In this document: one piece after another, positions 1 through 34,267 of the stretch | Numbering within the stretch: the stretch's first letter is position 1 | How the letters are laid out: every line of letters begins with the position of its first letter | Source of the DNA: an uncultured Lachnospiraceae bacterium | GTDB taxonomy: Bacteria > Bacillota > Clostridia > Oscillospirales > CAG-272 | Reading direction: 5' to 3' | Length of the DNA stretch: 34,267 nucleotides | Assembly (NCBI GenBank): GCA_964478105.1 | Contig: CAYZHW010000001.1 | Span: 1 to 34,267 of the forward strand | The notes under the pieces: model-generated | What the model saw: the letters and a program-made list of their open reading frames with translations, nothing else | Databases searched by the model: none | Told to the model about the DNA's origin: nothing | Made by a program: the position numbers and the translations under genes

Positions 1-211
1 ATTTTCTGCTCGCTATTCGCTTCGCAAAATTTCGACCGCGGCCACTCCTTTTTGCTCGCTTCATCTGCCGTAGGCAGCGCTCGCAAACGTCCCCACTTCG
101 ATACCTCTTTGTATTAAGTTGTGGTAATCTCCACAGACACGGCAAATATTATATCATATTTTTTTCGGCTTTGCAAGAGTTTTTTATAAAAAATATGTTT
201 TAAAAGTTTTT

Positions 212-254
212 GAAGACATCAAGAACCTTTCTCCAAAAGGTTCTTGATGTCTTC
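212..254 (-). terminator. Perfect 16-bp stem-loop just downstream of the thiI stop (possible terminator or 3'-end stabiliser)
   Basis: 'gaagacatcaagaacc' (212-227) pairs perfectly with 'ggttcttgatgtcttc' (239-254) around an 11-nt loop. It lies 7 nt past the thiI TGA (261-263). There is no clean U-tract on the minus strand, so it is weak as a classical intrinsic terminator. Confidence 0.35.
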
Positions 255-260
255 TTATTC

Positions 261-1433
261 TCAATATTCCACATCGACCGTGTATTTGGTTGCGTAGGCT
301 TCGTCGCACAGGGCGGCAAAGTCGAGTTTGTTCTCCTCGCGCAGTACTTTTTCAAGTTCGGGCTTTGTGCGGGGATGACGGGGAGTGAAGACCGTACAGC
401 AGTCCTCGTAGGGAAGTATCGACGTCTCAAAGGTGTCGATCCTTCTTGCCATCTGCACTATCTCTTCCTTATCCATACCGATGCAGGGGCGAAGCACCGG
501 CATATTTACCGCGTTATCGGTGACGCCTATCGCCTGCATTGTTTGGCTTGCGACCTGACCCAAGCTCTCGCCTGTGATCAGCGCGCCGCAACCGCGCTCG
601 CGCGCGCAACGCTCGGCAAGCGTCATCATATAACGGCGCAGAAGCAGTGTGAAATAATCTTCCTCGCACGCGCGACGAAGCTCCTCTTGTATATGTGTGA
701 GCGAGATGATATGCACCTTCATCTTGCCTGTGTATGCGCAGACCAGGCGTGCAAGCTCAAGCACCTTTTCGCGTGCCCGCTCGCTGGTGTAGGGATAGCT
801 CTCGAAGTGGAGTGCCTCTATCGTGACACCGCGTTTTGCCATCATAAATCCCGCGACGGGGCTGTCGATGCCGCCCGAAAGAAGGAGCAAGCCCTTGCCG
901 TTCGAGCCCGAGGGCATACCGCCTGCGCCCTTGAATCTGCCCGCGTAGACATATGCGGCGTATTCTCTTATCTCGACCATAACGGTGATGTCGGGGTTGT
1001 AGACGTCGACCTTAAGCCGCGGCATAGCCGAAAGGACGGCACCGCCGACCTCGCGCGAGATCTCGGGAGATTTTAGGGGGAAGTTTTTGTCCGAGCGCTT
1101 TGCCTCGACCTTGAAGGTCTTGTGCCCCTCAAGATAAGCGGGAAGGTACTCTTTTGCCATTTCGAGGATCTTGTCCATATCTTTTTCAACTATCGCCGCG
1201 CGGACAACGACCACTACGCCGAAGACTTTGCGAAGCGAATCGAACATCGCGTCGATATCCTGGTACTCATCCTTGGGCTCAACGTAGGCCGTGCTCTGTG
1301 CAGAGTAGACATCAAATTCGCCTACAGCGGCGGCGCGGCGCTTTATCTCGCGAAGGAGCATTGATTCAAAGTTTTTGCGGTTCGCGCCCTTGAGCACGAC
1401 CTCGCCGTATTTGCATAAAAGTATTTCTTTCAC
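261..1433 (-). CDS. thiI: tRNA 4-thiouridine synthase / tRNA sulfurtransferase ThiI
   Basis: 390-aa ORF with the N-terminus 'KYGEVVLKGANRKNF' and the PP-loop 'LLLSGGIDSPVAGFMMAKRG'. GTG start with an AAAGGA SD 9 nt upstream. It lies 25 nt downstream of proA. Confidence 0.9.
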   Translation of the reverse strand: MKEILLCKYGEVVLKGANRKNFESMLLREIKRRAAAVGEFDVYSAQSTAYVEPKDEYQDIDAMFDSLRKVFGVVVVVRAAIVEKDMDKILEMAKEYLPAYLEGHKTFKVEAKRSDKNFPLKSPEISREVGGAVLSAMPRLKVDVYNPDITVMVEIREYAAYVYAGRFKGAGGMPSGSNGKGLLLLSGGIDSPVAGFMMAKRGVTIEALHFESYPYTSERAREKVLELARLVCAYTGKMKVHIISLTHIQEELRRACEEDYFTLLLRRYMMTLAERCARERGCGALITGESLGQVASQTMQAIGVTDNAVNMPVLRPCIGMDKEEIVQMARRIDTFETSILPYEDCCTVFTPRHPRTKPELEKVLREENKLDFAALCDEAYATKYTVDVEY

Positions 1434-1458
1434 TGTTATTGATCCTTTTCTGATTTGT

Positions 1459-2706
1459 TTAACGAATTTGTCCGTTTCCGTTTATGAGATACTTATCGGT
1501 CGTTAGCACGCCGAGGCCCATCGGGCCGCGTGCGTGGAGCTTTTGCGTCGAGATACCTATCTCTGCGCCGAAGCCGAACTCGCCGCCGTCGGTAAAGCGC
1601 GTCGACGCGTTGACGTAGACCGCCGCTGAGTCTATCTCGGATTGGAATCTTTCGGCATTTACAAGGTCGTTCGTGATTATCGACTCGCTGTGGTGAGTGC
1701 TGTATCTGTTGATATGTTCTATTGCTTCGCCAAGTGAGGATACGACCTTAACAGAGATGATATAATCGTCGTACTCGGTGGCAAAATCTTCGTCGGCCGC
1801 AGAGGTGCAAGCTATTATCTTCTGCGTCTTTTCGCATCCCCGTATCTCAAGCGAGAATGCCTCACCCGCTTTTTTGAACATCGGCAGGAATCTTTCTGCG
1901 ACGCTCTCGTGTACGAGCAGTGTCTCTATTGCGTTGCATACCGAGGGGCGCGAGGTCTTTGCGTTGATCGCTACAGAAAGAGCCATATCGAGATCTGCGC
2001 TCTCGTCAACGTAGAGGTGGCAGTTGCCCGCCCCTGTTTCAATTACGGGGATCTTTGCGTTTTCGGTGACGTTTTTTATAAGCCCTTTGCCGCCGCGCGG
2101 AATGAGCACGTCAACATACTCGCGAAGCGTCATAAGTATGTTTGCGCTCTCGCGTTCGGTATTTTCGACGAGCCCGATCACGTCGGGCGAGATGCCTGAT
2201 GACGACAGTGCGCACTTCATTATCGAAACGAGAGTTTTGTTTGTATTGATCGCCTCTTTGCCGCCGCGAAGGATGACCGAGTTGCCAGTCTTGATGCACA
2301 TTCCCGCCGCGTCGACCGTGACGTTGGGGCGTGCTTCATAGATAATGGCGACCACGCCGAGCGGCACTTTGGTGCACTTTATGGTAAGACCGTTGGGGCG
2401 AGTGGTGACGCTTCCCGCGCCTATGGGGTCGGGGAGCGCGATAAGCTCGCGCAGAGCCGAGCAGATGCCCCCGACTCTTTTCTCGTCGAGCTTGAGTCGG
2501 TCAAGCATAGGTCCGGGCACGCCGTTTTCTGCGGCGCGCGAGAGGTCAAGCTCGTTTGAAGTGAATATTTCGGCTCTCTTTTCCCAAAGCAGGTCTGCTA
2601 TTGCGGCAAGAGCTTCGTTTTTCTTTTGTGTGGATGTTCTTGCAAACTCTGCCGAAGCGCGCTTGACGCTTTTGGCGAGTTCTGTCATATATGTATTGAG
2701 ATCCAT
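1459..2706 (-). CDS. proA: Gamma-glutamyl phosphate reductase
   Basis: 415-aa ORF with the aldehyde-dehydrogenase fold, a catalytic-Cys context 'SRPSVCNAIETLLVH', and C-terminal 'STRFTDGGEFGFGAEIGISTQKLHARGPMG'. Its ATG is 3 nt after the proB stop. Confidence 0.95.
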   Translation of the reverse strand: MDLNTYMTELAKSVKRASAEFARTSTQKKNEALAAIADLLWEKRAEIFTSNELDLSRAAENGVPGPMLDRLKLDEKRVGGICSALRELIALPDPIGAGSVTTRPNGLTIKCTKVPLGVVAIIYEARPNVTVDAAGMCIKTGNSVILRGGKEAINTNKTLVSIMKCALSSSGISPDVIGLVENTERESANILMTLREYVDVLIPRGGKGLIKNVTENAKIPVIETGAGNCHLYVDESADLDMALSVAINAKTSRPSVCNAIETLLVHESVAERFLPMFKKAGEAFSLEIRGCEKTQKIIACTSAADEDFATEYDDYIISVKVVSSLGEAIEHINRYSTHHSESIITNDLVNAERFQSEIDSAAVYVNASTRFTDGGEFGFGAEIGISTQKLHARGPMGLGVLTTDKYLINGNGQIR

Positions 2707-2709
2707 ATC

Positions 2710-3501
2710 TTACTCCTTGGTTGCCGCGAAGAATGTTCCGCGTTTTTCTCCCGCGAGGATATCGTAGAGTATGTGCGGGTCGGTTCCGTTTGCGATTATC
2801 ATAGGTATTCCCGCATCTCCCGCGATCTTGGCCGCCTTGATCTTAGCCACCATACCGCCCGTGCCTCGCTCGGTTCCCGCACCGCCCGCCATAGCGAGTA
2901 CGCTGTCATCGATAAAGTCAATTCTCGGAATGAGCTTTGCGTCGGGATTCTTTCTCGGGTCACAGTCATAAAGACCGTCTATGTCCGAGAGGTTGATGAG
3001 CAGATCGGCGTCGCAGACGAGCGAAACGTACGCCGAGAGGGTATCGTTTCCGCCGAACTTGATCTCCTCGGATGAGACGGAGTCGTTTTCATTTACTATC
3101 GGCACACATCCCATCTCAAGCATCACGCGGAATGTGTTTTCGACCGCGTGACGGCGCTCGGGCGAGTCTATTACATCTTTTGTCATAAGTATCTGTCCGA
3201 CGGTATGTCCGTATGTTGAAAAGAAGCGGTCATATATCTTCATAAGCTCGCTCTGTCCTACCGCCGCCATCGCCTGTTTTTCCTCGACGCTGCGCGGACG
3301 GTGGTCGACGTTCATCTTTGCTATTCCCGCCGAGACTGCACCCGAGGATACGAGCACTATCTGCTTGCCCGCGTTCTTGAAATCCGAGAGCGCGAGCACG
3401 AGCGATTCGATACGGTGAAGATTGAGTGCGCCCGTCGTGTGAGTGAGGGTCGATGTGCCTATTTTTACGACTATTCTCCTGTAATCTTTTACGAGATCCA
3501 T
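2710..3501 (-). CDS. proB: Glutamate 5-kinase (short form without PUA domain)
   Basis: 263-aa ORF with amino-acid-kinase motifs 'IVVKIGTSTLT', 'VLVSSGAV', 'IVNENDSV' and 'GGNDTLSA'. Located immediately upstream of proA. Confidence 0.95.
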   Translation of the reverse strand: MDLVKDYRRIVVKIGTSTLTHTTGALNLHRIESLVLALSDFKNAGKQIVLVSSGAVSAGIAKMNVDHRPRSVEEKQAMAAVGQSELMKIYDRFFSTYGHTVGQILMTKDVIDSPERRHAVENTFRVMLEMGCVPIVNENDSVSSEEIKFGGNDTLSAYVSLVCDADLLINLSDIDGLYDCDPRKNPDAKLIPRIDFIDDSVLAMAGGAGTERGTGGMVAKIKAAKIAGDAGIPMIIANGTDPHILYDILAGEKRGTFFAATKE

Positions 3502-3640
3502 ATAACTACCTGTCTTTCGCGAAAAATTTATAAAAAAAGACTTTCAAAAGCAAAGAAAATATATTATAATATAATAGTATAGTACAATGGAAGACTTTTT
3601 TCAAGTGAAATTTAGAAGCTTTTTTTCGGGGGGCGCACCA

Positions 3641-3952
3641 ATGAGCGAAAAATTCAACATAAATATAGCCGATGTGGCGATAACCGTTATCACCGACGAG
3701 GATGAGAACACCGTAAACGAGACGGTCGCCCTTCTTGATTCGAAGATACGCGAGATGAATCTGGGTAGTGCGCGTACCTCAAAGCTTGAGGCGGCGCTGG
3801 TCACCGCTCTCGACTGCCTTTGCGAGAAGAACAAGCTCAAGAAGAGAGTCCTTACGGCAGAATCGCACAGCGCATTCTATGCGGCGCAGGCAAACGCGCT
3901 TCGCGCCGAAAATGAAGAGCTGAAAAAGAAACTTGAAGAATATGAAAGCTAA
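3641..3952 (+). CDS. zapA: Cell division protein ZapA-like
   Basis: Small protein 'MSEKFNINIADVAITVITDEDENTVNETVALLDSKIREM' with a C-terminal coiled coil 'ENEELKKKLEEYE'. I prefer the ATG at 3641, which has a G-rich SD 'cgggggg' 7 nt upstream, over the ORF-track ATG at 3587, which has no SD. Confidence 0.65.
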   Translation: MSEKFNINIADVAITVITDEDENTVNETVALLDSKIREMNLGSARTSKLEAALVTALDCLCEKNKLKKRVLTAESHSAFYAAQANALRAENEELKKKLEEYES

Positions 3953-5966
3953 GCTTCCCGAACTGCTTGCCCCCGCAGGCTCGAGAAAAGCCATAGAGGC
4001 CGCCGTTTCGGCGGGCGCGGACGCCGTTTATTTCGGCGGAAAAAGCCACAACGCGCGTATTTTTGCCGATAATATAGACGACGGTGAGCTCAAGGACATA
4101 ATATCCCTTTGCCACGCGTACGGGGCAAAGAGCTATATCACGCTTAATACTCTCACGCATTCGCGTGAGCTTGGCGACGTTTTAAAATTCGCGGAACTGC
4201 TTTACCGCTCGGGCGCCGACGCGCTTATTTTAGCAGACCTCGGACTTGCGTCGATGATAAAAAGATACATTCCCGATTTTGAGCTTCACGCGAGCACACA
4301 GGTGTCGGGACATAACACCGACGCGGCAAGAAAACTTGCCGATCTGGGCTTTTCAAGAATGGTGCTGGCGCGTGAGATGCCGCTTTCGGATATCCGATCG
4401 TTTTGCGAGAACTCGCCCATAGAATCTGAAGTGTTCGTGCACGGTGCGCTCTGCGTATCGGCATCGGGACAGTGCCTTTTCTCCTCGCTTGTGGGCGGAC
4501 GGAGCGGAAACCGCGGTGAGTGTGCACAGCCCTGCAGACTCCCTTACACCAAGGGAACTTGCAAAAAACCGTGCTACCCGCTGAGCCTTCGCGACCTCTC
4601 GCTCGCTCCCCACATTCCCGCGCTTATAGATGCGGGTGTGGCGTCGCTCAAGATTGAGGGGAGAATGAAATCCCCCGAGTACGTGCGCGATGTGACGGCG
4701 ATATACAGAACACTGCTTGATGAGCGCCGCGCGGCAAACGCCGACGAGACGGCGGAGCTTGCAAGGATATTCTCCCGCTCGGGATTTACCGACGGATATT
4801 TTACCGGCAAGGTCGGAGCAAATATGCTCGGTGTCCGTACCGAGCGCGAAAAGGCGGAGAGCCGTGAGCTCGTACCTTTTGATAAGATAACGAAGAAGAT
4901 ACCGCTTTTTATGTCGGCGAGCTTCAATATAGGCAGACCCGCCTCTCTTAGAGTGTCGGACGGCAAAAAGAGCGTTACGGTGTACGGAGCTTCTCCTGTT
5001 TTGGCAGAGAATTCTCCGACGCCGAAAGAAAATATTATAAGACAGCTTGCAAAATTAGGGGCGACTCCCTATGAGGCGGCACAAATCGAATGCGAAGCCG
5101 AGGACGGTCTGCTGATACCGCTCTCGAAGATAAACGAGCTTCGCCGAGATGCGCTTGATGCGCTTATGTCCCCCGATATGGCGCGGACAGGCTTTGTTAT
5201 GCGCGAGATCCAAAAAGAGAATAGAAGCACAGAGCGAACAAAAAAGAGAAGCGCGCGTTTCCTCTTTGCAAAAAATCTGCCGTCCGAAGGCGAGCTTGAA
5301 CGGTTTTTTGATATCGTATATCTGCCGCTTGCCGAGATATCGGCAAACAAAAACGGCGCGGTGAACGGTGTGATACTTCCGGGTGTGATCTTTGACAGCG
5401 AGATGCCTGAGGTCGAAAAGATGCTGAAAGCTGCAAGAGGCGCGGGCATTACTCACGCGCTCGTCTCAAACATCGGACACATAGAGCTTGCAAAAAAATA
5501 CGGTTTTATTCTGCACGGCGACTTCAGACTCAACGTGTACAACACCGAGACGGCAAAAACGCTTGAAAGCCTTGGCGTAGAGGATGTTATACTCTCGCCC
5601 GAGCTCTCGCTTGCGCAGAGCCGAGATATCGCCGCAGATGCTGCTGCCGTTGTCTACGGGCGTATTCCTTTGATGTTGCTCGAACGTTGCGTGATCGAGG
5701 ATTGCGGCGAGTGTGGGAAAAATTCATTTACTCTCACTGACAGACGGGGCGTTTCTTTCCCCGTATTTCGCGAATATCCGCACAGAAACGTGCTCTATAA
5801 CAGCGTGCGCACCTATATGGCAGACAGGGCAGACGAGATGACCCGCGCGCGGGTGGGCAAGACACATTTTATTTTTTCGGACGAGAGTGAGCGCGAAGTT
5901 CTCGCCGTCATAGAAGCATATAAAAAACAAAGACAGCCGAAGGGAAACGTTCGGCGGATAAAATAG
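3942..5966 (+). CDS. Peptidase U32 family protein (long form)
   Basis: N-terminus 'ELLAPAGSRKAIEAAVSAGADAVYFGG' plus the U32 signature 'EVFVHGALCVSASGQCLFSS'. The ORF-track start at 3933 is TTG, and the ATG at 3942 gives 'MKAKLPELLAPAG'. It overlaps the end of zapA. Confidence 0.85.
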   Translation: MKAKLPELLAPAGSRKAIEAAVSAGADAVYFGGKSHNARIFADNIDDGELKDIISLCHAYGAKSYITLNTLTHSRELGDVLKFAELLYRSGADALILADLGLASMIKRYIPDFELHASTQVSGHNTDAARKLADLGFSRMVLAREMPLSDIRSFCENSPIESEVFVHGALCVSASGQCLFSSLVGGRSGNRGECAQPCRLPYTKGTCKKPCYPLSLRDLSLAPHIPALIDAGVASLKIEGRMKSPEYVRDVTAIYRTLLDERRAANADETAELARIFSRSGFTDGYFTGKVGANMLGVRTEREKAESRELVPFDKITKKIPLFMSASFNIGRPASLRVSDGKKSVTVYGASPVLAENSPTPKENIIRQLAKLGATPYEAAQIECEAEDGLLIPLSKINELRRDALDALMSPDMARTGFVMREIQKENRSTERTKKRSARFLFAKNLPSEGELERFFDIVYLPLAEISANKNGAVNGVILPGVIFDSEMPEVEKMLKAARGAGITHALVSNIGHIELAKKYGFILHGDFRLNVYNTETAKTLESLGVEDVILSPELSLAQSRDIAADAAAVVYGRIPLMLLERCVIEDCGECGKNSFTLTDRRGVSFPVFREYPHRNVLYNSVRTYMADRADEMTRARVGKTHFIFSDESEREVLAVIEAYKKQRQPKGNVRRIK

Positions 5967-5974
5967 ATCGGAGT

Positions 5975-6092
5975 ACGGTTTTGCGGCTTTTGCCGCAAAA
6001 AGCAGAGCGGCAATTTGCTGCCGCAAACCTGCCCCAATTCCCAAAGAGAAAGGAAGCTTTTGCAAAAGCAAAAGTTATGGTCATAATTATGG
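5975..6092 (+). repeat. Copy A of a 118-nt structured intergenic repeat (three hairpins + SD + start codon) leading into mreB
   Basis: Gap-free hand alignment to 29109-29226 gives 108/118 identical positions. Hairpins are at 5979-6000 (9 bp), 6007-6024 (6 bp) and 6056-6075 (8 bp). 'AAGGAAG' lies just 5' of hairpin 3, and ATGs are at 6077 and 6089. Confidence 0.75.
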
Positions 6093-7096
6093 CAAGAAGC
6101 ATAGGAATCGACCTTGGCACAGCCAATACAATAATCTGCGTCAAAGGGAAGGGTATCGTATTAAGAGAGCCTTCTGTTGTCGCAATAGACTCGCGCTCGC
6201 GTCGGCTCTGCGCCGCGGGCATTGCCGCAAAGCAGATGTGCGGCAAGACACCGGGCGATATAATCGCGTTCCGTCCGATAAAGGACGGCGTTATCGCCGA
6301 CTACCGCATAACTGCGGATATGCTCGAATATTTCTTCCGTAAGATAGGTATGAAGTCTGTCTTTAACCGCCCGAATGTCGTCGTCGCGACTCCCTACGGC
6401 ATTACCGAGGTCGAGAAACGTGCGGTCGAGGATGCCGCGCTTGACGCGGGAGCAAAGTCGGTCGCGCTTATCGAGGAGCCCATCGCCGCCGCTATCGGTA
6501 CGGGACTGCGCGTGGCAGAGGCGAGAGGATGTATGATAATCGACATCGGCGGCGGCACTTGCGAGGTCGCTGTAATAAGCCTTGGCGGCATAGTTATATC
6601 CAATTCGATACGTGTCGGCGGAGATCAGCTTGACGCCGCTATCGTCTCTTACGTAAAGCGTAAGCATAACGTTATGATAGGCGATGCGACGGCTGAAATG
6701 TTAAAGAAGAACATCGGCTCTGTGCACCCTTCGGTCGACCGCGGCGTTATGGAGATAAAGGGCAGAAATCTTATGACCGGACTTCCCGCTATTATAAAGG
6801 TGCGCTCGGACGAGATCCGCGATGCGCTCGCAGAGCCGCTTGAGAAGATAATCGAGTGCATCCGTTCCACACTTGAGACCACGCCCCCCGAGCTTTCGGG
6901 CGATATATTCGATATCGGCATTATGCTTACCGGCGGGTCGGCTATGCTGGGCGGCTTTGACACTCTCATCTCGCAGATAACAGGCACGCGCGTAATGCTT
7001 GCGAAGCGTCCGCTCGAGTCGGTCGCGGTAGGCATCGGACGCGTTATCGAATCGAACGCGTCGTTTAGAGATTTTGTTGATTTCAGGACTCGCTAA
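6089..7096 (+). CDS. mreB: Rod shape-determining actin homologue MreB
   Basis: 'MARSIGIDLGTANTIICV', 'DIGGGTCEVAVISLGG' and 'LTGGSAMLGG' are actin-fold motifs. An alternative in-frame ATG at 6077 adds MVII. The ORF-track TTG at 5981 reads through the repeat and is rejected. Confidence 0.93.
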   Translation: MARSIGIDLGTANTIICVKGKGIVLREPSVVAIDSRSRRLCAAGIAAKQMCGKTPGDIIAFRPIKDGVIADYRITADMLEYFFRKIGMKSVFNRPNVVVATPYGITEVEKRAVEDAALDAGAKSVALIEEPIAAAIGTGLRVAEARGCMIIDIGGGTCEVAVISLGGIVISNSIRVGGDQLDAAIVSYVKRKHNVMIGDATAEMLKKNIGSVHPSVDRGVMEIKGRNLMTGLPAIIKVRSDEIRDALAEPLEKIIECIRSTLETTPPELSGDIFDIGIMLTGGSAMLGGFDTLISQITGTRVMLAKRPLESVAVGIGRVIESNASFRDFVDFRTR

Positions 7097-7215
7097 ATGC
7101 GCGAAGGCACCGCAAACGCGGGCCATAACAGCCACACTCAGCGCGCAATTTTGCTGAAAACGGGCCCAAACCGAAAAGACGCGGAATTCAAAATGATTAC
7201 AAATACGGAGTTTTT

Positions 7216-8055
7216 ATGCAATTCTTCAAGAGCAGATTTTTTATCGTCGCGCTTATCATTGCGCTCATACTTGCGATAGTTCCGACTGTGCTTTCGGTCA
7301 TGGGGCTTTCTTCCTATGTCCGCGCGGCAATAGGGACTGTAGTCTCTCCTTTTCGGAGCGCGCTTTCGTATGTTGCTGACGGTATCGTGGGCTTCTCGGA
7401 GTATTTCACCGAATACGACAGGTTAGCCGAAGAGAACGAGCGGCTGAAAGATGAGCTTGCCGAAGCAGAGGACAAGCTGTATTCGGCAACACTTATAGAA
7501 GAAGAAAACGAGTGGCTTCGCGGCTACCTCGGCCTTAAACGCGAACATATAGATTTCGATCTTGAAGCGGCGACGGTCGTCGCACGCGAAGCGGGAAATT
7601 ATATGACCGTGTTCGTGCTCAACCGCGGAACGCTCCACGGAGTCGCGGTCAATATGCCTATAGTGTGTGAGTCGGGCGTCATCGGATACATATCCGAGGT
7701 CGGTCCTACCTGGTCGAAGGGCGTGACTCTTATAGAGACGGCAAGTTCGGTCGGCGCATACGTTGAGCGCTCGGGCGAGACGGGAGTCGTCGAGGGATCG
7801 TACATACTTAAGGACGACGGACTTTGTACTATGTCATACCTGCCTTCCGATGCGGATATCGTTGTCGGGGACAGGATACTCACAAGCGGTGTAGGAAGCG
7901 TATATCCGCAGGGCCTTCTTATCGGCACGGTCGAGAGTGTCGGCTTTGACGAATACACGCGCGAGACCACGGCAAGCATTTCGCTCGCCGCACCCTTTGA
8001 GGATATAAAAAAGGTAATGATAATCAAGGATTTTAATATAACGAACAAGGACTAA
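7216..8055 (+). CDS. mreC: Rod shape-determining protein MreC
   Basis: N-terminal TM 'FFIVALIIALILAIVPTVL', a coiled coil 'LAEENERLKDELAEAEDKL', and a beta-rich C-terminus. ACGGAG SD upstream. Sits between mreB and mreD. Confidence 0.9.
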   Translation: MQFFKSRFFIVALIIALILAIVPTVLSVMGLSSYVRAAIGTVVSPFRSALSYVADGIVGFSEYFTEYDRLAEENERLKDELAEAEDKLYSATLIEEENEWLRGYLGLKREHIDFDLEAATVVAREAGNYMTVFVLNRGTLHGVAVNMPIVCESGVIGYISEVGPTWSKGVTLIETASSVGAYVERSGETGVVEGSYILKDDGLCTMSYLPSDADIVVGDRILTSGVGSVYPQGLLIGTVESVGFDEYTRETTASISLAAPFEDIKKVMIIKDFNITNKD

Positions 8056-8065
8056 AGGAGAAGCT

Positions 8066-8596
8066 ATGTCGGCGCACGCAAAGATAATATTGCAAAAATC
8101 GCTCATATACGGTGTCGCCGTGATAGTTGCGGCGATATTCCAGACCGCCTTCTTCTCGCATATAAGGTTGTTTGGCGCAACGCCCGATATGATGCTCGGG
8201 GCGGTGATGGCGATAGCTATGTTTGAGGGCGAGAGGGCAGGATGCGCGGCGGGCATCGGCGCGGGATTTTTCATAGAAGCCATCGGCGGTGTGGGACTCT
8301 CGGTCCTTCCTGTTTTTTATATGATATGCGGCGCTGTGTGCGGTCTGCTTTGCATACGCACCTTCTCGCGCGGACCGGTCACATTCGTGCTTTTTGCGCT
8401 CGTCGCTTATATTGCACGCGCGATGGTGACTCTTATATATATAAGCTTTCTATGGGGTGATTACAACATCCTTGACGCGATAGGAAAGATACTCGTACCC
8501 GAGTATTTTTCAAGTGTAATATTCTCACTTTTCTCCTTTGCCGCAATAAGACTTTTGGCAAAGATATTCCACAGAACAAGAGAGCTCAACAGATAA
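8066..8596 (+). CDS. mreD: Rod shape-determining protein MreD
   Basis: 176-aa polytopic membrane protein immediately after mreC, with an AAAGGAG SD. Confidence 0.8.
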   Translation: MSAHAKIILQKSLIYGVAVIVAAIFQTAFFSHIRLFGATPDMMLGAVMAIAMFEGERAGCAAGIGAGFFIEAIGGVGLSVLPVFYMICGAVCGLLCIRTFSRGPVTFVLFALVAYIARAMVTLIYISFLWGDYNILDAIGKILVPEYFSSVIFSLFSFAAIRLLAKIFHRTRELNR

Positions 8597-8624
8597 AGAT
8601 CATTTTCAAAGCGAGGTGAAACAA

Positions 8625-10697
8625 ATGAACAAAAAAGCCCACATTGCAAGATATATTGCGCTGGGTGCCGCTTTTGTGCTCATTTGTCTGGTCTATCTGA
8701 CAAGGCTTGTCAATTACCAGATCTCGGGTGTCGATCTGTACACCTCGACAAAGACAGATACATATACGCGTACGGTCATTATACAAGCGCACCGAGGCGA
8801 GGTCTTTGACCGCAACGGCAAGGCTCTGATCTCAAACAAATACACCTACAATCTCGATTTCGATTACGGAAGTATGCCGCGTACAAATGCCGAGCGCAAC
8901 GAGACTTTTTTGGCACTTTTCGATGCACTTGAGGCAACGGATAACGCAGAGCTTTTTCCCCAGATATCGTCCCCGCTTGCGGGAAGCTATCCCGACTATA
9001 CATATGATGAAGAATTTTTCGCTTCTTCTGCCGCTCAAAAACGCTTTAAGCGTGTGCTCAAGGACTATGCTCTCGATGAGGATACCGATTGCGAAGAATT
9101 CGTGGACTTCTTTTTGAAGAAGTACGGACTTGTCAACTCGAAGGGTGAGCCGAAGTACACCGACGAAGAGGTGGACTTCTTGCTCAAGCTTCGCTTTGAC
9201 CTCTATTACAAGGATTTCAGCCCGAGCACGCCTTACCGCATAATCGACGGCGTGGATATGTCGCTCATATCCTACATAAAAGAGCTCGGACTGCGCGGAG
9301 TCTCTTTTTCGCAGAGCGTAGAGCGAGTCTACAATTATCCCGGCTATGCATCTCACATACTCGGACGCACTGGCAAGATACAGGCAGCTGATGCCGAATA
9401 TTATACCTCGCTCGGATACCCGCTTGATGCGATCGTGGGTACGTCGGGTGTGGAAAAGGCATTTGAAGAATATCTGCGCGGCATCGACGGCAAAAAGGTC
9501 ATCGTCGAAGATGCGTACGGGAACGTGATAGAAGAATATATTTCCGAAGAGCCTGTCGCGGGCAAGGACGTTTATCTTACCATAGATATCGAATTGCAGA
9601 TAGCCGCTGAGGACGCGCTCAAGGCGAATATAGAATATATAGCAGAAAACGCGCTGACTAAAAAGGGCGAGCAGGACGGCGAAGACGCAGACGCGGGCGG
9701 ACTTACGGTCATCGACCCAAACACAGGCGAGCTTCTTGCTTCCGCTTCGTATCCCACATATAATCTTGCGACATTTTCAGAGGATTGGGCAGAGATAAGC
9801 ACAAATCCGCTCTCCCCTATGACAAACAGAGCATTTTCGGGAATGTATCCCCCCGGCTCTACCTTCAAGATAGCGACCGCCATTGCCGCGCTCGAGGAAG
9901 AAATAATCGATCCGACCTCGACCATCGACACAAAGGGCCGCTACACCTATTATGACAAAAACGGACCGCGCTGCTGGCTCTATCTTATGAACGGGCGGGT
10001 CCACGGAGAGATAGACGTTACCGAGGCGATACAGGAATCCTGCAACTACTTCTTCTTTGAGGTGGGCAGGCTGCTCGGTATCGACAAGCTCAATGATTAT
10101 TGTTCCTCTCTCGGGCTCGGACAGCCTACGGGAATAGAGCTCCCCGAGTGGAGGGGAATCCTTGCGGGACCCGAGTACAGAGAGAACAACGGACTTGATA
10201 TATGGAATCCCGGCGACACGCTCAATGCCGCTATCGGACAGGCTGAAAACGCTTTCTCGCCATTACAGCTCTCGACCTATATGTCTACCGTCGTAAACGG
10301 CGGAACAAGATACAGTACGCACCTGCTCTACGCTGTAAAAGAGTACGGCACGAATGAAGTTATACTGCAGGTCGAGCCCAAGGTGGTAAGCGAGCTCGAC
10401 ATCTCGGATTCGACGATCACGACGGTGCTCGGCGCGATGAAGGATGTTACCGAAAACGGCTCGGCATCGCGTATCTTCCGAAATTATCCTATCAAGGTGG
10501 GCGGTAAGACGGGTACTGCACAGGTATCGAAGAATGCCAGTGACAATGCGATATTTACCGCGTTTGCGCCCTTTGATGATCCCGAGATCGTCGTTTCCTG
10601 CGTTATCGAGCGAGGATCAAGCGGTACCGACGCGGGTATCTCGGTGCGCGATATTTTTGACGTGTATTTTAAAGTTAACGAGGAGACAAATGAATAA
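8625..10697 (+). CDS. mrdA: Penicillin-binding protein 2 (elongation transpeptidase)
   Basis: N-terminal TM plus the motifs 'STFK' (PPGSTFKIATA), 'SCN' (IQESCNYFF) and 'KTGTA'. The ORF-track start at 8616 is GTG and lies inside the SD 'GAGGTG'. The ATG at 8625 is 6 nt downstream of that SD. Confidence 0.9.
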   Translation: MNKKAHIARYIALGAAFVLICLVYLTRLVNYQISGVDLYTSTKTDTYTRTVIIQAHRGEVFDRNGKALISNKYTYNLDFDYGSMPRTNAERNETFLALFDALEATDNAELFPQISSPLAGSYPDYTYDEEFFASSAAQKRFKRVLKDYALDEDTDCEEFVDFFLKKYGLVNSKGEPKYTDEEVDFLLKLRFDLYYKDFSPSTPYRIIDGVDMSLISYIKELGLRGVSFSQSVERVYNYPGYASHILGRTGKIQAADAEYYTSLGYPLDAIVGTSGVEKAFEEYLRGIDGKKVIVEDAYGNVIEEYISEEPVAGKDVYLTIDIELQIAAEDALKANIEYIAENALTKKGEQDGEDADAGGLTVIDPNTGELLASASYPTYNLATFSEDWAEISTNPLSPMTNRAFSGMYPPGSTFKIATAIAALEEEIIDPTSTIDTKGRYTYYDKNGPRCWLYLMNGRVHGEIDVTEAIQESCNYFFFEVGRLLGIDKLNDYCSSLGLGQPTGIELPEWRGILAGPEYRENNGLDIWNPGDTLNAAIGQAENAFSPLQLSTYMSTVVNGGTRYSTHLLYAVKEYGTNEVILQVEPKVVSELDISDSTITTVLGAMKDVTENGSASRIFRNYPIKVGGKTGTAQVSKNASDNAIFTAFAPFDDPEIVVSCVIERGSSGTDAGISVRDIFDVYFKVNEETNE

Positions 10698-11343
10698 AAA
10701 AGAGAAAAAAGAACGGATCGCAAAAATAGGCGAAGAGTTGAAAAAGCTCTATCCCGATGCCGAGTGCGCTCTCGAATACGGCGGCCAGCCGTGGAAATTG
10801 CTCATTATGGGCAGACTCTCGGCGCAGTGCACCGACGCAAGGGTGAACATCGTCTGCCGAGAGCTGTTTAAGAAATATCCCACGCTTGAATCGGTGGCAA
10901 ACTGCTCTCTCTCTGAGCTTGAGGAAGCGGTCAAACCCTGCGGACTTTACCGCACCAAGGCAAAGAATATCAAGGATTCGGCAATTATGCTGATAGAGGA
11001 ATACGGCGGAGTGCTTCCCGACGATATGGATGAGCTTTTGAGGCTGCCGGGTGTCGGACGAAAGATAGCAAATCTTTTGCTCGGGGATATCTTCGGCAAG
11101 CCTGCGATCGTCGCAGATACACATTGCATAAGACTTTGCGGCAGATTCGGTATGTATCCCGAGAGTCAAAAAGACCCGACCAAGGTCGAGAAGATACTCG
11201 TTGAGTTGGTCGAGCCTTCCGAGAGCAGCGACCTCTGTCACAGACTTGTGCTCTTCGGGCGCGAATACTGTATGGCGCGCTCGCCGAGGTGCACCGAATG
11301 TCCCATACAACATCTATGTGAAAGGAATATAAAAAGCAAATGA
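10690..11343 (+). CDS. nth: Endonuclease III (DNA glycosylase/AP lyase)
   Basis: HhH 'LPGVGRKIANLLLGD' and the [4Fe-4S] loop 'C-MARSPR-C-TE-C-PIQHL-C'. ATG at 10690 with a GAGGAG SD. The longer ORF from 10444 overlaps mrdA out of frame and is rejected. Confidence 0.9.
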   Translation: MNKKEKKERIAKIGEELKKLYPDAECALEYGGQPWKLLIMGRLSAQCTDARVNIVCRELFKKYPTLESVANCSLSELEEAVKPCGLYRTKAKNIKDSAIMLIEEYGGVLPDDMDELLRLPGVGRKIANLLLGDIFGKPAIVADTHCIRLCGRFGMYPESQKDPTKVEKILVELVEPSESSDLCHRLVLFGREYCMARSPRCTECPIQHLCERNIKSK

Positions 11344-12581
11344 GTGACATCAAAGACATAAGCCTTGCCAAGAGCGGCTACGATAAGATAAACTGGGTAA
11401 AAAGCTATATGCCCGTGCTCAACGCAATAAACGACGAATTTACAAAGACCAAGCCCTTTGCGGGCAAAAAGATATCGATGTCGATACACCTTGAGGCAAA
11501 GACGGCGTATCTTGCGATGGTGCTCCGTAACGGAGGCGCAAAGGTGTGCGTGACGGGATGCAATCCTCTCTCAACGCAGGACGACGTAGCGGCGGCGCTC
11601 GTAGATGCGGGATTTGAGGTAAATGCGCGCCACGGTGCATCAGAAGAGCAGTATACGGCTCACTTGAAGGCGACGCTCTCACAATGCCCCGATCTTATAA
11701 TAGATGACGGCGGAGATTTCATCTCGCTTCTTCACGGAGAGTGCCGCGAGTACGGAAAGGATCTTATCGGCGGATGTGAGGAGACCACAACGGGTATCCA
11801 CCGTCTCTTCGCGCGTCAGGCGAAGGGCGAGCTCGATTACCCGATGATAGATGTAAATGATGCTGACTGTAAACATCTTTTCGACAACCGCTACGGTACC
11901 GGACAGTCGACACTCGACGGTATTATGAATTCGACCAACCTTATCATCGCGGGCAAGACGGTAGTCGTCGCGGGCTACGGCTGGTGCGGCAAGGGAATCG
12001 CTATGCGTGCTAAGGGTATGGGCGCGCTCGTCGTTGTCACCGAGATAGACCACGTAAAGGGTATCGAGGCTGTTATGGACGGATTCCGTGTTATGCCGAT
12101 GGACGAGGCGGCAAAGATAGGCGACCTCTTTATTACGGTCACGGGATGCTCGGACGTTATTCGCGGCGAGCATTTTGATGTGATGAAGGACGGCGTTCTG
12201 CTCGCAAACAGCGGACATTTCGATGTTGAGATAGACAAGAAGGCACTTGCGGCGCGCGCGGTGCTCGTGCAGGATCGCAAGCCGAACATTGTCGGTTACC
12301 GTATGCGTGACGGTCGAGTGCTCAACCTGCTCGCAGAAGGACGCCTTGTAAATCTCGCGGCAGGCAACGGACATCCCGCCGAGATAATGGATATGAGCTT
12401 TGCCATCCAGGCGAAGGGACTTGAATATCTTGCAAAATGCGGCAAGATACTTGAAAATAAGGTCTACGCCGTACCGCGCGAGATCGATGAGGCTGTGGCG
12501 AGAATGAAGCTTGCAAGCTTCGGCACGAGTATCGACACACTCTCACAAGAGCAGAAGAAGTATCTTGAATCTTATAATTGA
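11340..12581 (+). CDS. ahcY: Adenosylhomocysteinase
   Basis: 413-aa ORF with 'DISLAKSGYDKINWVKSYMPVL' and the NAD site 'VVVAGYGWCGKGIA'. ATGA overlap with the nth stop. Confidence 0.95.
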   Translation: MSDIKDISLAKSGYDKINWVKSYMPVLNAINDEFTKTKPFAGKKISMSIHLEAKTAYLAMVLRNGGAKVCVTGCNPLSTQDDVAAALVDAGFEVNARHGASEEQYTAHLKATLSQCPDLIIDDGGDFISLLHGECREYGKDLIGGCEETTTGIHRLFARQAKGELDYPMIDVNDADCKHLFDNRYGTGQSTLDGIMNSTNLIIAGKTVVVAGYGWCGKGIAMRAKGMGALVVVTEIDHVKGIEAVMDGFRVMPMDEAAKIGDLFITVTGCSDVIRGEHFDVMKDGVLLANSGHFDVEIDKKALAARAVLVQDRKPNIVGYRMRDGRVLNLLAEGRLVNLAAGNGHPAEIMDMSFAIQAKGLEYLAKCGKILENKVYAVPREIDEAVARMKLASFGTSIDTLSQEQKKYLESYN

Positions 12582-12585
12582 TGAC

Positions 12586-12620
12586 AAAGAGGCATACCGC
12601 GGTATGCCTCTTGATTTTTT
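12586..12620 (+). terminator. Rho-independent terminator after ahcY
   Basis: 'aagaggcatacc-gcg-ggtatgcctctt' stem followed by 'gatttttt'. Confidence 0.8.
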
Positions 12621-12632
12621 ACGGTATAATTG

Positions 12633-12661
12633 TTGACCTTGATTTGGAAATAATATATAAT
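12633..12661 (+). promoter_or_regulatory. Sigma-70/SigA-type promoter for the ATPase-TOPRIM pair
   Basis: TTGACC (12633-12638), a 17-nt spacer, then TATAAT (12656-12661). GGGAG SD at 12682-12686 and ATG at 12693. Confidence 0.6.
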
Positions 12662-12692
12662 TAAAATACAGATATTATTTTGGGAGCGGTAT

Positions 12693-14039
12693 ATGAAGAA
12701 TACTATTGTCAGACTTTTATGGTGTCAGCTTGAAAATTTCAAAAATGTCGAATACGGCAAACTCGAGATGCCTGACTTTTTTTCGCGCAAAGAGCCGGTC
12801 GGCGCCGAGATACTCGGTCTGTACGGACAAAACGGCTCGGGAAAGACAGCTATCATCGATGCGCTGAGCTTTCTCTCGGCGCTTCTTTCGGGCGCGCCCC
12901 TTCGCGCGGATACCGCTGATTACATCACCAAGGGTGAGCAGTGCGCGACTCTGAAGTTTGCTTTTTCGGCGGAGACCGAAAAAGGGAGCTTTTTTGCCGA
13001 GTATCTGTTTTCACTCTCGCGCACGGGTGACTCTTTTGAGATCTCGCGCGAGAGGCTTATATCTGCTCCTATTGAAGATACAAAAATCGGGAAAAGGACG
13101 ACCCTGCTCGAGCACAGCACCGAGAGCCCGTCGCTTTTGCTGCCAAAGGCAAGACTTGCGTCGCTTCTTGCGGCAGATAAGGATAACAGAGTCGCGCTTG
13201 AGGTTGCAAAGATAATCGCAAAAAAAGAAAAGACCTCATTTATATTCGGCGGCGGCAAGGAGATATTCCTATCGGGCCTTGAAGACGTGCAGGCAACGGT
13301 CATATCCGCGCTTGCCGATTTTGCGAAAAAATCGCTCTTTATAATAAAAAATACAAAAAATGAGGATTTTGTGCTCCCTGTATCGGTCAAGATCGAGCCT
13401 GCAAATGCAAGTACCACGGCTAAGCTCCTTGTCGAGCCTGCCGTGATCGACGAGGCGAGCCTGCCGAGCTTTTCGGGAAGCGTTGCCAGCCTTAACCGCG
13501 TGCTCGGTGTGTTGATACCGGGACTGTCGGTGGATATCGAAAATTACGGTGCTCAGATGATGAGTGACGGTACGGCGGGCGCAAAGATCGAGCTCGTCTC
13601 CTTGCGCGACGGCAAGCGGATCCCGATAAAATACGAGTCCGAAGGCATCCGCAAGATAATATCGGTACTTAACATTATGATCGCGATGTACAATGACCGC
13701 TCGGTCTGTATGGTGGTCGACGAGCTTGACGCCGGCATATACGAGTACCTTCTCGGCGAGCTTCTTTCGATCCTTGAGGAAAGCGGCTCCGGACAGCTTA
13801 TATTTACTTCGCACAATCTGCGTCCGCTTGAGATGATAGACCGAGATGCGCTTGTGTTTACGACAACAAATCCCAAAAACAGATATATTCGTCTCGGCGG
13901 CGTGAAAAAGGGAAATCTGCGCGACATTTATCTGCGCAGTATCAACCTCGGCGGACAGAAGGAGCAGATATACGATCTTTCAAACAGCTTTGAGATAAGC
14001 CACGCTATGAGGCTTGCGGGTATGAAGGATGAAAAATAA
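12693..14039 (+). CDS. ABC-type (AAA_21/AAA_15, SMC/OLD-like) ATPase, AriA/AbiLi-like
   Basis: Walker A 'GQNGSGKT' (aa 45-52), signature-like 'ESEGIRK' (aa 315-321), Walker B 'CMVVDELD' (aa 339-346) and H-loop 'FTSHN'. About 260 aa are inserted between Walker A and the signature. Confidence 0.85.
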   Translation: MKNTIVRLLWCQLENFKNVEYGKLEMPDFFSRKEPVGAEILGLYGQNGSGKTAIIDALSFLSALLSGAPLRADTADYITKGEQCATLKFAFSAETEKGSFFAEYLFSLSRTGDSFEISRERLISAPIEDTKIGKRTTLLEHSTESPSLLLPKARLASLLAADKDNRVALEVAKIIAKKEKTSFIFGGGKEIFLSGLEDVQATVISALADFAKKSLFIIKNTKNEDFVLPVSVKIEPANASTTAKLLVEPAVIDEASLPSFSGSVASLNRVLGVLIPGLSVDIENYGAQMMSDGTAGAKIELVSLRDGKRIPIKYESEGIRKIISVLNIMIAMYNDRSVCMVVDELDAGIYEYLLGELLSILEESGSGQLIFTSHNLRPLEMIDRDALVFTTTNPKNRYIRLGGVKKGNLRDIYLRSINLGGQKEQIYDLSNSFEISHAMRLAGMKDEK

Positions 14040-14697
14040 GACAAAAAAGGTAATACTTTTTATTGTCGAGGGCTTTACCGACAAACAGTCACTCGGCCTT
14101 GTCCTCTCGCGCCTTATCGACACGAATGAGGTGATGTTTCACGTCGTTGCGGGCGATATCACAGCCGCGTACAAAGCCGAAAAGAAGATAAGCGAGCAGA
14201 TAAAGTCGTTTCTGTCGCGCACGCATTTCAAGAAGAGCGACATCCTTCGCATCGTCCAGCTTATCGACACCGACGGGGCGTTTATCGATCCGTCGAAGGT
14301 GCGGTATGCGAAGATTAAGAGGATGAGGTATTTCGACGATCACGTAGAGACCCCCACGCCCGAGGCGATAATCAGACGAAATGAGCTGAAACGTGATTCA
14401 GTGCAGGAGCTTTCACATCAGAATTATGTCTCGGGAATACCGTATTCGATATACTATTTTTCGGTGAACATAGAGCACGTGCTCCACGGCGTGCGCGGCG
14501 GTCTGGAATCGGCGGACAAGGTGAGACTTTCACGCGAGTTTATTGACCGATTTGCCGCCCGCCCCGAAGACTTCGTCAAATTTATGAGAAGCGACGAGGT
14601 CGCCGCTCCGGGAGATTACATTGACAGCTGGGATCATATCTTCAAAGATGATAATTCACTTATGCGAAATTCGAATTTCAGGTTGTTTTTTAATTAA
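14029..14697 (+). CDS. TOPRIM-fold protein (RloB/AbiLii- or DUF4435/AriB-like), putative nuclease partner
   Basis: Overlaps the ATPase gene by 11 nt. 'KKVILFIVEGFTDKQS' supplies Glu14 and 'VQLIDTDGAF' supplies Asp80/Asp82, giving the TOPRIM E...DxD pattern. Followed by 'YYFSVNIEHVLHG'. Confidence 0.7.
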   Translation: MKNKTKKVILFIVEGFTDKQSLGLVLSRLIDTNEVMFHVVAGDITAAYKAEKKISEQIKSFLSRTHFKKSDILRIVQLIDTDGAFIDPSKVRYAKIKRMRYFDDHVETPTPEAIIRRNELKRDSVQELSHQNYVSGIPYSIYYFSVNIEHVLHGVRGGLESADKVRLSREFIDRFAARPEDFVKFMRSDEVAAPGDYIDSWDHIFKDDNSLMRNSNFRLFFN

Positions 14698-14718
14698 GCC
14701 GGTGAAAAGGGTAATAAA

Positions 14719-15600
14719 ATGAAAAAAGTCCTTGTTATAGTCAACCCCATTTCGGGTAAACAAAAATTGAAGAACGAGCTTTTGGAGCTTGTTGCATTTC
14801 TTTGCAAGAGCGGATATGCGCCGACCGTGATGACAACCGAGCGCAAAGGACACGCGACCGCCCTTGCGCGCGAGCACGCCGATGGGTATGATCTTGTCAT
14901 ATGCTGCGGCGGCGACGGCACGCTCGGTGAGGTCATCTCGGGTGTTATCGGCAAAAAGTCCACGACACCGCTCGGATACATTCCGTCGGGGACGACGAAC
15001 GATTTTGCCAACAGCTTAAAGATCCCGTCCCAAACGCTCGAGGCGGCAAAAAGAGCGGTTACGGGTTATCCCACCAAGCTTGATATAGGCAGATTCGGGA
15101 CGTCGTATTTTACCTACGTGGCAAGCTTCGGTGCATTTACCAGCTCATCCTATTCCACGCCCCAGCCAAACAAGAACGCCATAGGGCATCTTGCTTACGT
15201 GCTCGAAGGGGCGAAGGACCTCTCATCCCTGCGTCCGTATCACCTGAAGGTGAGCGCAAACGGCAGGGTGTACGAAAACGACTACATTTTCGGAGCTGTA
15301 AGCAATTCGCTTGTAGTCGGCGGACTTATCAGAATGAATAATGCAACCGTCAAGTTCAGCGACGGACTTTTTGAGGTGATGCTCATAAAATTCCCCTCGG
15401 GACTCGACAGCCTCTCAAAGATAGTCGCCTCTCTGCAGTCGCAGAAATACGATCCCGAGGTCATAGATTTCTTCCAAGCCGAGAAGCTTACGGTTGAGTG
15501 TGAGGAAAAATTCCCTTGGTCGCTTGACGGTGAGTACAATCCCGGAAACGAGAAGATAGACATCTCGGTGCAAAAAAAGGCTATAAGCTTGAACTTATAA
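14719..15600 (+). CDS. dagK: Diacylglycerol kinase family lipid kinase (DgkB/YegS family)
   Basis: 'VLVIVNPISGK', 'CCGGDGTLGEVISG' and 'GYIPSGTTNDFA'. It aligns by eye along its length with the S. aureus DgkB sequence as I recall it. Starts 22 nt after the TOPRIM gene with no terminator between them. Confidence 0.8.
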   Translation: MKKVLVIVNPISGKQKLKNELLELVAFLCKSGYAPTVMTTERKGHATALAREHADGYDLVICCGGDGTLGEVISGVIGKKSTTPLGYIPSGTTNDFANSLKIPSQTLEAAKRAVTGYPTKLDIGRFGTSYFTYVASFGAFTSSSYSTPQPNKNAIGHLAYVLEGAKDLSSLRPYHLKVSANGRVYENDYIFGAVSNSLVVGGLIRMNNATVKFSDGLFEVMLIKFPSGLDSLSKIVASLQSQKYDPEVIDFFQAEKLTVECEEKFPWSLDGEYNPGNEKIDISVQKKAISLNL

Positions 15601-15630
15601 AAAAACCGCCCATCGGGCGGTTTTGTTTTT
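15601..15630. terminator. Bidirectional intrinsic terminator between dagK and the PHP gene
   Basis: 'aaaaaccgccc-atc-gggcggtttt gttttt': a GC stem flanked by an A-run and a T-run, between convergent genes. Confidence 0.75.
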
Positions 15631-15631
15631 A

Positions 15632-16558
15632 TCAATTATAAATGGGATTTGTCCAAGCGCGGCGGCCGAACGCATCTACAACGCAGACACGCATCATTTC
15701 GGGCTGAACGCTCATTTTGTAAGAAGCGCTGAGCGACGCACCCGTGCTCTGTCCCATAAGGGTGTTAGCCTGTCTGTCGCGGATGAGCCATACCTTTGCC
15801 GCACCGGTCGTCTCGACGTGAACGGTGTTTGTGTCGGTGTCAAAATAGAAATCCTTGATGATAGGACCGCAGGACGAATAGAACGCGCCTTCGTTGAGTG
15901 CTGCAAGCACCGACTTGACATTCTTTTCTGCGTTTACCATTACCCAGCCGCGGCCGAGTGTTCCGCGTCCGTGAGCATCGTCGGTAGCAACGCCGAAGAG
16001 GCGGTTACCGTATGCTATGACCTCGTTCCAGTACGCCGCGTTCGTGTCCATATCGTGCGCGTAAGCCGAACCGGAGTTCCAGATCTCCATAGCAAAATTG
16101 CCCTTGAAATCCTGGAAATACTTTGCGGGCGTGCGGCTCCACTCGGGATGGCAGTATATGGTCATATTGTTCTTTTTGTGCATCTCGTCAAGCAGATCCT
16201 GGAAGACAGAGAGATCTGTTATGTCGGGGCCTGCGACAAATTCATCGTGGGCAATGCCGTTTGTGTCGTCGTCGGGACCGAGCACGATGGTGTGGAGATG
16301 GCGGATGCCGCCTGCGGTCTTGTCAAACTGCATATTTATCTCCATCGCGGGTATGATCACGATGCCTGTTTCGGGCGCGTAGTTTACCCTGTTATATTTC
16401 TGATGGTCTGTGATGGCTACAAGGTCATAATTCTCCTCTGCATAAGCGTGGAGAAGCTCTTGGGGAGCGAGCTTTCCGTCGGATCTTGTGGTGTGGCAGT
16501 GAAGGGCGACCTTCTGCATCTTTTTCGCATTCTCAAAGGCTTTTTGTCTGATTATCAT
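15632..16558 (-). CDS. PHP-domain metal-dependent phosphoesterase
   Basis: 'VALHCHTTRSDGKLAPQELLHAYAEENYDLVAITDH' is the PHP motif. The equally long antisense ORF 15623-16609 has no motif and starts with TTG. Confidence 0.8.
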   Translation of the reverse strand: MIIRQKAFENAKKMQKVALHCHTTRSDGKLAPQELLHAYAEENYDLVAITDHQKYNRVNYAPETGIVIIPAMEINMQFDKTAGGIRHLHTIVLGPDDDTNGIAHDEFVAGPDITDLSVFQDLLDEMHKKNNMTIYCHPEWSRTPAKYFQDFKGNFAMEIWNSGSAYAHDMDTNAAYWNEVIAYGNRLFGVATDDAHGRGTLGRGWVMVNAEKNVKSVLAALNEGAFYSSCGPIIKDFYFDTDTNTVHVETTGAAKVWLIRDRQANTLMGQSTGASLSASYKMSVQPEMMRVCVVDAFGRRAWTNPIYN

Positions 16559-16647
16559 ATTATTTTACCTCACTTTTGTGATAAGAGAAACGTTATATTT
16601 CGATTATAGCACTCTTTCTTTTATTAGACAAGAGAAAAAAGAAAATA

Positions 16648-16676
16648 TTGCTAAAATATGATTATTGTTGTATAAT
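16648..16676 (+). promoter_or_regulatory. Sigma-70/SigA-type promoter for the DUF45-glycosylase-MTase operon
   Basis: TTGCTA (16648-16653), a 17-nt spacer, then TATAAT (16671-16676), within an AT-rich divergent intergenic region. Confidence 0.6.
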
Positions 16677-16739
16677 TTTATTATGTAATATGATCTTTTT
16701 GCATAGAATGTGATCTTTTCGGGGAGTGAGCGGGTGAAG

Positions 16740-17423
16740 ATGTATATCGAGGGCATCGAAATAGAACTTGTGCGAAAGAATATCAAGAATATAAATCTGT
16801 CTGTTAATCCGCCCGACGGACACGTGCGCGTGTCTGCTCCGTATTTCGCAGATATTTCGCTTGTCGAGAGCTTTGTTGCCTCAAAGCTTGATTGGATAAG
16901 AGCACACAGAGAGAAATACGAAAACAGACCGGTCATACCGCCCTGCGAATATCTTTCGGGAGATACGGTGTATCTCTTCGGCAGAGCGCTTACGCTTTTC
17001 CTTGACGAGGATCTTCGCCGCGGTGCGGTAATAAGGGAAGAGGACAGGCTCATCCTCGGCAACAGGGGAGGCAGTACGTCCGATGACAGAGAACGATATA
17101 TAAACGAGTGGCTAAGAGGTGAGCTTGCGCGCGAGACAGAATATCTTATGCCTGTTTGGGAGGAGCGCACGGGACTGCACCCAAGCTCGTGGCAGATAAA
17201 GAATATGACTACGCGCTGGGGCACGTGCAACACGAAGACGAAAAAGATATGGCTCAATCTGCAGCTCTCGAAAAAGCCGCCCGAGTGTCTTGAATACGTC
17301 ATACTTCACGAGCTCACGCACTTGAAGATAAGAGACCACGGACCGCGATTCAAGGCCGAAATGGACGAATATATGCCCGATTGGCGCGCGATCAAACAAA
17401 AGCTTAACGAAAGGCAGATCTGA
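16740..17423 (+). CDS. DUF45/YgjP-family (WLM/SprT-like, M48-annotated) zinc metallohydrolase
   Basis: 'YVILHELTHLKIRDHGPRF' contains HExxH, with 'TTRWGTCN' upstream. ATG at 16740. An alternative GTG at 16734 lies 7 nt after GGAG. The ORF-track start at 16710 is GTG. Confidence 0.85.
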   Translation: MYIEGIEIELVRKNIKNINLSVNPPDGHVRVSAPYFADISLVESFVASKLDWIRAHREKYENRPVIPPCEYLSGDTVYLFGRALTLFLDEDLRRGAVIREEDRLILGNRGGSTSDDRERYINEWLRGELARETEYLMPVWEERTGLHPSSWQIKNMTTRWGTCNTKTKKIWLNLQLSKKPPECLEYVILHELTHLKIRDHGPRFKAEMDEYMPDWRAIKQKLNERQI

Positions 17424-17424
17424 T

Positions 17425-17922
17425 ATGGCTCTCTTTCACCCGATCAAACCCGTATATAATAAAGATTCACGCATACTCATCCTCGGAAGCTTCCCGTCGG
17501 TAAGATCCCGTGAGACAGGTTTTTTCTACGGGCATCCGCAAAACCGATTCTGGCGTGTGCTTGCCAAGGTTTTTGAATCTGCCGTTCCCGAGACCGTAGA
17601 AGAGAAAAAGGAGTTATTACTCTCACACGGCATAGCGCTTTGGGATGTGGTAGCCTCGTGTGAGATCGTCGGAAGCTCGGACAGCTCTATAAAAAACGTG
17701 ATACCTAACGATATATCGGCCATCCTTTGCGGATCGGATATCGAGGCGGTATATGTCAACGGTAAGACTGCGTACAGTCTGTACCGCAAATATATTCTGA
17801 CAAAAACAAAAAAAGAGGCGGTGTGCCTGCCCTCGACCTCTGCCGCGAATGCCGCGTGGGATATACCGCGTCTGACGGCTGCCTGGTCAAAGATAAAGGA
17901 GGTGTCCTATGGGCGCAGATAA
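17425..17922 (+). CDS. UDG-superfamily DNA-deoxyinosine (hypoxanthine) glycosylase-like protein
   Basis: 'ILILGSFPSVRSRETGFFYGHPQNRFWRVL' and 'LPSTSAANA' match the pattern I recall for the hypoxanthine-DNA glycosylase family. Starts 1 nt after the DUF45 stop. Confidence 0.75.
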   Translation: MALFHPIKPVYNKDSRILILGSFPSVRSRETGFFYGHPQNRFWRVLAKVFESAVPETVEEKKELLLSHGIALWDVVASCEIVGSSDSSIKNVIPNDISAILCGSDIEAVYVNGKTAYSLYRKYILTKTKKEAVCLPSTSAANAAWDIPRLTAAWSKIKEVSYGRR

Positions 17923-18913
17923 AACAGAAAAGCTTTCGCAGATACGCTCGGACAACTTTCTGGTGCTCCGCATATACAGCACGCTCATAAACGAGGGTAT
18001 GCCCGAGGATGCTGCAGAGCTTATAGGGGGCATCGCGCGCGATGCCGATATAAGTGAAGAGCGGGCGTTTGCGGCGCTTTTGTCGGCGTTTTGCAATTTT
18101 GACTCGGATGAGGACCCCCACGATCTTGTGATCGAGCGTGAGTATTTTTCGCATATCAAAAAGCTCTCAAGCATTCCTTATGAAAATGACCCCTACTACA
18201 AAAATATAAAATTCCCGAATATAAGCTCGGGCAGATGGCAGATGGGACGCGAGAGCTACCGTCCGTACGAGCCCTTTGTGTGGCGCGATATCGTGCTGAC
18301 GGACGAGTTCCGCGAAATACCGCAGATAGGTTTTTTCGCAGAATCGTTTTCTTTCCCGGCGGTCTTTGAGGACGGCAGGGAATGGATGGCGATAAAGCCA
18401 AACGAGATCGAGACTATGCGCGCTCCGCTTGAGGCGGTGTCGGGAGATGTGCTCACGTACGGCCTCGGGCTCGGATATTTTACATATATGGCGAGCCTTA
18501 AAGACGAGGTGAGGAGCATCACGGTGGTCGAGCGCGACCCCGAGATGATCGGACTTTTTAAGGAGCATATCCTGCCGCAGTTTGCCTATGCCGACAAGGT
18601 GAAGATCGTTTGCTCGGACGCCTTTGAGTATGCAGAAACGAGAATTAAGAACGAGCATTTCGATTATGTTTTTGCCGATCTGTGGCACGACGCTTCGGAC
18701 GGATTTGATATGTATATCCGCTTAAAGCGCCTTGAGAAGAACAACGCGGGCGCAAAATACCTCTATTGGATAGAGGATACGCTCCTCTCGCGCCTGCGCT
18801 GGATGGCATATGATGCGCTTGTTGCAAAGGGCTTGTCAGACTCTCAGATACGCGAGTGCCTTGAGAGCGCATACCTAAAGAAATTGGCGTACGACCTCAA
18901 AAGACAAATATGA
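17909..18913 (+). CDS. Hypothetical protein with class-I SAM-methyltransferase / spermidine-synthase-like C-terminal fold
   Basis: AAGGAGG SD. Overlaps the previous gene by 14 nt. 'VLTYGLGLGYF' (GxGxG), 'ITVVERDPEM', 'VCSDAFEY' and 'DYVFADLW' follow the Rossmann MTase layout. The N-terminal ~170 aa are unrecognised. Confidence 0.55.
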   Translation: MGADKTEKLSQIRSDNFLVLRIYSTLINEGMPEDAAELIGGIARDADISEERAFAALLSAFCNFDSDEDPHDLVIEREYFSHIKKLSSIPYENDPYYKNIKFPNISSGRWQMGRESYRPYEPFVWRDIVLTDEFREIPQIGFFAESFSFPAVFEDGREWMAIKPNEIETMRAPLEAVSGDVLTYGLGLGYFTYMASLKDEVRSITVVERDPEMIGLFKEHILPQFAYADKVKIVCSDAFEYAETRIKNEHFDYVFADLWHDASDGFDMYIRLKRLEKNNAGAKYLYWIEDTLLSRLRWMAYDALVAKGLSDSQIRECLESAYLKKLAYDLKRQI

Positions 18914-18941
18914 ACAAATTGTAAACAAAACCGAGAAGTGA

Positions 18942-18970
18942 TTTACAGCTGTTATGAGGTGTGATAAAAT
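18942..18970 (+). promoter_or_regulatory. Candidate promoter of blaI-like gene 1 with overlapping inverted repeat
   Basis: TTTACA (18942-18947), a 17-nt spacer, then TAAAAT (18965-18970) preceded by TGa (extended -10). TGTAAA (18920-18925) and TTTACA (18942-18947) form an inverted repeat. Confidence 0.4.
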
Positions 18971-19008
18971 AATCAAAGATATTATTCGTAACTGAAGGGA
19001 GAATTCAA

Positions 19009-19389
19009 ATGAGAAACAACAGCTTTTCCGACGGTGAATGGAAAATTATGAAGGTATTGTGGCGCGACGGAAGCGCGTCTGTTGCCGCAATAGCAAACGA
19101 GCTTCGTGAAGAGACCTCTTGGTCTAATACCACTGTATTCGTTATGCTCAAGAGACTTATAGCTTCGGGTGTGGTCAGACTTGATGACAGCGTGCGTCCG
19201 CAGCTTTATTATCCGCTTGTCGAAAAGGACAAGGTCGTTCCCGAGGCAACAGCGTCCTTCCTTTCCAGAGTATTTGACGGAAATGTCGGTATGCTCGTGT
19301 CCTCTCTTACGACACAGAAAGATCTTTCGAAGGATGAGATATCCGAGCTTCGTGCTATTCTTGACGAGGCAGAGAAGAACGTAAAATGA
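19009..19389 (+). CDS. BlaI/MecI/CopY-family winged-helix transcriptional repressor (paralog 1)
   Basis: 126-aa ORF with 'EWKIMKVLWRDGSASVAAIANELREETSWSNTTVFVMLKRLIASGVV'. ATGA overlap with the downstream ORF. Confidence 0.85.
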   Translation: MRNNSFSDGEWKIMKVLWRDGSASVAAIANELREETSWSNTTVFVMLKRLIASGVVRLDDSVRPQLYYPLVEKDKVVPEATASFLSRVFDGNVGMLVSSLTTQKDLSKDEISELRAILDEAEKNVK

Positions 19390-19628
19390 TCTATTACGTA
19401 ATAAGTGTGTCAGCCCTTGCCGCGGCGGCGCTTCTCTCAAAAAGAGATTCGGAGCTTGCCTGCGATGAATCGGTGGCGAAAAAGCTTGACGACGGCTCGA
19501 CGTACTATATGGATACTGCGTACGCCGACTTTGAGAATTCGCGCGATAAGTACTACTTCACGACCGAATCAGACGCCCTTTACACGGGAAGAGTAAAAGA
19601 AGCCGCGCTTATTGCTACAGGAAAATAA
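19386..19628 (+). pseudogene. Internally deleted BlaR1/M56 sensor-protease remnant (80 aa)
   Basis: The N-terminal TM 'MIYYVISVSALAAAALL' runs directly into 'SKRDSELACDESVAKKLDD'. These correspond to 'MITYLISLSLLIAAVII' and 'SKQDAELACDETIASRLDE' of the full-length paralog. HExxH and the other TM segments are absent. Confidence 0.55.
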
Positions 19629-19633
19629 AAATT

Positions 19634-19664
19634 AAGAGGATCGAATTCGATCCTCTTTTTTATT
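19634..19664 (+). terminator. Rho-independent terminator after BlaI/BlaR locus 1
   Basis: Perfect palindrome 'aagaggatcgaattcgatcctctt' followed by 'tttttatt'. Confidence 0.8.
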
Positions 19665-19691
19665 AACAAAATGTAAATAGTAAAAATTGTG

Positions 19692-19743
19692 TGTTGACAA
19701 ACGTCGACAGGTATGATATCCTTGCTGTAGACAAACGTCGACA
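19692..19743 (+). promoter_or_regulatory. Two 18-nt direct repeats (putative BlaI-family operator pair)
   Basis: 'tgttgacaaacgtcgaca' (19692-19709) and 'tgtagacaaacgtcgaca' (19726-19743) match at 17/18 positions with a 34-bp period. The first overlaps the -35 and spacer, and the second lies around the predicted +1. Confidence 0.45.
19694..19722 (+). promoter_or_regulatory. Candidate promoter of BlaI/BlaR locus 2
   Basis: TTGACA (19694-19699), a 17-nt spacer, then TATCCT (19717-19722) preceded by TGa (extended -10). Confidence 0.5.
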
Positions 19744-19895
19744 CTTGCGCGAATATATTGTTAATGCAAACTTAAGCAGATACAATTCGCGCGCAAATTC
19801 GACTAAAAATGGGGCCCAACCTATTTTTGTTTCGGGTGAAACACGTCGAATTTCAAAGTGAATAGGATCAACAACAATATCGGGAGGACAATACA

Positions 19896-20276
19896 ATGAG
19901 TTATGTGAATTTATCGGAAGGCGAATGGAAGATAATGAAGGTGCTTTGGGAGAGCGCACCCAAAATGGGCGGAGAGATTGCCGCCGAGCTTGCAGATGAG
20001 ACGGGCTGGTCGCGCCCGACGGTTTTTGTTATGCTCAAGCGCCTTATGGCAAAGGGTGCGGTAAGGCTTGACGACAGCGGCAGATATCAGTATTACTATC
20101 CCACGGTCGAGCGTGAGGAATGCCGCGACAATGAGACGGATTCGTTTATCTCGCGTGTGTTTGATGGGAACGTAGGACTTCTCGTGACAAATCTCGCGGG
20201 TAGAAATAAACTGACAGATGAGGATATAAACGAGCTCAAAAAGCTTATAGCTGCGGCGGAGAAGGAGAGAAAATGA
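19896..20276 (+). CDS. BlaI/MecI/CopY-family transcriptional repressor (paralog 2)
   Basis: 126-aa ORF with 'EWKIMKVLWESAPKMGGEIAAELADETGWSRPTVFVMLKRLMAKGAV'. GGGAGG SD. ATGA overlap with the M56 gene. Confidence 0.85.
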   Translation: MSYVNLSEGEWKIMKVLWESAPKMGGEIAAELADETGWSRPTVFVMLKRLMAKGAVRLDDSGRYQYYYPTVEREECRDNETDSFISRVFDGNVGLLVTNLAGRNKLTDEDINELKKLIAAAEKERK

Positions 20277-23200
20277 TCACATATCTTATCTCGCTGTCGC
20301 TTCTTATAGCGGCGGTAATAATAGTAAGAGCGCTCTTCAGGCGCAGTGTGCCTCAGCGTGTTATCTATGCGCTCTGGCTTGTGGTGCTCGTACGCATCTG
20401 TCTGCCCTTCCAGATCTTTGCGGTCGAGATGCCGAGCTTTACGGCACCCGTGCTGAACATAACCGAAGAGACGACAACGGCTCCCGAGACGACGGTCTCT
20501 CCGATAATACCCGATGTGACGGTGCCTGCTCCGAGCGTGACTGTACCTTCGCCGAGCGTGAGCATACCCGCGCCCGTCACGCCCGTCACACCGATCACTC
20601 CTGTGACTCCGAGCGAGACAGTGGCTTCCGAGACGGGCGGATCCGTAACAGCCGCTTTGCCCGAGAGTATACCGCCCGTGCTCACACCCGAGACCCCGAA
20701 GACACAGATCGACATTCCGTGGACAAAGGTACTGTACACCGCGTGGGCGGCGGGTTCGGTGATATTTGCGCTCGCGCTTGCGGTGTCGGCAATGAATCTG
20801 TCGCTTAAGCTCAAGTGCGACAGAGAATATTATATGAATCTCGGCAAAACGAAGGTCTACGTGTCGGAGAGCGCACGCTCCCCGATGCTTTGGGGAATAG
20901 TTCCCGTGATATATCTTACTCCCGACAAAAAGGACAGCGAGGCTTATTCGCTCGTTCACGAACAGACCCATCTTCGCCACGGCGACCACATCTGGTCGAT
21001 AGTAAGAGTGTTTGCTCTCGTATTATTCTGGTGGAATCCGCTCGTGTGGGCAGCGGTGTATCTGTCAAAGCAGGATGCCGAGCTTGCCTGCGACGAGACG
21101 ATAGCTTCCCGCCTTGACGAAAATGCAAGAATAGAATATGCAAACGTGATAGTTAACAACATACCGCGCCGAGGCACGCTCGCAACAGGGCTTGCTTCTG
21201 CACCCATTAAAGAAAGGATAATTATGATCACAAGAAAGAACAATACCAGATGGCTTTGCATCCTTCTTGCCCTCGTACTTACCCTCGGAGCTGTAGGATG
21301 CTCGTTTATAGGACCGAAAGATCCCACTCCGCCCGACTCGTCTATCGAAAGCGAAGCCGATATAGCGGTCGCGGCGCTTGATGAAAAACTGGGAAAGAAA
21401 TTTACCCAATATTTAAGCGGCGTCGGCACAGATAATACTCTTCTCATCTCGTATATCGGAGATGACAGAGAGCCGCTTCTTTACGCAACGACCGACGGCG
21501 AGAATTTCAACAAGGTCGTAATAGAGATCCCCAAGACATACACCTACAACAACGCCGATATCGCATATATTTATCCTAACAAGATAATGATCGAGCTTGA
21601 GTTTCAGGGCGTGTACACTTATATCGAGTTTCTTGTAGACCAAAACGAGATCTTTGACGGTGTGCTCTCCAAGGATGAATGTTACCTTGTAGATTATCTC
21701 ACTTCGCCCCTGAGTTTTATGAAGACGCCCTGCACAAATTTCCCCATCACTTATGAAGCGGGAAACGGCCCGTTTGCCGCTTACGTTCAAAGTGACACAT
21801 CGGAGTATATTGATGTGTATAAGGAGAAATATCCCGAGAAGAGAGAAGACGTGATCGCAAGCATCCCGTGGGATGTGATCGCAGATTTTCCCGCAACAGA
21901 AAAGGCTGAGGGATGGCTGCCGTATTCGGTATGGTACGGCGAGACAGACGAGTTCTGTTGGGCTGTAATTGCAGGCGGAGTGCATCTCGGCTCGGACAAC
22001 CGTAATTTCTGCCTCTCGCGCGACGGCGGCAAGACCTGGGAGATAGGCGAGAGTGCAAAGACCCGGTCGGGAATTACCACAAGCGCGATATTTATATCCG
22101 AAGATATAGGACTTATGGGATATGAGCGAGGCGCGTATAACGGCATCGTTATCGCGCGCACCGACGACGGCGGCAAGAATTGGGAGCGGGTAGAGATCGA
22201 AGTTCCGACGGGACTTGCCGATTTCACGCAGACGACGCCGAGAAGTTTTAATTATGACGGCAAGACGATCACTTGCACTATCTCGCTTGAAGAAGGCATA
22301 GGCCCGAACACGAGCGTGGATATTCTTTCAACGGATGGCGGTGTGACCTGGCAGTATGAATATAACTGGTCGGGAAAAATAGGCACTTACCATACCGTAA
22401 TATCCAATTCGGGCACGCGCGAGGCTTATTTGGTTCCCGCCGCGATGTACGGATATAAGATGGGCGACGGAATTGCATATACAAGCTTTGAGAAGAACAC
22501 CAATTCCTATTGGACGACGTTAAGAGCAGGCGGTGACAGCGAGTTTTGCGTCGTCTTCGGTACACAGAACGATTACAAGGCGCAGGGTGATTTTGACGCA
22601 TATACGACCTATCACGTTACCGCAAAGAACGGACGCATCTTTAAGACCGAGCTTGTCGAAACAATTACAAAGGAGCTTGTGCTTGCGTCGGGAAAGGCGT
22701 ATGACGGCGAGCTCAAAGGCACGTACAAGGCAAAATCCTTCTCGCGCGGCGACGGACTCACAAACTATACTTTCTGCTTCAATAACGGCGATCTCACGCT
22801 TTCGGCGTATCGCGACGGCTCGGGTGCGGGCGGCACTTACAACGGCACTTATACCTATGATAAGACGAGTGGAAAACTATCCGCAAATTTAAGCTTTACT
22901 ACCGTTGAGAATGGTATGACTAAAACATCATTGGGTCATAATTTTACGGCAAAGGTATACGAATACGATGGATTTATTCATTTTATAATTACCGACAGCG
23001 GACTTTCGATGATAGACTCGAACGATCTTCTGCCCATCACATTCAGGCTCAACGACCGTCCCACCGACTTTGATATGATGTCAAATATCCTTATAAGCAG
23101 CGCCCTCACCGAGGCACAGCTCGCGGGCGAGGCGGCAAGCGACGAGGTCATACGCTATTTTATCGGACTCTCTTGCGTGAGCTATTACAGAGAAAACGGA

Positions 23201-23575
23201 TTTATCTACAGCAAGTATTGGCGTCTTATTGATGATGGATTGACCTGGTATATGTCCCACGACGATGCGGCACGGATCGCATATGAGGTCTTTGGAGCCG
23301 AGAATTACAGCGGCGGAGAGATAACGATACCAAACGGAATAGGTCTTGGCTCGAGTAACGGCTGGCGTATCGCCGTTATGACGGAAGAGCAAAACGGCGA
23401 CACCGCAGTGCTCACGTGCAAACTTGTGGGTGATGATATAACACAGCCCTCTGACAAAGTCTTCGGAAACTACCGCTTCACTTTCAAGTATATCACCGAG
23501 GGCGAGCGGGGATTTTGGAGATATATCGGTGCCGAGGAGATAGAGCACCTTTACACAGATACACTTGACGCATGA
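20273..23575 (+). CDS. BlaR1-like M56 signal-transducing metalloprotease with ~750-aa Asp-box (BNR-like) ectodomain
   Basis: TM helices, 'HEQTH' (aa 229-233, nt 20957-20971), 'ELACDE' and a late TM 'WLCILLALVLTLGAVGC'. Asp-box motifs are 'ATTDGENF', 'SRDGGKTW', 'TDDGGKNW' and 'STDGGVTW'. Confidence 0.85.
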   Translation: MITYLISLSLLIAAVIIVRALFRRSVPQRVIYALWLVVLVRICLPFQIFAVEMPSFTAPVLNITEETTTAPETTVSPIIPDVTVPAPSVTVPSPSVSIPAPVTPVTPITPVTPSETVASETGGSVTAALPESIPPVLTPETPKTQIDIPWTKVLYTAWAAGSVIFALALAVSAMNLSLKLKCDREYYMNLGKTKVYVSESARSPMLWGIVPVIYLTPDKKDSEAYSLVHEQTHLRHGDHIWSIVRVFALVLFWWNPLVWAAVYLSKQDAELACDETIASRLDENARIEYANVIVNNIPRRGTLATGLASAPIKERIIMITRKNNTRWLCILLALVLTLGAVGCSFIGPKDPTPPDSSIESEADIAVAALDEKLGKKFTQYLSGVGTDNTLLISYIGDDREPLLYATTDGENFNKVVIEIPKTYTYNNADIAYIYPNKIMIELEFQGVYTYIEFLVDQNEIFDGVLSKDECYLVDYLTSPLSFMKTPCTNFPITYEAGNGPFAAYVQSDTSEYIDVYKEKYPEKREDVIASIPWDVIADFPATEKAEGWLPYSVWYGETDEFCWAVIAGGVHLGSDNRNFCLSRDGGKTWEIGESAKTRSGITTSAIFISEDIGLMGYERGAYNGIVIARTDDGGKNWERVEIEVPTGLADFTQTTPRSFNYDGKTITCTISLEEGIGPNTSVDILSTDGGVTWQYEYNWSGKIGTYHTVISNSGTREAYLVPAAMYGYKMGDGIAYTSFEKNTNSYWTTLRAGGDSEFCVVFGTQNDYKAQGDFDAYTTYHVTAKNGRIFKTELVETITKELVLASGKAYDGELKGTYKAKSFSRGDGLTNYTFCFNNGDLTLSAYRDGSGAGGTYNGTYTYDKTSGKLSANLSFTTVENGMTKTSLGHNFTAKVYEYDGFIHFIITDSGLSMIDSNDLLPITFRLNDRPTDFDMMSNILISSALTEAQLAGEAASDEVIRYFIGLSCVSYYRENGFIYSKYWRLIDDGLTWYMSHDDAARIAYEVFGAENYSGGEITIPNGIGLGSSNGWRIAVMTEEQNGDTAVLTCKLVGDDITQPSDKVFGNYRFTFKYITEGERGFWRYIGAEEIEHLYTDTLDA

Positions 23576-25574
23576 CGCATACGATTGTAAGGCGGTATAT
23601 TTCGATTATCTTAGCGAGACCTACGGAAAATACCGCATAAGTTTGCCGCTCGACAGCGACAAATACGATATAAGATTCAGTCTCAGATACTGCGACGACG
23701 GTTGCGAAGCCGACGATATCACCGCTTTTATGCAGAGAGTCACAACGGGCGCGGCACCTGTATATAGCTGTGTTCAGTCCTACACCAAAGGTACGGGCGA
23801 TGGATATAACTTTGCCACGCGCAGATTTGAGTGGTCGATCCCCGAGATGATGAAGCCCGATATGACCGAGGAGAGCATGCGGGAAACAGAGACAAGGCTT
23901 GCAAAAATGTATGACTATATCCTCTCGCTCGGCGGCGGATACTTCGCGTGCGTGTATATTGAAGTTAAGGGCGAAAACACCGCAGATGCGGCGCGAGAGA
24001 TCGAAGAAGCCGTAAAAAATGCGACCGCAACTCGCACAGCCGAGCCCGACGGTGCAGAGATAGCGATCAAAAAGTCGCTCTCTGCCGCACGCTCGGTTGA
24101 GTATCACTTGAGATATAATCCGACCGCCGCGCAGATATCGAGCACCGACAAGATCGAAGTAAACGGGATGACCTATTACAGAGTGATCCCGAGCGAGAGG
24201 TTTCCGTATGACACATGGGATGAGATGGTCGAATACCTCGAGCAGTTCTTCTCGCCTGCGCTCACGGTTCGCCTTCTTGCCGAGACGGGCAGGTTTGCCG
24301 AGCGTGACGGAATTCTCTATCAGAGCATAAGAGAGGGATATATTGACAACTCTCTGCATACAAGCACGCTTGAGATAATAAAGGAATCGGACAGAAAATA
24401 TATTGCAAGGGTCACGACAAAGGTGGTCGATATAAACGATCGCACGCAGGTAACGGGCGAGGTCACATTTGATTATCCCTTTGAATATATCCGCGGCTCG
24501 TGGGTGTTCACTGATCTTCCGAAACAGACATCGAATCCTGTTGACCTCGCCTATTATCCCATCTCCGAGCACTACAGTGCATATCTTACGCGCGATATGA
24601 GGACTGTGCATATAAGAAAGATAGGCGAGAGCGAGAATCTTCTTTCTATAAGCTGTGACAGCACAGAAGGACTGCATCATATGGCGTTCTTACCGGGCAG
24701 CACGATACTCACGCTCAGCGAGGACGAAAAAACACTCGTTGTGAATTATATCTCAAATATTGACACAAACCGTGAGGGCGCGACGCTCTTTGACCTTGAA
24801 GCGAAGCAGGTACGCTCGCACTACCTGCCAAGACCCGAGGAGATAATTGCAGTCAACGACCCGACGGGCGAGCTTGCAAAGAAATTTCAGCCGTATATTG
24901 AGAGCGGACAGTGGCAGATCACCTGTACGGCAAAGGCAGACGGCGCGTATGTTGAGCTTATATATGAGCTTGTCACCGATACGATATCGGCGCAAGCATC
25001 GACAAGAGTGTCGAAGGATAACTATTACGGCATTTTGCAAATGTCGGGTTACGTACCGAATGCCGATGCGGCTGAATTTCTTGACGAATTTGAGAGGGCG
25101 AGAGAGGCATATTATTGGTTTGACGGCGGCACTCCTACCGTTAACGATCCCACAGGAAAGGTGATCGAGCTTCGCGGGCTTATGTACGCTCCTATAGAGA
25201 GCGACAGATTCACCGAAAACAACATTACCGATCTCGAAAGCCTTGAAAAATATTTAAATACGGTTTTCACAGAAAAAGCAACCGCAGAGTTTATGTCCAA
25301 ATGTGCGGATGTGAATGATATTTCGACCGATGATAACGCTTATTATGTTATTCTGTATCACAACGGAATATTATATGTTCACCTCGGCGGCAGAGGCACA
25401 TGGCCTACGAGCGATCCGATATTTATACTCAAAGAAAAGAGCGATAATACGGCGGTACTGGCGATCTATGTTTATGATGCACGTTATACAGATATCAAAT
25501 GGGTTGAATTTGAAGCTGAATTTGTAAGATCGGGCGATGTATGGCTCTGTGACTCTTTCCCGCATATATGGTAA
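23565..25574 (+). CDS. Hypothetical protein with two IseA-like (DL-endopeptidase-inhibitor-like) domains; start uncertain
   Basis: 669-aa ORF that overlaps the M56 gene by 11 nt. TTG start, no SD and no signal peptide. Two similar modules: '...MTYYRVIPSERFPYDTWDEMVEYLEQFFSPALTVRLL...RDGILY' and '...AYYWFDGG...LESLEKYLNTVFTEKATAEFM...HNGILYVHLGGRG'. Confidence 0.55.
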   Translation: MTHDAYDCKAVYFDYLSETYGKYRISLPLDSDKYDIRFSLRYCDDGCEADDITAFMQRVTTGAAPVYSCVQSYTKGTGDGYNFATRRFEWSIPEMMKPDMTEESMRETETRLAKMYDYILSLGGGYFACVYIEVKGENTADAAREIEEAVKNATATRTAEPDGAEIAIKKSLSAARSVEYHLRYNPTAAQISSTDKIEVNGMTYYRVIPSERFPYDTWDEMVEYLEQFFSPALTVRLLAETGRFAERDGILYQSIREGYIDNSLHTSTLEIIKESDRKYIARVTTKVVDINDRTQVTGEVTFDYPFEYIRGSWVFTDLPKQTSNPVDLAYYPISEHYSAYLTRDMRTVHIRKIGESENLLSISCDSTEGLHHMAFLPGSTILTLSEDEKTLVVNYISNIDTNREGATLFDLEAKQVRSHYLPRPEEIIAVNDPTGELAKKFQPYIESGQWQITCTAKADGAYVELIYELVTDTISAQASTRVSKDNYYGILQMSGYVPNADAAEFLDEFERAREAYYWFDGGTPTVNDPTGKVIELRGLMYAPIESDRFTENNITDLESLEKYLNTVFTEKATAEFMSKCADVNDISTDDNAYYVILYHNGILYVHLGGRGTWPTSDPIFILKEKSDNTAVLAIYVYDARYTDIKWVEFEAEFVRSGDVWLCDSFPHIW

Positions 25575-25578
25575 AAGA

Positions 25579-25614
25579 AAAATACCCGTTGAGTGTATCA
25601 GCGGGTATTTTTTG
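25579..25614. terminator. Bidirectional intrinsic terminator between the 669-aa ORF and the ABC ATPase gene
   Basis: 'aaaaatacccg-(loop)-cgggtattttttg': a stem flanked by an A-run and a T-run, between convergent genes. Confidence 0.7.
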
Positions 25615-25643
25615 TATTAAAAGTTTTTGATACGGCGTCTCTC

Positions 25644-26381
25644 TTAAAGCACCTTTGACAAAAATTCGGTTGCACGGGGGCTCTTGGGTGAATCGAAAAA
25701 TTCATTCGGCTCAGCCTCTTCCATAATGATGCCCTCGTCCATAAACATTATCTTTGTTCCGACCTCACGCGCAAAACCCATCTCGTGGGTGACGACGACC
25801 ATCGTCATACCGTCTGCGGCGAGCTTTTTCATAACCTCAAGCACCTCGCCTACCATTTCGGGGTCGAGAGCGGAGGTCGGCTCGTCAAAGAGCATTACCT
25901 CGGGGTCCATACAGAGCGCGCGGACGATTGCGATACGCTGTTTCTGTCCGCCCGAGAGCTGTGAGGGATATGCATTCTCACGGTCGGCAAGTCCGACGAC
26001 ACGGAGAAGCTCGCGTGCTTTTGCTTCGGCTTCGGCTTTGGATTTCCCGAGCAGCTTCATCGGTGCAAGTGTCATATTTTTGAGCACAGTCATATGCGGG
26101 AAGAGGTTGAACTGCTGGAACACCATTCCCATCTTCTGTCTGTGCAGATTTATATTCGCCTTGGGGGATGTGATATCCTCGCCGTCAAAGTAGATAGCAC
26201 CGCCCGTCGGCTCTTCAAGTCGGTTGAGACAGCGAAGGAAGGTCGATTTCCCCGACCCCGAGGGACCGATGACGACCGCGACGTCGCCTTTTTTTATCTC
26301 GACGTCGATGCCTTTGAGGACTTCAAGCTTTCCGAAGGCTTTGCAAAGACCTTCTACCTTAATAAGAACATTATCGTTCAC
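25644..26381 (-). CDS. Polar amino-acid ABC transporter ATP-binding protein (GlnQ/HisP type)
   Basis: Walker A 'GPSGSGKST', signature '[11 protein letters not shown]' and Walker B '[12 protein letters not shown]'. I prefer the GTG at 26381, which has an AGGAGG SD 10 nt upstream, over the ORF-track TTG at 26402. Confidence 0.9.
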
Positions 26382-27138
26382 TCTTGCGCAACCTCCTCTC
26401 AAGCTTACCTACAAGGAATGTAAAGAGCATTACCATTGCAAGATAGATAATTGCGACTGCGATAAGCGGCATAAACGCCGAATATGTAACTCCGCGGATA
26501 CGCTCGCCCGCCTTTGTCAGATCCTCGATAGCAACGTAGCCCGCGACCGAGGTCTCCTTTAAGAGCACGATGAACTCGTTGCAAAGGGTGGGGAGCACTG
26601 TTTTGAACATCTGCGGAACGACGATGTGGATCATTGTCTGTATGTAATTGAGACCAAGGCTTCTGCCCGCCTCAAACTGTCCGTTGTCGACCGCCATAAT
26701 ACCGCTGCGGAATATTTCGGCGACGTATGCGCCCGAGTTGATACCGAAGGCGATTATAGCGACCATCGTGCCGTTTTTCGACGAAGCGAAAACGACGAAA
26801 TACATAATAAGGAGCTGAACGACGACAGGCGTTCCTCTTATGACGGTCAGGTACACGTTTGCGATGAAATTGAATATCGAGATGAGTACCCAGCCGATGC
26901 CGCCCTTTTTCTTCATCGTTTCCTTGTTTTTGTCGTATGTAGAACGGATGACAGCAATAACGACACCGATGACAAGTCCGAGTATGAGAGCAAAGAAGGT
27001 TATGATAAGGGTGTTTCCGAGACCTTCGACAAGCCACTTCCATTTCTCGCCTTTAATAAAGTTGAGAACGAAGTCAGCCTTGAGATCAAGCCACCATTCG
27101 GTGATACCGTTCTGTAGATTTAATAACCAATCGTTCAC
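26371..27138 (-). CDS. Amino-acid ABC transporter permease (HisMQ/GlnP type)
   Basis: Polytopic membrane protein with the EAA loop '[22 protein letters not shown]'. GTG start with an AGGAG SD 7 nt upstream. Confidence 0.9.
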
Positions 27139-27179
27139 GATCTATCTCCTAAAAACAGATTTGTTGATTTTATTATTAC

Positions 27180-27211
27180 CCAAAAAATATGGGCGGGAAT
27201 GCCGCCCATAT
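27180..27211 (-). terminator. Intra-operon stem-loop/terminator between binding-protein and permease genes
   Basis: The minus strand reads 'atatgggcgg-cattc-ccgcccatat' followed by 'tttttt'. It lies 17 nt after the binding-protein stop. Confidence 0.5.
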
Positions 27212-27227
27212 CAGTTCAAAGTCGTAA

Positions 27228-28019
27228 TTACTTGATGTACTTGTCTACGATAGCCTGGATCTCGCCCGACTCTGTGAGCTTAGCAAGTGCTGCATTGAGG
27301 TCTTCGAGAAGCTTTGTATCTTCCTTGTTTACTGCGATAGCGTAATCCTCATCAGCATATGCGCCGTCAAGGATCTTGAGTCCTTCGCTTGTCTCAACGA
27401 ATGCCTTAGCGGGCTCGTTGTCGATGATAACTGCTGTTACCTTGCCTGTCTTGAGCGCTTCAACTGCGTCTGCGCCTGTCTTGTAGCGGATAACGTTGTC
27501 AGCGCCGAATCCCCATTTCTCGGGATCGTCGGATGCGTAAATATCACCTGTTGTATCCTGCTGAACACCGATCGTGATGCCTTCAACAACGCCTGCGGGG
27601 TTGCCCTCTTCGTCAAAGCTCGTGTAGAACTCTTCGAAGGATGTGTATGTAGCATCAGCCTTTACGATAACAGACTGGATACCCTTTGCGTAAGATGTTG
27701 TGAAGTTAACGCTCTCTTTACGCTCGTCTGTAACTGTCATACCTGCCATACCCATATCGTACTTGCCGGACTGAACGCCTGCAACGATAGCGCCGAAGTC
27801 GATGTCAACGATCTCAAGCTCAAGTCCGAGCTCCTTTGCGAGAAGTCCCGCGATCTCAACGTCGATACCTGCGAAGTTGCCGTTGTCGTCAACGTACTCG
27901 TAGGGAGGGAATGCCGCGTTTGTAGCCATATAAAGCTTGCCATCATCAGATGCGCCGCATCCTGCGAACACAACTGCGAGCATCAGAAGCGCGATAGTGA
28001 GTGCTAATATTTTTTTCAT
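27228..28019 (-). CDS. Amino-acid ABC transporter substrate-binding lipoprotein (family 3)
   Basis: Signal peptide plus lipobox 'LAVVFAGCGAS'. 'NAAFPPYEY', 'GIDVEIA' and 'YDMGMAGMTVTDER' are typical of polar amino-acid binding proteins. Confidence 0.9.
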   Translation of the reverse strand: MKKILALTIALLMLAVVFAGCGASDDGKLYMATNAAFPPYEYVDDNGNFAGIDVEIAGLLAKELGLELEIVDIDFGAIVAGVQSGKYDMGMAGMTVTDERKESVNFTTSYAKGIQSVIVKADATYTSFEEFYTSFDEEGNPAGVVEGITIGVQQDTTGDIYASDDPEKWGFGADNVIRYKTGADAVEALKTGKVTAVIIDNEPAKAFVETSEGLKILDGAYADEDYAIAVNKEDTKLLEDLNAALAKLTESGEIQAIVDKYIK

Positions 28020-28065
28020 GATGAAAATCCTCCATAGTAGATTATGTTGTATTTTGTATTTAATA

Positions 28066-28094
28066 ATTATACACCGTTATTGTATGAAATGCAA
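28066..28094 (-). promoter_or_regulatory. Sigma-70/SigA-type promoter of the amino-acid ABC operon
   Basis: The minus strand reads TTGCAT (28094-28089), a 17-nt spacer, then TATAAT (28071-28066). GGAGG SD precedes the ATG at 28019. Confidence 0.6.
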
Positions 28095-28119
28095 TAGGTT
28101 TGCAAAAAATTCTCGAAAA

Positions 28120-29001
28120 TTATTTCCCGCCGAGGTATCTTTCGTAGTAAAACAGATACTGCTGGGCAATTCCCGCCCATTTTCCAAGGCAGGCGGGGTC
28201 GAAATCGGGGGTGAAATACTTTGCCAGTATGCGCTTTACCCACACATCGATTGGGAAAGCCTCGTATTTTTCAAAACCGAAGAGCATTGCGCAGTTTGCG
28301 ACTTTGGGACCGACTCCCTTGATGGCGCAGAGCATCGCCTCTGCTTCTTCGGACGGTGCCGATCTGATCTTTTCAAAGTCAAGTGCGCCCGACGATGCTT
28401 TTTCCGCCGCATCGAGTATGTATTTTGCGCGAAATCCCGTCTTGAGCGAGAAGATGAGATCGACTCCTGCGCCGCAGATCGCTTCGGGTGTGGGAAAGGC
28501 GAAGTGCCCGCCGTCTATTCTTTCACCGAGCTCGCGGGACAGAGCGGCGATTATCTTTTTGATGCGCGGTATGTTGTTGTTTTGCGATACGATAAAGGAG
28601 CAGACCGTCTCCCAGGGCTCCTGACGCAGTATGCGTATGCCGCCGCCGTATTCGACCGCACAGCGGAGTGCATCCGAGTCACAGCGTGCGAGCAGATCGC
28701 GCTTGACTTCGCCGTAATCGAGGTCAAGTCCGAGGTATTTTTTCCATATTTCTTTATATTCACGCTTGGTCGCGCCGTAGATGATAAGCTCGTCGGGACG
28801 GTCCTGTGCAAATCTTACATATCTGCCGTATGCGACCCCCTCAAATTCGCACGCGTGGCGCGGCGAGGGGACGGGATCAAAGCGAAAGCACTGACCGCAG
28901 TCAAAGGTTTGAGAGACCAGAAAATGCTCGATGCCCTCTATCTTGACGGCGCTTGTTTTGCCGTCGGTAAATTCGGTTATGTATTCTTTTTCTGCTATCA
29001 T
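28120..29001 (-). CDS. ogg: 8-oxoguanine DNA glycosylase/AP lyase (Ogg1 type, HhH-GPD)
   Basis: OGG_N-like 'SQTFDCGQCFRF', 'GIRILRQEPWETVCSFIVSQNNNIPRI', the catalytic Lys in 'IKGVGPKVANCAMLFG', and the Asp in 'FPIDVWV'. The ATG at 29001 is preferred to the upstream extension to 29067. Confidence 0.8.
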   Translation of the reverse strand: MIAEKEYITEFTDGKTSAVKIEGIEHFLVSQTFDCGQCFRFDPVPSPRHACEFEGVAYGRYVRFAQDRPDELIIYGATKREYKEIWKKYLGLDLDYGEVKRDLLARCDSDALRCAVEYGGGIRILRQEPWETVCSFIVSQNNNIPRIKKIIAALSRELGERIDGGHFAFPTPEAICGAGVDLIFSLKTGFRAKYILDAAEKASSGALDFEKIRSAPSEEAEAMLCAIKGVGPKVANCAMLFGFEKYEAFPIDVWVKRILAKYFTPDFDPACLGKWAGIAQQYLFYYERYLGGK

Positions 29002-29108
29002 AATTACGCCCTTGATTTTTGTGTTGTTGTATAGTAAAATAATATCATAAATTATAAGAATTTTCAATATTTATCGAAGAGGTCAAGTTTGAAAATAAAT
29101 TTTCAAAC

Positions 29109-29226
29109 ACGGTTTTGTGGCTTTTGCCGCAAAAAGCAGAGCGGCAATTTGCTGCCGCAACCCAGCCTCGATTTCCAAGGAGAAAGGAAGCTTTTGCAAA
29201 AGCAAAAGCTATGGTCATAATAATGG
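29109..29226 (+). repeat. Copy B of the 118-nt structured repeat, leading into the Cys-rich ORF
   Basis: 108/118 identical to 5975-6092. Hairpins at 29113-29134, 29141-29158 and 29190-29209. ATGs at 29211 and 29223. Confidence 0.75.
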
Positions 29227-29945
29227 AACAGATCTATACTATACCCGTAAATGAAGCCTTTGAGGCGTACGAAGCCGACAAGAGCTGCGGCTGTGCTTTC
29301 TGCGCGCTGTACAACAAGCTTGAGGAAAATGAGCTTGAGCTTATCCTCGGAGCGTCGATGATGGAGCCCGATGTGAGAATAAAGACTAATAAAGAAGGCT
29401 TTTGCCCGACTCATTTCGATATGATGTTTAACCGTAAGAACAGGCTCGGACTTGCTCTTATGCTTGAAAGCCATCTGGATGAGCAGAAGGGAAACTTCTT
29501 CCCGGGCGGTGTGTCAGACCTGTTCGGTTCGAGCGCCGACAAAGCGGTCAAAGCGGGAGCGGCTCTTGAAGAGTCCTGCTATGTCTGCGGACGTATCGCA
29601 TACCATTTCGAGCGAATGATAAAAACTGCGGTATGGCTCTGGGAGCGTGACGGCGATTTTAAGAAAAAGTTTGCAGCTCAGCCGTATTTCTGCCTGCCGC
29701 ATTACAGAAAGCTGCTTGAATATGCAAAGAACGAGCTTTCAAAAAAGGATTTTAAGGAATTTTACGCGACAGCAAGCGGGCTTGAGAAGACATACTACGA
29801 GGAGCTCTCGGGAGATGTGAGCTGGTTCTGTAAGAAGTTTGACTACCGCTATGAGAATGAGCCGTGGTATAATTCCAAGGACGCGGTCGAACGCACCGTC
29901 AAGTTCCTTTCGTCCGACATTCACAAGGGTGTAAAAAAACAATAA
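29223..29945 (+). CDS. Cys-rich hypothetical protein (DUF6062-like, putative metal-binding)
   Basis: 'MEQIYTIPVNEAFEAYEADKSCGCAFCALYNKLE...MMEPDVRIKTNKEGFCPTHF', 'CYVCGRI' and 'FCLPHY' form paired Cys/His clusters. An alternative in-frame ATG is at 29211. The DUF6062 assignment is from memory. Confidence 0.55.
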   Translation: MEQIYTIPVNEAFEAYEADKSCGCAFCALYNKLEENELELILGASMMEPDVRIKTNKEGFCPTHFDMMFNRKNRLGLALMLESHLDEQKGNFFPGGVSDLFGSSADKAVKAGAALEESCYVCGRIAYHFERMIKTAVWLWERDGDFKKKFAAQPYFCLPHYRKLLEYAKNELSKKDFKEFYATASGLEKTYYEELSGDVSWFCKKFDYRYENEPWYNSKDAVERTVKFLSSDIHKGVKKQ

Positions 29946-29961
29946 AAAAGGGGGAGAGCGT

Positions 29962-31392
29962 ATGCACGAGCTTATCGTCGGCGGTGCGGGCTCGGGTAAG
30001 ACTGCCGAGCTTGCCTCGCGTTACGAAAAAGAGCAGAACGCTCTCTTTTTGTCGCGCAGGGGTATAACGCCCTACAAATTGGCGCTCGATATCGTCACAT
30101 CCGTCGAGGGAAAGGTGCCCGAGCCCGAGCGGGAGAGCGGCATCGGCGAGAAGAAGAGCTGTTTTTCTTCGCGAAAAGAATATGACGCGCGGCTTGCCGT
30201 CGGCGCGCCCGTTTCGTTTTGCGGCGAGGAGATGAAGAGCTTTGGCGAGACCGACATAGCGAATTTTCTTTTTGAATCAAAGGTGGATTATATCTACGAG
30301 CACCCGTACAAGATCGATACGGCAACCGCTGAGTTTTCGCAATACCGCCCGGATTTTTACCTGCCGGAATATGATATTTATATAGAATATTTCGCGCTTG
30401 ATCGTGACGGCAATGCCCCCGAGCATTTTGCAGACGGGTATGCGGCGTCGGAAAAATGGAAAAAGGAGCTCCACGCGAAAAACAAAACGAAGCTTATCGC
30501 GCTCTACGCCTATGAGCGTGACGAGGGAAAGCTTGTCGACTCGCTAAAAAAACAGCTGAAATGCGGGAAGGTCAAACTGCGCCACAGAAGACGCGGCGAG
30601 CTTTATCCGAAGGGCGCGTCGTATACCGAGCAAAAGGGCGCAGCGGATTTTGCGCCCATATTAAAAAAGGCGGCGGAATATGCAAGGTCGGGTGCGTACA
30701 AGTGCCCGTATTCGCACATCTTTGCCGATGATATCGACCTTTTCGGCGCGGATTGCGCCGAGCTTTTGCGTGCATTGCCTGTGCCCGTCACCGCAAGCGC
30801 GAGAAGCAAGGTCTTCGGCGAAAAGATAACAAGGCTCGATAAAAAATACAGGACGCCGAAATATGATTTTGTTTTCTCGCACACAAAAGACGGTGAGAGA
30901 GCCGAAATGATAAAGCGCCTAACCTCATTTCCCAACGGTGCCGTAGTGTTTATCATCGGAAAAAGAAATGACGATGCGCTTTTGCTTGCGGGAGACTGTA
31001 TATCACTCTCGTACAACCGTGCGGGCGAGTGCGTCAATGTGAAACTGCCCCAAAACAGCGGGGTGCGTGTGTATTACCTTACCGCTTCGCGCGTCGAGGG
31101 AAGCGAGTGCGATCACGCACTCGTGCTTGCAGACACCTTTTCTTACGGGGATGAGCGGGAGTTTGAAACAGCGGTAACACGCGCCAAAAAATCTGTACTG
31201 ATCCTCTCAAAAACGGGAGAGGAGAGTCCGCTTGCAAAGGATCTTCGCGGTTCGCTCGGAGTAAAAGAGAGCAAAAAGGGCTTTGAGTGCCCCAAGTGCG
31301 GCTCGCCGCTTACCGTGGTCAATGGAAAATACGGCGACTTCCTCGGATGTACCAACTACAAGGGCGGATGTGATTATAAAAGGAAAATGTAA
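29962..31392 (+). CDS. Reduced helicase-IV/UvrD-like P-loop protein with nuclease-like insert and C-terminal topoisomerase-type zinc ribbon
   Basis: Walker A 'GGAGSGKTA' at aa 7-15. 'GETDIANFLFESKVDYIYEHPY...YRPDFYLPEYDIYIEYF' is the helicase-IV-type insert. Degenerate motif II is 'IFADDIDLF', and the motif-VI-like segment is 'AVTRAKKSVLIL'. The C-terminus is 'CPKCGSPLTVVNGKYGDFLGCTNYKGGC'. GGGGGAG SD. Confidence 0.65.
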   Translation: MHELIVGGAGSGKTAELASRYEKEQNALFLSRRGITPYKLALDIVTSVEGKVPEPERESGIGEKKSCFSSRKEYDARLAVGAPVSFCGEEMKSFGETDIANFLFESKVDYIYEHPYKIDTATAEFSQYRPDFYLPEYDIYIEYFALDRDGNAPEHFADGYAASEKWKKELHAKNKTKLIALYAYERDEGKLVDSLKKQLKCGKVKLRHRRRGELYPKGASYTEQKGAADFAPILKKAAEYARSGAYKCPYSHIFADDIDLFGADCAELLRALPVPVTASARSKVFGEKITRLDKKYRTPKYDFVFSHTKDGERAEMIKRLTSFPNGAVVFIIGKRNDDALLLAGDCISLSYNRAGECVNVKLPQNSGVRVYYLTASRVEGSECDHALVLADTFSYGDEREFETAVTRAKKSVLILSKTGEESPLAKDLRGSLGVKESKKGFECPKCGSPLTVVNGKYGDFLGCTNYKGGCDYKRKM

Positions 31393-31428
31393 AAGGTGTT
31401 GCACCGTATGAAGTGCAACACCTTTTTT
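31391..31428. terminator. Bidirectional intrinsic terminator between the helicase-like gene and the M23 peptidase gene
   Basis: 'aaaaggtgttgcac-cgtatgaa-gtgcaacacctttttt': a 14-bp stem with A/T-run flanks, between convergent genes. Confidence 0.8.
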
Positions 31429-31430
31429 GA

Positions 31431-32216
31431 TTATTCGTACAGATCCGCAGAAACAGAGGACGCTTTGCTTTCGGGATCGAAGTATTCCATCGGGTCGACG
31501 TGGATGCCGTTAACGCTCAGCTCAAAATGCAGATGCGGCTCGTCGGCTATCTCGATGATGGCGCTCTCTCCGATGGCGCCTATGGTCTCACCCGCCGAAA
31601 CTGATGTGCCGACGGCTATATTTGCGGGAAGGTCGGGGTCGAGATTTTTATATATCGAAAGTCCGCCGCCCGTATGGGAGATCGAGATGCATTTGCCCAT
31701 AAGCGGGTCGTCCCAGACCTGCGAGACAGTACCGTCGGCTGCGGCACCTACGGCATCCCCCGAATTGCAGGCGATGTCTATGCCAAGATGCACGCGGTAG
31801 TCATCCATTGTTATCGAATAGACGGCTGTGTCCTCATTGTGAGGCTTAGAGACGGCGCCCTTTACGGGGACGTAAAATGTGGGGAGTGCGGGCGTGGGAA
31901 GGTCTACGTCTTCATAGTTGCCGTCGCCGGGCTTGACTATACCCGAGCCCGTAGTTTCGGGAGGAACAGTGGTATCGGGAGTGTCAAGATTTGTGCGCCT
32001 GTCCTTTGTGGTGTCGGGTGTCGGGCGCGTGTTGGGGGTGTTTGTAGTCGAGGGAGAGAGTGTGGTCTCATTTTTGCCCGTTGTTTCAAGCGCCTCTTTT
32101 CTTGCGCGGTTTACGCTTGAGGTTACGGCTATCACGATAGCCATAGCGCAAAGAACGAGCACCATCGATACGTACAGTATGCGGTTGACTCTTGCTTTGT
32201 TTTCTTTGTTATCCAT
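31431..32216 (-). CDS. M23/LytM-family peptidoglycan metalloendopeptidase, membrane-anchored
   Basis: TM 'ILYVSMVLVLCAMAIVIAV', a T/P-rich linker, 'HLGIDIA' (HxxxD) and 'HLHFEL' (HxH). ATG at 32216 with a GAAAGGA SD. The upstream extension to 32300 is rejected. Confidence 0.85.
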   Translation of the reverse strand: MDNKENKARVNRILYVSMVLVLCAMAIVIAVTSSVNRARKEALETTGKNETTLSPSTTNTPNTRPTPDTTKDRRTNLDTPDTTVPPETTGSGIVKPGDGNYEDVDLPTPALPTFYVPVKGAVSKPHNEDTAVYSITMDDYRVHLGIDIACNSGDAVGAAADGTVSQVWDDPLMGKCISISHTGGGLSIYKNLDPDLPANIAVGTSVSAGETIGAIGESAIIEIADEPHLHFELSVNGIHVDPMEYFDPESKASSVSADLYE

Positions 32217-32375
32217 ATTTGTGTATCCTTTCTGTTTTTGTCTTACACGTGTATTTTGACCTCGAGCGGTGTTTTTTATACAGGAAATATCATTTTTCAA
32301 AAAACTCTTTTCAAAACGTCGCAGATATGTTACAATAATAATTGTAGAAAATCATCGAAAACGGAGGTCGTGCAA

Positions 32376-33008
32376 ATGATAAAAACAGAGCGCATATCGG
32401 TTATGAATTTCGAAAACGCGGTCCGCGGCGCGAGAAACCCTATGAACAGCTGGGACAGAATGGACAGTTATTATGACGAGAACGGTAATTTCGTATTCGG
32501 AGAGAACGATCTTAAGCTTGCAAAGAATCTTTGCCGCTCGGGAAGCGATCACAGAAAGTTTATCCGTCAGATCTTTGTGTCGGTGGATATCACAGCGCCC
32601 CTTTACTGGTGGAAGGAGTTTGACACATACAAGGTAGGCACGGTCGCAAATTCCTGCTCGACTATGCACAAGATACATTCCAAGCCATTTGAGAGAGACG
32701 ATTTCAGCCACGATCATCTCACTCCCGATGCCCTCGATGCGCTCGATGCGCTTATCGCGGTGCTTGAAAAGGAAAGGATCGCATTCGTTGAGACAAAAGA
32801 CAAGTCTCATTGGTACAATATGATCCAGCTTCTTCCCTCGAGCTACAATCAGATGCGCACGGTAACGCTTAATTACGAGAACTTTATCGGAATTTACTAC
32901 GCGCGCCGCCACCACAAGCTCGATGAGTGGCACGATTTCTGCGATATGATAATGGGCTTGCCTTATGCAAGCGAGCTTATCGCGGTAAAAGAAGAGGAAA
33001 AAAATTAA
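32376..33008 (+). CDS. ThyX-fold (Thy1-like) protein lacking the canonical ThyX motif
   Basis: GGAGG SD. By eye it is colinear with the T. maritima ThyX sequence as I recall it ('HRKFIRQIFVSVDITAPLYWWKEF', 'LLPSSYNQMRTVTLNYENFIGIYYARRHHK'). The RHRxxSxxxxSxR region instead reads 'EFDTYKVGTVANSCSTMH'. Confidence 0.55.
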   Translation: MIKTERISVMNFENAVRGARNPMNSWDRMDSYYDENGNFVFGENDLKLAKNLCRSGSDHRKFIRQIFVSVDITAPLYWWKEFDTYKVGTVANSCSTMHKIHSKPFERDDFSHDHLTPDALDALDALIAVLEKERIAFVETKDKSHWYNMIQLLPSSYNQMRTVTLNYENFIGIYYARRHHKLDEWHDFCDMIMGLPYASELIAVKEEEKN

Positions 33009-33016
33009 AAAAACTA

Positions 33017-33055
33017 TTGCATTTTTTTGTAACTTGTGATACACTATGCTATAGT
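33017..33055 (+). promoter_or_regulatory. Candidate promoter(s) of the rimP-nusA operon
   Basis: Two overlapping candidates. One is TTGCAT (33017-33022), N17, TACACT with TGa. The other is TTGTAA (33027-33032), N17, TATAGT (33050-33055) with TGc (extended -10). Confidence 0.45.
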
Positions 33056-33072
33056 AGGATAAAGTAAAGTAG

Positions 33073-33104
33073 GAGAGTGGGTTTTTGCCCACTCTCTGAT
33101 TTTT
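33073..33104 (+). terminator. Leader intrinsic terminator/attenuator upstream of rimP
   Basis: 'gagagtggg-tttttg-cccactctc' followed by 'tgattttt'. It lies between the candidate promoter and the rimP SD (AAAGGAG, 33107-33113). Confidence 0.6.
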
Positions 33105-33125
33105 GAAAAGGAGATTTTTTACCAG

Positions 33126-33596
33126 ATGAAGAGTTCCGGAAAAAACGTCGTCAAGGTCGTGACCGAAGGGCTGCTTCCCACTATCGAAGAGCTCGGCTAT
33201 ATGCTTTGGGACGTTGAATTTGTAAAAGAGGGTTCCGAGTGGTATCTTCGCATTACGATCGATTCCGAAGAGGGAATAACGATAAACGACTGCGAGAAGG
33301 TACACAGAGCGATCGACCCCATCCTAGACCAGATCGATCCCATCGAACAGGCTTATCACCTTGAGGTCTCCTCGCCCGGTATTGAGCGCGAGCTTAAAAC
33401 GCTTGCGCATATGGAATCCTGCCTCGGCTGGGATGTCGAAGCGAGATTTTATGCACCGATAGACGGCAAAAAGAGCATTGTCGGAGTGCTTGCTGATGCC
33501 GACAAGACGACCGTTACGCTTGACGTGAACGGCGATATGCTCACATTTGAGCAAAGCAAGATAGCACAGATAAAAACAGTATATAATTTTGATTAA
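33126..33596 (+). CDS. rimP: Ribosome maturation factor RimP
   Basis: 156-aa ORF with 'LGYMLWDVEFVKEGSEWYLRITIDSEEGITINDCEKVHRAIDPILD' and 'LEVSSPGIEREL'. Located directly upstream of nusA. Confidence 0.9.
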   Translation: MKSSGKNVVKVVTEGLLPTIEELGYMLWDVEFVKEGSEWYLRITIDSEEGITINDCEKVHRAIDPILDQIDPIEQAYHLEVSSPGIERELKTLAHMESCLGWDVEARFYAPIDGKKSIVGVLADADKTTVTLDVNGDMLTFEQSKIAQIKTVYNFD

Positions 33597-33622
33597 ATAT
33601 GAAGGACGGTAAGAAAGAAAAA

Positions 33623-34267
33623 ATGAACACCGAATTTTTCGCAGCACTTGATCTGCTTGAAAAGGAAAAGGGCATTCCGAAGGAATATATGCTCGAGAAG
33701 ATCGAAGCCGCACTTGTAAGCGCATACAAAAAGGAGCAGGACGGCAACAGCAACGTAAGAGTTGCTATCGACCCCGAAAAGAAGCAGGTACGCGTATTCC
33801 AGCAGAAGACGGTCGTTGAAGAGGTGACAAACCCCACCGTCGAGATCTCGCTTGAAGAAGCGCGCACAATAAATAAGAGACACACGGTCGGCAAGATCAT
33901 CGAGACCGAGCTTAAGACAAAGAACTTCAGAAGGCTCAGTGCTCAGGCCGCTAAGCAGGTCATCATTCAGGGTATCCGTGAGGCGGAGAGAAGTATGATG
34001 ATAAAAGAATATGAAGACAAGCGCGAGGAGATTATCACCGCTACAGTAACAAAGACAGATATCGGAAACGGCAACATCGTGCTTGACACGGGCACAAGCG
34101 AGGCAGTGCTTATCGCGCCCGAGCAGATCCCCGGCGAGAGCTTTGCCGTAGGAGACAGGGTAAAGGTTTTTGTAACAGAGGTAAGAAAAGAATCGCTCAA
34201 GGGTCCGCTTGTAACGCTTTCGCGTGTTCATCCCGGACTTGTAAAGAGACTTTTTGAGCTTGAGATC
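33623..34267 (+). CDS. nusA: Transcription termination/antitermination factor NusA (3'-truncated by the window end)
   Basis: The open frame from the ATG at 33623 runs to the window edge (215 codons). It contains 'MNTEFFAALDLLEKEKGIPKEYMLEKIEAALVSAYKK' and the S1-domain region 'ITATVTKTDIGNGNIVLDTG...GDRVKVFVTEV'. It is absent from the ORF track because it has no stop. Confidence 0.9.
   Translation, partial: MNTEFFAALDLLEKEKGIPKEYMLEKIEAALVSAYKKEQDGNSNVRVAIDPEKKQVRVFQQKTVVEEVTNPTVEISLEEARTINKRHTVGKIIETELKTKNFRRLSAQAAKQVIIQGIREAERSMMIKEYEDKREEIITATVTKTDIGNGNIVLDTGTSEAVLIAPEQIPGESFAVGDRVKVFVTEVRKESLKGPLVTLSRVHPGLVKRLFELEI

Follow-up and report, generated by a model that had tools for sequence, protein, structure and literature searches.

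The closest described analogue of the element analysed here is the mycobacterial MIRU. According to a summary (PMC12548453) of the work of Supply et al. 1997, MIRUs are 40–100 bp long and contain a short ORF with a stop overlapping the start codon (-4 coupling); the same summary states that they insert at start codons and that the internal ORF is coupled to the gene. As far as MIRUs are described there, the resemblance lies in the fact that both are small and apparently mobile, both are found at gene starts inside operons in the orientation of the gene, and the downstream gene is still translated. On the same basis, the present element is unlike a MIRU in that it has no conserved frame, contains five covarying helices and an SD-hairpin-AUG of its own, shares no sequence with MIRUs and belongs to a different phylum. 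Small repeats at start codons that rebuild the RBS, as the element seems to do, are also known in the form of the Ssn/SRM hairpin repeats (Chenal et al. 2025, PMC11893778).

Other repeat families share some of these features. The pneumococcal BOX, Neisseria Correia and enterobacterial ERIC elements are similarly modular, with sub-elements gained or lost, and are co-transcribed with their neighbours and folded. However, they occur in either orientation and at a variable distance from genes, and Correia and ERIC have terminal inverted repeats, with a TA duplication in the case of Correia, none of which applies to our element. The IS200/IS605-derived palindrome elements and REP/RAYT have in common with it the lack of terminal inverted repeats and target duplication, the hairpins near the ends and the single orientation. 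On the other hand, a conserved left-end target of 4–5 nt is not apparent in the element, there is no associated Y1 transposase, and REPs lie after genes while the element lies in the SD-ATG spacer. Finally, genes 25 and 38 of phage T4 have split translation initiation regions in which SD and AUG, approximately 20 nt apart in the sequence, are united by a hairpin. Judged by the geometry of its sequence, the element may be comparable, as its SD and AUG are separated by a similar distance with an intervening hairpin; the T4 cases are, in contrast, single fixed gene leaders and not repeated mobile cassettes.

The window, i.e. the whole stretch of DNA that was analysed, is 34,267 nt long and contains two copies of the element on the forward strand. 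An earlier note on this DNA had described them as a repeat of 118 nt, and this observation is confirmed: positions 5975–6092 and 29109–29226 align without gaps and in the same orientation, with 109 identical positions out of 118 (the note had counted 108). The differences accordingly number nine and not ten; six of them fall within the linker (6027–6045), and those in stems are at 5984 (C/U) and 6075 (U/C), both as described. The two copies terminate in ATGGTCATAAnnATG, where the final ATG is the start of either mreB (Pfam MreB_Mbl) or a DUF6062 gene; the downstream genes are unrelated, as the note had said. The full unit does not start at the position corresponding to 5975 and 29109, as had been assumed. 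When the copies are aligned with their flanks, its true start is found approximately 24 nt further 5', and the perfect palindrome at 29087–29108, which had been taken for a separate operator-like site, is in fact hairpin P0 of the element.

Copy A (5975–6088) lacks P0 and was delimited by BLAST and by a match to the covariance model R1 (5961–6091, 78 bits). The native SD of mreB, GGAG, is still present at 5970–5973, with the element now lying between it and the mreB ATG. The helices that covary across the family are located at 5979–5987/6031–6039 (P1), 5990–5996/6007–6013 (P2) and 6014–6018/6023–6027 (P2b). The 3' module, read from the sequence at 6045–6091, consists of the extended SD AGAGAAAGGAAG (6045–6056), P3 (6056–6063/6068–6075), AUG1 (6077–6079), the tail GTCATAATT and AUG2 (6089–6091), which is the mreB start; the MreB_Mbl match begins at residue 4 of the ORF starting at 6089. 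In this copy the native GGAG also lies 7 nt upstream of a TTG at 5981, from which a frame is open through the element into mreB (ORF 5981..7096), and initiation at this TTG would give MreB 36 additional residues.

Copy B is full length (29085–29222; covariance model R1 match 29085–29225, 109 bits) and is preceded by GAAGAGG, the native SD-like sequence of the DUF6062 gene (29076–29082). It begins with AAG (29085–29087), followed by P0 (29087–29096/29099–29108), P1 (29113–29121/29165–29173), P2 (29124–29130/29141–29147) and P2b (29149–29152/29157–29160). Its 3' module (29179–29225, from the sequence) contains the SD GGAGAAAGGAAG (29179–29190), P3 (29189–29197/29202–29210), AUG1 (29211–29213), the tail GTCATAATA and AUG2 (29223–29225), the start of the DUF6062 protein. 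This protein is Cys-rich, and in the region 29223–31392 its gene is followed after 16 nt by a 476-aa ORF that the earlier note called a P-loop protein.

The repeat is not limited to these two copies. The assembly from which the window comes (G000; 1.75 Mb, 249 contigs, 74% complete) contains 15 clear copies, found by searching the assembly, and two degenerate ones detected with the covariance model. The full element is about 138 nt long, with sizes ranging from about 110 to 160 nt, and its 5' end consists of AAG plus the perfect hairpin GTTTGAAAAT-AA-ATTTTCAAAC (29085–29108 in copy B, absent in copy A). The G000 copies are 92–96% identical to each other, apart from two more distant ones (84–89%). 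Four copies are shorter since the 28 nt between two GCCGCAAA repeats are missing, and with them P2 and P2b. All G000 copies with an assembled 3' end are co-oriented with the downstream gene and end at its ATG; contig C140 terminates within its copy. As to the degenerate copies, G000:C174:3112-3248 is a junction-only copy located downstream of a gene, in which P2b has changed to TTCGGC/GCCGAA, while in G000:C35:3474-3605 P0 is gone and ATT has taken the place of AUG1, with SD, P3 and the gene ATG retained.

Comparison of copies from different genomes shows a conserved order, i.e. P0, a three-way junction (P1, P2, P2b), a linker, AGAAAGGAAG, P3 and YAUGGUCAUAA-NN-AUG. P0 is a hairpin of 9–11 bp that covaries across genera (GTTTGAAAGAT/ATCTTTCAAAC, GTCTGAAAAAT/ATTTTTCAGAC). 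P1 is formed by UUUUGUGGC paired with GCCMCAAWW, P2 is rather variable in sequence with its pairing always kept, P2b is UUUUGC-NNN-GCAAAA, and P3 is GCUUUYGC paired with GCRAAAGC. In a MAFFT alignment of 41 copies, 87.5% of the cells are paired as compared to 31–48% when the partners are slid by 1–3 columns, and both-sided changes are seen at 18 pairs. The values for 117 matches are 88.3% against 32–48%, with both-sided changes at 41 of 42 pairs, in an alignment that was fitted to the covariance model and hence leans toward it. None of 500 shuffles reached the observed percentage of paired cells, the number of both-sided pairs or the covariation score in either alignment. The element is thus shown to contain five covarying helices. 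G-U pairs (104) are not in excess of A-C mismatches (129), therefore the data are silent on whether the fold was selected as RNA or as single-stranded DNA.

This family-wide fold differs in part from the one proposed earlier for the window copies. The three hairpins of the note do constitute the minimum-free-energy fold of both copies (z approximately -3.8 versus shuffles), and the third is identical to P3. The first two, however, are not covarying pairs across the family: they are confined to the G000 subfamily and cannot be formed in other genera. The conserved three-way junction is built from those pairings that had been considered alternative. The switch-like arrangement, in which segment 1 could pair with either of two partners, is likewise restricted to the G000 subfamily, with no covariation support in other genomes.

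The element is shown to be non-coding, because copies with lengths of every class modulo 3 occur and there is no fixed point at which the upstream frame ends. The frame starting from the 5' TTG or CTG occurs in all three phases with scattered stops in the 76 full copies among the matches listed. A peptide-coding reading was rejected, as the frames are unconserved and variants with 28-nt deletions exist. The same data bear on a MIRU-type relay, in which translation would start at the native SD with the UUG of P0, run along a short frame through the element and stop before the ATG, followed by reinitiation. The long form in G000 is compatible with such a relay, having a TTG 6–7 nt past the native SD and a 45-codon frame that ends with TAA 2 nt before the ATG; the frame stop is at -5 in 15 of the 76 full copies listed, and MIRUs are described as acting in this manner in PMC12548453, as far as that source goes. 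But the YTG frame is found in all phases, CTG replaces TTG in 24 copies and TTA replaces it in two, there is a shift of 28 nt in the four short copies of G000, and the start codon would be buried in a stem of 9–10 bp. We consider the relay highly improbable.

A few other known functions were considered for the fold. A terminator or attenuator was rejected as there is no U-run directly at the P0 or P3 stem. An internal promoter was dismissed as well, since a match to TTGCAA-N16/17-CATAAT is present in the G000 subfamily only and is unconserved. The element does not qualify as an integron attC site, as its core sites are in the wrong order and the genes concerned are housekeeping genes in conserved synteny. 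No Rfam 15 family matches the window at gathering score (in the note, the repeat had not been recognised as a known riboswitch class), and the best sub-threshold Rfam matches of three diverse copies scored 12–18 bits with E above 1.

The 3'-module pattern was scanned in one genome per species, which gave at least 109 stretches, and 130 distinct copies were extracted from the matches listed. Collecting loci by this pattern inflates the apparent conservation of the 3' module. The stretches (at least 109) are all in MAGs labelled Oscillospiraceae, Eubacteriales, Clostridia or Candidatus Flemingiibacterium, and those listed originate from the gut of human, goat, deer, yak and horse. An ATG is found 3–24 nt past AUG1 in 127 of the 130 copies listed, the distance from AUG1 to AUG2 is exactly 12 nt in 104, the two are in frame in 114, and an ORF of at least 60 aa follows the element directly in 123. 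The 3' end of the element is approximately 2 nt before the gene ATG. On the other side, an SD-like 4-mer is found no more than 14 nt upstream of the element in 66 of the 76 full copies (20% at random positions), mostly 1–4 nt before the conserved AAG in these copies, which are those among the matches listed. A co-directional ORF ends at most 150 nt upstream in 60 of the same 76, and in nine of the 76 the upstream gene terminates at the TGA within the AAGTYTGA of the element. An SD before the element, an ATG after it and a co-directional ORF upstream together show that it occupies the spacer between the native RBS and the start codon, often within operons. At the left junction only AAG is conserved (about 90% AA before G), and the preceding position is variable.

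The genes at these sites have little in common. The downstream proteins of the 130 listed copies form 119 clusters, and in G000 they include MreB, Era, Fmt, Hsp33, PRTase, a PfkB kinase, DUF362 and DUF6062 proteins, i.e. unrelated housekeeping or unknown proteins. This is of importance for the idea that the element is a transposable regulatory RNA, in which binding of a metabolite or protein to the junction would control access to the adjacent SD, so that the recipients would join one translational regulon. Several features are in line with this idea: stem covariation is strong, P1, P2b and the junction bases are kept across genera while P2 is wholly changed, many copies have a UUCC just past P1 that is complementary to the GGAA of the SD, and the orientation is strictly that of the mRNA. 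Nevertheless, the target genes have no shared function, their sites are unconserved between sister species, and the UUCC/GGAA pairing is missing in several subfamilies. The junction is also dispensable, since 12 copies consist of P0 and P3, 23 of P3 only, and four G000 copies are without P2 and P2b; in addition there is neither a G-U excess nor an Rfam match. We therefore regard a regulatory RNA as rather improbable. Compared to a riboswitch or a dedicated leader, the element has the covarying structure, but not the coherent set of genes or the conservation at orthologous sites, and it is not a switch dedicated to mreB.

Indications of mobility come from the only other genome of the genus, G001, which we searched with the joined flanks of 13 copies from G000. 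A comparison was possible at eleven sites, ten of which are empty in G001, the two flanks being contiguous there. These are the sites at mreB, DUF6062, hsp33, fmt, era, a gene on contig C15, the PfkB kinase, PRTase, a PHP-like gene and a short-chain dehydrogenase-like gene on contig C3. For the remaining site, on contig C21, the upstream flank alone was matched. Without the element, the mreB site of G001 reads GGAGATAGAT-ATG and the DUF6062 site AAGAGGACGAAAT-ATG. At the era site, the sequence is GAGGTAAAAGAATG in G001, where the ybeY stop overlaps the era start, and GAGGTAGAAG[TTTGA...CATAAT]AATG in G000, where the ybeY stop is now inside the element. The flanks are approximately 80% identical between G000 and G001, as opposed to 92–96% among the G000 copies themselves, and because of this low flank identity the exact boundaries were derived from spacer lengths and not read to the base. 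The G001 spacer lengths are best explained by an insert between AAG and NN-ATG, in which case AAG would be native or target sequence. Closer pairs of filled and empty sites were sought without success: an exact-protein look-up of MreB and a scan of JGI metagenomes with 43-mers of the G000 type gave no match, and identity is only about 70% in the genus of G167.

Terminal inverted repeats were not found on comparing the first 35 nt with the reverse complement of the last 35 nt (mean local score 5.5, shuffles 5.6), and four boundary models applied to 69 copies revealed no excess of 2–4 nt repeats that would indicate a target-site duplication. In comparison to classical MITEs, the element thus has dispersed copies with presence/absence polymorphism (15–92 per genome, as in G000 and G017), but not the terminal inverted repeats and the target duplication. 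An explanation for such ends might be that the hairpins act as single-stranded-DNA signals for transposition, either by an IS200/IS605-like (HUH) system or by another one that recognises hairpins, and that the RNA fold is a by-product. The missing repeats and duplication are as expected in this case, and so are the hairpins near both ends, which are kept even in forms with internal deletions (P0 plus P3, 12 copies), the fixed orientation, the short conserved AAG at the left junction and the fact that G-U is not favoured over A-C. On the other hand, there is no association with a Y1 transposase, a target of 3 nt is too little to explain the SD-ATG specificity, and the best-conserved part is the RBS and not a cleavage site, although the conservation of the 3' module is inflated by the collection pattern. 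We see this as a possible explanation, but a doubtful one.

The search for a mobilising enzyme or a parent element did not yield a candidate: neither a transposase nor a parent was found. Y1 transposase (PF01797) was detected in 14 of the 46 genomes with the element and in 45 of the 105 without it, and was not found in G070, G088, G160 and G164. Several genomes rich in copies are also without the other enzymes considered: IS110 transposase was not found in G000, G017, G070, G088 and G160, nor reverse transcriptase in G000, G017 and G070. Unlike the start-codon elements with a small GIY-YIG parent, the present element has no such parent that we could find; the search for small GIY-YIG genes was negative in G070, G088 and G160, and G017 has one that is not flanked by the element. 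With regard to parts or larger forms of the element, all palindromes listed in a search for orphan P0 hairpins in G017 are inside model matches except one (loose and probably due to chance), no split 5' and 3' modules were found in G000, no long variants exist among the 109 loci listed, and no recurring ORF follows the 3' module in the 130 listed copies.

The element is modular, also in its decay. Out of 117 model matches, 50 have all four hairpins, 23 have P3 only and 12 have P0 and P3; low-copy genomes mostly contain the 3' module alone. An example is the ruvB copy of G001, which consists of the 3' module only and starts 13 nt past the ruvA stop, full copies being present at ruvB in two other genomes. 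We infer that old copies shed the 5' part and keep the 3' module. Retroposition with 5' truncation, which the P3-only copies brought to mind, was rejected since the high-copy genomes have almost exclusively full-length copies and G000, G017 and G070 contain no reverse transcriptase. AUG1 is ATG or GTG in 72 of 77 full copies; in copies without P0 it is ATG in 43 of 53 and ACG in the other ten. As AUG1 is ACG in 14 of the 130 listed copies it is not indispensable. AUG2 is retained almost always.

Two loci have unusual arrangements of the 5' part. On the minus strand of L182 (G162:C3:96300-97200), three tandem 5' parts (P0 plus three-way junction) occur without the SD-P3-AUG module, after a terminator-like hairpin and not ahead of a gene start. 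In L075 (6520–6800) there are two head-to-tail copies, the second of which begins on the ATG that ends the first and has no 3' module. The 5' arm of P0 starts with ATG in the subfamily to which this locus belongs (ATGAAAGAC/GTCTTTCAT), and a complete native RBS is found further downstream.

The distribution of the element is wide and patchy. G017, a 97% complete genome of 2.3 Mb from another genus, has 92 copies and G167, a Flemingiibacterium MAG, has 32. In the family sample, the covariance model has matches in 46 of 151 genomes and 37 of 97 genera, and in the order sample 8 of 30 families are positive. Three viral contigs in IMG/VR each contain a copy. One of these, on the minus strand of L229 (9540–9810, IMGVR_UViG_3300045988_188352), lies between two phage tail genes; its P0 and junction are unchanged, but it has another P3 (GTTTTTGCGGC/GCCGCAAAAAC), GAAAGGAGG as its SD and no ATGGTCATAA tail. 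The different P3, SD and tail of this copy mean that the 3' module exists in several kinds. Our searches of a paper library found no description of the element.

Three readings had been offered earlier for the repeat, a structured 5' leader, a riboregulator and a REP/MITE-like mobile leader. The many copies, the empty sites in the sister species, the unrelated downstream genes and the patchy spread over genera and families support the mobile leader, while our results give no sign of a regulatory (switch) function. Nor is the element a plain selfish repeat, the case that had been named as a refutation, because its orientation and position are non-random and its stems covary strongly. In our opinion it is probably a non-autonomous structured mobile element of uncultured Oscillospirales-type Clostridia and a few phages, which supplies a replacement RBS to the genes it enters.

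The following mechanism can be proposed for such a replacement. Insertion would shift the native SD to approximately 135 nt from the ATG and thereby orphan it. As the native SD is moved so far away, translation would then depend on the 3' module of the element, with its SD, AUG1 and AUG2 being the signals predicted from the sequence. This module is made up of the long SD AGAAAGGAAG, directly followed by the 8–9 bp hairpin P3 and, after 1–2 nt, by an in-frame AUG. AGAAAGGAAG would pair with 8–9 nt of the 3' end of 16S rRNA, if the latter is, as we presume from general knowledge of Bacillota, of the usual type (the region is absent from this MAG). P3 may draw the SD and AUG1 together so as to form a split initiation region, by analogy with the T4 leaders. 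The product would either be extended at its N-terminus by four residues (MVII in both window copies) or start at the native AUG 12 nt downstream. P0, which comes right after the orphaned SD, would bury a UUG or CUG at start-codon distance, and might also provide a UGA stop for upstream genes that formerly overlapped the start. The 5' part as a whole (P0 plus three-way junction) most likely serves mobility or RNA stability and not the host gene. Going one step further, there is a small chance that placement is due to a mechanism which recognises the translation initiation region (SD, spacer, ATG) without any known class of transposase, or that the junction is a sensor through which every gene receiving the element joins a transposable translational regulon.

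If the replacement-RBS explanation is true, selfish DNA would have a little-known means of altering translation signals while sparing the essential genes it enters, such as mreB, era, fmt and ruvB. The 92 copies of G017 lie immediately upstream of genes, which we estimate at about 4% of all genes of this genome; if translation is driven by the module of the element, the RBSs of those genes derive from a mobile cassette. The relic copies suggest that the hosts retain the donated RBS long after the remainder has decayed. Insertion as precise as this (approximately 2 nt before the ATG), for which no known transposase can be named, suggests that targeting follows a mechanism not yet described. In practical terms, gene callers will misplace starts (as in the MVII extensions), and motif hunters will take copies for gene-specific riboswitches. 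The SD-hairpin-AUG module, in turn, may be a portable, context-insulated initiation region for the engineering of Clostridia.

Follow-up and report, generated by a model that had tools for sequence, protein, structure and literature searches.

The window analyzed here, a stretch of 34,267 nucleotides from an uncultured Lachnospiraceae bacterium, contains two overlapping open reading frames (ORFs) on the plus strand, downstream of ahcY. The first one (positions 12693–14039) encodes a protein of 448 aa, which was classified as an AbiLi-like ABC ATPase of the AAA_21/OLD-like type based on Pfam, PADLOC, and the predicted fold. The second one (14029–14697, plus strand) encodes a small protein of 222 aa and about 25 kDa, considered TOPRIM-like and remotely DUF4276-like on the basis of its predicted fold, conserved residues, and sub-cut-off matches of its relatives. 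The ATPase gene and the gene of its TOPRIM-like partner share 11 nt (14029–14039), and this overlap implies that their translation is probably coupled; overlaps of 8–17 nt between both genes recur at the related loci L085–L088, L090, L098, and L099. Both ORFs are real genes, since their homologues number from hundreds to thousands and comparison with the closest relative gives dN/dS values of 0.09 (ATPase) and 0.07 (TOPRIM-like protein), or about 0.08 for the pair. These values are as low as that of ahcY, and both genes are under strong purifying selection.

The intrinsic terminator of ahcY (12587–12612, plus strand), comprising an 11-pair stem followed by a T-run and forming a perfect 13+13 nt inverted repeat, lies outside the module proper and marks its left limit. 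Just past this terminator, a sigma-70-type promoter, TTGACC-N17-TATAAT, was found at 12633–12661 on the plus strand. With an 11/12 match it is the best-scoring site within 5.8 kb, and a putative Shine-Dalgarno sequence, GGGAG, can be read at 12682–12686 (plus strand), 6 nt before the ATG of the ATPase gene. The same hexamers with the same spacing are present in the loci L002, L103, and L104, making four loci with the window, and one of the four has a different upstream gene; comparison of these loci supports the assignment of the promoter to the ATPase-TOPRIM module. The unit of DNA homology shared with L002 (12627–14690, plus strand) includes the promoter and both genes, with blastn matches at 12627–12879 and 13515–14690. 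Upstream of the module, the genes differ, namely ahcY in the window and genes for a nitroreductase and an Fe-ADH in L002. The promoter, the ATPase gene, and the TOPRIM gene form a single unit whose parts have moved together.

The next gene, dagK (14719–15600, plus strand), is located outside the module and encodes a lipid kinase with DAGK_cat and YegS_C domains (Pfam, 1.7e-34). The 21-nt gap between the stop of the TOPRIM gene (14697) and the start of dagK (14719) contains no terminator-like site, and besides the module promoter the only promoter-like site upstream of dagK scores 9/12. A strong terminator (15602–15624, plus strand; 10 pairs, including 6 G-C, and a T-run) separates dagK from PHP, which is in convergent orientation, and is predicted to end the ATPase-TOPRIM-dagK transcription unit. 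The description given in a previous sequence-only reading of this region, including the coordinates of the two ORFs, their 11-nt overlap, the near-consensus promoter behind the ahcY terminator, and the missing terminator before dagK, was reproduced in full. As that reading had suggested, dagK very probably depends on read-through from the module promoter, and it is probably co-transcribed with the pair.

The product of the first gene is an ABC ATPase with a predicted Rad50/SMC-type head. It exceeded the Pfam cut-off for AAA_21 (50.7 bits versus 27) and matched the PADLOC models AbiLi (PDLC02335, 1.7e-27, covering only profile positions 47–263 of 326), AriA (PDLC02980, 2e-13), and HEC-01A (8.6e-8). 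AbiLi was the best PADLOC match for all 60 ATPase relatives tested, down to 9e-32, followed by AriA (60/60, always weaker than AbiLi), mad3 (58/60), and HEC-01A (52/60). NCBIfam scores were low; the best match, recF, reached 28 bits versus a cut-off of 172 and was confined to the N-terminus, and MADS3 reached 19.6 bits versus 420. A Foldseek search with the AF2 model of the ATPase (pTM 0.83) yielded 177 PDB matches at E ≤ 1e-3, of which Rad50 structures were the best, and the heads of Rad50, PtuA (retron/Septu), and SMC proteins were matched at 5e-13 to 1e-10. When the sequences in PDB were searched with the ATPase and with the profile of its partner, there were either no matches or only spurious ones (integrin I-domains).

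The ATPase motifs listed in the sequence-only reading were located at the same residues and vary little or not at all across 60 homologues. The Walker A motif GQNGSGKT (aa 45–52; 12825–12848, plus strand) is invariant, as are residues E315, G318, I319, and K321 of the ABC signature-like sequence ESEGIRK (aa 315–321; 13635–13655, plus strand). Walker B with the D-loop, CMVVDELD (aa 339–346; 13707–13730, plus strand), has invariant D343, E344, and D346, and the H-loop FTSHN (aa 371–375; 13803–13817, plus strand) is invariant from F371 through N375, including H374. Another conserved segment was found near the C-terminus (aa 403–425; 13899–13967, plus strand), where N408, L409, R410, Y413, R415, I417, G420, and E424 are invariant. 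Despite these invariant columns, its pLDDT in the AF2 model is below 50, and the segment is a candidate interface with the partner or between subunits. The ATPase is presumed to act as a sensor and scaffold.

The TOPRIM-like protein itself had no match beyond noise in Pfam, NCBIfam, PADLOC, or PHROGs at E ≤ 0.1, and none of its 64 relatives matched any NCBIfam model. Among the Pfam families, DUF4276 was matched by 33 of the 64 relatives, Toprim by 17, and OLD-like_TOPRIM by 6, all below the curated cut-offs. The best relative scored 27.8 bits with DUF4276 (PF14103), for which the gathering threshold is 30.2, and the best E-value was 3.6e-6. These matches always started at strand 1 and covered only the N-terminal half of the family, from profile position 1 to about 90 of 192. 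In the literature, DUF4276 is counted among the TOPRIM families and equated with Mad4 (PMC12065111). The AF2 model of the partner (pLDDT 90.6) has the strand order b1-a1-b2-a2-b3...a3-b4, as in TOPRIM domains. Foldseek searches with this model revealed nothing at E ≤ 1e-3; the top PDB match was chain 8ux9_A of a PARIS complex (E 6e-3, TM 0.19), and the top BFVD match was an RloB-like phage protein (E 7e-3, probability 0.94), both being sub-threshold. In NCBI records encountered during the analysis, the partner is labeled solely as "hypothetical protein".

The residues conserved in the 64 homologues of the partner correspond to the TOPRIM pattern. G15, D80, D82, G83, S145, N147, and H153 are invariant, and E14, D18, E149, and H150 are conserved in at least 90% of the sequences. 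The motif E14-G-F-T-D18 (14068–14082, plus strand) has the TOPRIM glutamate after b1 and, four residues further along, another acidic residue, resembling the metal A and metal B ligands of OLD nucleases, E377/D381 in Ts OLD and E400/E404 in Bp OLD (PMC7049728). The TOPRIM DxD, D80-T-D82-G83 (14266–14277, plus strand), directly follows b3 (residues 72–80). Directly after b4 (residues 137–144) there is the sequence S145-V-N147-I-E149-H150-V-L-H153 (14461–14487, plus strand), and the S145/N147/E149 region may provide the second-metal ligands by analogy with S478/E480 of Ts OLD (PMC7049728). Profile-profile comparison (hhalign) of both protein families with P2 Old gave short motif-level matches only, neither of them significant, with probabilities of 1.6% and 10%; the former aligned the E14 motif of the partner with LLVEGKTE of P2 Old. 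The 652-aa protein P0125, considered as an ATPase-TOPRIM fusion, turned out to be an ATPase with an internal duplication.

Several weak signals, none of them individually significant by curated thresholds, thus agree in pointing to a TOPRIM domain in the second protein. The sequence-only reading had proposed an ABC ATPase of the SMC/OLD/AAA_21 type and a separate, overlapping partner with a TOPRIM pattern. The ATPase was firmly identified, with AAA_21 above the cut-off and folds matching Rad50, PtuA, and SMC, and the translationally coupled partner agrees in its catalytic residues and strand order. Its database matches are marginal (27.8 versus 30.2 bits; structural E-values of 6e-3 to 7e-3; none for the query itself). 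The partner is presumed to be a metal-dependent nuclease effector of a family without a name.

The two-gene layout matches that of PARIS, AbiL, and Mad3-Mad4, as anticipated for the first two in the sequence-only reading. In lactococcal AbiL (AbiLi and AbiLii), a gene for a Rad50-like ABC ATPase is likewise followed by a separate TOPRIM gene (PMC13064643). The pair could be a true AbiL member whose partner escapes AbiLii and RloB models that are too narrow. This identical layout, the AbiLi profile ranking first for all ATPase relatives, and the RloB-like top BFVD structure of the partner agree with such an assignment, but the AbiLii model in PADLOC had no match at E ≤ 1 among the 64 partners. 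Moreover, RloB (PF13707) is absent from the 25 listed Pfam families common to the partner relatives, where DUF4276 is present, and the AbiLi match of the ATPase spans only part of the profile. A tblastn search of 72,556 plasmids with the ATPase recovered no lactococcal record. We therefore give little credence to membership in AbiL.

PARIS (AriA and AriB; class 4 OLD-like) also combines an ABC ATPase of the AAA_15/21 type with a standalone TOPRIM effector. The AriA models matched all ATPase relatives, and the best PDB structure match of the partner is from the PARIS complex, but AriB is a DUF4435-type protein of about 35 kDa, compared with about 25 kDa here. DUF4435 (PF14491) was not matched by the partner and is not among the Pfam families common to its 64 relatives, and the AriB model in PADLOC was matched by none of these relatives. 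In PARIS, AriA sequesters AriB, and a trigger releases AriB, which cleaves tRNA (PMC11464382). Mad3-Mad4 of MADS and HEC-01 likewise have a small DUF4276-related TOPRIM partner of about 190–240 aa, and mad4 or HEC-01B models were matched by a few partner relatives. HEC-01 was the only PADLOC candidate system whose second-gene model was matched by partner relatives, although weakly: HEC-01B matched 8 of the 64 (best E-value 1e-3) and did not match the partner from the window. [quoted passage not shown] In contrast to MADS, the similarity of the partner to PF14103 is limited to sub-cut-off matches in the N-terminal half, and the pair lies in neither a MADS methyltransferase locus nor an Hma system, with no adjacent methyltransferase gene. 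OLD nucleases (P2 Old, Ts and Bp OLD, GajA) have the same two activities, and their E-x3-[DE], DxD, and, after b4, [ST]..E patterns are apparent in the partner (PMC7049728). However, in class 1/2 OLD proteins and GajA the domains are fused in one polypeptide, whereas here they are encoded by two overlapping genes, and no gene for a GajB UvrD-like helicase was found near the pair. P2 Old is a tRNase (bioRxiv 10.64898/2026.07.10.737580). Judged by these profile and structure comparisons, the pair appears to fit no named family.

The pairing is strict, and the distribution is patchy and partly associated with mobile elements. In all 23 relatives with enough sequence 5' of the TOPRIM gene, the ATPase gene was located directly upstream, and the identities of the two proteins drop in step across relatives, from 82/79% to 24/23%. 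A profile search revealed about 1,900 clusters at 50% identity, widespread in Bacillota and found on chromosomes, plasmids, ICEs, and phage-plasmids. Sites of the pair include an ICE, where it is next to a type I R-M system; a position beside a ThiF/JAB cluster; and a prophage-like region, plasmids, a Clostridioides phage-plasmid, and four IMG/VR (viral) contigs.

Occurrence on plasmids, an ICE, and a phage-plasmid would also be expected of a toxin-antitoxin or addiction module, in which the TOPRIM nuclease would act as a toxin neutralized by the ATPase, and which would be kept because its loss is lethal, stabilizing plasmids and ICEs without a dedicated anti-phage role. This explanation is favored by the tight coupling of the overlapping genes and by the Pfam entry for AAA_21, in which the family is annotated as a putative AbiEii toxin from a type IV toxin-antitoxin system; PARIS itself acts like a toxin-antitoxin pair (PMC13064643). 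On the contrary, all characterized relatives of the same architecture are defence systems, and one pair may combine toxin-antitoxin and defence roles. Chromosomal modules that serve addiction alone are prone to decay, but the pair is stably inherited at one chromosomal locus under strong purifying selection on both genes. A role in addiction alone therefore seems rather unlikely.

Housekeeping genes surround the pair in the window, among them nth, PHP, and a UDG-like gene, and neither mobility genes nor other defence genes were found in its 34 kb, in line with the absence of mobility genes observed in the sequence-only reading. The GC content is about 0.50 both inside and outside the module, with no anomaly of the pair. 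Flanking repeats that could represent an insertion scar were limited to a direct repeat of 13 nt around the terminator of ahcY and, at the two ends of the module, an AT-rich inverted pair of 13 nt; neither exceeds chance expectation. Not every member of the wider clade carries the pair: among 80 ahcY loci in related Clostridia (≤80% identity), it was found at none. As dagK, nth, and PHP are likewise missing from the vicinity of all 80, the neighborhood is not syntenic at that distance and provides no empty site for comparison. A metagenome scan with dagK retrieved only relatives with 44–45% identity, and the loci that proved informative were instead obtained by exact look-up of close homologues. 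In the closest relative (L103, with ahcY 93% identical), the order is ahcY, the pair, a terminator, and PHP, and dagK is absent; the pair adjoins PHP also in a more distant relative. This arrangement does not agree with the proposal of the sequence-only reading that the pair is an islet inserted between ahcY and dagK, because in L103 it follows ahcY, has its own terminator, and faces PHP. Since both relatives keep the pair next to PHP and no GC anomaly was observed, the pair is a long-term resident of the ahcY/PHP locus in a small clade rather than a demonstrably recent insertion, and dagK, rather than the pair, is the variable gene at this locus.

Native GC, housekeeping neighbors, the kept position, and a housekeeping-type gene in the operon also fit a domesticated or non-defence role. 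One such role would be a clade-specific housekeeping DNA-repair or processing pair acting on host DNA, comparable to RecF with RecR or Rad50/SbcC with a nuclease. The recF and Rad50 matches of the ATPase, the nearby nth, UDG-like, and PHP genes, the position retained in close relatives, the probable co-transcription with dagK, and the ahcY-like dN/dS are all compatible with it. However, the recF match is far below its cut-off and restricted to the N-terminus, the pair is missing at the 80 related ahcY loci, and elsewhere it resides in unrelated contexts and mobile elements. RecR-type TOPRIM domains are non-catalytic, unlike the partner, in which the full acidic set is conserved. We consider a repair function improbable.

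Taking the evidence together, we regard the pair, with moderate confidence, as a self-contained two-gene sensor-effector defence module of the OLD/PARIS/AbiL kind, and we infer its anti-phage function by analogy with these systems. In such a module, the ABC ATPase would dimerize or oligomerize via its Rad50/SMC-like head and keep the small TOPRIM protein, made in coupled amounts, in an inactive complex. An aberrant nucleic-acid structure or a phage protein, for example, could signal infection or foreign DNA and would be sensed in an ATP-dependent manner. Sensing could free or open a TOPRIM site of the two-metal type formed by E14/D18, D80/D82, and S145/N147/E149. The nuclease would then cut nucleic acid, possibly tRNA by analogy with AriB and P2 Old, or otherwise DNA, and the cleavage would lead to arrest of the infected cell.

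More tentatively, the pair may represent a distinct unnamed split OLD-like immune family, in which an AbiLi-like ATPase is combined with a minimal 25-kDa TOPRIM nuclease unrecognized by Pfam, NCBIfam, and PADLOC. Such a family would be widespread in Bacillota and, in this lineage, would have remained fixed in one place on the chromosome long enough for dagK to come to depend on its promoter. Neither the architecture nor the likely mechanism is new, and current ideas are not overturned. Current defence-finding HMM sets miss this family of about 1,900 sequence clusters, and the dagK arrangement offers a small example of a housekeeping-type gene that has apparently come under the control of a defence-like module's promoter. 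If active, the pair would extend the ABC-ATPase/TOPRIM immune systems by a compact branch from Gram-positive bacteria, with the smallest effector of the group, and would be a convenient model for studying how TOPRIM nucleases are gated by an ABC ATPase and whether they share tRNA as a target.

Both ORFs proposed by the sequence-only reading are present on the + strand with their 11-nt overlap, the first (12693-14039) encoding a 448-aa ATPase and the second (14029-14697) a 222-aa TOPRIM-like partner, and every motif it had listed was found at the residue assigned to it. Upstream lies ahcY (11340-12581; AdoHcyase, 2.8e-54), followed by a perfect hairpin terminator (12587-12612). The promoter claimed to follow this terminator, TTGACC-N17-TATAAT (12633-12661), scored 11/12 and ranked first among 16 promoter-like sites over 5.8 kb, and a ribosome-binding site, GGGAG, is located 6 nt ahead of the ATPase ATG. 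The only promoter-like site within the TOPRIM gene scored 9/12. The dagK gene (14719-15600; DAGK_cat, 1.7e-34) begins 21 nt past the TOPRIM stop codon, and no terminator-like site was found in this gap, as had been noted earlier. A strong terminator (15602-15624) separates dagK from the convergent PHP gene (15632-16558). Two 13-nt repeat pairs were observed, both at about the chance expectation for 2.4 kb: a direct repeat, TATAATTG(A/T)TGAC, at 12573-12585 and 12625-12637, which flanks the ahcY terminator and whose second copy is located at the left edge of the module homology, and an AT-rich inverted pair at 12658-12670 and 14684-14696, one at each module end.

The first protein exceeded the cut-off of the Pfam family AAA_21 (50.7 bits versus 27), and its SMC_N score was at threshold. 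Among 60 homologues (43-82% identity), the Walker A motif (G45-T52), E315, G318, I319, and K321 of the signature region, D343, E344, and D346 of Walker B and the D-loop, and the H-loop (F371-N375) were invariant. The AlphaFold2 model (pLDDT 80, pTM 0.83) had 177 PDB matches at E <= 1e-3, headed by Rad50 (5e-13), PtuA of retron/Septu complexes (1e-12), and SMC heads. The best defence-system model was AbiLi (PDLC02335), both for the query (1.7e-27) and for 60/60 relatives (down to 9e-32), followed by AriA, mad3, PDC-M07A, and HEC-01A. Since family, motif, fold, and defence-model evidence are all available, the assignment as an ABC ATPase, already made in the sequence-only reading, is secure, and AbiLi is its nearest named relative. 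Residues 403-425 (window 13899-13967) represent a candidate interface, because N408, L409, R410, Y413, R415, I417, G420, and E424 are invariant although the monomer model has a pLDDT under 50 there. Such a combination is typical of segments that fold only on partner binding. One 652-aa homologue (P0125), considered as a possible ATPase-TOPRIM fusion, instead contains an internally duplicated stretch of about 150 residues that spans the signature, the Walker B motif, and the H-loop, which is either a genuine tandem duplication or an assembly artefact.

For the partner itself, Pfam, NCBIfam, PADLOC, and PHROGs gave no credible match. Its relatives, about 225-240 aa long, make up a coherent protein family: a word-indexed search returned 333 matches, for which "hypothetical protein" was the only source name seen, and out of 1.84 billion cluster representatives, a profile search picked up 1,907 at E <= 1e-3, with 703 at E <= 1e-30. 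In 64 members, G15, D43, D71, D80, D82, G83, S145, N147, and H153 were invariant, and E14, D18, E149, and H150 were conserved in at least 90%. The AlphaFold2 model was confident (pLDDT 90.6, pTM 0.87), with the order b1(7-13)-a1-b2(35-41)-a2-b3(72-80)...a3-b4(137-144); E14 directly follows b1 and D80xD82 directly follows b3, which is the TOPRIM signature, as described for DUF4276 and RloB (PMC12065111). The catalytic-type pattern E14-x3-D18, D80-x-D82, and S145/N147/E149 after b4 parallels the metal A (E377/D431/D433) and metal B (D381/S478/E480) ligands of the Ts OLD nuclease (PMC7049728). When the 64 members were HMM-scanned one by one, 33 matched DUF4276 (best 3.6e-6, 27.8 bits, under the 30.2 cut-off), all inspected alignments starting at the first strand and covering profile positions 1 to ~90 of 192; weak matches to Toprim (17/64) and OLD-like_TOPRIM (6/64) were also found. 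With PADLOC models, a few members matched HEC-01B or mad4 at ~1e-3, and none of the 64 matched AbiLii or AriB. Foldseek found no match to the partner model at E <= 1e-3; the first PDB match was a PARIS-complex chain (8ux9_A, 6e-3), with TOPRIM-containing topoisomerase II next, and the first viral one was an "RloB-like protein" (7e-3, probability 0.94). An hhalign alignment of FIVEGFTD with LLVEGKTE of P2 Old was not significant. These lines, each weak and all in agreement, lead us to read the partner as a putative TOPRIM-type metal-dependent nuclease, remotely related to DUF4276 and outside every named family. The residues and strand order fit the proposed TOPRIM protein; HMM support was missing for the query and stayed under the cut-off for DUF4276 in its relatives.

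The two genes behave as a unit. In 23/23 relatives whose sequence reaches far enough upstream of the TOPRIM gene, the ATPase gene was directly upstream on the same strand, with an overlap of 8-17 nt where genes had been called. The identities of the ATPase and TOPRIM proteins fall in step (82/79, 64/65, 45/46, 38/39, and 24/23%), and dN/dS relative to the closest relative was 0.09 and 0.07, respectively, versus 0.06 for ahcY, values that are approximate since dS is saturated. A pure addiction module is a less likely rival explanation. On an E. eligens megaplasmid (NC_012780; L089, 5001-6754), an ATPase with 37% identity lies beside an IS256 transposase. No TOPRIM partner was detected for this ATPase, which has about 350 bp of unannotated sequence downstream and may be a decayed copy.

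The window has housekeeping content throughout, with thiI, proA/B, a U32 peptidase, mreB/C, PBP2, nth, and ahcY ahead of the pair, and dagK, PHP, a YgjP-like peptidase, blaI/blaR1, and genes of an ABC transporter behind it. GC content is uniform across the pair and its surroundings, and the 34 kb contain neither an integrase nor a transposase nor any further defence gene, in line with the claimed absence of mobility genes. The pair was missing at 80 ahcY loci of species-representative genomes (uncultured Clostridia, Oscillospiraceae, and others; ahcY 60-80% identical), which are uninformative about an empty site because dagK, nth, and PHP are also missing there. Two loci, L103 and L104, have ahcY 93% identical to that of the window. 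In L103, the closest relative, ahcY is followed by the same promoter, the ATPase (82%) and TOPRIM (79%) genes, their own terminator, and convergent PHP (77%), and dagK is absent; the gap with the hairpin terminator between TOPRIM and PHP (L103 2662-2726) corresponds to window 14698-15631, where dagK exactly fills this gap. This order differs from the islet inserted between ahcY and dagK that was originally suggested. In two further loci, from a more distant relative (L101 7665-10684, L102 4183-7202), sharing PHP (73%), the YgjP-like gene (61%), and a 334-aa ORF (70%) with the window, the pair (63-64%) again adjoins PHP but, compared with window 12693-16558, is inverted relative to it, so that PHP, ATPase, and TOPRIM all point the same way. 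This site downstream of PHP may be an ancestral one that was rearranged, or else a recurrent landing site. The 334-aa ORF (17909-18913), syntenic with YgjP-like and PHP and lacking a Pfam match, is an uncharacterised conserved gene.

In L002 (TOPRIM 74%), the pair comes after nitroreductase and Fe-ADH genes, and DNA homology extends from window 12627, just ahead of the -35 box, to 14690; therefore, the promoter is part of the module and moved with it. The ATPase gene of L002 contains an in-frame TAA at codon 17 (2031-2085), and gene callers start later (420 aa), pointing to either a possible pseudogene or a MAG sequencing error. Within a narrow clade, the pair is thus long settled at the ahcY/PHP locus, although at least one move has taken place among near relatives, and the variable gene is dagK, extra in the window or lost in L103. 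In the window, dagK has neither its own promoter nor its own terminator. Since it exactly occupies the space from the TOPRIM stop to the shared terminator, it is most simply transcribed from the module promoter. Another less likely rival explanation is a clade-specific pair that serves repair in the manner of RecF/RecR.

Distant members occur in various contexts. The Tepidibacter pair lies within a conjugative element, where it neighbours a type I R-M system, the C. baratii pair at a prophage-like region, and the Lacrimispora pair among housekeeping genes. Near the Neobacillus pair (L085), a ThiF/JAB cluster made up of ThiF (E1-like), 178-aa, Prok-JAB, and 89-aa genes (1476-4941) lies about 3.7 kb upstream, with a Y1 transposase downstream, and resemblance of the cluster to ubiquitin-like (Bil-type) defence loci suggests a defence island. 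Both genes were also found on six plasmids, two of which have them next to a recombinase or IS256 element, on the Clostridioides phage-plasmid pCD1602_4, and on four IMG/VR contigs. Defence genes are distributed in this way, patchily and in part on mobile elements.

PARIS, AbiL, Mad3-4, and HEC-01 have been grouped as ABC ATPase plus TOPRIM systems (Burman et al.), and by analogy the pair probably functions like them. Membership in the first three fails on the partner: it has no DUF4435 match (PARIS) and no RloB/AbiLii match (AbiL), and for Mad3-4 its family stays below threshold for DUF4276 and the pair lies outside a MADS context. Membership in HEC-01 is doubtful, with HEC-01B barely matched by the partner family. 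HEC-01, for which evidence is mixed, is the only candidate system whose second-gene models were matched by partners, weakly (best E ~1e-3). An unrecognised AbiL member is a further, less likely rival, which the AbiLi-like ATPase would fit and the partner would not. The best description of the pair is an ATPase resembling AbiLi combined with a minimal TOPRIM partner that is unclassified and resembles DUF4276.

The reading with the best support is that of a split sensor-effector system of the OLD-like kind. Both active sites look competent, the two genes are expressed in a coupled manner, strictly paired, and under purifying selection, and their distribution resembles that of defence genes. In PARIS, AriA sequesters AriB until a viral protein triggers its ATP-dependent release and AriB cleaves tRNA-Lys (PMC11464382); in P2 Old, the TOPRIM site becomes exposed as the oligomer opens, and tRNA is cut (bioRxiv 10.64898/2026.07.10.737580). 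Following these analogies, from which we infer the mechanism, the ATPase would keep the small nuclease in an inactive state; once a trigger was sensed, the nuclease would cut tRNA or DNA, leading to cell arrest.

The original finding is real and was sensibly interpreted; the ABC-ATPase plus TOPRIM architecture is already familiar, and nothing about the pair would surprise a specialist. Its significance is that a sizeable partner family escapes current annotation and defence HMM sets, and the hitch-hiking of dagK on the module is a second point of note.
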